Of a DNA stretch of 64,000 nt, positions 1 to 64,000 are shown one piece after another. Below the pieces are notes generated by a model that made no database searches, was not told the DNA's origin, and was given only the letters and a program-made list of their open reading frames with translations. Positions within the stretch are counted from its first letter, which is position 1. The number at the start of each line of letters is the position of its first letter. The DNA comes from Mustelus asterias (Eukaryota), in assembly GCF_964213995.1 (NCBI RefSeq), contig NC_135825.1, forward strand, positions 20,646,001-20,710,000, read 5' to 3'. Position numbers and translations under genes: made by a program.

Positions 1-251
1 TTTCGGTATCAACTCTTAGGGGGGAATTTTACCATTTTGAGTCTAAGTGCCGAATCCGGGCGTCAAATAGATCCGCGCCTGGAATCCTCTTTCCAGCGCG
101 CCCATACGCGTTTTGTCGGCTCCAGCCCGATCCGTGCGGTGGGCGGGGCTTAGCGCTGGCGGACCGATCGGAGCTCTGAACTGCGCATGCGCAGTTCAAA
201 AAAAATCTGACAGCGCGCCCGGGCGCAAAACAAAAAGCAGAAAGCGGAGAG

Positions 252-947
252 AGCGGCTCTCTGACGGTCATCCTCTGGTTTGGGGAGGGGGGGGGGGGAG
301 TGACGTCTCATCCTCTGGGGGGTGGGTGTGACCGATCATCCCCTGGGCGGCGGGGGGCGGGGAGAGGGGGTGTGACGGGTGTGACGTCTCATCCTCTGGT
401 CGGGGGGATTGGGGGGGGGCGGGGGGGGGTGGTCGGCTGCCTGTCTGCAGCCGATGCCTCCTGCCGGAGTGGACGTGCGGCCATGCCATCCCACAAAACC
501 TTCAGGATGAAGCGATCCTTGCTAAGAAGATGAAACAGAACCAGCCGATTCGACAGTGGGTCCGCATGAAAACCGGCTACAAGATCAGTACAGGTCCAAG
601 AGGAGACACTGGAGAAGGACCAAGCTGGGCCTGTAAAGGGATGCACCATCACTGGTACACTACCAGCCACAGATTACTCTTCCCTGCAGGGGCAAGAGAG
701 CGGGAGCGATGGCATGGCCGCACGTCCACTCCGGCAGGAGGCATCGGCCGCAGACTGACAGCGGAACCCCCCCCCGACCAGAGGATGAGACGTCACATCC
801 CCTCTCCTCCTCCCCCCCCCCCCGCAGGGGATGAGACATCACACCCCCTCCCCTCCCACCCCTCCTCCCCAGGGGATGAGATGTCACACCCCCTCCCCTC
901 CCACCCGCCTCCCACCCCAACCAGAGGATGACCTGGGTCAGAGAGCC
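252..947. repeat. Large internal inverted repeat (arms ~252-490 and ~708-947) with 4+4 copies of a GTGACGTCTCATCCYCTGG-like motif separated by G/C tracts
   Basis: Perfect 41-bp inverted core at 450-490 vs 708-748. Motif copies at 262, 300, 328, 381 (+) and 778, 825, 869, 921 (-). Confidence 0.9.
483..636 (+). pseudogene. RPL39: Intronless 60S ribosomal protein L39 (eL39) pseudogene
   Basis: Reads MPSHKTFRMKR(fs)LAKKMKQNQPIRQWVRMKTGYKI(fs)[15 protein letters not shown], matching eL39 [51 protein letters not shown]. Length is 154 nt, i.e. 156 minus two 1-nt deletions. No introns. Confidence 0.95.
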
Positions 948-2344
948 ATTGCAGTCTCTGACCCCGCTCTTTGGAGGCTGCAGCAGCGACTTCAGACTTT
1001 TATTTTGCAGGTCGCTAACAGTGCGGATGCGGAACGGGCCAGAAGTCGAAAAAGTGGGATTTGGCGGTAGAGTTGAGTGCGCGATGCATTAAGTCGATTT
1101 AAATGCATGCAAATGCATTTAAATCATCGGGCCACCCGATTCGGGCGCGGGTCGGGTCTCGGTAAAGGCGCGATCTGCTCGGATTCAGGTGCAGATCGCG
1201 TTAATGGCCCGACGCCCAACTTTACCGCGATTTCGCGCCTGAAAAAGGGCGCGAAGCTTTGGTAAAATCAGGCCCTTAATAGCAAGAAGGCAAAGTCCTA
1301 ATCAAAGCAAGTTCTACTGGGCCATAACGTCCTGGCTCCTCTGCATCACATTTGAGGGGGTACACAAAAGATGTGCTGAGGAGTCCCTCTTGGAAGTTTC
1401 CACGTAGGAATTTACCCGACAATTGTCCAGAGGGGCTAACTTCCTCTGGACAATTGTGCTGTAGTGGAAACCAAGCACCACATGGGATGCCCCCACACCA
1501 CCTTCACCCTATACTCCTCCACACCATGCCCAAACCCTGCCCTCCCCAGAGAATGCCCACACTCCCCTTCACCTGCCCCACCGCGGGCCAGGTCCAACTC
1601 CACCTCCCTAGCCCGATAGCTGAACCCCTACCCCCACATACCTTCTCTCTTTCAATAGTGCCTTTAAACACCTGCTTTATGGCAGCTGGTGCTGTAAAAA
1701 GGAGGTGAGCCTTTCCTCACTGCAGTCCATTTACACCATGTTAATGCACCCAGGGGCTCTCTTTGCTTCTCCTTTCTCACCCGACCTGGGGGAGGAAGGT
1801 TGGGCCAGACAGGAGCTCTGGTATTGCAGCAGAGGTAATCTGCCGGTGATTGCCACTCTGAGGAAATTACAAGCCTGTCGGCCCATACTGATTGAAACGT
1901 GAATTCAAGATCATTATTTACAGAAAAACTCAAATAAGCAACTTAGTAATCTGCAAAATACTAGTTTCACTTTCATAACAGATCTAAACATGGTTGACTC
2001 CCATTAATGGTTTGTGTTTTTCTAGCTTCTTACTTGTGCTGTTCTAGCACTTCTGAGACATTAATACATTTTGTGATTTATAAAATCAATTTGTTTCAGG
2101 AGAAACTACATTCTGGTTTAATTCCTCACTGTAGATGTTGTAGGTGTAACCAAATACAGTATTGCATAGTGTAGCCTATTGTCTTATTATTAATTGTCAT
2201 AATGGAAGAGGAACTGGAACCTGTTTCTATCCAGTTTTCGTTTCACAGTAGCCATTGTTGGTTATAATTAAAGTCTGATTTCCTCTCTCCTCAATAGCTG
2301 TTGGAAAGTAGGGTCCTCAGTGCAAAGTTTTGAATCTAATCACA

Positions 2345-2528
2345 GGATGTGGGCATTGCATTTATTGCCAGCCCTAATTACCCTCCAGAAGGTGGTGATG
2401 AGGTGAACCAGTTTCTTGCATACTCAGTGGCTTACTAGGCTATTTCAGATGGCAACTGAGAGTCAACCAGATTGCTATGGGTAGAGAGTCATAAATGGAC
2501 ACGTACAGATGGCAAATTTCCTTCCCCA
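2345..2528 (-). mobile_element. Degenerate tRNA-headed shark SINE / LINE-terminus repeat
   Basis: Reverse complement of the family at 58267-58590 and 56975-57310 (gcaataaatgc...cccacatc tail; ttgactctcagttgccatctgaaatagcc). Confidence 0.55.
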
Positions 2529-2709
2529 TTACTCTAATTGTGCGACACAGACAGGAACACCTTACTCTGGTATCTGCACACAATTAGCTGAATTAAATCA
2601 GCATGACAAGAGATGCACTACAATTTGCCCATTCACCCCAGGTGAAACTGGCCAGAGATTTCTGTCCCGTTTGCTTTGCAGTTACACCTGCTGAAAAAGT
2701 GCATTATGA

Positions 2710-4042
2710 TAGTGGGTTATGTGACTGGACTAGTAAATGTGCCCTACTGTGCTAATTGTAGGTTCAGAATAGACCTAGCAATTCAAGGAGCTGTGGACGA
2801 CAACAATTTGTAATGACAACCATGATAATCTATATGATTCAGGTTATCCCTTACTCTGCCATTACCATCAATCTAGGGAACCAGTTCAGTAAGCAATGTA
2901 GGAGAGCGTGCCTGGAACAACACCTCAAACTGAAGCGCTAACCTGGTGAAGCTACAACACAGGACTTTAAACATGACAAACAGCAGAGGCAGCATCTCTT
3001 AATAGAACTATGTAATTCCATAATTAATGGACCAGATCAAAGCTCTTCAATCCTGCAACATCCAGGTAGAAATTTAACAACTAACTGGACAAGCCTTGAA
3101 CATCCACATTCTGAAAGATAATGTAGCCCAAAGTATTGGTGCAAAAGACAAAGCTGAAGTGTTTGCAATCATCTTCAGCTGGAAGAACTGAGTGGATGAT
3201 CTATCTCTGCTTCCTCCGGTGGTCCCCAGTATCACAGAGACTGGTCTTTAGAGAATGAAATTAACTTTATGTGATTTCAATAAATGGTAAGGCAATGGAT
3301 ACAGCAAAGGTATGGGCCCTGACAGCTTTCCAAACGTATTATGGAAGAATAGTATTCTAGGACTAGCCACATACCTAGCCAAACTCTTCCAGTACAATTA
3401 CAATACTGGCATCAGCACCAAGTTGGAAAGTTCACCCCGTCTATCTACACAAAGCCAGACTAATTACACAAATACTGTGACTACAGGAGCTGGTCAGATG
3501 TTGGATATTCTGCAGTGCATGTCTCACCTCTTGACTCTCCAAAACTTGTCCACCATCGACAAAGCACAAATCAGCAGTGTGGTGAATACTCTCTAAATGC
3601 CTAGATAAACTCCAAAAACACGCAAAAGCCCACCACTCATGAATGCAAAGCAGACCACTTGACTAGAAACCCATCCATCACCTTAAATATTCACTCCTTC
3701 CATTACTGGCACAATGCAGCTGCAGTGTGCCCCATCCAGAGGTTACATTGCCAAGTCACCATGGCTACTTTGACAGCAACTTCTAAACACGCAACATCTA
3801 CCACCCAGAAGAACAAGGGTAGCAGGTGTAGGGGATACTGCCTCCCTCATGAGTTCCCAGTCAAATCACACACCTTCCTGGCTGGGAAATATATTACTGT
3901 TTTCTCATCATTACTGGGTCAAAATCCCAGAACTCCCTCCCTACAAGCACTGTGGACATACCTTTTCCACATGGATGGCAGCATTTCAAAAACCCTACCA
4001 TCATCTTCTCAAGAATAATTAGGGATGAGCAATAAATGCTGG
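2710..4042 (+). mobile_element. Old non-LTR retrotransposon (LINE) remnant; its 3' tail resumes at 4717-4765 after a SINE insertion
   Basis: Collinear with the copy at ~19060-20845 (aacctggtgaagctacaa, cactccttccattactggcac). Tail agggatgagcaataaatgctgg ... ccttgccagcaatgcccac. Confidence 0.6.
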
Positions 4043-4716
4043 AGGAGGTCTTGTGGTCTAGTGTGTAGCTTTCCTGCCTCTGAGCCAAAAGCTCTCTATT
4101 TGACTCCCACCCCAGGATTTGACGGCCAAGAAAGTTGCGTTCATAACGCGGTCAAATAGGTTGAGTGTAAACCAGCAAATCCTCCTTTATAAAACCAGTG
4201 CTAACCACTGTACCACTGGGCGGCACAGTGGCACAGTGACTAGCACTGCTGCCTCACAGCACCAGGGACCCAGGTTTGATTCCCGGATTGGGTCACTGTC
4301 TGTATGGAGTCTGCACATTCTCCCCGTGTCTGTGTGGGTTTCCTCCCACAGTCCAAAGATGTGTGGGTTAAGTGGATTGGCCAAGCTAAATTACCCATTA
4401 GTATCAGGGGGACTAGCCAGGGTAAATGCATGGAATTATGGGGATAGGGCCTGGGTGAGATTGTGGTCGATGCAGACTTGATCGGCTGAATGGCCTCCTT
4501 CTGCACTGTAGGATTCCTTGATTCTATGATTCTCCCAACATGCCAAAGGTTGGCAGTAAGAGCGGGTGAAACTTCTGGTCAGCCATCCTTGGTGTGGTGT
4601 AGCACTCCTCAAGCCCCTGGCAAGAGACCTGTTCTGGGAATTACTAGCTTTGGAGACAGACAAAAGTCTGCCTTACTGTGCCACTAGGTGCGGGAAAAGA
4701 ATTGGAAATGGATTGG
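4043..4716 (+). mobile_element. tRNA-derived SINE interrupted by an HE1 SINE
   Basis: A/B-box-like head (gtggtctagtg ... tttgactccc), (ATTGG)n-like tail, approximate TSD aatgctgg/aatactgg. A related copy lies at ~10677-10880. Confidence 0.55.
4218..4532 (+). mobile_element. HE1-type V-SINE (CR1/HER1 tail)
   Basis: Head gggcggcacagtggcacagtg..., V-domain ttctccccgtgtctg...ccacagtccaaagatgtg, tail gaatggcctccttctgcactgtaggattc...attctatgattct. Confidence 0.9.
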
Positions 4717-5157
4717 AATACTGGCCTTGCCAGCAATGCCCACAGCACATGAATGATAAAATAATGAAAAAGAAAACTTTTCATGTGGATTTAAATACAA
4801 TATCAGGCTTGGCAGTGATGTTTCCCCATATTTGAATAAAATGTCAATGATCACTAAGCAAGACTTTCCTCTCTTACTCCCTGATTTTAAGCCCTGTTGG
4901 GGTGGCAGAAGAGGGAAATGGATCCAATTTCCCAACCCACCAAACATACCCAGAGCTGTGTCCTGATGTATTGTTTGGTTGGTTTTGTTAGATGTACCAG
5001 TCTTAAATAAGCTCATGTTCAGTATTCTGCAACCATGCATTTCATCGCAAGTCACCCCTGCCCAAGAAAACAGGTCGCGGTTGATATTTTCTCCTTTAGA
5101 AAACCAAAATGTCGAGGCCAATTAAGCACCCAATTTCAGACTGGCTTGGTTAATTCA

Positions 5158-5296
5158 TGATATGGAGATGCCGGTGTTGGACTTGGGTAAACACAGTAAG
5201 TGTTTTAACAACACCAGGTTAAAGTCCAACAGGTTTATTTATTTGCTACCAAATAAACCTGTTGGACTTTAACCTGGTGTTGTTAAAACTCTTACT
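5158..5296. mobile_element. Palindromic Penelope-terminus mini-insertion
   Basis: Same sequence as the PLE end at 8296-8385, followed by its inverted copy. Flanking direct repeat cttggttaattca (5145-5157, 5295-5307). Confidence 0.8.
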
Positions 5297-6750
5297 TGGT
5301 TAATTCACCCTGTGCTGGGGGTTCACCAGATTATCAACTGCCTGAGCTATGGGATTGGTGATTCCTACTTTTTTAAAGCACAAAATACTTTTTCCTACCT
5401 TGCACTTTGTTACTAGATAGATGCCCCACCCTTGTTTTTCTCCCAGTAGCCTCATTCCTTTCAACCATGCAAGTTTCAGAATAGTATCAGTGGAAAATTT
5501 ACAAGTTCAAACAGAGGTCTTACTATTGACAGTGGAAAGTAGATGCGCCACATTGTCTTCTGCCAACAAGTTTTACTGTTCTCCAATTATAATTCCGCCC
5601 TTGTTTAATGGTAACATTTACTATTTACATTTGTTCATATCCAATTGCACAAAGAAATATTGTAAGGGACATAGAGAGAAAAAAACTGAACCCCAAACCA
5701 AGCAAATTGGTGAGCTACTTGACAGGATGCAAGTTTCCAAGATTCAAGCACAAAGTTCTCCTGGTCACCGTGGACCACCACTTTACAATATTAGTTATGC
5801 AAAAATTGTACTTGGGAGTCCATTTTTAATTTTCACACAGCAGAGATAATAGCCTTTTACCAATATAATGCAAAGTGATCAAAAGTTGGCATTTTTCTCC
5901 AAACTGAGGACGTCGATAAATAAAGAAGACAATCTCCCACTTCTGTTTTAGCACGATTGTGAGATAGACAGATTAACACATTCAGCTTTATACAATAAAT
6001 TTTAAGTAAAGTGCTGAGTCGTGCCTTTGCTCAACTATTACTGGAGCCATACAGTTCCAGTTTGTTGAATAATGATCTCAATCAATATATTGTATAAACA
6101 GAACTCACGTGACTCCGGTTTACATAAAAACAAAGCACTTGTGAACCTTCCAGCAGGAATTGTTTAGAACAAATCTCTGTACCCCCCCACCCCACCCAAA
6201 ATGTACACTTCAATCATTCTAGGACTAAGTGTTATTCTGTTTTTACGAATTAAAAACCATTTATATCAAATGGTATATTATAAATTTTTGCATAAAGCTC
6301 AATTGAAAAATAAAGAAACTTAGGTATTTGTTTACCTTCATAACTTATAAACCCCAGACCCATTATCCTTTCATGTAAATTAATAGGACATGTTTTGTTG
6401 CAGTTCAGCTGAATATTTTAGTTGTATTATTTTGAGATTATGGTAAACTATTGCAAAATCTATGAAACCGCATCATATATTCTGGTCAGAAAATATCACA
6501 TTGCTTACAAGATCAAAATGTTCAAAGGCTTGAGATCTTTCACCTCACTCCTACCTTCCACTCATTTCTTTGCAAAGGATTTTGTATTATGTACTGAGAA
6601 GCATCATTTACTGTCCTGATTCTACTTATCAAGTCTTTTGCTCTTTAAGATTCCTGATCTCTTTAAAAAAAAGTTCTCAATCACTTACATTATTTTTTTA
6701 AAAAACAAATTCAGGTAAGTTTCCTTTACAATTTTAACTCCTCCTTGGTG

Positions 6751-7056
6751 TAGGGATTGCCAACCCTCCTGGCTTGACCTGGGGCCTCTAGGAGTGGAAG
6801 ATTGCTCTCCCAGGCATTGTTGCAAGCAACCCAGGAGAAATATCTAGGGGAAATCAATAATAAGGTGCATTTTTATTTTATTGGGAATGAGAAATTAATG
6901 ACAATTTGAACGTTGGTCAAGAACTGCCAATCAGTGAAGAGGCCGCTCCCTATCCAACTTGCCCTGGAGCGTCATGGTGGTGGATATGTCAAGCTACCAA
7001 TGGTGGGAGGCTGGGGAAAAAGGTGTCATATTATAAAACCAGAGTTGGCAACCATA
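6751..7056. mobile_element. hAT-superfamily MITE (Blackjack-like ends)
   Basis: TIRs tagggattgccaac / gttggcaaccata and a perfect 8-bp TSD CCTTGGTG (6743-6750, 7057-7064). Confidence 0.8.
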
Positions 7057-7327
7057 CCTTGGTGATGTAAACACTATTTTCCCTATAGTATCTCAGCTAA
7101 ATGGCCATTATTCCTATATCAGTGTAGATGTGTTGGGTTCCCAAATCACTGACAGCAAGGACTTCCAACATGAGTAGATTATTCACTAGCTTAGCAGCTA
7201 CTTCAACACTAATGCTGTGCCCGCACCCCTGGGAATAACTCCTATGCTTCCGCCATGTCATCATGTTCTCACATGATGACTTATTCTACAATCAACTTTG
7301 ACTGGAGTGACAGAGGCCATTTAGACC

Positions 7328-7568
7328 ATAAGAACCTAAGATATAGGAGCAGAATTAGGCCATTCGGCCCATCGTGTCTGCTCCGCCATTTGATCATGGC
7401 GGATATGCTTCTCCCACCTTCTCCCCATAACCCATTCTCCCGCCTTCTCCCCATAACCTTTGATCCCCTCACCAATCAAGAACCTATCTATCTCTGTCTT
7501 AAATATACTCAATAACCTGGCCTCCACAGCCTTCTGTAGCAATGAATTCCACAGATTCACCACACTTT
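7328..7568 (-). mobile_element. CR1/HER1 LINE 3' fragment
   Basis: Translation VVNLWNSLLQKAVEARLLSIFKTEIDRFLIGEGIKGYGEKAGEW and a CR1 tail matching 62040-62285. Confidence 0.85.
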
Positions 7569-8002
7569 GACCATCCATGAGAGAATGAACCTGAGCACTA
7601 TTGAGCTTCCATTTGAAGTATGTACCTACACTTCTATCAGGGAATTGCTGAACAGTGCTCAGGACATGTCTTGAGGACAAGTATATATTTCTTGTTCCAG
7701 TGAGCTACTTGCCTTGGAAGCGTTTTTAACAATCACCATCACTATAATTTGAAAACTTATGCACTTTTCATTACAGAAATTGTGAAGTTCATCCTCCATC
7801 AATTGGACACTTTGGTATAAATGGTTCATATTAAGGGAACTGGAAATGTCATAGGCCACAGTCAATGAAATTGCTGTTTAGGAGGCATTTCTTGTTGCAA
7901 AATAAACAAGGGCAGCTGGTCTTCCCTCTATTTGTAGTTTATTAAATGGTTAGATTTCCATATTTATATAATATCAGTATATACTCACAGCTGGCACCTG
8001 TT

Positions 8003-8293
8003 TAAGTTTATTTATTAGTGTCACAAGTAGGCTTACACTGAAGTTATTGTGAAAATCCCCTCATCGCCACACTCCAACGCCTGTTCGGGTACACTGAGGG
8101 AGAATTTAACACGACCATTGCACCTAGCCAGTATGTCTTTCGGACGGTGGGAGGAAACCGGAGCACCCAGAGGAAACCAACGCAGACGTGGGGAGAATGT
8201 GCAGACTCCACACAGACAGTGACCCGAGCCGGGAATTGAACCCGGGTCCCTGGCGCTCTGAGGCAGCGGTGCTAACCACTGTGCCATCATGCT
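8003..8293 (-). mobile_element. V-SINE, tail type B
   Basis: tRNA head plus V-domain, ending ...gattttcacaataacttcagtgtaagcctacttgtgacactaataaataaactt on the minus strand. Confidence 0.85.
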
Positions 8294-8295
8294 CC

Positions 8296-10068
8296 TGATG
8301 GAGATACCAGCGTTGGACTGGGGTAAGCACAGTAAGAAGTCTCACAACACCAGGTTAAAGACCAACAGGTTTATTTGGTAGCAAAAGCTTTCGGAGTGTC
8401 GCTCCTTCTTCAGGTGAGAGAAGAGTTGTGTTCACAAACAGGGCATATATAGATACAGACTCAATTTGCAAGATAATGGTTGGAATGCGAGTCTTTACAG
8501 ATAATCAAGTCTTAAAGGTACAGACAATATGAGTGGAGACAGGGTTAAGCATAGGTTAAGGAGGTGTGTATTGTCTCCGGCCAGGACAGTTTGTGAGATT
8601 TTACAAGCCCAGGCAAGTCGCGGGGGTTACAGATAGTGAGACATGAGCCCAAGATCCCGGTTGAGGCCGTCCTCATGTGTGCTATCAGTTTTTGCTCTGC
8701 GATTCTGCGTTGTCGTGTGTCTTGAAGGCCGCCTTGAAGAATGATTACCCAAAGATCAGAGGCTGAATGCCTGTGACTGCTGAAGTGTTCCCCAACAGGA
8801 AGAGAACACTCCTGCCTGGTGATTGTCGAGTGGTGTTCATTCATCCGTTGTCATAGCGTCTGCATGGTCTCCCCAATGTACCATGCCTCGGGACATCCTT
8901 TCCTGCAGCGTATCAGGTAGACAACGTTGGCCGAGTAGCAAGTGTATGTACCGTGTACCTGGTGGATGGTTTTCTCACATGAGATGATGGCATCCGTGTC
9001 GATGATCCAGCACGTCTTGCAGAGGTTGCTGTGGCAGGATTGTGTGATGTCATGGTCACTGTTCTCCTGAAGGCTGGGTAGTTTGCTGCGCACAATGGTC
9101 TGTTTGAGGTTGTGCAGTTGTTTGAAGGCAAGAAGTGGGGATGTGGGGATGGCCTTGGCAAGATGCTCGGCTTCATCGATGACATGTTGAAGGCTCCGGA
9201 GAAGATGTTGTAGCTTCTCCGCTCCGGGGAAGTACTGGACGACGAAGGGTACTCTGTCCGCCATGTCCTGTGTTTGTCTTCTGAGGAGGTCGGTGCAGTT
9301 TTTCGCTGTGGCGCGTCGGAACTGTCGATCGATGAGTTGAGTGCCATATCGTGTTCTTATGAGGGCATCTTTCAGCGTCTGGAGGTGTCTGTTGCGAGCC
9401 TCCTCATCCGAGCAGATCCTGTGTATATGGAGGGCTTGTCCGTAGGGGATGGCTTCTTCAACGTGTTTAGGGTGGAAGCTGGAGAAGTGGAGCATCGTGC
9501 GGTTATCCGTGGGCTTGCGGTACAGTGAGGTGCTGAGGTGACCGTCCTTAATGGAGATGCGTGTGTCCAAGAATGCAACCGATTCCGGAGAGAAGTCCAT
9601 GGTGAGTCTGATGGTGGGATGGAACTTATTGATGTCATCATATAGTTGTTTCAGTGATTATTCACCATGAGTCCAAAGGAAGAAAATGTCATCGATGTAT
9701 CTAGTGTATAGCGTCAGTTGAAGGTCCTGTGCGGTGAAGAGGTCTTGTTCGAACCTGTGCATGAAGATGTTGGCATATTGAGGTGCGAATTTGGTCTCCA
9801 TGGCTGTTCCATGTGCCTGGATGAAGAACTGGTTGTTGAAGGTGAAGACGTTGTGGTCCAGGATGAAGCAGATGAGTTATAGAATTGCATCTGGAGATTG
9901 GCAGTTGTCGGCGTTGAGTACTGAGGCAGTTGCAGCAATGCTGTTGTTGTGGGGGATGCTGGTGTAGAGTGTCGAGACATCCATTGTGACGAGGAGTGCT
10001 CCTGGTTCAATTGTTCCATGTGTGCTGAGCTTCTGTAGGAAGTCCGTAGTGTCGCAACAGAAGTGGGG
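8296..10068 (-). mobile_element. Penelope-like retroelement, 5'-truncated, disrupted RT + GIY-YIG endonuclease
   Basis: RT motifs TMDVSTLYTSIPH, GTAMETKFAPQYANIFM, YTRYIDDIFFLW. Thumb/linker SLYRKPTD...IPYGQALHIHRICS. GIY-YIG-type NVVYLIRC...WYIGET. Frameshifts and stops separate the ORF pieces. Confidence 0.92.
8386..8416 (-). ncRNA. Minimal type I hammerhead ribozyme motif in the Penelope terminus
   Basis: Minus strand reads cac-CTGAAGA-a-ggag(cgaca)ctcc-GAAA-gct. The 3' strand of stem I appears damaged. Confidence 0.55.
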
Positions 10069-10394
10069 GACGGGGGGGGGGGGGGTTTCTTTGTACAACT
10101 GGTTTCAGGATGCCCTCGATGTTTTAAAAAGTGTCAACAATCCATGTCTAAAGAATTGTATCTATGTACTGTGTACAGTTCATTGATATTACAAGTAGAA
10201 TATTTTACAGATTATAGAACTGCTCTAATATTTTCCAAAGGAATTCTGTGACTTACGATTTTTTAAATGAATGAAAATGATGGCTCCAGGGCGTGGCGAC
10301 TTCTTGCAAGCTGTCCCCAGTATACCCTCTAATTCTATCCTTTTCTCTTGTTCTGTGCTTTTAAAACTACACTCTTATAAAATTAAGCTAATCC

Positions 10395-10554
10395 TTCTCT
10401 ACACCCTAGGTATGACTGTAACACTATACTCTCCTTTCCTTCTCCCCATGTACTCTATGAATGGTATGCTTTGCCTGTATAGTGCACGCACAAGAAACAA
10501 TCCTTTTCACTGTATTCCAATACATGTGACAATAATAAATCAAATCAAATCAAA
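10395..10554 (+). mobile_element. Rex1/Babar-type LINE 3' UTR fragment
   Basis: ccctaggtatgactgtaacacta...cttttcactgta...tgtgacaataataaatcaaatcaaatc, the same tail as at 24170-24322 and 62910-63069. Confidence 0.75.
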
Positions 10555-11618
10555 CCAGGAGTCTTGGCTTTATTTCCCCTCCCTAACTCTCAGGCACAAT
10601 GCTAATTATAGCAGTCATACCATTGCCTCAACTGACTCCACACAGAGTGGAGATTTCCTGCGACATTCATGAGCTATGGAGGTCATGTAGTGCAGCAGTA
10701 CCACCCGAAGATCTGGGTTCAAGTTCAACACCAGGACTTGTTGGCCACAGAAGGAACATTCATATCACGGTCCACCGGGCTGCTAATCAGTTCAGAAATC
10801 CTTCCACCACTTCCTCCACTATTCACAGAAGGGTAAAACAGTGTGGCTGTGAAGATATGCTTCAACAAAAATCATGCATAGTCATGACTTAGCTTTTCAT
10901 CAATTGGATTCAATGGGGAGGTGGGGAGCAGAGAAAGGGTGCAAAGAAGCTGTTTTTCCTTTCTTTGTCGAGTTGCGTCATGTTGGTTTAAAAGCATAAA
11001 AATACAAATTGCGACACTGAACAGCTGGTTAACTTAAGAACTCAGACCATTAGGAACTATTTGCAAACATTTACTGAAACAGCTGCACTGTTTCCTTACC
11101 TAAAATTGGATAATTTTATAAAAAGAATTATGTGCACAAATGATCTATTCCTCCCACAATCTTTCAGCCAAACCAGCCTCACTTACTTCTCTATTCCACA
11201 TTGTTGTGCATTAACAACTGGTCCATTTCTGTATCCCAGTCTTGCTAATATGCTGAATGCAAGATTCCCAGAGGCATAATCAATTTGTTTGTAGCCACGT
11301 GGCATGTATTTGAGATCAGTGGTGCTTTGCAACAGTTGGATGGATAATGCAGCCGCGCAGACATCACTCAGGTTTAGGCAGCATGCTGTTAGCTTTAGAG
11401 ACAAAAGCAACTTATGCCTGGTGTTTGCCAAGAGAATATATTTCCAGCAAATGTCATCCTGTCTAGCAGTTAATAGGAAATGACCTCAGGAGGCCTGAAA
11501 CTAGAGCATGTGTAAAAGGGGAAGGGCCATAAGGTTGGTGTCTCTTGTTTACTTAGCAGCTGGTATGTAAAAGGATTAGTTTTGAAGGGATAGAGAAGGA
11601 AGAACTATGCAGGCACAG

Positions 11619-14523
11619 TTTTATGATGGCCAAGGAGTATCATCAATAGATCACCCTATGGGCCTTGCAGAATACAAGCTCCCCTATTAGGTGAGTGGAG
11701 GTTTACCCAATAGGGAAGGAGCGGGGAGTGGGGGGGGTGGTTTAAAACCAGCTGGCTTCACTCAGGCTGGCTGTTGATAGACTTGGGACTGACCTGCACT
11801 CTGTAGCCATTGAAGGTGCTGAAGACTGGCCCTGTTAAGAATATTACATTGGCGACGAGGAGTAAACCAATTTTTTTTACTTCCCTCCGAAGCATCTTTA
11901 CTATCGAGACAAGTAATCTTCCAGTTAGAAAATGCTTCTTTTTGGGAAACTTGAAGCCAACAATACAAGTATAAAAAGTTAGGCCCAATACAGAGAGTGC
12001 ATGTGTTACTTTTTAAGGGCCAACAATATGGAGGTGGAAAAATTGAAGTGGATACGAGGGCTGTGGTCCGGGGAACAAACTTTTGACCACCACCTCCAGG
12101 CTGGTATTCAGCTCCTGAACCTAGAAAGCACAAAGGCCAGGCTGGCCACCCGTAAGTGGGAACCATTGCAGATAAAGGGCATCACAGTGACCCTAGTGAC
12201 TTACAGGCAGCAGTCAGCTCGACTTCCACTCATCACTGTACAGGGACAAGGACCCAGCCTCATGAGGAGAGATTGGCTCCAATGCATCGGACTGAACTGG
12301 CTGAAAATCTTTAGGCTAGGCACAGGGGAAGTACTGTGGTGAATTTCTAGCGGGGCTTGGAAAAATAAAGGGAGCCAAAGATTTACATCAACTCTGATGA
12401 TACATCTAAGTATTTTAGAGCGAGACCAGTTCCATACTCCCTGTTCGAGACAGAACTGGAATGCCTGGAAAAGCTAGGCATAATAAAACTCATACAGTTC
12501 GCGGAGTGGGCCGTGCCTGTTGTTCCAGTCTTTAAGCATGATAAATCTGCTTGACTGTGTTGAGACTATAAGCTTACGGTCAATAGAATGTTTCTAAACT
12601 TGACAGATTCCCCATGCTCTGGATTGAAGACCTGTACACCCGATTAACTGGAGGCCAAACATTTTCAAAGTTGGACATGAGCTATGCTATTGACAACTTA
12701 TGAAAACCTCCTATAGCACCGCCCCAGGACCTAGATAGCTAATGCCGATGCATTGAGTCATCTGCTGTTGCTCAGATGTCCAGCTTTATCACTGACTATG
12801 GAAGAAGTCTGCTGACTCTCAACTTTTTGGACAACTTGTCAGTGTCTGCAAGGCAATTCAAGGCCTGGACACAAAAGGTCCCACCCAGTCCTATCTAAAA
12901 TCATAACATTACATGGGGAATTCAGAGGACAGCCCTCAGGTGAAGTGAAACATGACTGGATGAAGAAAGACGAGCTGAGTGGGGGTTGAGAATTGCATCA
13001 TCCTCTCAGGTTCCTGCCTTGTTATCCCTCACCCAGGGCGATGTCCGATACTTATGGAATTAACACCATAACCACCCTGGGATTTCCAAGATGAAAATGC
13101 TAGCCAGGAGCTGGTTTGGTGGCCAGGCCGACATTACCGACTTAGTCAAACATTGAGAGCTATGCCAAGAGAATCAAAAGCTCTTCCCCCTGCCCCACCT
13201 CCTCAAGATCCATGGGAGTTGCCTGGTGGGCCCTGGTGCAATTGCATGTAGACTTTGCAGGGCCTTTTTTGGGCTTCATGTTCCAGATCATGGTCAATGC
13301 GCATTCCAAATGCTGGGAGATACATCGTGTGGATCCACCACTTCCCAAGCTCCCATTGAGAAACTATGACAAAGTTGCTGCACGCCCCAGGGGATACCCG
13401 ATGTCCTGGTGTCTGACAAGGGCACTGCCTTTACTAGCACCAAGTTTCACACCTTCATGCTTTCCAGCGGAATCAAAACACATTTGGACAGCTCCCTATC
13501 ACCCGTCATCAAACGGGTTGGCTGAATGGGCAGTGCAGATCCTTAAGCTCAACATGGAGAAGCAACCTGCAGTGTCCATAGGGACCAAACTGGCGTGATT
13601 TTTATTCGACTACAGGGCTATCCCCCTCAGAATGACAGGAATCACGCCAGTGGAATTGTTAATGGGATGGAGGCTTCAGACAAGATTAAGTTTACTTTTC
13701 CTAAACCCGGCTGGGAGGGAGGAGCCCCAACAACAGACCTAGAAGAACAACTGCGATTCTTCTGATGGTTCTGCAAGGACAGATACACACCATTCAAAAC
13801 TGGTGACCCAGTCCACGTGAGGAACTTCGAGGACAGCCCCAGTTGGGTCCCCAAGATTATAGCAGAAAAAGCAGGGCCCATGTCCTATAATGTCTCAGTG
13901 CAGGGCAAGATTGTCAGAAAACACCTGGACCATTTCCGGAGGAGGGAGCCTGTGCCATTACAGACCTCGTTACCGGCCATGGGGTTGGCCACTGCCAGCA
14001 CCAAACCACACATGGAGGTCAACCCCATGCCTGCCACTCCGGGTAATGAAGATAGCGACTACAACATGGAAGCAGAAGAGATCGACATCTCTACTGAAGC
14101 GAGACCTCAAGAAGAGCCAGAGTTGGTGGCTTTGCGGTGCTTTCTTCGAAAGCGAAGGTCTCCCATTTGTTTCACACCCCTTGATCCAGTCCTGCCCCCA
14201 ACCACTTCAGGCTGATCGGAGTGGGGGAGAAATGGACTTGAGGGGGGGGGGGGGGGGGGGACACACACGTTATGATGGCCAAGGGGGATCATCAATGCAT
14301 CTCCTCGTGCACCTCATTGAAAGAGCCCCTTATTGGAAGAGTGGAGGCTCAACCAATAGGGAAGGAGCAATGGGGGGGTTTAAAACGAGCTGGCTCCACT
14401 CAGACCAGCAGTCGATGGTCTTGGAATTGATCTGTTCTCTATAGCTGTTGAATAGCATTCAGTTATCACTGCAAATAAAAGGGTGATTGGTGACGGAAGA
14501 CTGGCCTCGGTAGGATTATTACA
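11619..14523 (+). mobile_element. Decayed, internally deleted Gypsy/Ty3 LTR retrotransposon
   Basis: LTRs 11619-11848 and 14268-14523, both ending ATTACA. TSD CACAG (11614-11618, 14524-14528). PBS TGGCGACGAGG after the 5' LTR and polypurine tract 14240-14260. Protease/RT remnants and integrase motifs LHVDFAGPF and TAPYHPSSNGLAE. No recognisable gag. Confidence 0.9.
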
Positions 14524-15652
14524 CACAGCATTCCTCCTTTTACCCTCTGCAAAATTCAGATAATTCAACCTGCAATGCTTTGCACCACTTTGCCAGTAAA
14601 TTTAACAATGAATAGTTTAATACTTGGAACATACCCATTCTAAAAGACTTACATATTAGTGTTTTGGAAAATAATATTTTTTATTATTCAACATTTGTTG
14701 TTAGTAATTCATAAGCACATAGGTGAATTAATAATCCATTTACAAACATTTAACTAAAGTCTGAATACATGCGAGGTTTGATGATTATAATTACTTAAGC
14801 CAGAAGTAAAGCCAACTTTTAAAATAGGTGTACCAGGACATCATATGGAATTCATTACAAAATTGCGAAGTAAAGTAGGATGTTTGCTGGAAATTTAATG
14901 AGATGCCAAAACAAGTATTTATGTGGAAAATTTTACTAATGAAATAATTCAGATTGCATTGTATTATAATACATTTAAAGTATCAGAGTTAAAACAACGT
15001 TTGCAATAAAAACTACAATTCCTTCCATAGTTTAAGTCACCGTTCAAAAAGAGAATGATTGAGATTGTCATTTCTAACGCAAGCCACATTCAGACAGAGG
15101 TCTTTCGTCATACGCAGGCAATTCGCAATTGTTATCAAATGGAGTAAATAGGCAGTCATCATAAACAGAATTGCTGATCAAGTTTCATTTGTTCTTGCTG
15201 TGCCACATGAAGAGCCTTGTGGCGCACCACGTGTGTGCGGCAGAGTTGGGGGTGGGGCAGGAAGAGTCCAACCGGGGACAGCACTTGGGGGAGCCCGCCC
15301 CAGGACGAATCACATTGAAAACTGAATGAGGCAGAAAGGGGAGCGGCTTTGTGCACCAGGCATTCAGCGATCATACCCCACCAAATGAATTGAGGTTACA
15401 GGTGGCAAAACTACAGCTGTTATATTCATTTAACTAATTGCACAAAAATAAGACTGCACATTTTAGATTGACATCATTCACCAAGTTCGACTTGTACAGT
15501 TTCACGCTGGAGATTTCAGCATAGTTTCTCTATGGCTTCGTGTATATTATGGCAGTTACGTTATTGTCCACTCTAAGAAAAATTGCTTCCAGCATGCCAG
15601 CGGAACTGCCTCGAGTCCATGGGATCCTGTGCAGTCTTCCAAAAGTTATTTT

Positions 15653-17070
15653 TTATTCTTGGAGAAGGCCAAGCTTTTTCAATGCTTCTCTGCGGTCTTT
15701 ACTGGTTGGCCCTTGTGGTGCAACATGCACATTAAGTCCCTTCGGTGGAGTTTTCTGAAATTTGGCCGAAATATTTATCGTTACTGGAAAGTGCTTCCTT
15801 CCTGGTTTATCAGGCGATACAGCCTCTAATGTCGACCCGTGCCTGTCAGACAAATCTTTTTCTGAGCATATTGACATAGGTCTGGGCTTATTGTATTTGT
15901 TCAGACCAGGAGCAGCCGCAGCAGCGGTTGGCGCAGTACGAGAATACAAAGTGGGCTGGCTATTGTCACTAGCTGTGCCAAACCGCTTTAAGCTACTGGC
16001 CTTTGTGGCACCCAACTGCCACTGTGCCGGGTTCATATTTTTAGCTTGTCCTTCACTTACATTTGTTGTTTTTCTGGCAATAGGGAGTGTGTTGCTCATG
16101 CCAGGATTAAGAGCAGTGGTGCCCGAGACGTTTTGGGCAGACCCTATCTTCACAGCTGGAGGAACCGCTATGTCGGGTGTGGTAAACCTTTTTAAGCTGC
16201 TCGATTTTGTTGAACCCAAATGCCATTGTGCTTTGTTCATGTTCCCGGTAAACATATGTGCCGGCTTATTTGCAGTGGCATTCGTGCCAGGGTCTACAGA
16301 AACGGCAGCTGAATGGTTCAAAGGAGGGCCAATTATAATAGTTGGATGTTTCAAGTGGTTTGTTTTGGTGTCCTTCCCCATCACTTCTAGTTGGTTGGTC
16401 TTGATTTCATTATCCACTGTGACTGCCTGACTGTTGGACGCTGACTCCGTTTGAGAACTCGGAGCATTGTTTTTCTGGCCATCAGGTTCTGACCGCAAGC
16501 CTAGTTTGGCCAAAGCTTCCATTCGGATCTGTTGTGGATCTTCTTCAGTGCTGCTATCCCTCGATAGATTATACCCATTGCTTCGTGGAGCACCTTTTGG
16601 TATTTTATTCTGAAAGTTTGTACTCGATACCATAGGACCATCGTTCTTCTGGAAGTTTCTCAGGATGATGTTGGATGGCAGTTTCCGGGGTTTAGGGGCA
16701 GTGGGAGGACCTGGTCTGGCCTTCTCATCTTTGGGTTCCACCAGCTGATGCTGAAAGGGTGCAGTATGGGACCTCTGTCTAGTATCCCCCGAGAGAATAT
16801 GACTTCTGCTGGATTCCGATACCCGACTGGATAGTGTGCTTTTGCTTTCAGTGCTGAGTTTTGGGCTGTATTTAGGCAGAGTATTTGCTCCAGTTTTAGC
16901 TCGTGCCATCTGTGGGGATGTGGAATCAATGTGGTGCTTATGGCTGTTTGGTGAAACGGCCCGTGGGATTTGAAGTGTTCCAGATTTTGCTCGCACTATC
17001 TGTGGGGATGTGGAGGCAGAGCTGCTCTTGTTATTTGGTGAAATTGCCCGTGGGACTTTCCCATCAAGTT
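15653..17070 (-). CDS. C1orf116: C1orf116/SARG, last coding exon
   Basis: Long Ser/Pro-rich ORF with SARG-family motifs PPTAPKPRKLPSNIIL, RMEALAKLGL and C-terminal RREALKKLGLL. Acceptor ttgttccttaatag, phase 1, matches the upstream exon. Adjacent to YOD1 as in other vertebrates. Confidence 0.9.
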
Positions 17071-17337
17071 CTATTAAGGAACAAAAACACAAAAATAAAT
17101 TAGCAGTGCCACAATAATTAAAAGGGAATCAAAATAGATTCAGCAATTCTTCAAAAGAAAATACAAAGCGAGATGGAAATGCGACAACAATTTCAAATAT
17201 CTACCACGATTTGGACAACTACTGGAAGTTTAGCACAGTCAAACATTTTATTCCTCATCCCTATGGAGTTACTGAGACAGATAACATCCTGTTACATAAA
17301 AGGGCAGGGACATTATACCTTGCAATTCACCATATTT

Positions 17338-17613
17338 AGAGCGGCATGGTGGCACAGTGGTTAGCACTGTTGCCTCACAGGGCCAGGAACCCAGGTTCTA
17401 TTCCTGGCTTGGGTCACTGTCTATGCGGAGTTTGCACGTTCTCCCCGTATCTGCATGGGTTTCCTCCCATAGTCTGAAAGATGTGCTGGTTAGGTGCATT
17501 GGCCATGCTAAATTCTCCCTCAGTGTACCGGAGTATGCGGACTAGGGGATTTTCACAGTAACTTCGTTGCAGTGTTAATGTAAGCCTACTTGTGACACTA
17601 ATAAATAAACTTT
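17338..17613 (+). mobile_element. V-SINE, tail type B
   Basis: gcggcatggtggcacagtggttagcactg...ctaaattctccctcagtgtacc...gattttcacagtaacttcgttgcagtgttaatgtaagcctacttgtgacactaataaataaacttta. Confidence 0.9.
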
Positions 17614-18235
17614 AAAATTAAATGGCTGCTGAACAGCAGCAATGTTTTATCCAGCCTGCCTTTAATGTTTATTTACAACCGTTACACTTTGGCTTTAAGG
17701 CCACTTCGGTTTCAATCGATAGAAGATTGAAGGGGATTGCAAATTCCAGCTGAGTGAGAATAAACCAAAAATGAACTTTTTCTAAAAACACTTGTTTTTG
17801 AGATCGAAATATGATGCCCCCAACACAATGATTAAAATTGTACACATAGACAAGTCAATCTGAACTGATCGCAATTAATTGATTACTGGTAAAGTTTTGA
17901 GATTGTTATCCTCTTTTGTCTTTTTTTCCCCCCATCGCTTTAGATTGTTAATTTATGCAAAATTGCATTCATTTCACATTAAAAATAGACACTGTTGTTC
18001 AATTATATAATTACTCCTCAACATAAATTGGGATTGAAATAGCAAGAAAATAAATCAATATGCCTACTGCTTTTATTTAAACAGGAAAGGTTTAGATAAG
18101 AAGTACAGCAGAAAGCAGAAGCAGTTGGCGGTAATGTTACAGGCACATTTGGAGATGTAGGGCTGTGGGAAAAGACAGAAGGACTCTCATATTGATGGGA
18201 AGTGGAGAAGGATTGTTTCTCGGTCTTTTGGCAAG

Positions 18236-18735
18236 ATTTGATTTGATTTATTGTCACGTACTGGGATAGTGAAAAGCACTGTTTCTTGCGCATTATACAA
18301 GCAAAACATACCATTCATAAAGTACATAGGGAGAAGGAAAGGAGACGGTGCAGAATATTGTATTGCAGTTACAGGTAGGGTGAAGAAAAAAGATCAGCTT
18401 AATGTGTGATAGGACCATTCAAAAGTCTGATGGCAGCAGGGAAGAAGCTGTTCTCGAGTCAGTTGGTATGCGTTTCAGGCTTTTGCACCTTTTTCCTTAT
18501 GGAAGAAGGTGGAGGAAGGTACGTTCAGGGTGCATGGGGTCCTTGATTGTGCTGGCTGCTTTTCCGGGGCAAAAGGAAGTGTAGATGGAGTCAATGGATG
18601 GGAGGCTGGTTTGTGTGATGGACTGGGCTACATTCACAACCCTTTGTAGTTTCTTGCGGTCTTAGTCAGAGCAGGAGCCATGCCAAGCTGCGATACATCC
18701 AGATAGGATGTAAAAATTGGTGAGTCGTAGTGGAT
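18236..18735 (-). mobile_element. Rex1/Babar-type LINE 3' fragment
   Basis: Reverse complement of the 23850-24322 family, with a (gattt)n tail. Confidence 0.8.
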
Positions 18736-20509
18736 CAAGCATCAGATCAATCCCAAGATCAGGTGCCTCATCTTGTCAGCCTTTCTTGTGGGGACAATGA
18801 ATTGAATTCAATTTGAATTTGGTTTTTGGCACAAGGAGATGGATTCAGGTTTACTCTGCGCATTGGCTTTGTAACTAAGATTGGTGAAACTTTAAGAATA
18901 GGAGGAAAAATAATTTTGTAAAAAAGGAGACGGGGAGAAGTATATATAAAAAAAATCAGAAGAACAAATTTGGAGGTTTGGTAACAAAAAGGAAATGCAC
19001 TTAGACAAGACTGACATCCCAAAGTGCCTTCACAGCAAATTACTTCAATTGGAGTCTGCCATCCTGACCCAGTACGGCCTAAATGTGGCTCCAAACCACA
19101 TCAATGTGGTTAATTCTTGACTGCCTTCTGAAAAAGCCAAGCTAGTCACTCAGTTGTGTCAAACTGCTAAAGAAAAATTAAGGAACAAAACCAGATGGAT
19201 CATCTGGTAAGGGATTTCTTTTTTTAAATAAAGCACACCATTTCTTGTTGGCCTTGCAAAGTCGTCCTCATTAACAACAGGATTCCCTCCAAAGTGATGT
19301 GCGGCATTACCACAGTACTAAACGGGATAGATTCAGAACAAATCTTGCTGTTCAAACCCGAACATCCAGAAAGTATTTGACTACAATCTGTAACCACATG
19401 GCCCGGCAGACCCCAGACATTACCATTAAGCTAGGGGAACTAGTTAAACCAGAGTTGGAGAGCATGTCAGGAGCAGCACCATGCATACCTAACAATAAGG
19501 CAGTAACCTGGTGAAGCTACAATACAGGACGTGTATGTATAAAAGCAGAGTACCATTCTGCATACAGAGCTAAGTGATCCCACAACCATAGAATCACGGT
19601 CCTGTCACATGCAGGCAAGAATGGTGGAGGACAATTAAATAATAACTTGAAGACAAAGCTTAACAATTAATCCCATTCTCAAAGACAGCAGAGCCCAGTC
19701 TGGCAGTTCCAAAGACAAGGCATATGCATTTGGCGCCATCTCCAAACAGAAATGCTGAGTAGATAATCCATCTTTTGAGGGACCCAGCACCACAGATGCC
19801 AGTCTTTATATGGCTGAAGACAGTGGATTCAAAACCTATGGGCGCTGACAACATCCTGACTATAGTACTGAAGACCTGGGTTCCGAAACAAGCGGTGTAC
19901 ATAGTAAAGCTACAACATTGGCACCATTCATGACTCCTCATGGTTCACGATACTAAAGCAATCCATTTCCATATGCAGCAAGATAAGGACAACATTCGGG
20001 CTTGGGCTGATAAGTGGCAAGTAACATTCATACCTCACAAGTACCAGGTAATGACCATCTCCAAGAGAGAATCTACCCATCTTCCCTTGACATCCAACAG
20101 CATTATCATTGCTGAATTCCCCACAATCAACCAGAAACTGGGTTGAACAGCCATACAAATACTATGGCTACAAGAGTAAATCAGAGCCTGGGAATTCTGT
20201 GATGAATAAACTCACTGCCTGACTCCACAAAGTCTGTCAACCATCTAAAAAGGTTCAAATTAAGAATGCGATTGAACATTTTCCAATGGCCTTGTGGATG
20301 TGGCTCCAACAACACAAGAAACTCATCATCATCCAGGACAAAGCAGCTCATTTGATTAGTTGCATTATTCAACACCTTAAACATTCTCTTCTTCCACCAC
20401 CAACACATATTGGCAGCAGTGCACACCAGACGTAAGATGCACTGCAGTAACTTAACAGGTCTCCTGTGACAGCATCGTCCAAATCCTGACATTTAGCACT
20501 TAGAACAAG

Positions 20510-20638
20510 GATGTGGAGATGCTGGCGTTGGACTGAGGTGGGCACAGTGAGTCACTTGATGAAGGAGCAGCGCTCCGAAAGCTCGTGATTCCAAATAAAC
20601 CTGTTGCCCTTTAACCTGGTGCTGTGAGACTTCTTACA
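20510..20638. mobile_element. Penelope-terminus mini-insertion containing a hammerhead motif
   Basis: gatgtggagatgctggcgttggactg end plus an inverted segment. Approximate TSD tagaacaagg / taaaacaagg. Confidence 0.75.
20549..20591 (+). ncRNA. Minimal type I hammerhead ribozyme motif
   Basis: gagtcac-TTGATGA-a-ggagc(agc)gctcc-GAAA-gct-c-gtgattc. Stem I gagtcac/gtgattc, stem II ggagc/gctcc, palindromic stem III agct. Core has C3 to U. Confidence 0.65.
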
Positions 20639-20845
20639 TAAAACAAGGGCAGCGGACATATGTGAACACACGCGTCTGTAAATTCCCTTCCAAGCCACAA
20701 CATCCTGATTTAGAAGCACAATTGCCATTCCTTTACTGTTATAGAACCCCCTTCCAAACAGCACAGTACAGCTATACCATATAGACTGCAGCAGTTCAAT
20801 AAGCTGGTCTTGCCAATTCATTCCATGAATGGATGAATAAAACAT

Positions 20846-21136
20846 TTTGAAGTGCAGTTACTGTGGCAACATAGGAAATCTGCATAGCAAGCTCCCACAA
20901 ACAGCAATGAGATGCTCACATAATCTGCATTAGTGATGGCCAAGATAGTGAGTAGAACTCCCCTTCTCCGAGTCATGGGATTGTTTACATCCACCTATGA
21001 GGGCAGACAGACCCTCAATTTAACATCTCATTCAAAAAAAACAGCACACCTTTGCAACACTCTGTCAGTATCCGACTGGAATGTTAGCCTAGATACTGGA
21101 GTGGGACTTGAACCCGCAATCTTCTGACTCAAAGGC
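20846..21136 (-). mobile_element. DeuSINE (SacSINE1/AmnSINE1-like)
   Basis: Reverse complement shows B-box ggttcaagtcccactcca and Deu-domain tgagatgttaaattgagggtctgtctgccctcataggtggatgtaaacaatcccatga. Confidence 0.75.
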
Positions 21137-22009
21137 AACTAATTTATAGCGAGCAGACAATTTACAGTGAACAGGCAAGGTCTAAGTTAAAGCTGAAGGT
21201 AGAAGCAAACTGTGGGTCTGCTTCAGGGGAGGGAGTTGCTTATAAGACTTTGAATTTCAAGAGGTTGAGTGGTTAAGACACTCACTGAGGGAATGCAAGG
21301 CCACAAATGTCAGTGAGAAAAAAGACCAAGGATGAAGCCATGGAGAATAGATTGCAACGATAAATGGTCAAAAACCTGCAAGAGAAATAGGGTTTTCTTT
21401 GCCGCATTGAAGGCAATGGTAAATGTTATAATTGAGTCACTATCATGCGAGAACTGAAATTTGTCAAAACCAAAGCATCGGGTCTAAAAGGAAGTTGCAA
21501 AATGGAATCATCAGCAGATGAGGAACTGTGCTGGATGATGAGTCATTATGTTAAAATAGAATATTAGTCAAGGAGCAGAATCTTTATGGAGGAGGGGGGA
21601 AGCCGGGAATCCACTAACAGTAACAAATGCAATATCAAAAGTAATTATTTTATAGCATATTTTATTTCCCTTTGGGTTATTCAAGTTGGCTGCTTCAGCT
21701 ATTGCACCAGAAGCAAAAATATCCTGGAAGAATGCATTCATCTGTGCCACGCCTATTGCGTAGCTTAAAAAAAAAAATCACAATGTTTACAATTATCAGG
21801 TGTTAGTGCCCCAGGGCACAGGATCCAGATCAAGTTATTTTATACCACAGATTTAGGAATCTGAAATGCAAAAAGGAGGCCATTCAGCCCATTGGGACTT
21901 TATCATCCTTTGCTAGAGCAATCCAAATCTAATTCCACTGGCCTGCTTTCTTCCAGAATTCTGTGCATCTTCCTTCATTTCAAATATACTTTTAGCCACA
22001 TTTTTTTAA

Positions 22010-22318
22010 TTAATTAACGGGATGTGGGTGCCACTGGCTGGGTCAACATTTATTGCCCATTCCTAACTGCCTCCCATTTCAGAGGGCATTTGAGAGTCAA
22101 ACATATTGCTGTGGATCTGGAGTCACATATAGGCCGGACCAAGTAAGGACAGCAGATTTCCTTCCCGAAAGGACGACAATCGACAATGGTTTCATGGTCA
22201 TCATTAGACATTTAATTCCAGATTTTAACTGAATTTAAATTGCTGCCATGAACGAGTAACCAGATCTTGGCCTGGGTCTCTCGATTACTAAGCAAGTGAC
22301 AAGAACACTGCCTCCCCA
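22010..22318 (-). mobile_element. tRNA-headed shark SINE (family of 58267-58590)
   Basis: gggatgtggg...catttattgcccattcctaa...gagtcacatataggccggacc...gatttccttccc...atggtttcatggtcatcattagac. Confidence 0.7.
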
Positions 22319-22368
22319 CATTGAAGATGTGTAAAAATTTACTTCAAAATCAATCTCCAGAGTCTTAC

Positions 22369-22573
22369 CTGCATTTTGACTATATGCCAATTCATGATCT
22401 GGCACGGTAGATTTCTCAAACATGTTCCCAATTTTGGTGGATTGTTCAGTTTGCTCCAATTCATCAGTGGAAACCCCAGTGTTTTCTTCAGTATCCAATG
22501 AATCGATTGTTTCTTCAAGAAACATGAGACATTCCCGCTCTGCTTCCGAGAGATAGTCCAAGCGCTCATCATT
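22369..22573 (-). CDS. C1orf116: C1orf116/SARG, middle coding exon
   Basis: NDERLDYLSEAERECLMFLEETIDSLDTEENTGVSTDE matches the conserved SARG motif (YDFLSTEEKECLLFLEETIGSL). Acceptor tttcaacag, donor G|gtaag, 205 nt, phase 0 to 1. Confidence 0.92.
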
Positions 22574-23544
22574 CTGTTGAAAGAAATCAGTGCAAACATT
22601 TAGCTCCATTGTGCTCTGTAAGAGAGAGCCAAATGCACCAGGAATGTTGTTTCACCAAGTTTGAAATTCGAGAATCAGGAATCAAAACCACCAATCCTCA
22701 CAAAACGAGCTTTATGAATGGCTGCTATTCACAAGACAAGCAAGTTGACCTCTGCTCATCACAAAGGACCTCCATGTTTTAACAGCAACAACTCTCAAAC
22801 ACAAATGTTCTCCTTCGACACAAAACTTATCCAAATTGGAAGGAATGAAAAACTTTATTACTGATCTCTAATGATTTGTCTTGGTGAATTATTTTAATTC
22901 TACATCCATTCTGTCTTGGTGGATTGTCTTAATTCCACAGCTATTCTTTACACCAATGGCCTGAATTCCGCTCGAAGGAAAGGACAAACACATCTTGCAT
23001 TCCACCTCCTCTGAGCCATAATGGTTTAAAATTGGTCCAATCTAGCAGCAGAGTAAACCCAAGCATCCAGAGTGTTTGGTGGCCCTAAAAACATGTTGCC
23101 ACGTGTTGATGGCATTAATCAATGCCTCCACCTCAATGATCATTAGAAGTTGAAGGTGTCAAGACTTTTTAGAAACAGCATCTTAATTATTTCGGAATGG
23201 AGAATTTGAAGCCTCATACTTTATATCCCTGTACATATATTCACTGGTCATCGTAATTTGTGCAGTCAAAGCTGATCAAATACCATTTAGCGATGGAAAT
23301 TCTCTCTTGTAAATATGGAAAATAAGAGAATTCCTTTAGAAGAATTTTGTCAAGGGAAAAGTTGAGCAAGATGTTACAGCCATTATGACACAGCTTAGAT
23401 TTGATACACCAGTTGGTCTTTCCCTGCCCATCAAATTTTGCATTTTGTAATTCCCTAATTCATTAGCTTGCATCCCTGATGTAAATTACCCCTACCATCC
23501 ACCCCGCTCCCCACCCTCCCCCAAACGCCAATTCTACCAGGATC

Positions 23545-24322
23545 AATGCTGACATCAAAACGTAGTGGGTCAGATCTCAAACAATGACGAGACACAGTAC
23601 AGGAAAGAGATAGAGAATCTGGTGAACTGGTGCGATAACAATAATCTCTCCCCCAATGTCAACAAAACGAAGGAGACATCAACGGGGACGAAGTAGAATT
23701 GGTTGAGAGCTTCAGGTTTCTAGCTGTTCAGATCACCAACAACCTGTCCTGGTCACCCCATACCGACACTATAGTTAAGAAAGCCCACCAACGCCTCTAC
23801 TTTCTCAGAAGACTAAGAATATTTGGCATGTCTGCTGCGACTCTCACCAACTTTGACAGATGCACCATAGAAAGCATTCTTTCTGATTGTATCACAGCTT
23901 GGTATGGCTCCTGCTCTGCCCAAGACCGTGAGAAATTACAAAGGATCGTGAAAAAGTCCAGTCCATCACGCACACCAGCCTCCCACCCATTGACACTGTC
24001 TGTACTTCCCACTGCCTCGGAAAAGCAGCCAGCATAATTAAGGACACTATGCAGCCCCCACCTTCTTCCGTCAGGAAAAAACAATAGTCTGAGGACACGT
24101 ACCAACCGACTCAAGAACAACAACTTCCCTGCTGCCATCAGACTTTTGAATGGGTCTACCTTGCATGAAGTTGCTCTTTCTCTACCCCCAGCTATGACTG
24201 TAAAACTACATTCTGCACTCTTTCCTTTCTTTCTCTATGTCCATATGCTTTGTTTGTATAGCAAGAAACAATACTTTTCACTGTATACTAATACATATGA
24301 CAAAAATAAATCAAAATCAAAA
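23545..24322 (+). mobile_element. Rex1/Babar-type LINE 3' portion
   Basis: VESFRFLAVQITNNLSWSPHTDTIVKKAHQRLYFLRRLR...RCTIESILSDCITAWYGSC and tail aataaatcaaaatcaaaa. Confidence 0.85.
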
Positions 24323-25103
24323 CCAATGGGAAAGCACCCAAGCTGCTCACAAATCCCAAAGAAAGTATAAAATAACAATGCTATTGAGGTGTTCATAGAC
24401 TTAGCCTAAGGGAGAAGGGAAAATGAGCGCATTACCATTGGTGCAAAACTAGTTTTATTTCACAACAACAATAAACTGGGTCCATCTCCACAAAGTGAAG
24501 TAACAGTTTCTTCCCAGATTAGAGAGTCACACCATTTTGTTTTGACAGCACATGAAGTACAAGTGTAATGTGGAGTCAAACTTGATAAGTAAATATTTAA
24601 ACATCTATGTCAAACAGCTTTGCCTATTCCTTGTATCTGGGGATGTACAGATCTCACTCCCAATTAATACTCCAGGTTAGCAGATTAAACATGGATGGTG
24701 CCTTATTAGAATTTGACCTCCAGTTACCAATCTCAGATTGATAGCTCCAGCATTATGAGCTCCTTTTCCAAGGGCCCCATCACCCTCTATCCCTGCAAAC
24801 TGGTGAAAAGGGAATTTCCCCAAATGTCAACAAACCTAGTAAGGAAAAGGTAGCACTGACTAGACCCAACAATCTCACATGGACCAAAGTATTTGCCTGC
24901 TAGTTACTGGAAACAATTATCACCATCATAATAAATAATACCTGCAAATTAAATATTCTCTTCAATGCTGCAAAACAGTATGTGCATACCACCTGAAACA
25001 GAAGCTTCTTCACCCTTTGCAAAATATTCATTTTTGCTTCAGAAATTCTTAACTCTAAGTGGCTTAACAAAGAACTCTGCTGCCAGTTGGCAACAGGAAG
25101 ACA

Positions 25104-25253
25104 AGATGTGGAGATGTCGGCGTTGGACTGGGGTAAACACGGTATGAGTTTTAACAACACCAGGTTAAAGTCCAACAGATTTATCTGGTAGCACTAATGG
25201 CATTTGTGACCAAATAAACCTGTTGGACTTTAACCTGGTGTTGTTAAAACTCT
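25104..25253. mobile_element. Palindromic Penelope-terminus mini-insertion
   Basis: Inverted arms gttttaacaacaccaggttaaagtccaacag / ctgttggactttaacctggtgttgttaaaac. 14-bp direct repeat aacaggaagacaag (25092-25105, 25254-25267). Confidence 0.85.
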
Positions 25254-25984
25254 AACAGGAAGACAAGCCAGTTGCTTGCAAATGCAGAAGAGTGGACCCT
25301 TAAGGGCTTCCTGGAGATACTGTTAAAGCTTACCATGTTCAGATTGATAGTTTGAGGATGACAAACAGAAAAGACACACAGCACCTGACAGAAAGGCATT
25401 TTTGAAAGTCGGCATTGAGACTCCCACATGGTGCGCTGCCCGCCCTCCCCGTCCCCCATGCTGCTGAAGACAGTTTAAACAAAATTGGAGGAGTTGAGGG
25501 GGAAGGCAGGCACCAGTGTATGGAAAACAGAAGGGAGTTAAGAGTGTTGGATAGTATCAGAGGAGTACCATAGTAGATAGGAGCACACTATAAAAGGATT
25601 ATGAGGAATACAAGAGCAGGTTTTAAAGATCACTTATGTACGTAAAGGCACAAAATGCAGTGATTAAGATTGGTGAGCTACAGGCACAAATAGCCATTTC
25701 CGAATATGATGCAACAGCAATCAACAGAATTGTGGCTTAAAATGGTGAGGATTGGATGCAGATAAAGTGTCCAGAAAAAAGATAAGGAAGGGAAGAAAAT
25801 GAGATGGGGTAGTGAGTTGATCTGGGAAAATACAGTAAATGTTGGAAAAAGGTTATCCTTGAGGGTCAAAGACTGAATCTATTTGGTTAGTGTCGAGAAG
25901 CAAAAAAAGGTAGGAGCACACTATTGGAAGTATTTTACACATCTCCAAATAGTCAGGCCTATTTTACAGGGAAATCACAGATGA

Positions 25985-26156
25985 GGCAGAATTACAGTGC
26001 AGAAGGAGGCCATTCACCCATCAAGTATGCACTGACTCTCCAAAAGAGCACCTCACTCAGGCCTACACACCGCCCCCCCCCCCCCCCCCCCCATCCCTAT
26101 GCATTTACCCTGGTTAATCCATCTAACCTACGCACCTTTGGGCACCAAGGGGCAAC
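25985..26156 (-). mobile_element. HE1 SINE 3' fragment
   Basis: acagtgcagaaggaggccattc...atccatctaacctacgcacctttggg. Confidence 0.7.
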
Positions 26157-26665
26157 TATAGAGTAGTGAGTTTGAGGGGCTTTAATGACCCAAATTTCAA
26201 TTTGGAAGATGTTTGAATAAAAGGTAAGCAGGGGGAGGAATTCCTGAAATGTACTCAGGGGAAATTCTCAGTCCCATTAGAAAGGACGCATTGCTGAATC
26301 GTGAGTTGGGTAATGAGCTTGGAAAATTTGGGTAAGAGAGCAATCGCCGTTCAGTTTAGATGACAATAGGAAAGAACAAGAATTGATCTAAAGGACAGCT
26401 TCTAAATTAGAAGGGGACAAACGTCAGTGGGATGAGAGAGGATCTAACCTAGATAAAACAGAAGCACAAACCAACAAGAAAAACTGTAATGGAATTGAAA
26501 GTGAGGTTTAAGGGGATGATATTTCAGGTACAGGCTAGATAATTCCAACAAGAGGGAAAGGCAGGAGAACTAAAGCCAGGGGTCCTTGGATGACAAGATA
26601 GAAAGAAAATGTGAAACTAAAAAAGTTTCATGATGCATGTCCATGGAATTCTTCAAGTGAGAACA

Positions 26666-27032
26666 GGATGGCCCAGTGGTACAGTGGTCATCACTGCTGC
26701 CTCACAGCTCCAAGGATGCAGGTTCAATTCTGGCCTTATATTAAATCGTCGACTTCATAAATAGAAGTGTGTGTGGAGTTTGCATGTTCTGTGTTTGCGT
26801 GGGTTTCCTCTGGGTGCTCCAGTTTCTTCCCACAGTCCAAAGATGTGCAGGTTAGACCAATTGGCCATGCTAAGTTGCCCCATAGTGTCCCAAGATTTCC
26901 AGGTTTGATGGATTAGCCATGGTAAATGCGCGGGGTTACAAGGATAGGGCAGGGGAGAGAGCCTGGGTAAGATATTCGGTCAGAGAGCTGGTGCAGACTC
27001 GAGAGGCCAAATGTACTGTAAGGATTCTATGA
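26666..27032 (+). mobile_element. HE1-type V-SINE
   Basis: Head, V-domain and tail ...tactgtaaggattctatg. Confidence 0.85.
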
Positions 27033-27269
27033 AAAGAATTAGTTCAAATATAATAGGCTGAGAGAAGAGAAGCAGAAAATACGACTGGCAAAGAGAGAAT
27101 GTGAGAATAGAATGGTGGTTAACATAAAAAAGGGACTCAACATTTGTCTACCAGCTTGTGATTAAGGAGGTAGTGAGAAGTCAATGAGGGACAGAGCTCG
27201 ATTAAATGCTTGGAGTAGCAGGGAAGTCTTACTTTGTAAATACTGACATAAATTATTCATTAACCAAGA

Positions 27270-27572
27270 GGATGCTGACACAATGGTTAGCACTGCTATC
27301 TCACAGCATCAGGGACCAGGATACAATTCTTGCCTTAGATGACTATCTGTGTGGAGTTTTCACATTCTCCGTGGATTTCCTCTGGGTGCTCCGGTTTCTT
27401 CCCACAGTCCAAAGATGTGGGCATTAGGTGGACTGGCCATACTAAATTGCCCCTTAGTGTCAGGGGGGCTAGGGTAACTACTTGGGGTTATGGGGATAGG
27501 GCCTGGGTGGGATTGTTGTCGTGCAGGCTCGATGGGCTGAAAGGCCTCCTTTTGCTCTGTCGAGATTCTATG
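27270..27572 (+). mobile_element. HE1-type V-SINE
   Basis: Head, V-domain and tail gatgggctgaaaggcctcc...gattctatg. Confidence 0.85.
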
Positions 27573-29166
27573 AAACATTTAACTCTATGAAAATATTGGT
27601 CAAAGTGGAATGAAAATTAATATGTAGGATGTATTGGAAAGGTTAACAATGCAGAGGAGTGGACAGGTTCCCTGGTCTAGGTGGCTTGTATCCAGGCTGC
27701 TAAAGGAAGTGGGGATGGAGATAGCAAGTCAAGCCAATCTTCCCCAAATACAGGGAGGTACTTGGATTTTTGGAAGCGCCAGGACACATTGAGGGGCATT
27801 TGCAGAGCATATTGGACTTCGTAAATAGGAGGAGGAGTTCAAAAGCAGGGAAGTTTTATTGGATCTTTATGCAGCTCCTGTTATAGGCCACAACTAGAGT
27901 ATTGTGTGCAGTTCTGGCCACGACTCAGGATGTAAGTGTCCATGAGAGGGTGCAGAGGAGATTTACCAGAATGATTCATGGGTTAAGAGACTTTAGTGAC
28001 AAGGCTAGGCTGGAGAAGCTGCAATTATTTTCCATGGGGCAAAAGGAGGTAAGCAGAGATTTGAATGTGTTACACAAGATTATGGCCGGTTTAAATTAAA
28101 GGTAGACAAAGAAAAGCTGTTCCCATTAGCTGATGGTACAAGAGACAAAGGGATTGGGGGCATAGATTTAAGGCTTTGGGTGAGATGTGAGGAGGAAGAA
28201 CGCTTTTTAATGCAACAAATCCCAATGACCCAGAACTCACTGCATATGCGGGAGTCTATTAACAACTTCAAAAGTAAAGTGGAAGAGCACTTGAAGGAAA
28301 TAAACCAGCAGGACTACAGAGGGAGAGCAGGGGAAATGGGAAAACGGACTAACTGGATTGCCCTCCTTCTGTGACCGTGCTGATTTATCAGTCTTTATGT
28401 GATGTCCCAGTAATCTTCAGTAAAATAAACACAAATTTATTTTGTTAAAACTTCAGCCACTGAAATCCAGCAATGATTCCAGGATTTGAATACATTCTTT
28501 GATGAAAGAGAGGCAGGAATCTTCTGTAGTTGCACATAATAGTCTGCAGCTAATGGTGGCTCAGCAGGTGAAGCAGTGCCTCAGTTAGAATTGTCACAAA
28601 CATTCCTAATCTAAACAGTTTAACAACCATATTTTGTTTCAATAGTTAAGCTTTGTTAACAATTAATAAAAATGCAAAAGAACATTAAAGTTTAAATCTA
28701 TCTGCAGCAGCATTAAAACTAAAGATATTACACAAGCAAGGAGGACTTGGTAGCCATGGTAACAAAATATTTTGGTTAGACAATTTCAGATTGCTTAAAG
28801 TGACAAGAATACAAATGGAAAAAGGCTACAGTCTCAGCCAATGACAACTTTACATGTGACCTTAAATAAAAGGGGTTTTCATCTTGGGCTTTGAGAAGCA
28901 AATAGGAATTGGAGTTAGCCCTCAGCCCCTCACGCCTGTTCAACAATCAATTAACTCTATTTACCTGCTCTGAAGCCATATCACTTACTACTCCTGCCTA
29001 ACAAACACTTACCAATCTCAATTTTGACATTTTAAGTGTTCTAGGCTCAACAGCACCGTTTTCTTTTGGCGTGGCGTGGCGGGGTGGGGGGCGGGGGGGG
29101 GGGTGAATGGATGGGGGGGAGGAGGGGGGGAATGGGGGAGGGGGTGAAAGAGTGTGATAGCTTCAG

Positions 29167-29570
29167 TGGTTAGGTGCATTGGCCATGGTAAATTCTCTTT
29201 CAGCGTACCCGCACAGGCGCCGGAGTGTGGCAACTAGGAGTTTTTCATAGTTTCATTGCAGCATTCACAGAATCCTACAGTGCAGAAGGAGGCCATTCGA
29301 CCCATCAAGTCTACACCGACTACAGTCCCACACAGGCCCTATGCCTATAACCCCATACATTTGCCCTAGCTAGTCCCCCCTGATACTAAAGGGGCAACTT
29401 GACATGGCCAATCCACCTAACCTTCACATCTTTGGACTGTGGGAGGAAACCAGAGCACCCGGAGGAAACCCACGCAGACACGGGGAGAATGTGCAAACTC
29501 CATACTGACATTGACCCAAGCCAGGCTGTGTTGATGTAAGCCTACTTGTGATACTAATAAATAAACTTTA
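29167..29570. mobile_element. Type-B V-SINE 3' part (+) with an HE1 SINE (-, ~29268-29525) inserted in its tail
   Basis: The type-B tail is split between ...tttcattgcag and tgttgatgtaagcctacttgtgatactaataaataaacttta. Confidence 0.8.
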
Positions 29571-31469
29571 AGCAAGACTACCATTAGCATGAAGAAGCGC
29601 TTTCTGATTTCATTCCTGAATGGTCCAGTTCTGATGAGATTATGTCCCCTTGATTTCTGTAGCACTTCTCCACTCCACAAAGGAAGAAATTACAACCATC
29701 CGTCAAACCTTTCATTCTTAAAACACCATAAATTAGCCCATCCCCAGTCTTCTACATAAGTTTCTCTATGCAGTATTCCCCTCTCGTGGTATGAAAACAA
29801 CAAGTGTTTAATTGTGGGTGCAGCATGCAATGTATACATATCTCACTGATCAAAAAGATTAGTTTAGCATGATTCCTGACCAGATCAAAGGAGTGTGACT
29901 CAACACTTTAGTTTATTCCTTCTATTTTGTCCAAGTATAACCTAACTAAAACGCTCATTCCAGAACCTATGGGTGCATGGTTTGACATTTAACATTTTAC
30001 CACTAAACCTGTTCTAAATACAATTTTCTCAGTGTCACGCCTTAAGACTTAGCCCCAGCTCCACGGATTTGGGGCAGTATTGGGAATTTGTTACCAAATG
30101 ATCGATGCACACTGCTGTGACTTTGAGTCAACAATTTTATAAATGATATTCTATTCCCCACAGTAGAAACAGACAAGCGTAGGCTGTTTGAAAATTAATC
30201 CCCAGTGGCACAGTAAAATGCAAAAAGCTAGTGCAATTCAGGTGGGCGGCGGAATTTTATGCTACTGAATTCTCCAAGTAGAACTTGCAAATGTAAATGC
30301 GGGCTGGTGCACGCTATTAGTTATTGCAATGAACATAAAGCGTAATCTGAAAAAAAAACTGACCCAGCAGGTGAACAGAGGTGAAACAGAGTTAATCTGC
30401 AAATGTGAATTCTAACTACAATTACCAGTTTCTGTGATCTGAAAGGTCATTAGAAACAGGTTTCTCTACATTCTTAGAGTGAAAATAATTGCCAATGAAA
30501 TGGACAGGATGTTTGAATATCTTGAATATAAACATACAGAAATAAAATACGAACAGGGTTCCATTTTTAAACTTAGTTAGGAATATCGTCACAAAAGTAA
30601 CCACACCAACCCCCACCGTAACCAAGGGGAAACCTATGCCTTCTCAGACATTCTGTCTCACACACTGATTTGCTATGATAAATCGCACAGCATAGGAGCT
30701 CATTCAGCCCTTCAATCTTGTGCTGGTTCGTCCAAGAGCCACCCAATTAGTCCTACTGTTTTGGCACAAAACCAAAACAATATTCACTGATTTAACCTTT
30801 TGGACAGAAATACTCGTTGTACTTGAAATCCACAACCATCGTCATAATATATACACAAAAATGTGGTCTAGCAATGAGCCAAAATAAAAACCACAGAAAA
30901 CACGACTCCAGGGAGACTTTTGAAGCGACTCTTTTTGCTCCAATTTGAATTAATAATACATATAGATTTTGGAAATACCAAAGGGATGGAATATGGATTT
31001 CATTAGTAGAAAGTCTAAAGTCCAAACTTTTGTACTTAAATTCCAGCATTTTATATACTTTAAGAAATGTTCCATCAAATGTGTTCAGATGCAATTCATA
31101 TGATGTATGGATCCTGGCTTATAAACTGTCAAACCTGGCCAATAGTGTTACATCAGAAGTTATATAGTGATTGAAAATGATGCCCCATCACATATTGATT
31201 GAAAGTTTATATAATTAAAATACAAGTATTTCCAGTCAAATTTCCTATAACATTCAAGAGAGGCAACAAGCTACAATCCATATGGGAGGATGGCTAGTTT
31301 ACCCTTTGATCAACAAAAGATGACCATCCATTTCCTGGCTACTTCCACTCTGTTCTGGAACTGTTCATTGGAAAGTTTGCAAAGAGCAGCCTAACAATGA
31401 CTTCCACGTAATGTTCTGATTTACCTTCTTCCCTCCCTTCAAATGGGGAGGCCTACCTTCTGCTCAGTG

Positions 31470-32272
31470 TCACTGCAGTACAGGAAAGAGAGAGAGAGAA
31501 TCTGGTGAAATGGTGCGACGAGAATAATCTCTCCCTCAACATCAGTAAAATGAAGGAGATAGTCATTGACTTCAGGTAGTGTAGAGGAGGACATGCCCCT
31601 GCCTACATCAATGGGGATGAAGTGGAAATGGTCGAGAGCTTCAAGTCTCCAGCTGTCCAGATCACCAACAACCTGCTCTGGTTCCTCCATGCCAACGCTA
31701 TAGTTAAAGCCCACCAGTGCCTCTACTTTCTTAGGAGGCTAAGGAAATTTGGCATGTCTGCCTCGATTCTCAGCAATTTTTACAAATGCACCATAGAAAG
31801 CATCCATTCTGGATGTATCACAGCTTGATATGGCTCCTGCTCTGACCAAGACCACAAGAAACTATGAAGGGTTGTGAACGTAGCCCAGTCCAATATGCAA
31901 ATACATCCATTGACTCTGTCTACACTTCCCCCTGCCTCGGGAAAGCAGCCAGCATAATCAAGGACCCCATGCACCCCGGACATTCTCTCTTCCACCATCT
32001 TCCATCAGGAAAAAGATACAAAAGTCTGGCGATCATGCATCAACCGACTCAAGAATAGTTCTTCCCTGCTGCCATCAGATTTTTGAATGGACCTACCTTA
32101 TATTAAGTTGATCCTTCACTATACCCTAGCTATGACTGTAAAACTACATTCTGCACCCTCTCCTTTCCTTCTCCCCTATGTACTCTACGAACGGCATGCT
32201 TTGTCTTTATAACACGCAAGAAACAACACTTTTCACTGTATATCAATACATGTAACAATAATAAATCAATAA
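31470..32272 (+). mobile_element. Rex1/Babar-type LINE 3' portion
   Basis: VESFKSPAVQITNNLLW...KAHQCLYFLRRLRKFGMS...KCTIESI and the same 3' UTR. Confidence 0.85.
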
Positions 32273-32949
32273 ATGCCAAGGTCAACTTGGTGGACGGGGA
32301 AAATTAGAAGAATTTGAAGCATCGCCCCTCACTTAATGAAATTGTGAAGTGGCTCTGCAGTGCAGCATTGTGTGAAATCTAGTGCTGATGAAATACTCAA
32401 GACTTGTCTTTCCCCCTAATGAGATATGTAGGTGGTGATGAGTTACGCAACTAACCTAGTCAGAACTTGGAAGCTGTAAACCATAAAAGTAAATTTGAAA
32501 CCTGTTATGGATATCAAAAAAAACCTTTCCCTGTCCTTTACATAAGTAGTTGTTGGCCAATGCAATGTATTTATTGAATTGATTGAACAGTATTAAGCCT
32601 TTCTAAAAACATTTACTACGTTGCCTTGAGTGATCCTCAATGCAATTGCAAAGTAAAACATCATAGATAGGAAATAAGCATCCTCAGAGAAAATAATTAA
32701 ATTCAGTGAAAAGTTTCATTCACTAATCACATTGGTTTAAATTCAATGAATCCAGAAATTGGGAGCAGTTGCACTTTGTTAAAAAATTCACTGCAGTCAA
32801 AATACATTTAGATTTCATTTATTAACCAAAATGATTTTGAAGGCATAATTTGTTTAATAACACAGGGAGATGACTCATTCTATCAATCATCAATGCATGG
32901 CGACAGGATTGGACGATTCAGACTTTACTAGGAAAATGGACAGCTCACT

Positions 32950-33611
32950 GATAGGGTCGTAAAGAGTGCCTTTGGTACATTGGCCTTTATAAATCGGAGT
33001 ATCGAGTATAAAAGTTGGAGTGTTATGGTAAGGTTATATAAGGCATTGGTGAGGCCGAGTTTGGAGTATTGTGTACAGTTTTGGTCACCTAGTTACAGGA
33101 AGGATGTAAATAAGATTGAAAGAGTGCAGAGAAGGTTCACAAGGATGTTGCCGGGACTTGAGAAGCTGAGTTACAGAGAGAGATTGAATAGGTTGGGACT
33201 TTATTCCCTGGAGCGTAGAAGATTGAGGGGAGATTTGATAGAGGTGTATAAGATTTTGATGGGTATAGATAGAGTGAATGCAAGCAGGCTTTTTCCGCTG
33301 AGGCTAGGGGAGAAAAAAACCAGAGGGCATGGGTTAAGGGTGAAAGGAGAAAAGTTTAAAAGGAATATTAGGGGGGGCTTCTTCACGCAGAGAGTGGTGG
33401 GAGTGTGGAATGAGCTGCCGGATAAAGTGGTAAATGCGGGGTCACTTTTAACATTTAAGAAAAACTTGGACGGGTTCATGGATGAGAGGGGTGTGGAGGG
33501 ATATGGTCCAAGTGCAGGTCAGTGGGACTAGGCATAAAATGGTTCGGCACAGACAAGAAGGGCCAAAAGGCCTGTTTCTGAGCTGTAATTTTCTATGGTT
33601 CTATGGTTCTA
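32950..33611 (+). mobile_element. CR1/HER1 LINE 3' end, uninterrupted ORF2 C-terminus
   Basis: 183-aa ORF LYKALVRPSLEYCVQFWSP...ERRRLRGDLIEVYKI...FFTQRVVGVWNELP and tail ttctatggttctatggttcta. Confidence 0.92.
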
Positions 33612-33689
33612 ACATCCTGTAATTGTGCATAGATGAATCCTTTGATTTCACCCCATATTTGCATGAATGTATTCTAAATTCTGAAAAAA

Positions 33690-33995
33690 ATCATAAAGTC
33701 AGAGCTTTACAGCACAGAAAGAGGCTTCTTTGGCCCATCATGTCTGCGCCAACCAGCCATCAAGCATCCATCTATTCTAATCCCATTTTCCAGCACTTGG
33801 TCCATAGCCTTGTAAAAGTTGGCATTTCAAGTGCTCATCTAAATGCTTCTTAAATGTTACCAGAGTTCCTACTTCCAACACCCTTTCAGGCAGTGAGTTC
33901 CAGATTCCCATCAACCTGCGGATGAAAAATTGTTACCTCAAATCCCCTCTAAATCGCCTGCCCCTTACCTTAAATCTATGTCCCCTGGTTATTTC
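33690..33995 (-). mobile_element. CR1 3' fragment
   Basis: agcacagaaagaggc...ggcccatcatgtctg...ccctttcaggcagtgagttccagattcc...ccttaccttaaatctatgtcccctgg. Confidence 0.7.
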
Positions 33996-34248
33996 ATCCT
34001 ATCTACTATATCTAAATGGTCAAGAGATTTTTTGCCACTGACAAAGATTAATCAGAAATTCCATTCTTTTAAAATTAGATAAAGTATATTACCAAAAAAC
34101 TACCAAAGAAAATATTAGTAAGAATTGTTCAGTCTGGTGTGTGATTTTTTAAAAAAAATCATTACATTGACAGCATCTGATTAACTTGTCTTCTTTATTT
34201 AATCACCAACCCAACTTGCCACATCTAACTAAAATATGAATGACTTAC

Positions 34249-34353
34249 AAAAGCAGAGTTACTGCTTGTTATTTTGTTGCGGCTTCCGGCAATACTGACA
34301 CTGGCAATGGAATCCATCGGAGATTGTCTGGCCCACGTATCACTTGTGGGCAT
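34249..34353 (-). CDS. C1orf116: C1orf116/SARG, first coding exon (exon 34249-34429 including 5' UTR)
   Basis: MPTSDTWARQSPMDSIASVSIAGSRNKITSSNSAF|gtaagt, 105 nt, phase 0, resembling the SARG N-terminus. Acceptor ttttctctgattgcag at 34430. Spliced CDS is 1728 nt = 575 aa. Confidence 0.85.
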
Positions 34354-35079
34354 CGCACTGGGGCCTTCTTCTTGGGTTGAGTTCGGACAATGGTGTAAAT
34401 TAGGAAGAAGCAGAAAATTCCAATAGTGTCTGCAATCAGAGAAAAGCAGTTAGCAAACATGATAATGCTATTCCTTGTAAAGTTAGATTACATTGTGTCA
34501 CAATACACTCCATATAAAGAAAACACTTTACTTAAAACTTTCTGCAAAAAAAGCCAACATAACACCATGGGATGAACATATCTCCTCTATGGCTATTGCA
34601 CAGTAAATCTGGTGTTACCCTGTTCTACAGGATTATGGTGTGGTAAACCACATGATACATCGTTTACTGAAGGAATGAACCTAACAGCGTCTGCCATTAT
34701 TTAAAATTGTGCGTGTAATCTTGTCAATATATCATGCTACAAACTGCAGGAAGTGCAAGCAAGAATGGGGCAGTGAAGGGAACAGGACATCTCATCTTAA
34801 TTGGAGTGAATGAGTGTGAAATAAGCAGGACAAGAATTAGCAAGGAAATGTAAATTAGAATGGGTGAACTCAATTCCCAATCGTGTATACAAAGAAAAAT
34901 AACAGCAGGAAAGAGACAAAGAAGAAAGAAATGAAAAAAGTTGCATTTCCTACACTAAAAAGAACAAGTAAAACTAGAAGAAGGAATGAGACTCCGCAAC
35001 TGAAATCGTCAGTGCCAAAAAGTTGACAGTCACCAACAACTGGCACATTCTTTAAAGAATCAAAGCTTAAATTTAGTAT

Positions 35080-35210
35080 AAAAGCAAAACACTGCAGATG
35101 CTGGAATTTGAAATTAAAAAAAGTGGTGGAAATATTCAGTAGGTCTGGCAGCAACTGTGGAGAGAGAAACAGAGTTAACATTGAGTTGAATATGACTTCC
35201 TTCAGAAGAC
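35080..35210. mobile_element. Second Penelope-derived short repeat family (degenerate)
   Basis: gcaaaacactgcagatgctggaa...aggtctggcagcaactgtggagagagaaacagagttaac. Related copies at 46280-46380 and 60810-61070. Confidence 0.55.
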
Positions 35211-37510
35211 TTCTTTTTAAAAGGAAGTGGACTGTTTGGGGTTAAGAGATTTATATTTGACTGAAGAGTTAACTGCTTCTTTCATCTCACAAGTTCTGCT
35301 AAAGATGCAAATATTACTAGCACTTTGCACTATTTAACTTTGTACGTGGAAACCTTATGACTCCAAAACAGCAGTACCTCAAATCAAATCAGTTTTAAAC
35401 AATCAGTGGTGAGCTTAGTTCATATATCATGCAAATTTAGCAGCTGCACAAGTTCAGTGCATTCAACGGGGAGCCAAAAAGCAATATGCCACTTCCCAAT
35501 ATCTCATCATACCTAATACATCAATGTGTTGCATAGGAGCATTATAAAATTAAGTTTGACATTAAGCCACACAAGGGGAGCTTCTTAAAAAAGAGGAACT
35601 TTGTAAGAGGAATGTGAAAGAGATAGTGAGGTTTAGAGGGGGAATTCCAGAGGTTAGAGCCTTTTTCAGCCACAAACGATTGAGCAATTAAAATGACAGA
35701 CTATCAGAACAGCAACTTTTGGATTTCCGCATTTAATCGCACATCTGCACTTGTCTGAAGTTGTTGCAGCATTTGTGCATAAATAATTGAGACATTTATT
35801 TTGACAGCAAACTACGCACCAATACTTTATTCTGCTGAAAAGGGAAACCCTCTTTAAAAATCAGAGCCAAATTAAATAAACTTAGATGAGCAAATTATAT
35901 AGATTTAAAAGTGTTCCTAAACGATAAATTACCTTTCACCTAAAAATACATTGTTACAGATGCAAATTGTGATATCTGGCATGTGATAGATGCCTGCTTG
36001 ACATGAGGTTGAGAGTCAGACAGTGGCGCAGGTTAATGCAATTCCACCTTGCCATTCCAATGAACTTTCAAAGTAAGATAAAATTTAGTAAGCTTCGAAT
36101 GTATGAAGGCCCTTTACCAATTGCATTAAAGTTTATTTAGGAAGACACTGTTCAGTGCATTAATTAAATTATGTTTGCAGAAATGTACATGAAGCCTGAT
36201 CAATTAACCCTAAGAATTAAAATTTAATCAAAGTAACAGTATTTTTAAACAGTTTGAATACTACATTGTAATTTCCAAAATAAAAAATGACAATCCATGC
36301 AGAAAGGAACTCAGATAAAAAACAAACAATTCCCTAAATGTATTGCTTCACCAGGAAATAAAAAAACGATTACATAAGTATGTATTTAGAGAGAGAATGT
36401 TTCATGTGGGAGTTGCCGGTTATTACATTTGCTTTTAGTCCGAACTCTAATTCCAAAGTATGGTAAATGAATGCTTTCTTCGTGACGCGGGGTTCTTCAA
36501 CTTGTCCATCCCAGGGCCAGATGTCACTCGTTTTTCTTTCAACCAACACCTCAACAACCGAAAGAGCAAACCATACTCAGGTATGTACTGAGGGAGACAG
36601 CATTGTATTTTTAAAAGCAAATAGGTGACGCAAACTATTGCTGCAATAGCAGGTTCGTCAGGCAGAGTGGCATTCGGTTAACCCATTCAGTCAGCTCATG
36701 TGATGTTATTGACATAGTAGGTGGGGATAAGATTCAGCTCATCAAAAACTATATTGTGCCCAGACGTAATATGCAAAATTACTTTACTGCACAGGATGTC
36801 TATTTAAAAAAAACTGGAAGAGCAAAGAATTGGAAAGGCATTGTTACATAGCTCTCTCACACACACGCATGGGCTTTAATACAGGGTGCTGGCCAATATC
36901 TTTGGCCACTTGGAGAAATTATTTAGGAACATTCCAGGCATTTCTCACCACCATCACTCAAACCTCAATAGAAAATAGAAACTCTTATTTTTAAAAAGAA
37001 AATAGCCAGCCACTCCTTGTGAAAGTAGGTGAACAAATTGCCGTCCTTTGTAGAGTGGTTCTGATCCAAATCAGTTAGAAAAGACTCCCGGATTCACTGA
37101 ATTGGATTAATAGCTAACTCCCTACCCCCCCCCCCCCCCCAAGCAACCAGCTCCTGGACCAACAATCCCGGGAAAAGTTCTTCCAGGTCCAGCTCCTCCA
37201 ACTGGGTTGGACCACGGCGAGTTTTCCTTGAATCAGCTAACACCAACCAGTCAAACACACAGCCCGGCTTATTTCGCAGCAGCCTGGGGTGCACTTTACT
37301 GAAGTTTACCGTTTTTAAAACGTGTTTGCCATTGTTACAAGCTGCATGCTGACAATGCTGTTCCCCGACGAGACCAAACTTCCACTCCCACCACCAGCCA
37401 ACAGACTGATTATACTCTCACTCGGTTCCGATCTCAATCGACCAGCAGCTCGCTATTTTTTGTATCCCAAATGACATTGAAAAGGACCCCGGGTTTAATC
37501 ATTCACTCAC

Positions 37511-37700
37511 CTCAACGCAGCCAACTCCGATTAATCCAGTTGGGTTTTGACAGAACCCAGTGACAATTGAAAATTGATTATTCTTTCTCTCTCTCCCGGC
37601 AAATGGTCCCGTTTACAGTGTGGCTGTTCGTTAGTATGTTTAGTGCTCTGCTAATCCTTCCCTTTTTAGGTTGAGATGCACTCTTCAGCGCCAGCCAATA
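37511..37700 (-). other. Putative non-coding first exon / promoter region of C1orf116
   Basis: Strong donor gag|gtgagtg at 37511/37510 in a locally CpG-enriched, repeat-free segment upstream of exon 2. The 5' end is a guess. Confidence 0.4.
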
Positions 37701-37934
37701 AGCTTTGTCTCTGTCTTTTTACCTGGAGTGAACATACCAACCCCACCCCCTTCCCTCCTCTCCACACGTGACAAATCAGATTCCTTCATTTGTTTTAACC
37801 TATCGCTCAAATCCCCTCTCACTTACCCTGTGAGCCTTATCCATCCGATTTCATCTTCGTTCAACTGCTGACTGGATCAGAGTTTCTCCTAGCTTTCGAT
37901 CAACCAGATGGACGGGAATGCTCCGCCTTTTTAT

Positions 37935-38142
37935 AGTAAGAAGTTTAACACCACCAGGTTAAAGTCCAACAGGTTTATTTGGTAGCAAATGCCACTAGCT
38001 TTCGGAGCGCTGCCCCTTCATCAAGGGCGAAGGAGCAGCACGCTCCGAAAGCTACCAAATAAACCTGTTGGACTTTAACCTGGTGTTGTTAAACTTCTTA
38101 CTGTGTTTACCCCAATCCAACGCCGGCATCTCCACATCATGA
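37935..38142. mobile_element. Palindromic Penelope-terminus mini-insertion with two inverted hammerhead remnants
   Basis: Long inverted arms with centre agctttcggagcgctgccccttcatcaag / gaaggagcagcacgctccgaaagct. Direct repeat ccgYctttttata (37923-37935, 38143-38155). Confidence 0.85.
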
Positions 38143-38189
38143 CCGTCTTTTTATACCAGGGAATGTTCAATCAGATTTGGCACAGAATA

Positions 38190-38475
38190 TGTTTTTTGTC
38201 ACAAGTAGGCTTACGTTCACACTGCAATGAAGTTAGTGTGAAAATCCCCTCGTCATCACACTCCAGTGCCTATTCGGGCACACTGAGGGAGAATTTAACA
38301 TGGCCAATGCACTTAACCAGCACATCTTTCGGACTGTGGGACGAAATCCGAGCACCCGGAGGAAACCCACGCAAACACGGAGAGAAAGTGCAGACTCTGC
38401 GCAAACAGTGACTCAAGAGGGGAATCGAACCCAGGTCTCTGGCAGAGAGACAGCAGTGCTAACCATTGTGCCACT
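38190..38475 (-). mobile_element. V-SINE, tail type B
   Basis: tgtcacaagtaggcttac...gtgaaaatcccc...ggaggaaacccacgca...cagcagtgctaaccattgtgccac. Confidence 0.85.
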
Positions 38476-38644
38476 CAAATGGCCAACCCATTTGTATGTT
38501 TTCTTTAATTAGTGAAATCCCAACCCCCCCCGCCCCCGCCCTCAGTACCTACCACTACGAACTATCCCCATTCTCAAAAGGATGTGAAACAAGATTAGAA
38601 GATTCCTAATGTTACTGGTAGTGTAACCTTTCCTTTGTTAATTA

Positions 38645-39070
38645 AATAGAGCAGGAACAAAAAGTTGATGCATATTTTCTTGAATTGAGTAACATAAAAT
38701 CGGGATAGCAGCAGACCTTATGACCCTTGGAGGCTGCTACAGCATTCGATAAGATGATTGATCTGACCTTAGCTTTAACCCCACTTTGTAACTGGCTCCC
38801 AGAACATTTGATTCTCCTAGAGTTCAAAATTCAATCTGTGCCTTGAATAAATTCAACAATGGGTCTTCTGTTAACTTTCTCAGGTAAAGCATTCTAAAGA
38901 GTCACATCCCTTTGAGGGAAAAAAAATCCTTCTCGCCTCAGTCTTAAATGGGTGGCACTCCTCATTCTGAAGCTATAACCAGAGTTCTAGATTCCCAATC
39001 AGGAGAATCTATAGCATCTACCCTACGAGTCATCCCAATCTTTTATCTTTCAATAAGATCACTTCTCAAA
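38645..39070 (-). mobile_element. Old CR1 3' fragment
   Basis: Similar to 58760-59090 (tcagtcttaaatggg...gttctagattccc...gcatctaccct). Confidence 0.55.
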
Positions 39071-41206
39071 GTGCAGAATTAGAAAAGTTGAGCCTCAAAT
39101 AAAATGGCAAATAGTTTTATTGTGCAAGCTAGTGTGTAGCAAAAACATGCAGTGAGCATGACTCTAGTGAATTTGTTTTTATACACCTAGCCCTTATGAC
39201 CCACCCAAATCAATGGAATCCAAACCAGTTTTATAGCTCAAGTCACTCCTGCAGATTAAATAGTTCTCAGAGAGTTCTATCTCTCTCATGCTTCAGAGTT
39301 TGCAAGGTTTTCCCCCCCAGATTACTTAATTACTCAGGATAACATGTTAAAATACAGTTTGAGTGCTTTCTTTACTATAGATGAATAAACATTAGCTCTG
39401 GCGTTCTTATTTAGAGTTCTCACTGTCACTCCCTGTCTTGCTAAGTTTGCGTAATATCTAACAAACCCTGTCAATGTTTAATTGAACCAAAATTCCTTAT
39501 ATTCTGTAAATGAAAATGCCCTTGTGTCAAGCAAGTCTGTTCGGAGTCACAGGTAAGGCAAGGCACCTTCAAACAAAACACTCAGGATGGTGGCTATTCT
39601 TTCCAGATTCAACTCATTGCAACGAGTACCAAACATAAATGCTTGTTGCAGAAGTTTCTTAGGCACATTAAATTCTGATTTAGCTGTAATCCTCTCCCCC
39701 TTCCTGACAGCTCTTGCTCAGCATTATTCAGATTAAATTGGATTTGGAGAACTATTTGAATGTCCATTATGTCCCCATTCTGGGTTGAGAAGCAAAAAAA
39801 AGAATGGATTATATTGGTAACCGGTCCTAAAAAATTAGAGCTTTTTAACAATGCCAGGGACATGGTAAACAACAATGGCAGCAGCTATGAAACTTTTCCC
39901 CACTTCTGTATATTTGATTTTTAAATCAAAAAGCATCATGAGATAGTAATTAGAATAGTGTATTTTTGCCAGGTATTTTATAGGTTACACTACTAGTAAC
40001 ATTAGACTGGCTATTTATACCAACTCCTGTTTGGACTTAGTTTGCTGCAGTGAGATTGAGGGTTAATGGCAGCCTGGACTTGCATCAAATTGCCAACCAT
40101 CAACTTTGTAAGATGACCGTTGACTTTACAACCTATTGGTCAGCTTGTCGGTGTTTTGAGACAGAATATATGTCTCAATGTGATTTCTCATTAAAGTTAA
40201 CTAGAAAGGCAAGCAGTGGATTATAACGAGAAACATGCTGTCTATAAAGTTTTTTAAAAATCTTAAGCTAATTCACATGAAAGTTAAAATCCAGTACTCG
40301 TTGAAATAAGATTGACTGAATGGCAGATGCTCTTTAGTGATAAAGACAGAGCTGGAGTGGTAAAATTAACTGGTTTACTGAATATGTCACAGAAAATCTA
40401 TCAAATTTGTGCAATGAATAATGAGGGTACCGTAGAAGCAGCCAGACTCAGAGCAGCAAATGAAATGGTGCGAAAGACAACGGAACACGATGATAGAGAG
40501 GGAATAGTGAACAAGGCCAGATTTGACATTTACCAGTTAATGCTTTGAGCTTACTGCAAAACATGCTGCTGCTAATGGAGATTTGTATTAATGGGAATAA
40601 TTAAGGTAGAGTTCAGGAAGCTGATGAGAAAGGCATTGGAAAAGTTGATTCTTGATGTAACATTTTTTCTACAGCTTGGGGTTTAATGCAGTTAAAGTTT
40701 TTTTTGGTGATGACTGCAAGGATCATAAATTAGACTAATTTGGTAATCTCAGCCTGGTTCATATGTTGCCCAGCAAAGTAACTGAAGAGACACTTTATTG
40801 CTACCATATAATGCAGAAGGAAAGGTAATCTGGATGACCCAGAGATTTCAGTCATGGTATCACTTGAAGAAATATTTCTACTTGTTCACTTGGCATTTAT
40901 TAACTCTAGGCTAATATATATACATTTGTTCAAAGTTGAAAATCACAGGATTATCAGTGATGTATGAATATAATTATGTATTAATACAAAAGGATGTTTT
41001 GCTATTTGCTTGGCAATTCTAGTCATGCAGGAGGGGTTTATTGGTTCGAATGGCATTTTTCCTGCTAAACTATCAATCGTACAAATTATCTGTGTTATCA
41101 GAGGGCTCTCTGATGAAAGTGAAACAAAAAGCTAAATTCCCACAGACGGGCTGAAGGATACAAGAAGATAAAAAAAAACAATCAGTTCATGTAACATTGT
41201 ATTCAA

Positions 41207-41212
41207 TTTATT
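41207..41212 (-). terminator. Candidate distal polyadenylation signal of YOD1
   Basis: AATAAA on the minus strand followed by a U-rich stretch (gattgtttttttttatc), at the end of a long AT-rich, repeat-poor segment downstream of the YOD1 stop. Confidence 0.45.
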
Positions 41213-42607
41213 TCTGAAAAGTATAAATTACAAATGACCTTATATTCAGCAATTGAGCAAAGATGGATACAATAAAATTCATGAGGTTTTCCTTTTGATC
41301 AATGGCATAAACACTGTACTCAAGTACTTGTAGCAGCAGTGAATTGTAAACAGCTTAATCTGATAATGCTGAAAAGTCATACTCTTAACAAATAATGAGG
41401 TCTATTTTAGCCAAAGTTACATTGCAATTTAAAAATCACAGTTAAAGCTAACTCTCCCATTTTCACCAAGTCACATTGCATAAATAACATGTTTATCATT
41501 GGACACTCAACAGCAAAAGAATATATATGTATTATGTACAATATATATATATACACACTAAAAGATAATGAAGCTCAATAACCCACAGATCGCTGAGTGG
41601 TTCTGAGAAGCACCAATCCGATACACACATTTCTCCTGAATTGGAAATGCATATGCAGATTTTTAGAAAGGTAATATTTATAAGTTACTTAATCTTTTTA
41701 ATGCACACTAATGGATAATAAAGAGAAGACTTCAAATTTAAATGCAATGCCTATAGTTCCAAAAATGGATATAAAGTACACTATGAAGTGCAAACATGCC
41801 AGTTATGCATCTTTCATAAATCCTTTAGCATTATATATACTTCACAAGATGCAAGTGGTACATTTGTATCTACTCTTCACCCTTACCTATTTATCCCAAT
41901 CCCATTTTATATTTACTTGTAACATCCATATCATTTGACTAGAAGATTATCCTAAACTGGTGATAAAATGCAGGAACTATTTCAATTTACAAGCTTTTTT
42001 TCTTATACACTCAAAAAGCAAGCCGCAGCAAGCACTATACTTTTAGTCAAATTAGTACTGAAAGACTATGCCTGGATTAATACTTTGGTTTCATAATTGT
42101 TGGGTTTGATGTCACCATTGAGGAAGAACAGCAGTCAACTTTAAATCCCCCCAAAAGGTGCAGCAGTTCTGACATAAAAGTAGTCATCTGAATTTTGTAT
42201 TTAGTTATTTTTGGGTCTGTAAAACAAATCAGGTTCATGATCTAGAAAACAAGATTGTTTTCTCAACAGCTAACTAGAAAAGCAGTGAATTTTAAGGTAT
42301 GCAACATCCCATTTCATGACCAATGTACCTCAACTTGCAGGGGGATTATCCAAGAAGTGAATTTAATAGATAAATGTGGGTAAATTAAATAACATAGCTC
42401 AAGGCATTAGAGCTCATGAATTCCATACTATTTCCAAGAATATTTCTGGTTTTATTTTCCAATTTAACCAAAACAGCATTTTGGGGGTGGTGCATGGCTC
42501 TGTATTCATGTGCCATAACAGGTTAAGAATTGTTGAAGCTTCAATCTTTGACTAATTTATAGGAGCTCTGCACAGTAAACATTAATACTCCTGAATTCAC
42601 TAATTCA

Positions 42608-42882
42608 TGGGTGACACAGTGGTTAGCACTGCTGCCTCACAGCGCCAGAGACCCGGGTTCAATTCCCAGCTTGGGTCACTGTCTGTGTGGAATTTGCACA
42701 TTCTCCCTGTGTGTGGGGGTTTATTCCGGGTGCTCTGGTTTCCTTCCACAGTCTGAAAGACGTGCTGGTTAGGTGCATTGACCTGAACAGGCGCCAAAGT
42801 GTGGCGACATGGGGAATTTCACAGTAACTTCATTGCAGTGTTAATGTAAGCCTTACTTGTGACTAATAAACAAACTTTACTT
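42608..42882 (+). mobile_element. V-SINE, tail type B
   Basis: Head, V-domain and tail atttcacagtaacttcattgcagtgttaatgtaagccttacttgtgactaataaac. Confidence 0.88.
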
Positions 42883-45800
42883 CTTTAAAAAATGAACAGA
42901 CTTGTATACACACTTGATCTCAAGATTTGATTACTGTTTATCTTGAAAAAATTGATTTTTCTGATGTTAATGCCATTCAATAGCAAAACACAATACATAA
43001 ATGGTTTTATGGAAAAATGTTTCTGTAAACAGCTGTTTAAAGTAGTCTTTGAATAAAATGATGTTATAAATTATATAAAAACTTAAATAGAAGTACAGTT
43101 ATATAAATAATTTGCTTTGACCATTGGCTATGAAAACAGTTAAATAACTTGTATTTTATGCTATGAATTAACCACATAATAGCTTTCCAAGGCTAGTATA
43201 TCAAATCAACAGAATTGCAATCTTCCTTTTTTATGGTTGCGTCTTGAACTAACTTTGTTTTCCACCAACAACAACACTTTCCACTTATATAGTGTCTTTA
43301 ACATATAAATATTGAGGCACTTCACAGCAAGGGAAACAAATGCTCAGCCAGGAAAAGATCAAGGTGACCAAAAAGCTTGGCCAGAAAGGTGAATGTCGAT
43401 TAGATGGGGGATTTAAGATGGGAATTCCAGAGAATAAGAACCAAATTTTTAAACACCATACCTTTTAGTTAAAAATAAAGAAGATTGTCCCTAACGGTGT
43501 TATCAGATTATCTGGTAACATTTAGGCAAACATGGCTTCCTGCCATTTTCTTTGTTTTGCTACAAAAGTAGCATTTATCCATTTAAGCATCATATTATTC
43601 AAATATTGGAACCTGTAGCACCCAAATTGATCAAATCCCACCTCCTCCCACAAATAAAAAATAGAAAATCTGTTTAAAAATAATTGCTCAATTTAGGGCA
43701 TTCTAATACAGCAGTAATCTATACCTGAATCTGAATAAACTTGAAGCCAAAATTAACCAACTTAAGCAACAAGTTTGATTCCGAATTCTCAAACCTGTAT
43801 TATCAGTAAAATTTAATATCTAGAAGCACCAGACAGTGAAGATCACCCCGAAGGCAGGTAATTACATTGATACAAAAAAAATCAAAGCTCCTGTATTACA
43901 GGACAGTGGGATCAATAGCTGATGGACGTTACCAGTCGACAAACACATTTGTTCAACTATGCAATTAGTGTACACACTGTACTTCAAATACTAATGGACT
44001 TGTTGGGAGGTTTATAAATGATAAGCATATGACAGTGTGCAGAAACAAGTATTGAAAATGTTAACCTGTGTCAGATACACTGGTGGATTTAAGTTAATTT
44101 CAAGCCCCATTTTGTGTTGTTCATGATTTAATGGTCATTTCTTTCAACAAATACAAGTTGTGTCAAATAACTTAATTTACAAGTATATCGCATGATAAAA
44201 TTGCAATTTTTAAACTGAAGTTAATTTGCACTATTGTAAATGGAATAAACCTAATTATCAATGTAAAAAGCCTCCAGTGTACTGACTTTACGCTTGCTTC
44301 ATTTTTGACCGTTAGTTGTAACATTTTAAGAATTTTAAAAGGTCAGAATTATCTTCTCCTCCCTATATATTCTGACCCGAGTAAAATGACAAGTACTGTT
44401 TTATACAGGTCACATCTGCATTGTAACAAGGATAGTTGACAAAGTTATTTTGTACTCATGCAAAGATCATGTTAAATTTGGGTTATTCCAATTGGTGAAC
44501 TAGATATGTTGTGTATGGCCTGTTCTTCCACAGTTATCAGCCAGTGCAAGCACTGACTTCAAACAAACTGCCTAAACACGAGTGTATATTTGCCAGTCAT
44601 GAATTCCGTGCTTCACAGATGGGAACATTGGCAATTTTTAAAAATTGTATTTCAGAAGAATTTTCATTTTCACAAAACTGAAGTTGAGTAGTGTGAACTT
44701 TAAGCCTAGGAGCCAATGGCATAGTGGTATTGTCATTGGACTAGTAATCCAGTGACGCAGCATAATATTCTGGAGGACCTAGGTCTACAGACTATCTTAA
44801 AAAGCACAGACATTTTCCATTTGCTCCAAGCTCATTCGCAATTTAATTAAAAAGGCACTATGTTAGTTTGGTTGCTGTTAAGAGTTTTGGGGCATCATGT
44901 AGATGTTAACAGGGGATGAGGCAAAACTAGTTTTTGATCACATTTTTAGCGCATTTTGGTGCTACCAAATTAATATTCATAAATTGAACAAATTTCAGCC
45001 ATTTAAGTTGACTAATGTTTAATTGAATATTATTGTACATAACTGAAAACTGATTAATCCCAGGTAGCTGCCTGACAAAAATTAAATTACTTAAATAACA
45101 AATTATTCCAAATCCCACATAGGGTTTCTATGATTCTATGAACCCATTCTAATTTTGCATTAAGCCAAAGTGCCACAAAATGATTGATGGCACTCTTAAA
45201 ATTTGACTTTGACTTCTACATGTTCAGGCTGCCACTTGGAGGCTCTGAGCAGTACTACAGCGGTTCGCAAGATGTGCAGTGGAAGGAATCTTGTGCACAT
45301 TTAAGTTACAGCAGAAATGTTAACGATTCAATAATTTACTAATCAGTTTTTCTCAATCCTCATTTTTTACATCTTTCAAAATTCTCATTCCAGGTTTGAA
45401 AAAAATGTAGTTATGAGGAAAGCCTCAAGCTACTGTAATTGTTTTCACTAGCAGAGAAAAGGGTGAAAGAAAAGATTTAATAAGGCAAACAGAAAATCTG
45501 GCTCCTCTGTTTCGGAAGTCAGTGATGAAGGTTCATCAATTAATACCCGAGGATGTCTGCAGAAAATTCATTACTTGGTTGACTGAGCACGGAGTTTAAC
45601 CATGTAAAATAAGGGACCGACAATTCTATCTTTAAGCAAAAAATGAGATACGGTGGTATGATTAGTTTTAGATTGATCAGCAGTGAAAAACAGCTTTGCT
45701 AACTTGTAATGTGAGACAGAGAAAGCAGCACACTTTTCTGAGATACAGCCCAATAGGTGTTTGATTTTGCAGATAAGGCACATTGTTACATCAGTGAAGA

Positions 45801-47971
45801 GAGCATTATTCTGTATTCAAGGATGTTATTTTTGAACTACGAGTGCTTGATGATGAAAATGCTCGATATGGCAGTTATCCACTTCCTAGCATGAACTGCA
45901 TTCATTTTGCTGAGTTTACAAATCATCATAACCACATTTGACACGTTGATGCATTTCCATTGCAATTTTGTAACATGGCCACATTTTACTTAGATAGCAG
46001 TACAAAAATGCTAAATTATTTCCTTCTGCTCTAGAGGAAAATCAAATATCTTGCAGACCCTGTAATAAGTCAGTACAACAAGAACAGCTAACTGCAGTCC
46101 TCCATATGCTGACAATAGCATAGGACAATGGATAAAAGCAACATTTGCTAACTGACCAGTCACATCTGCTTTGTTATTTGCAGTTGACGTGACATAAATT
46201 ACTAAACACTAAATTCTAAATCAAGTTTCAGAATATGGCTCAAAATTGGACAGATAAGGCAGAATTGTAATATCAGAAAGCAGTTCTGATGAAAAGTCAT
46301 TGACCTGAATCATAACTCCATTTCTCTCTCTATAGATGCTGTCTGACCTGGAGTATTTCCAGCATTTTGATTTTATTTCATAAATTTTAATTTTACTATA
46401 CTAAAGTTTCATCTTGCATATGTCATTAAAAATATTTAAAAACAAATCCACCCATAAGCATTTAAATGGAACATCTCTTTCAGGTGCATGTATATTAAGT
46501 AAAGAAATCATAGTTGTGATGTAAAAAGTTTAGTCCTATATTAAATAGAACAATTTCATTACTTTGAGTAAATGTAAATTAAAAATTAGCTTTAGATAAC
46601 TACATTTTTTGTCTATGTTTGGGAATGACCAATACACTGTGATTCTTTCACAGTTTCAATGAAACACGAGCTACTTTTCCTCACTAATCTTTTAAGATAG
46701 AGACGAAAGCCGGCAATCCACAGGATACACAAAATTTGGCTGAAGTGTGAATCAGATTATACACTAAAAAGTTTTAATACTTTTATACACATGGAGCTGT
46801 CAAGTAATTCTATGCACAAGAGGCACCATTGCTTGTTGAAACTTAATTATTAAAAGTTTGAGGCTTCTGAACCAGGACATCTACAGATCTGCTTTTTGTC
46901 ATGCCTTTAGTTTAATTTTGAAAATTAGTACTTGTGTTTCATGTGGGGGAAAAATAGGAATCTCATTGCCCATGTGCAAACTTCACACTGGAAGATAATT
47001 GAAAGATTGTTTCCTTGGAGATGCAGCTTTTTTAAAAAAAAAACTACCCGTGGACTGATTCTATTTTCATCAAGTGTCTGTCTGATCAGTAGACAGTTTA
47101 CTTCTTTGCAATCATAATTGGAATTGGTTTTGTTTTAACCTGAATGTAGCAGGCTGACAAGTGTACTATCTGTTGTGGTGAGCATCCCATGAGGTCTCAG
47201 TTGCCTTACATTGTAGTTAAGCCGACAGCTATTTGTCCTGTGAGACACTATCCTATTGCACATTGTGTAGGTTTCCGTTCAGAGGGGTCTCGGTCTCAGA
47301 CTGCTCACGGAAGCTCCTTTTCTGCTAGCTGTCCAGGCAATCAGGAGAATGCTTGAAAAAACAGCAAAGACTCAAAGAATGGAAGAATGGATTATCTAGA
47401 AAGCTCCTGAACTTGTCACAAGTCAGGGTTAAGGTAGTTGTTTAAGGATGCACGTGTGATTTCCATGAGCTGATCATAAAACGGTTGTTAAAATACAAAG
47501 GCGTCCTTTGGAGCTACTTAAAATTTTAAGAATCCTCAAATTAATATTCATAATTTATAGGCTTGTCATTTTTTCTAGCATTATTCTGCAATAAAGACTT
47601 TCAAAATATGAATCTTACGCATGCACTTAACTAGAGAGAAAGAAAACAACTCTAATTTAAGAGAAACCATTGATGCTTTACATATTCGTATCCAGGCATA
47701 CAAGACACTTAAGTGTGTCTTCCATCTCTATTAAAACAAATATTTTGTTAAATATAATAAACTAGAATGAGTGAAGGTCTAATGCAATTCCTACCATGCA
47801 AACAGGAATTTAAGAATGAGGGCCAGTTTTTGAAACAACCAACAATTTGATCAGCTCATGGTTTAATCATCCCAGGGTAAGACAAACACTCCCTAATATT
47901 CCATTTTGTTCTGGAGATTAATTATCCCTCTACATTCTAGGAACGTGAGGTGAATAACAGTATTCTGGCCA

Positions 47972-48675
47972 TCATACCTCCCCGAAGTTGGTGTGTCCAG
48001 TCTCTTTAGCATGCTCCCTAGCCTCTAACTGACCCACCAGCCCCTTTTGGCAGATTACACATCGCAATGTGAATCTATTCAGATCAGTAAACTGTCGTTT
48101 CCTTCTAGCCTCATCTGCCAACTCTAGTGCTTGAGCAAGCACAACATCATCAGCTGTGGAGAAGATGGTTTGTGGGGGTGTTTCAGGATCTTCAAACTGT
48201 CGTTTTAATGGGTCATAATGGATCCCATCATAGAGCAGGAGAACGCGTTTCAAATAGCCTACATCTTCTCCAAACCGGTCTACTCGGACAGTTTGTGTGT
48301 CCACTACACAGATCTCACACTGGTAAAACTTGGATAGAATAGAGATTTCAATGGCTCCTCCCCATGTGTCATTCTGTTGAATCCAGTTGCAGTAATCCCA
48401 ATTGCTTTTTCCTAGTACGGCTTCTGTGTATGAATCAGGATCACTTGCCACAATCTGCGCTATCAGATTTCGCATTTCTGGAGCACAGGTTGGCTCACAA
48501 ACACCACCTTCTACCACGTAGTGGATGCTTGTGAATAGACACGAATTATCTGCAGGGACAACATGTCGGGTCAGCTGTGGAAAAGTATCCTTATCTGAAC
48601 TTTTAGCACCAAAATTTGACACAGAGGCATTGACCTTCAATGTATCCCTTTCCTCTTCCACAATCAAAGTATCAC
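47972..48675 (-). CDS. YOD1: YOD1 deubiquitinase (OTU1), coding exon 2: OTU domain and C2H2 zinc finger
   Basis: [10 protein letters not shown] (catalytic Cys), [20 protein letters not shown] (His), [29 protein letters not shown]. Acceptor ttttctgcag, phase 1. Confidence 0.97.
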
Positions 48676-49017
48676 CTGCAGAAAAATATAATGATACGTT
48701 TAATGCAAGCTTACCTCTGTGCTGGGTTCAAAATTGACCAACATCAAATAATTAAAGGTAATGCAGCCATTTACATTAAACTAGAAAATACACATCTGTG
48801 CAGAAATAATAAATTTTATAAGAGGAACCCTTTATAAATAAAAATTGGCATCTACAAGAAAATCTTCAAAATAGTCATGCATACTATTGTAAACGTAGCT
48901 ATCCACAATTGACTTGTGATGGTTTGTGTGGATTGGCATCAAGCAGATTATGCAAAATACTGCAGTGACTATTTAGACACTCAGAAATCTTTGCAAAGAA
49001 TTGAAGAAACTTATAAT

Positions 49018-49332
49018 TAGAATCATAGAATCTATAGTGCAGGAGGGGGGCATTTGGCTCATTGAGCCTGCACGGACAATAATCCTACCCAGGTCCCATC
49101 CCCATAACCCCACATATTTACAGTCCTAATCCCCCTGACACTAAGGGGCAATTTATCATGGCCAGTCAACCTAACCCGCACATCTCTGGACTGTGGGAGG
49201 AAACCGGAGCACCCAGAGGGAACCCATGCAGACACAGGGAGAATGTGCAAACTCCACATGGACAGTCACCCAAGGCTGGAATTGAACCTGGGTCCCTGGC
49301 GCTGAGAGGAAGCAGTGCTAACCACTGACCCA
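49018..49332 (-). mobile_element. HE1-type V-SINE in the YOD1 intron
   Basis: agaatcatagaatc tail through cagtgctaaccactg head. Confidence 0.88.
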
Positions 49333-52300
49333 CCCAATTTATATTGCTCTTTTCATGACTAAAGCACTTTCTGGCCAAGCAATTATTTTTGAAGTATAGT
49401 TACAGTTGCCATGTAGGAAATTGGGATATTAAACGGGGACATGTGAATCATGTTAATCTTACTTCATATGTATTTGTGCACTTCCTGTTCACCATGCTTT
49501 AAGTGTCACACACTCCTCAAATGTTTATATGACATTTAATAACACAAAGGAACAAAATCAGCCATTTCCAAAGTGCAGGAAGTTTCTCCAGGGACAGAAG
49601 ATATTGAAGTCATGATCCCTGCACACTCATCTTGATTGAACCTGTCATTAAAAAATTCTGCAGACTGAATTGTGCAAACTCACCCACACTTTGATGTTAA
49701 TTAAACTTTTGCAAGTCTTGAAGGGACATGTTTTACATTGTTCTTAGATGTCCTTATAAACAGCACATCTCAGTCTTTTGGCATGCATTGCAATAAATAT
49801 GTCTACATGTACAGAATGTAGCCACACAATCTTTTCACAACCTATCATCCCCCTATTGCACCATTCTATCAAAATAATAACCATGACATTTTCTCAGCAA
49901 CTTCACCTTCAGCCTCTGCAGCCACCCCAAAAAACAATTTAAAAGAGGGGAATACTATGAGACATCTCATCTTTAAACTCTATTTACACCCATGACTCTG
50001 GTTGCCTAATCCCAGCCACCAGAGCTTGCCCTGTCCCTTGCCCAATTCCTCCAAGCCTGGGGCTGAGCCTGCCTCCTGTATACATCTGCCAGGCAAACAA
50101 AGTTTTCAACCCAAGTAAACACACAAACAAAATAAATATTAATTTAAAAATCAGTAATCTAACAGCAGTCACTATTAAAGTTATTTGCACAAGTTTCTGT
50201 TGGTTAATATTGGAAAATTAAGAATTATTGCTTCGTCATGCACCATTTTCTTTCTCATTTGCAAATTAATGGACTTGAGGGTTTTTGGTTGTTGTTAACT
50301 TAACTTATTTTATTATTGTTAAACAGTGGTTAAGACTGGCCTGGTCCATACCAATGAGCAACCCTATAGGACATGTACTAATTATGAAAACATCCAATTA
50401 AATGTTTAGTTAGGCAGCTCTAATGCATCGAGGTTTAATTTTTGTGTTTGAAAATTACTGAATGATTGCCTCCAAAGGGTCAATGAACAAATGCACTGTT
50501 CAGAAGGATAATGATGTATACAAATCAGGAAGTCTCAGGTTTGAGCCCTGGTCTGTGCCGACTCTAACCTCAGTCAGAGTTGCTCTAAAATTGAACCTGG
50601 ATCCCAGCTTTGACAACTTATCCATGATTTCCATCGCAGAGTTGCTGCTGGAAATGCAGTATGTGCATCAATTGAATTAGGCTCGCCCATTTTGCACTGT
50701 TCACTGCCTGGACTCTCAGCTAACAATGACTATCATCTTGGGACTGTTTCCACCTGGCAGAAGCACCTACAGAACTATACCCGAGCTCGAGTCAGTGTAG
50801 TTAGAAACGGGGCGCAAGAGAAAAAACTGTCCAGCTTTTACCACTTCACAAGTTTGTTGAAATTGTGGCGTGTATAAACATTTAATTTTGCAATGGTAAT
50901 CATCAATAGCAATAATATACTCAGGCAAAAGTAATGAAAGTCACTACTTACTTAGTGGACAAGTGAATGAAATTTATCCTTTCATTGTGAAAATCATGCA
51001 ACAGTAAGAATCAGGTACAGAAACATCCAAAATTCTGGAAGACATACAATTTTATGTCATGTTTTTGGATCAGTAATTAGCCAGGGGATTGCTGGTTGTG
51101 TTCTGTACCTGAAAAAAAAATTGCACTATGATAGAAAATTGCTCAAAAGAACAAAGCTACTTGGGCTCATCTAGAATTCAATGGAATTTGGTTTAACAGC
51201 AAGATATCAAAATAATAAATGAAAGCTTCCTTTTGTTTCTGGTGGTACCTCACCAAATATAACACTGGATTTCCCAAAGTAATGTAATGTTAGATAAATC
51301 ACAGACTGCAAGGCATTGCAAGGATGGTTTAAAAATCAAACTCAAGACCTAAACTGCAGCAATTTGACAATGTCGTCTGACCTTGGTATTACTTATCTTT
51401 AGGACTAATTCCAGTCTTATTCTTTACAGCAGATACATATTTGCAATTTAGAGCCTTGTTAGATACTTTTTTTTCCAGCAATGACAGATGCAATTATAAC
51501 CAATGGATAGCAACCTTCCCCAGTTGAACAATGATTTAAAATGGTGATAGTCTTTTCCCAGTGATTATATCTTTCATTTCAATTTTGTGATCTGACCTTT
51601 CTGCAGCATGGTATGACCAAAATAGACAAAAAAAAAATCTATTTTAATCATGGAAGGGCAAACCAATTTCTACTTACCCTACTCTGTATGGACAAGGCAG
51701 TTTCACAAGAAAAGACATGCAACATTAGATGAATCAAATGTGCTCTTCTTACCAAACTAGTACAATTATCCTTGTGGTCAAAGATTAATGAGCCATTTTG
51801 GTCTTGTGAGCAGCTTATAAAACTGCATCAGGCTGCAAATAGGAGGTTGTTGGCCATTTCAATCCACCCACATTTAAAACAGTTTACTGATGGGGAAATT
51901 ATACATTGTGAGCAATGTAATCACAATACATAAGAACTGATTCCACCATAAAACAAGAAGCAAAGAAAGAAAATCGTGCATATTCTTTCCAAACAGGGCA
52001 TGCCAATCTTATGTCTTTTGGAAATGAATTAGGACAATTCTTACTTTGAAGATAAGGCTTTATGAAAAGTCTCCTTGTTCCCGAATAATCTAGTGCAAAT
52101 CCAGCTGATCAATATTTAATAAATCAAGCCTGTTTATATAGTTGCATGGTCTAAACAGCATAGAGACCACAATATATAAAGGGAGTGGGAGGAAATTAGA
52201 AACTGATTTCATAAAAATCATTCATAAAAATGGCCATAATTGGCTAGTGCTATTCAAAAGTCAAAAGCAACTAATTTCAGATTTTGGTTTCAGAGTCTTA

Positions 52301-52451
52301 TAGTGAGTGTAGTTAACTTCTTTCAAATTATTCACAAACCACATCCCCTATCTTTGTTGATATTGTGGCTGTTGCAGGCATATGACTTGGGTGATTGAGC
52401 AGCAGTGATTTTTCATTCTTCCTTTGTACGCATTATCCATAATGCACTTAC

Positions 52452-52659
52452 CAGATTTAATAGGACAATCTTTGAGGGGCATTTCTCCATTACGAAGATC
52501 GAGGCTAGATGGAGGAAATCCCACCATGATTTTCTGCAGTGCACATGGAATTCCAGTCAGTTCTTCCACTTTATCTTTCAATTCTTGAGCACAGGATTCT
52601 GAAGTCAGCCCTTGCATCAGGTGAGTTCCATTCTTTGCTTTACATCGTAGGCGTAGCAT
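52452..52659 (-). CDS. YOD1: YOD1, coding exon 1: ubiquitin-like/UBX domain
   Basis: MLRLRCKAKNGTHLMQGL...LTGIP...IMVGFPP...PIKSG|gtaagt. Joins exon 2 in frame (SG-DTLIVEE). Total 912 nt = 303 aa. Confidence 0.95.
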
Positions 52660-52814
52660 TGTATTCTAGAAATGACAATGTGAATGGTTGAGAATGTGCA
52701 ATGAAGTATCCATCTTATAACATGCTTCAATACCTTCTACATGATGTGATCTTTCTTTTTATCATCTACACATTTACATTATCTGAATTAGACACTAGAA
52801 AATAATCTAGAAGG

Positions 52815-52960
52815 TTTGCTGAAAAAAGACATGCTGTCAACGCTTTTCATCTTACATTCATCAGCACCTTCTCCCATTCAGTTCCCTTTAAGATTTGGTA
52901 TTCTTGTGAATCAGTCCTGATGTGTGCAAGATGAAAAGCTTCAAAAAGCTTTTTGTAGCA
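52815..52960. mobile_element. Third Penelope-like short inverted repeat with degenerate hammerhead cores
   Basis: gcttttcatcttacattcatcagcac is the inverted copy of gtcctgatgtgtgcaagatgaaaagc. Confidence 0.45.
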
Positions 52961-53499
52961 CCAACCAAATAAACTAGAAGTTATTTAAACTACATCTCAC
53001 TATGTATCAAATAATCCAAATTATCTTTTGGGTCCATGGTTAAAATTGAAATAATCCACTTGCCAGATTTTCTGATGATGAATATAAACAATCAAATTTT
53101 GCTTCTTTTTAGAGTCAGAGCTTTACAGCAAAGGAAGAGGCCTTTTGACTCATCGTGTCTGGGCTGGCCATCAAGCACTAATCTTTTTTAATCTCATTTT
53201 CCAGCACTTAGTCCATAGCCTTCTCCAATTTAAGCAAGAACTCAAATCACTGGAATCACAGCTATAAGCTGACATTTCCTCTGCACTAAATAATTATTTT
53301 AACAGCCTACCATCATGACCAGGGTGAGAAGGTGATCAAACGTTACTGGATCCAGAGGCCAACTAGTGCTTGGGTTATTCTTGTCCTCTCCTATTTCTGA
53401 TTTGTATGTTGCCCCTTGGTGACAGGATCCAAAAGCACAGCATTAGTTTTCACATGCATATGTTAACAACACCCAGCTCTACCTCACCATCACCTCTAC

Positions 53500-54205
53500 T
53501 GCTAAATTATCAGCCTGAATAAAATTGAAGTAAATGGAAATCAGGGATAATATGCTTCACTGGTTGGAGCCACACCTAGAATAATGGAAGAGGGTTGTGG
53601 TTTTTGAAGACCAACCATCTCAGCAGGACATCACTACAGGAGTTGGGCGGCACGGTAGCACAGTGGTTAGCACTGCTGCTTCACAGCTCCAGGGACCTGG
53701 GTTCGATTCCCGGCATGGGTCACTGTCTGTGTGGAGTTTGCACATTCTCCTCATGTCTGCGTGGGTTTCCTCCGGGTGCTCCGGTTTCCTCCCACAGTCC
53801 AAAGATGTGTGGGTTAGCTTGATTGGCCATGCTAAAAATTGCCCTTAGTGTCCTGAGATACGTAGGTTAGAGGGATTAGTAGGTAAAATATGTAGGGATA
53901 TGGCGGTAGGGCCTGGGTGGGTTTGTGGTCGATGGGCCGAATGGCCTCTTTCTGTACCATAGGGTTTCTATGGAGTTCCTCAGGATCAGTGACCTTCGTC
54001 CAACTATCTTCAACTTCTTTAATAACTTTCCCCCCATCTTAAGGTCAGAACCTGGGATATTCGCTAATGATTGCATTGTGTTCAATTCCATTCACAGTTC
54101 CTCAGATAATGAAGCAAGCAGTTTGTGCCTGCTTGCAATATAATCTGGAAAATAATCAGTGGTAAGCAACATTTGTGCCACATCACTGTTAGACAATGAT
54201 CATCC
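53500..54205 (+). mobile_element. Old LINE RT remnant with a nested HE1 SINE (53645-53972)
   Basis: RT-like GIFANDC (FADD motif) and ggagttcctcaggatcagtg. A well-preserved HE1 splits ...actacaggagtt / ggagttcctcagg. Confidence 0.75.
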
Positions 54206-54380
54206 CAGTACTGAGGGGGGTGCTGCAATGTTGCAGGTGTCATCTGTGAAATGAGACATTACACCAAGGCCTATCTACCCTCAAGTGGATACAAACGATC
54301 CTATGGCATTATTTTGAAGAGCAGGGTCATTCTCCCATGTTCTGACCAATATCCATCTACATCACAAACACAGATTACCT
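54205..54380 (+). mobile_element. DeuSINE core
   Basis: cagtactgagggg.gtgctgcaatgttgcaggtgtcatct...tgagacatt...ggtggata...gatcctatggcattattttgaagagcaggg. Confidence 0.7.
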
Positions 54381-54732
54381 TATGTTTGGGCCCATGTGAT
54401 GCAAGTGACATGCAATTGAGGCTTGCCATTAAATTCAGCCAAGATTTTCTCCCAGACGGATTGGCCATTCACTGGCCCAGAAGATAAAATCAACCCCAAA
54501 GATAGAACAGTAACTTTCAAAAATAAGTTACAAAAGGCTCTGAGCGAGTAAAGCAGAAACCTTTATTTAAAAATACTCTAATAGGTACTTTGAAGTTCAA
54601 CTCTTAAGAGGAAAAGGGCACAACAGTTGGCCTGATTATACTTTAAAGGGGAGTGATAGCTGTGTAGCAACTTCAATATTATCTGTTTTATTACAGCAAG
54701 TGACTAATAAAAATGCCAGAGTTATCCTGATA

Positions 54733-54922
54733 TTCGTGTCTGCATGGGTTTCTTCCGGATGCTACAGTATCCTCCCACAGTCTAAAAGTCATGCTGATTA
54801 GGTGCATTGACCATGTTAAATTCTCCCTCAGCGTACCCGAACAAGCGCCAGAGCGTGGTGATGAGGGGATTTTCACAGCAACTTCATTGCAGTGTTACCC
54901 CACTTGTGACACTAATAAACTA
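54733..54922 (+). mobile_element. V-SINE type B, 5'-truncated
   Basis: V-domain plus tail gattttcacagcaacttcattgcagtgtta...cttgtgacactaataaac. Confidence 0.8.
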
Positions 54923-55039
54923 AAAATTCATAAATGTTCATAAGGTGCAAAAACATAATACCAGAAATGAGGGTAAATGTGTTAAGAAAGGCTGAACACA
55001 GTTCCAGAGAAAAGAACTCGATTTGAAGTGAAAGTTCAC

Positions 55040-56790
55040 CCAACAAACATCCAAGATCATGAAAACATTTGATAGGATAGATGTAATGAAGATGTTTTAC
55101 TTGTGGGGGAGACTAATATTTTGGGCAACAAACATAAGGGAGTTGCCAATAAATCCAATAAGGAATGTTGGATAATTTCTTAGCATCAGTATTTACCGTA
55201 AAGAGGCCAGGATGCCAGAAATTCCATGGAAACTAATATTGAAATCAAGGAAAGAGACTCATCAAAACGAACATAAGCAAAATAACAGTCAAAAAGAAAA
55301 TAATGGCACAAATTTTCGGGACCAGATAGTTTTCATTCAAGAATCTAAATGAGAACATTGGAAGATTATAGTTAAAGGAATCTGCAAAGCGCTCTCAATT
55401 CAGGAATAATTCCTTTAGATTGGAAAATTGCATATGTTGCACTGATATTCAAGAGAAGTGCAAGGGGAAAACCAGGGAATTATGGATCAGCTATCCTAAC
55501 ACAGTATCTCTGGAAATTACTAGGGTATTTTAAATAAAGATAGGGCATTGGCAATTGAATACCTTGAAAGTTTTTAGCTAACCAACAGGAGCCAACATGG
55601 ATTTATAAATGGGAAGCCTGATGAACTTGATCAGATCTTCCGATGAAGTAGTGATAAGAGGAACGTTATTTATGTGCAGTTTCAGAAGCTATCTCCTAAT
55701 CCCTCAAGAGAGGCTGCTGGCTAAAGTTGAAAGCCATGGAATTGAAATGATCAACTTGGCAAGGAATGGCAGGAGGCAGAGTAGGAACAATGGATGCCTA
55801 CTTCTGACTGACAGGATATGACTCATGGTGATCCCGCAAGCATCTGTGTTGTGGCCTCAACTATTCAATGTATTTATTAATGATACAGGTGAAATAGAAA
55901 TTTGCATATCCAAGTTTGTCAATGACGATAGGTGGCAGAGATTAAGTGAATGGATAAAACTATGGCAAATGGACTAGACAAACTAGAGTCCTACTCCCTG
56001 CAATTTAGTGGGTTAAAGGTTGATTTGATCAGCTTTTAAGATAGTGAGAACAGATAAAGCAATAGAGAAAAACTATTTGTGGTGGTTCAGGAGTTGTCTT
56101 TCAGAGTGAAATGAGACAACACTTATTCATTTAAAAGGTACAAGTTCAGTAACTGTCTTCCAGAAATGGTAGTTGATTGTAGCTCAATTATAAATTTTAA
56201 AATGAGGGGATAGATTTTTTAAAAAGGTGCTAAAGAATATGGGGCTAAGACAAGTATTTAGGATTTGGGTGGCACAGTGGTTAGCACTGGGTTCGATTCC
56301 TGGCTTGAGTCACTGTCTGTGTGGACCTTGCACATTCTCCGTGTCTGCGTGGGTTCCCTCCCACAGTCCAAAGATGTGCAGGTTAGGTGGAGTGGCTATG
56401 CTAAATTGCCCCTTAGCGCCAGGGGGACTAGCTGGGGTTGTGGGATGGGGCCTGGGTGGGATTGTGGTCGGTGCAGACTCGATGGGTCGAGTGGCTTCCT
56501 TCTCCACTGTGGGATTCTATGGTTACATTATTGATCAGTGATGGTCTCACTGAAATGGTAGAAAATGTTCAAGACCAAACCCTACTCCAAATTCAGGAGA
56601 AACTTCTATCTAAAAGAACTCAGAACTTGCTACGACAAGTAGTTGAAGAAAATCGCATAGTTTTGGAAGAAGCTAGATCAGCACCAGAGGGCGCAAGAAA
56701 TGGAAGAATATGTTGAAAGAGAGAGGGAAGGGGCCAATGTGGAGCATAAATGCCAGCGTGATCAGACCTGTTTCTGTACTGTATATTGTA
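55040..56790 (+). mobile_element. Decayed CR1 fragments with a nested HE1 SINE (56267-56522)
   Basis: RT remnants (gattggaaaattgcatatgtt..., tatttattaatga..., tatccaagtttgtcaatgac) and an HE1 head, V-domain and tail. Confidence 0.6.
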
Positions 56791-56974
56791 TCTTTTTGTC
56801 AGTTGCCTGAAAACACTCCTTTACAAGTAGTAAGTACTGAAGTTGGATGTCTACTTCCCCATTTTGTTGTGTATTTTATAATTAATCATTTTATTAGATA
56901 GAGCAAGAATTACTTTTATAAACCCATGATGAAAGAACAGCAAGTTAAGTTTGAGAGTTGGCACTCCTACGGGG

Positions 56975-57312
56975 AGACCAAGGCATTGTGGTAATGTTAC
57001 TGGATTAGTAATCCAGAAACTCTGGGGAATGCAGGTTAAAATCCTATGACGAAAGCTGGTGGAATTTAAATTCAATTTTAAGAAGAAAGCTAGTCAATTG
57101 AAACTATCAATTGTTGTAAAAATCCATCTGATTCACTTATATCTTTTAGGAAAGGAAATCTGCCGTCCTTGCTTGATCTGGTCTATGTGTGTTTCCAGAT
57201 CCACAGCAAGATAGGCGACTCAAATGGCCTTGTAAGTCACTTAGTTCAAAGGCAAACTTGTCGAGTGACAAGCGCTGGCCTTGCCAGCAACACCCACATC
57301 CCATTAAAGATT
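56975..57312 (+). mobile_element. tRNA-headed shark SINE
   Basis: gtggtaatgttactggattagtaatccaga...aggaaaggaaatctgccgtcctt...gctggccttgccagcaacacccacatccc. Confidence 0.75.
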
Positions 57313-57720
57313 AGAGGAAAAAAAAACATGGGCATCAAAAATTTTTTTAAAAAATAAGTAAAAAGAATAGCATAGAATCGCAAACATTTTCCTTCTCTTT
57401 AATAAATTAAATACTTAAGTGGGCCATTCTCATCATGCTCAAAACAAATAAACCATACATTAGACACTTGCGACTAATACTTAATTACAGGAGACTGAGA
57501 AAAACTAGACAAGGCGGCCAAGAAACAGGTCAGATGGAATGTGCCTCACCTATGTCAATTGATGGAAATAATGTAGAACAACCATTATTCCTTATCTTGT
57601 AGTCTGTGTCATTGTTCCAGGGGTCAAAATATTCTCCCTCCCCTCCCCCACCAAGGGCTCTCTGAAGATTTTGTTTTGTGAGGGCTTTTAAAAAAATTCT
57701 CATGAATATGATAATCCTCA

Positions 57721-58017
57721 ATCCTGATTGTGGAAGGAGGACAGAAATGTTACCGGTTCGCCTCTAACACCTGCCCTCATATCCACAACATCACCCGGAA
57801 AGTAACAAGCAGAAAATACCCCAAGCTAAAAAAGGTTTATCATGAGTTGGGTGGAGTTGCTGTTTGGGAAAATGTTGACTCTACAGCAGAAACCTGTCCC
57901 AAACGTGAACATCCTTGAGCATATTTCATGCAAATACAAACCAGATCTGCTAATGAACCTATGATTACATTTTACAAGTGCTGCAATCCAGGATGTGCGC
58001 ATCACTTAAGGGATTAA
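57721..58017 (+). pseudogene. POLR3K: Processed pseudogene of RNA polymerase III subunit RPC10/C11
   Basis: ILIVEGGQKCYRFASNTCPHIHNITRKVTSRKYPKLKKVYHELGGVAVWENVDSTAETCPKREHP*AYFMQIQTRSANEPMITFYKCCNPGCAHHLRD* aligns without gaps to POLR3K. Intronless, lacks the first ~10 codons, in-frame TGA at 57916. Confidence 0.95.
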
Positions 58018-58266
58018 GTTTCTTGCACAGAATCCAAACAATTATGAATGCATGTCAACTAATGACGATAGAGCTGTACTATATTGAAATTGCTGGATTT
58101 GTAACTTCTTAAAAATTCATTTGTGGGACACAGGTATCACTGGTTGGCCAGCATTCATTGGGCATCCCTCGTTGTCCTTGAAAAGATGGCAGTAGTGAGC
58201 CGCTTTCTTGAATCGCTGCAGTCCATGTGCTGTGGGTTGACCCACAATGCCGAGGAGGCACTTATG

Positions 58267-58592
58267 GGGAAGCGATGGCCTAGTAGTTTATCGCTAGACT
58301 ATTAATCCAGAAACTCAGCTAATGTTTTGGGAACCTGGGTTTGAATCCCACCACGACAGATGGTGGAATTTGAATTCAATAAAAAAGCTATCTGGAATTA
58401 AGAATCTACTAATGACCATGAAACTATTGTCGATTGTCAGAAAAACCCATCTGGTTCACTAATGTCCTTTAGTGAAGGAAATTTGCCATCCTTACCTGGT
58501 CTGGCCTACATGTGACTTGAGTCAAAGCAATGTGGTTGACTCTCAACTGCCTTCTGAAATGGCCAAGCAAGCCACTCAGTTGTATCAATCGC
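58267..58592 (+). mobile_element. tRNA-headed shark SINE / LINE 5' region
   Basis: tggcctagtag...ggtttgaatcccaccac (A/B boxes)...aaaacccatctggttcactaatgtccttt...aagccactcagttgta. Confidence 0.75.
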
Positions 58593-58759
58593 TACAAAGT
58601 CTCATCTAGTATATTTCGTTTCATTTTTTCTCACTAGAAAAGATTTAATCAAGCTGCAGTGGAATTTAGACATGGTTAATTACGTACAGGCTGTAATAGA
58701 TGGTAGAAATTTATTGCCACTAACATTCGAAAATGCTTTCTGAATGTATATTAAGTGTC

Positions 58760-59090
58760 AAAAAACCCACTTTATCCCTATAACCCTCGATTCTTTTACT
58801 GATTAAAAATTTGTCTATCTCAACCTTGAACATACTTAACGACCCAGCCTCTACAATAAATAATTCCACAGATTCACGACTCTCAGAAATTCCTCATCTG
58901 TCTTAAATGGGCAATCCCTTACTCCGAGATTATGCCCTCTGGTCCTAGACTCTCCCACAAGGGGAAACAACCTCTCAGCATCTACCCTCAAGAATCCCGT
59001 ATGTTTCAATATGGTCACATCTCATTCTTCTAAACTCCAGTCAGTACAGTCCCAACCTCTCCTTCGTAAGAAAATCCCTCCATATTCAGG
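58760..59090 (-). mobile_element. CR1 3' fragment
   Basis: tctatctcaaccttgaacatact...ttccacagattcac...tatgccctctggtcctagactctcccacaaggggaaac. Confidence 0.7.
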
Positions 59091-60101
59091 ATACAATACT
59101 TTTTAAAAGTACTTAATTTGCTATAAAATGCTTTAGGATATTCCCAGGTTGTAAAAGGCAATGTAAATTCAAATTCTCTCTTCAGCAACAGGAATTATTT
59201 AAACATTATTACAGTACTGTTACATAATTTATCTGCTTTATTCAACAAACATTAATGCTTGTAAGATCAACAGAGCTGCCCGGAAATCTGCTCCACCAGA
59301 GAAATTAAATTTGCTTCTCAACACATTTAAAATAATATTTTAAAAAATGAGCGGCAAATATTATGTAATCAAGCATAAATTTTAGTCAAGTTTCACAACA
59401 TTGAGACAAACCCAGGTTGCACCTGGACCTTGAGAAGAGTCATTCATTCACTCATCTCAATTTAATCTCCTGTAAACGACTGTAGTGGATGCAGTGTATT
59501 GTCAAATGGTTGCAAATGTCGCTTCTCTTACACGCGAAACCTAAACGTTAGCGGGTTGCAGTCATGGTAGGCATAATTAAGCAACCACTATTCCAGTTTT
59601 GATCCCTGACAACATACTGCTACAATGGTTGTTCCTTTGTTCATTTCCAGTCTACCATATTAATCGTACGATTTTAAAAGGCACTAAAACTGTTATGCCC
59701 ATTATAAATTAAAGCTCGCGCTAACTTTTCATTGGATCATCCCCCCCCCCCCAATTAATTATTTTTTGCCCCATCCATACATTTCGCCAAATTTCCATTC
59801 ATGAACATAGCTGCTCACTACACACTTTTAAACAGAATTATTTTTCCCATAAAACCGTGACCAGCAGAATCGACCCTATCCTCCCCAGCGAAGTCCTACT
59901 GTTCATTGCCTCAATCCCCAGATAAGACTGCTTTTTTGCAAGTGAGATGCTCGGTCTCAATGGTAACCGGGCCTGGTGAATCACCAGCCCAACAACCCAC
60001 CCAATTTTAATTAATTAACTACTCTTGACGGGGGTGGGGAAACCCGAGCAGGCTCAAATACCCCCCCAACAACCTCCCTTGACTAGGTTTCACACATTTA
60101 C

Positions 60102-60210
60102 CGATGATAAAGGGCAACGACCGAAATTACGCTGCAAACAAGCTGGCAAACACTCACTCTCTCTCCCCGGACAGGTCTAGCGCCTCCTTGTCACTGCGCA
60201 CGCGCCTGAC
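60102..60210 (-). other. YOD1: Putative non-coding first exon of YOD1
   Basis: Candidate donors aga|gtgagtg (60158/60157) or tcg|gtaaat (60102/60101). The YOD1 ATG has an acceptor tcatttctag only 6 nt upstream (52666), which implies an upstream exon. Confidence 0.5.
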
Positions 60211-60432
60211 ATCACAAAGCCCGAAGCCTCTAGCACGTTGGTCGCCACCCCACCCCCACCCAGGTGGTATCATCCGGCCTCCCCCCTCTCTGTCCGAATG
60301 GTTTCAACCCCCACTTCTCTCTCTTTCTCACTATTTCAGACCCGCCCCCCTCTCACAAATGACCACGCCCCCTTCCCCCACGCGGGGTGCGGAGACGAGA
60401 CGCGCCGACGTCACAATTGTGTGACGTCACGA

Positions 60433-60502
60433 GGCCGGTGGCGGCGGCGGTTGCTGCTGTTGCCTCGGACGTTGGGCAAGATGTCGCTGTCGGTGAGGAA
60501 AG
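60433..60502 (+). other. First exon of a divergent plus-strand gene (PFKFB2 expected by synteny; possible start MSLSVRK at 60481)
   Basis: GC-rich leader, gcaagATG and consensus donor AAG|gtaag at 60502/60503. Identity rests only on the C1orf116-YOD1-PFKFB2 gene order in other vertebrates. Confidence 0.55.
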
Positions 60503-60809
60503 GTAAGCCCGGGGAAAGGTGGTGTGTGGGTATGACGGCGGGGTGGAAATCGGGGTGACCGGCTGGGGGAGACTGTTGGTCAGGTTAACCCGTCTTCCAA
60601 GGGCTGTCAGATTTGCAGTTGAGTCTCCCTGACGAAAGGTGGCTGATGCAAGGTTACCATAAACTTGGGTGGGTGTTTGATTTATGCATTCAGTACAATT
60701 CCACCCCCCCCCCCCTTTCATTTAAAAATAACCGTCTTTACCCCCAAATCCGCTCGCAGTTAATGGAGCAATCTATGCGTGAGGTTAAAATGCCGCCTTC
60801 GTCGAATCT

Positions 60810-61070
60810 CCAAATGAAATACCTGAGGGTGCTGGAAATTTCTGAGATAAAAACAGACATTGCTGGAAAATACTCGGCAGGCCTGGCAGCATCTGTGGGA
60901 CTGTTGGACTTTAACCTGGTGTTGTAAGACTTCTTACTGTGTTTACCCCAGTCCAACGCCGGCATCTCCACAGCATCTGTGGGGACAGGAACAGAGGCAG
61001 CGTTTCAGATCGGTGACCTTCCATCAGAACCTTATCAGATGGCGAAAGGTCATCCATCTGAAATTCCAAC
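60810..61070. mobile_element. Penelope-derived short repeat with a nested Penelope-terminus insertion (60900-60970)
   Basis: Nested piece flanked by a 13-bp direct repeat cagcatctgtggg (60887-60899, 60971-60983). Degenerate hammerhead on minus at ~60997-61030. Confidence 0.7.
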
Positions 61071-61111
61071 TGACATGGAAAGATTTGAAGGTTTATGAGG
61101 AGGAGAAGGAG

Positions 61112-61168
61112 GTGGGGGTGGGGGTTGTGGGAGGAGGTGGGGGTTGTGGGAGGAGGTGGGGGTTGTGG
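61112..61168 (+). repeat. G-rich tandem repeat (ggtgggggttgtgggagga x ~2.7)
   Basis: Directly visible 19-bp unit. Confidence 0.8.
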
Positions 61169-61369
61169 AATGAGCTGAATTGCAGCTGGCCCAAGTGTCC
61201 TTCCTCTTTATAACCGGTCTATGATTCTAGGAATTATTCCCCCCCCCCCCCCGTCAATCCTAAATGGCTGACCCCTTATCCTTGAGATTGGAAATCCCAG
61301 TTCTGTACATTGTAGTGATAGCGAACCATCTTTTCTGCATTTCTTCTCCGGATTTTGTGTTTCAATAAA

Positions 61370-62285
61370 AGCAAAGTTTGCTGATGACATGAAGATGAGT
61401 GGGAGAGCAAATTGCGTGGAGGGCGTGGAAAGTCTGCAGAGAGATTTGGATAGGCTGAGTGAGTGGGCGAGGATCTGGCAGATGGAATATAATGTTGGTA
61501 AATGTTTGGAAGCAATAATAGTAAATTGGAAAATTATTTAAATGGAGAAAAATTACATCATGCTACTGTGCAGAGGGACCTGGGGGTCCTTGTGCACGAA
61601 TCTCAAAAACTCAGTCTGCAGGTGCAGCAGGTGATCAAGAAGGTGAATGGAATGTCGGCCTTTATCGCGAGGGGGATAGAATATAAAAGCAGGGAGGTCT
61701 TGCTGCAACTATACAAGGCACTGGTGAGGCCGCAACTGGAGTACTGTGTGCAGTTTTGGTCCCCTTATTTGCGAAAGGATATATTGGCCTTGGAGTGCAG
61801 AGAAGGTTCACCAGGTTGATACCGGAGATGAGGGGTGTAGCTTATGAGGAGAGATTGAACAGATGGGGTCTGTACTCATTGGAGTTTAGAAGGCTGAGGG
61901 GTGATCTTATAGAGACATATAAGATAATGAAGGGGCTGGATAGGGTAGAGGTAGAGAGATTCTTTCCACTTAGAAGGGAAACCAGAACTAGAGGGCACAG
62001 CCTCAAAATAATTGGGGGCCGGTTCAGGGGAAACTTCTTCTCTCAGAGGGTAGTGAATCTCTGGAATTCTCTGCCCATTGAAGTGGTGGAGGCTTCCTCG
62101 TTGAATATGTTTAAATCACGGGTAGATAGATTTCTGATCGCTAAGGGAATTAAGGGATATGGGGAGCAGGCGGGTAAGTGGAACTGAATCGCTTCAGATC
62201 AGCCATGATCTTGTTGAATGGCGGGGCAGGCTCGAGGGGCTAGATGGCCTACTCCTGCTCCTATTTCTTATGTTCTTATATGTTC
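61370..62285 (+). mobile_element. CR1/HER1 LINE 3' portion
   Basis: SKFADD RT motif, QRDLGVLV, LYKALVRPQLEYCVQFWSP, RRLRGDLIETYKI. Frameshift near 61790. Tail ttcttatgttctta. Confidence 0.92.
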
Positions 62286-62687
62286 ACCTCTTATTCTTCT
62301 GAGCTCTGGAGCTCATTCGACTTCATTTCTCCTTCTGCCAACCATATCATCACATGATTCTATGTGGTGTACCTTTGTTGCATTGCTTACGGAGCATAGA
62401 CTTTAGATATGTGCAAAACTGCATACACTATTTGGATTGGAATTGTATTCATCCCATTGGAGCTGGAGTCAAACTTTGTCCTGCCCACTGGAATTAGGAA
62501 TTGAACCTCCCCCCACCCATCAGAATCAGACCATCCACCCCCCCACTTCCCTACTCCAATCCTGTGGTGAGGGATCAAAACCCACCAAGGGGCTGGAGCT
62601 CAGTTCTGGCTATAAGTTTTATCCCATTACATCCTCAGTAAACCTCCGATGAACATAGCAAGAGACTTTCAAAAGCACATAGAGGCG

Positions 62688-63069
62688 ACAGAGCCTGCAG
62701 ATCACACAAACCAGCCTCCCATCCATTGACTCTGTCTACACTTCCCACTGCCTTGGCAAAGCAGTCAGCATAATTAAGGACCCCACACACCCCGGACATT
62801 CTTTCTTCTGTCGGGAAAAAGATACAAAAGTCTGAGGTCATGTACCAACCGACTCGAGAACAGCTTCTTCCCTGCTGCTGTCAGACTTTTGAATGGGCCT
62901 ACCTTGCATTAAGTTGACCTTTCTCTATATCCTAGCTATGACTGTAACACTACATTCTGCACTCTCTCATTTCCTTCTCTATGAATGGTATGCTTTGTCT
63001 GTATAGCATGCAAGAAACAATACTTTTCACTATATACTAATATATGTGACAATAATAAATCAAATCAAA
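62688..63069 (+). mobile_element. Rex1/Babar-type LINE 3' fragment
   Basis: Matches 23960-24322 and ends aataataaatcaaatcaaa. Confidence 0.85.
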
Positions 63070-63129
63070 GATCACGCATTGAATTTATTAGCTGTCTCAG
63101 AACACATCAATCTGAGTGGAAGCAAGTCA

Positions 63130-63437
63130 TCAGCACGGTGGCACAGTGGTTAGCGCTGCTGCCTCACAGCACCACAGACCTGGATTCAATTCCAGCCTTG
63201 GGTGACTGTGTGGAGTTTGCATGTTCTCCCCATGTCTGCATGAGTTTCCGTCGGGTGTTGATATTTCCTCCCACACTCCAAAGATGTGCTTGTTAGGTTG
63301 ATTGGCCATGCCAAAGTGTCAGGGGGATTAGCGGGATAAATATATGGGGTTATGGGGATAGGACCTGGATGGGATTGTTGTCGGTTCAGACTTGATGGAC
63401 TGAATGGCCACGTTCTGTACTGTAGGGATTCTATAAT
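63130..63437 (+). mobile_element. HE1-type V-SINE
   Basis: Head, V-domain and tail ctgtagggattcta. Confidence 0.88.
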
Positions 63438-63554
63438 CTTGATTCCAAGGGACTGCCTGAAAAGGAGAAACTCATAATAGATTTGTCAAACACGATTTCC
63501 CTTTCATAAAATTATTTTTTTTCTGCCTAATCACTTAATCTTCTATGGCAGTGT

Positions 63555-63656
63555 TCCGAAAGCTCGTGATTCCAAATAAACCTGATGGACTTTAACCTGG
63601 TGTTGTGAGACTTATTACTGTGCCCACCCCAGTCCAACGCTGGCATCTCCACATCT
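63555..63656 (+). mobile_element. Penelope-terminus fragment within a minus-strand CR1 RT remnant (~63440-63900)
   Basis: tccgaaagctcgtgattccaaataaacc...ccccagtccaacgctggcatctccacatc. The flanking minus strand reads IVDALVLIFPISLNSG...KVANAALLFRKG...GNHRSVRLT. Confidence 0.7.
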
Positions 63657-64000
63657 TAATCTGTTACTGTTACTACTTCTTCAATAATGGATTCCAGCAT
63701 TTCACTGAAAAAGGTCAGGCGAACTGACCTGTGGTTCCCAGTTTTCTTTCCCACTCCTTTCCTGAACAGCAGTGCTGCATTTGCTACCTTCCCTTCCACT
63801 GAGGCCATTCCAGAATTGAGGGAAATTGGGAAGATCAAGACCAATGCATCGACGATCCTTGCAACTACTGCTCTTCGAATCCTTGGGTGTGGACTGTTGT
63901 GGACATAATTATTTTGTAAAGGATGTGAAAATTTAAAATTAAAATGAAAAGACATTTCAAAACTGATAAGAGATGCAGATGATTTTTTAGATGGCATTAA

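Follow-up and report, generated by a model that had tools for sequence, protein, structure and literature searches.

To our knowledge, when DNA transposons duplicate host genes, they are assumed to copy them from DNA. The Helitrons of Myotis bats amplify four nested retrogenes, RPLP0 among them, to 118 copies in all (Thomas et al., 2014, PMC4224331); according to the accessible part of that paper, these are rolling-circle elements in which all four cases have poly(A) and LINE-1-type target site duplications (TSDs). For animal transposons with terminal inverted repeats (TIRs), the main survey of Pack-TIRs reports four multicopy cases in reference genomes, and the accessible portion of its main text contains neither 'Harbinger' nor 'shark' (Tan et al., 2021, PMC8277862). 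Because the pipeline of that survey removed intronless captures whose source genes have several exons, an RNA-derived class is missing from its count. Turmoil-1 of C. elegans is an autonomous Harbinger with nine copies, whose rsp-2 fragment retains an intron and for which a capture hotspot was tentatively inferred in the part of the paper available (Sela et al., 2008, PMC2572040). In maize and rice, Pack-PIF elements are described as acquiring sequence via neighbouring insertions that mobilize the DNA between them (Gisby and Catoni, 2022, PMC8903248). Outside transposons, induced breaks in mouse zygotes are reported to take up partial spliced cDNAs with microhomology and without poly(A) (Ono et al., 2015, PMC4516963); class 2 templated sequence insertions (PMC5110952) and RNA-templated repair in human cells (PMC12065846) have also been described.

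The window, by which we mean the whole 64,000-nt stretch of Mustelus asterias DNA analysed, holds near its left edge a dead copy of a non-autonomous PIF/Harbinger lineage. In this single shark lineage, four or more spliced messages have each been amplified. Like the bat Helitrons, it is a DNA transposon that carries and propagates spliced mRNAs, including a ribosomal protein message; unlike them, it is a cut-and-paste Harbinger with ~2,000 RPL39 copies, internal fragments, cDNA fold-back and no TSD at the junctions that can be read. With the Pack-TIRs, including Ssk-FB4, it shares host sequence in a TIR transposon, breakpoint microhomologies and a foldback carrier, and the model offered for them, gap-filling or template switching followed by transposition (PMC8277862), is akin to the one given below; in contrast, its cargo is RNA-derived, serial and high-copy, with genomic capture (introns kept) confined to one spacer from contig C20. 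It resembles Turmoil-1, as far as that description goes, in being a Harbinger with host fragments in both inverted arms (two gene fragments in Turmoil-1), but its cargo is spliced and its non-autonomous copies number in the thousands. The Pack-PIFs are likewise non-autonomous PIF/Harbinger elements with gene fragments, some in clusters of >100 copies, but they belong to plant genomes, and cDNA cargo is not mentioned in the text searched. Every single step has a precedent, but the serial combination and its scale appear new: the main texts of mostly open-access papers that we searched describe no vertebrate TIR transposon that amplifies spliced mRNAs.

The window element spans 19-1275 (1,257 bp) between TTA at 16-18 and TTA at 1276-1278, in agreement with the TTA-flanked element (19-1278) of the original prediction. 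An empty site exists: contigs of two other public runs (X9-19, X18-10) join the flanks and lack 1,260 bp, that is, the element plus one TSD, and a contig of run X1 holds the filled right junction. The element is also CpG-rich as had been described, with an observed/expected ratio of 0.77 versus 0.20 in the flank. Its parts are:

16..18, no strand: left 3-bp TSD (TTA), from flank sequence and empty site
19..34, plus strand: left TIR, a variant (GGGGGGA) matching the right TIR at 12 of 16 bases
19..250, plus strand: left end, common to the full-length partner element L223 (G000:C1:126090253-126095817), 81% over 200 bp
252..465, plus strand: left arm, made of G-rich ~45-bp minisatellite units and the arm core of the element
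466..482, plus strand: last 17 nt of the RPL39 5'UTR (exon 1)
483..636, plus strand: RPL39 coding sequence (CDS), spliced at 485|486 and 588|589
637..672, plus strand: RPL39 3'UTR, sense, ending at the fold-back junction 672|673
673..712, minus strand: RPL39 3'UTR continued for 40 nt, but read from the opposite strand (the asymmetric 'loop' of a palindrome)
708..732, minus strand: second, inverted RPL39 arm, a remnant only
733..945, minus strand: right arm, inverted arm core and minisatellite
946..1275, plus strand: right end, common to the family and the partner element, with the right TIR at 1260-1275
1276..1278, no strand: right 3-bp TSD (TTA), from flank sequence and empty site

The inverted arms that had been proposed do align (252-490 with 708-946), at 191 identities, 15 mismatches and 66 gap columns. 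Their inner parts are indeed identical at 41 of 41 positions, but 25 of these 'arm' bases (466-490) are RPL39 mRNA itself. RPL39 is part of the fold-back and not a cargo inside it, because 673-712 is the RPL39 3'UTR read backwards. Within the right end, a pair of perfect 13-bp palindromes (1096-1125) is kept across the family and could possibly serve as a binding site of the Myb-like protein discussed below.

Membership of PIF/Harbinger follows from several features. PIF/Tourist elements have short TIRs starting with GGG. The family's TIRs and TSD-bounded ends are reproducible from copy to copy, with 16-bp TIRs (majority form GGGCCCGATTTTACCA). In a mixed, non-random sample of 230 distinct end pairs drawn from all fetched loci, 151 pairs of a left end with the first right end had identical 3-bp flanks and 54 had one mismatch; shuffled pairing gave a mean of 11.8 and a maximum of 24, and identity over 4 and 5 bp was found in 1 and 0 cases. 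Over the 151 sites the target profile is palindromic (A-S-A-C-[WWW]-G-T-S-T), in keeping with a TWA-type palindromic preference, and TAA/TTA is the actual target at just 23 of them. The partner L223 measures 5,565 bp, has the same TIRs and a TAA TSD, and encodes a broken transposase (DDE_Tnp_4, E 3.5e-12) whose best named matches are 'putative nuclease HARBI1' proteins at 47-54%, the best of all coming from sawshark and sawfish. Its second gene, convergent and also broken, has moderate support as Myb/SANT-like: the first Atlas matches are Myb/SANT-like clusters at 0.91 and 10/10 family matches agree, although the frameshifted Myb-like piece itself has no Pfam match. By the features of PMC9179366 the lineage matches PIF/Harbinger, TIR length excepted, since the accessible text of that paper gives PIF/Harbinger TIRs as 25-50 bp, longer than the 16 bp of this family. 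In Foldback-type elements the long arms reach the termini; here the arms are internal and the outer 230 and 330 bp differ save for the TIR, so that the family behaves as a foldback in its centre only. We also observed an autonomous-type copy with cargo (L363, G000:C1:100761880-100765450, minus strand), in which the left end is followed by a 520-bp non-coding cargo common to long RPS19 elements and then by the Myb-like gene. Separately, an older and larger set of related Harbingers has the same left terminus (3,754 matches); the first 34 sampled, on G000:C1, held no RPL39, MRPL55 or OPA1 match of at least 25 nt.

The RPL39 gene lies at G000:C14 and has three exons. The window CDS (483-636) lacks both gene introns (1.7 and 5.3 kb), as predicted, and the captured cDNA is 5'-truncated, without the TOP tract. 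Two 1-nt deletions and differences from the gene at 13 of 209 positions bear out the damage described. Whether copies share the two frameshifts had been left as a question, and the answer is divided: the loss of G at the exon 2/3 junction (588/589) is family-wide, occurring in 98 of 136 arms, and the loss of T at 515/516 is private to the window among 16 aligned copies. Searching the 3.68-Gb genome with 483-707 yielded 1,360 candidates, of which the 40 scored comprised the window and 39 other places at 96%, many of these 40 having a second RPL39 match beside the first on the opposite strand. The spliced exon 1/2 junction (at most one mismatch) has 1,686 matches genome-wide, and the fold-back junction, present once per element, has 2,186; the backwards-read control gave 0 for each. 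The proposal of a vertebrate Harbinger family that captured and then amplified an mRNA-derived sequence is thus upheld, RPL39 being amplified genome-wide rather than present in this copy only. A single chance retrocopy was rejected since RPL39 junctions are found at many family loci.

In its family form, the cassette consists of the arm, 17 nt of 5'UTR, the CDS, 36 nt of 3'UTR and a 40-nt asymmetric centre where the 3'UTR continues on the opposite strand, followed by the inverse of the whole. The window copy is a deletion derivative of this palindrome that lost its second arm at a 6-bp microhomology, GATGGC. The same deletion junction occurs at two other loci, which have no private mutations in common with the window; we therefore rejected it as a subfamily mark. 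Such losses are common: at 40 loci taken in list order from the junction matches on C1, two full CDS arms are kept at 14, one full and one partial at 9, one only at 15 and two partial arms at 2, so that 26/40 no longer have both arms in full. An older subfamily has the unshifted CDS, one arm and a 630-bp spacer with 59 matches; 29 of 30 spacer loci examined carry RPL39, and the remaining one is the source locus of the spacer on C20. The intact exon 2/3 junction has 35 exact matches (33 in the family, the gene and one old retrocopy). The unshifted subfamily is precisely spliced at both junctions, and on this ground we rejected DNA-level intron loss as well as capture of the genomic gene. The resemblance of the shifted junction to the first bases of intron 2 is probably coincidental, because an element with old ends (L046) has the fold-back with an intact junction. 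Family copies are ~96% identical to the gene and diverge from their subfamily majorities by 2.3% and 2.9%. Contigs of runs under several other organism labels also cover the cassette, some with the fold-back joint, and the RPL39 capture therefore predates the insertion in the window. Two old ordinary RPL39 retrocopies also exist, 81-83% identical (L053, C13:19539652; L227, C9:30873812), and their sequences suggest that two of the differences between element and gene are ancestral alleles.

It might be asked whether selection kept and spread the cargos, as extra RPL39 genes or as hairpin RNAs regulating RPL39 or OPA1, a prospect to which we give almost no credence. The older RPL39 subfamily keeps its 51-codon frame open in 30 of 38 gap-free copies, and the 14 of 40 sampled loci with two full CDS arms are ~96% identical to the mRNA; against this, pN/pS in the open-frame subfamily is 0.75, with 5 stops among 166 changes, and the most amplified subfamily is frameshifted. 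Nor is arm pairing maintained, because arms within an element differ nearly as much (4.05%) as arms of different elements (4.35%; 30 elements, permutation p 0.0045). Ongoing conversion between arms was rejected on the same numbers, the within-element deficit being too small to explain maintenance. The cargo sequences thus give no sign of function.

Three further messages sit, like RPL39, between family ends with 3-bp TSDs: MRPL55, RPS19 and OPA1. All seven exon junctions checked are spliced, two each for RPL39, MRPL55 and RPS19 and one for OPA1, where both sides of a single exon were counted once. The source genes, for OPA1 one exon, are located elsewhere with no element flanking them. RPS19 gave 82 Pfam matches among 150 scored candidates; exons 3, 4 and 5 are joined between family ends at five distinct loci, and short fragments have family ends nearby at 16/16 loci examined. 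This cargo is an internal CDS fragment with both ends in the CDS, and its junctions match the parent by 2 nt and by 6 of 7 nt. OPA1 gave 120 matches among 117 scored candidates, many in inverted pairs, with 345 codons in one frame without introns; family ends accompany the 10 top loci and one more. Its gene was missed by two search patterns and found by a third as one exon, at both edges of which the element sequence proves to be spliced; the genome search did not recover the last OPA1 exon. OPA1 is attached to the left arm ~30 nt beyond its stop codon and runs antisense from the arm; in 5 of 6 long copies read it then turns back at an inverted CCATT, duplicating 4 nt (one copy, L273, has a 2.4-kb self-inverted stretch at 94%), before it rejoins the element at an RPS19 remnant. 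The antisense-then-fold-back order is as expected if the arm primed first-strand synthesis. Among 66 left ends of the youngest type (C1 list), 56 have mRNA-derived sequence, with 43 carrying RPL39, 10 OPA1 and 3 RPS19; 1 carries another cargo and 9 none of those tested.

MRPL55 has three exons joined, without the 12.0- and 6.0-kb gene introns. Its search returned 128 candidates, with 40 scored, all at least 94%, and it adjoins the family left end in 30/30 loci examined. This cargo is where we have to weigh the idea that LINE-made retrocopies entered family members by target-primed reverse transcription and lost their tails and TSDs before amplification. We regard it as a real rival, although an unlikely one, and it fits MRPL55 best: the copy is near full length, ends 15 nt past an ATTAAA, at the presumed poly(A) site, and joins an A-tract, an A9 that overlaps the element's own A-tract. 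However, both MRPL55 junctions survive without a TSD, and comparison with empty alleles shows 3-4 target bases lost and no duplication; no 7-20-bp TSD was found around this cDNA or seen at RPS19. For RPS19 and OPA1 the mRNA 3' end and poly(A) are absent in all copies read. RPL39 is equivocal, since its first 3' junction is unrecoverable, which a trimmed retrocopy would fit: 0/129 RPL39-bearing elements extend past position 273 of the mRNA model, the signal lying at 341. The original prediction had read significance into the lack of AATAAA, poly(A) and TSD around RPL39; AATAAA is indeed absent nearby, but the absence is uninformative on the capture route, as every examined copy has lost the 3' junction formed at capture. 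Family interiors lose sequence at microhomologies, and losses are frequent enough (26/40 loci) for trimming to have removed poly(A) and TSDs; beyond the family there are ordinary retrocopies of RPL39 and RPS19, and the nested retrogenes of the bat Helitrons (PMC4224331) are, in the text available, of the LINE-retrocopy kind. Yet the searches turned up only two RPL39 retrocopies that are not family members, with identities of 81-83% against ~96% for family copies, the family makes up an estimated 0.1-0.2% of the genome, and non-coding cargos have the same junction style as the mRNA cargos.

Such non-coding cargos recur, and three are folded back. The 630-bp one has its genomic source on C20 at 90-92%, with 2-3-nt microhomologies at its junctions; the source locus (L224, G000:C20:9424568-9429484) has since been interrupted by 4.3 kb of inserted DNA, with ~5 bp of overlap. 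A ~780-bp folded-back cargo lies beside an RPS19 remnant in L362, L376 and L208. A 330-bp cargo with inverted ends (L364, L383-L394; 68 candidates, 40 scored at 95% or more) has a 109-codon open frame for which no homologue was found. In L204 and L302, the centre holds a 560-bp cargo that contains an inverted duplication of 50 bp and directly follows the RPL39 5'UTR remnant; the tail of this cargo is presumably L2-like. Two more recurrent cargos, ~330 bp (L213, L215) and ~680 bp (L327, L330, L274), lie in the left part. Among reading frames of the other cargos, 43 and 7 in number, none reached a Pfam family at cut-off.

The C20 spacer shows that genomic DNA is captured in this family, and interiors move between family ends, as would be needed if the element had copied existing retrocopies from DNA by gap-filling or template switching, Pack-TIR style, with no RNA step. 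We nevertheless consider this very improbable for the mRNA cargos: a donor for RPL39 is lacking, its distal 3'UTR having matched only the gene and one 79% retrocopy, and the edges of the RPL39, MRPL55 and RPS19 cargos carry no donor flank.

Arranged in a tree of 69 rows, rooted at its midpoint and with several forks left open, the element ends form a ladder (two rows without a TSD-bounded element left out). Old and parent forms stand with the partner element, followed by forms with unshifted RPL39 and with MRPL55, then by those with RPS19, the 780-bp hairpin and OPA1, and last by the window's group of 20 rows (99/95). In parent forms the centre contains a hairpin whose loop measures ~10 nt. 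RPL39 with its fold-back is present under young ends as well as under old ones (L046), and because it is already found there, the younger ends probably acquired the cassette through template switches from one family member to another. The centre points left in 40 elements and right in 42, about 1:1, which indicates repeated inversion between the arms. The suggestion that the fold-back loop is a variable cargo slot needs revision: the centre does take other cargo, but RPL39 forms arms rather than loop content, and captures occur off-centre too, MRPL55 lying ~205 bp from the left end.

Taken together, what has to be accounted for is Harbinger mobility, the RNA origin of four cargos, fold-backs, microhomology deletions, inversion and amplification with a separate TSD for each copy. 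The account we favour, and hold to be reasonably probable, is that breaks inside the element were patched with RNA or cDNA, after which the new end snapped back and the product was transposed. GC-rich inverted arms would break or stall during excision repair or replication; the broken end would anneal via a few bases to cDNA, mRNA or genomic DNA and be extended; and the new 3' end would snap back at a short inverted microhomology, copying cargo and arm into a palindrome. Gap repair between family members would then transfer interiors between ends and flip the centre, and transposase supplied in trans would presumably amplify anything between intact ends. The likeliest reverse transcriptase would be a host LINE enzyme acting without its endonuclease.

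The junctions are compatible with such patching. Readable ones have short apparent microhomologies, some of 2-4 nt, or filler and no target duplication, a style that by analogy matches that of cDNA-patched breaks in mouse zygotes. As in the accessible accounts of zygote repair with reverse-transcribed products and of class 2 insertions, cDNA and genomic pieces are joined without poly(A) or TSD at short microhomologies; those events are single, induced or polymorphic, whereas the patched locus here is mobile, so each event is amplified. The 5' junction of RPL39 has ~35 nt of filler with an internal duplication, part of it matching the opposite strand of the arm, and ten candidate sources included no donor for it. 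Where the RPL39 sequence turns back, folding predictions place the foot of an RNA stem, but the junction misses a perfect switch by 2 nt. That stem is weak (z -1.5 for RNA, while a different one is predicted for DNA), and the perfect snap-back junction expected from it has 0 matches. Counting against break repair, the end of MRPL55 at a presumed poly(A) site with an A-tract fits LINE target-primed insertion as well. A more specific version, which we put forward tentatively and with some doubt, is that the hairpin-prone interior acted as a serial mRNA trap, in which germline mRNAs are reverse-transcribed directly from a broken end as primer, the resulting cDNA folds onto itself and transposase spreads the result. 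If that were true, the family would be a many-copy fossil record of germline RNA-templated break repair, and would represent a route to inverted gene duplicates without LINE endonuclease, with potential hairpin RNAs against RPL39 and OPA1.

Whichever route was taken, hundreds of junctions whose parents and empty alleles are known now allow tests of cargo acquisition by TIR elements and of whether repair from RNA templates can be inherited through a vertebrate germline. The ~2,000 RPL39-derived loci will distort counts of retrocopies and complicate both gene annotation and read mapping in these genomes, as will OPA1, MRPL55 and RPS19 with dozens to hundreds of loci. Several hundred near-perfect RPL39 inverted repeats, an estimate from the 14/40 loci, also offer a test of how vertebrates tolerate hairpins against an essential message. 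Two minor observations may be added. Family members are nested in one another at several loci (L117, L015, L198, L263, L264, L274), several within the first 30 bp of an end, and shortly downstream of the window element, at 1419-1457, lies a perfect 15-bp inverted repeat with a 9-nt spacer.
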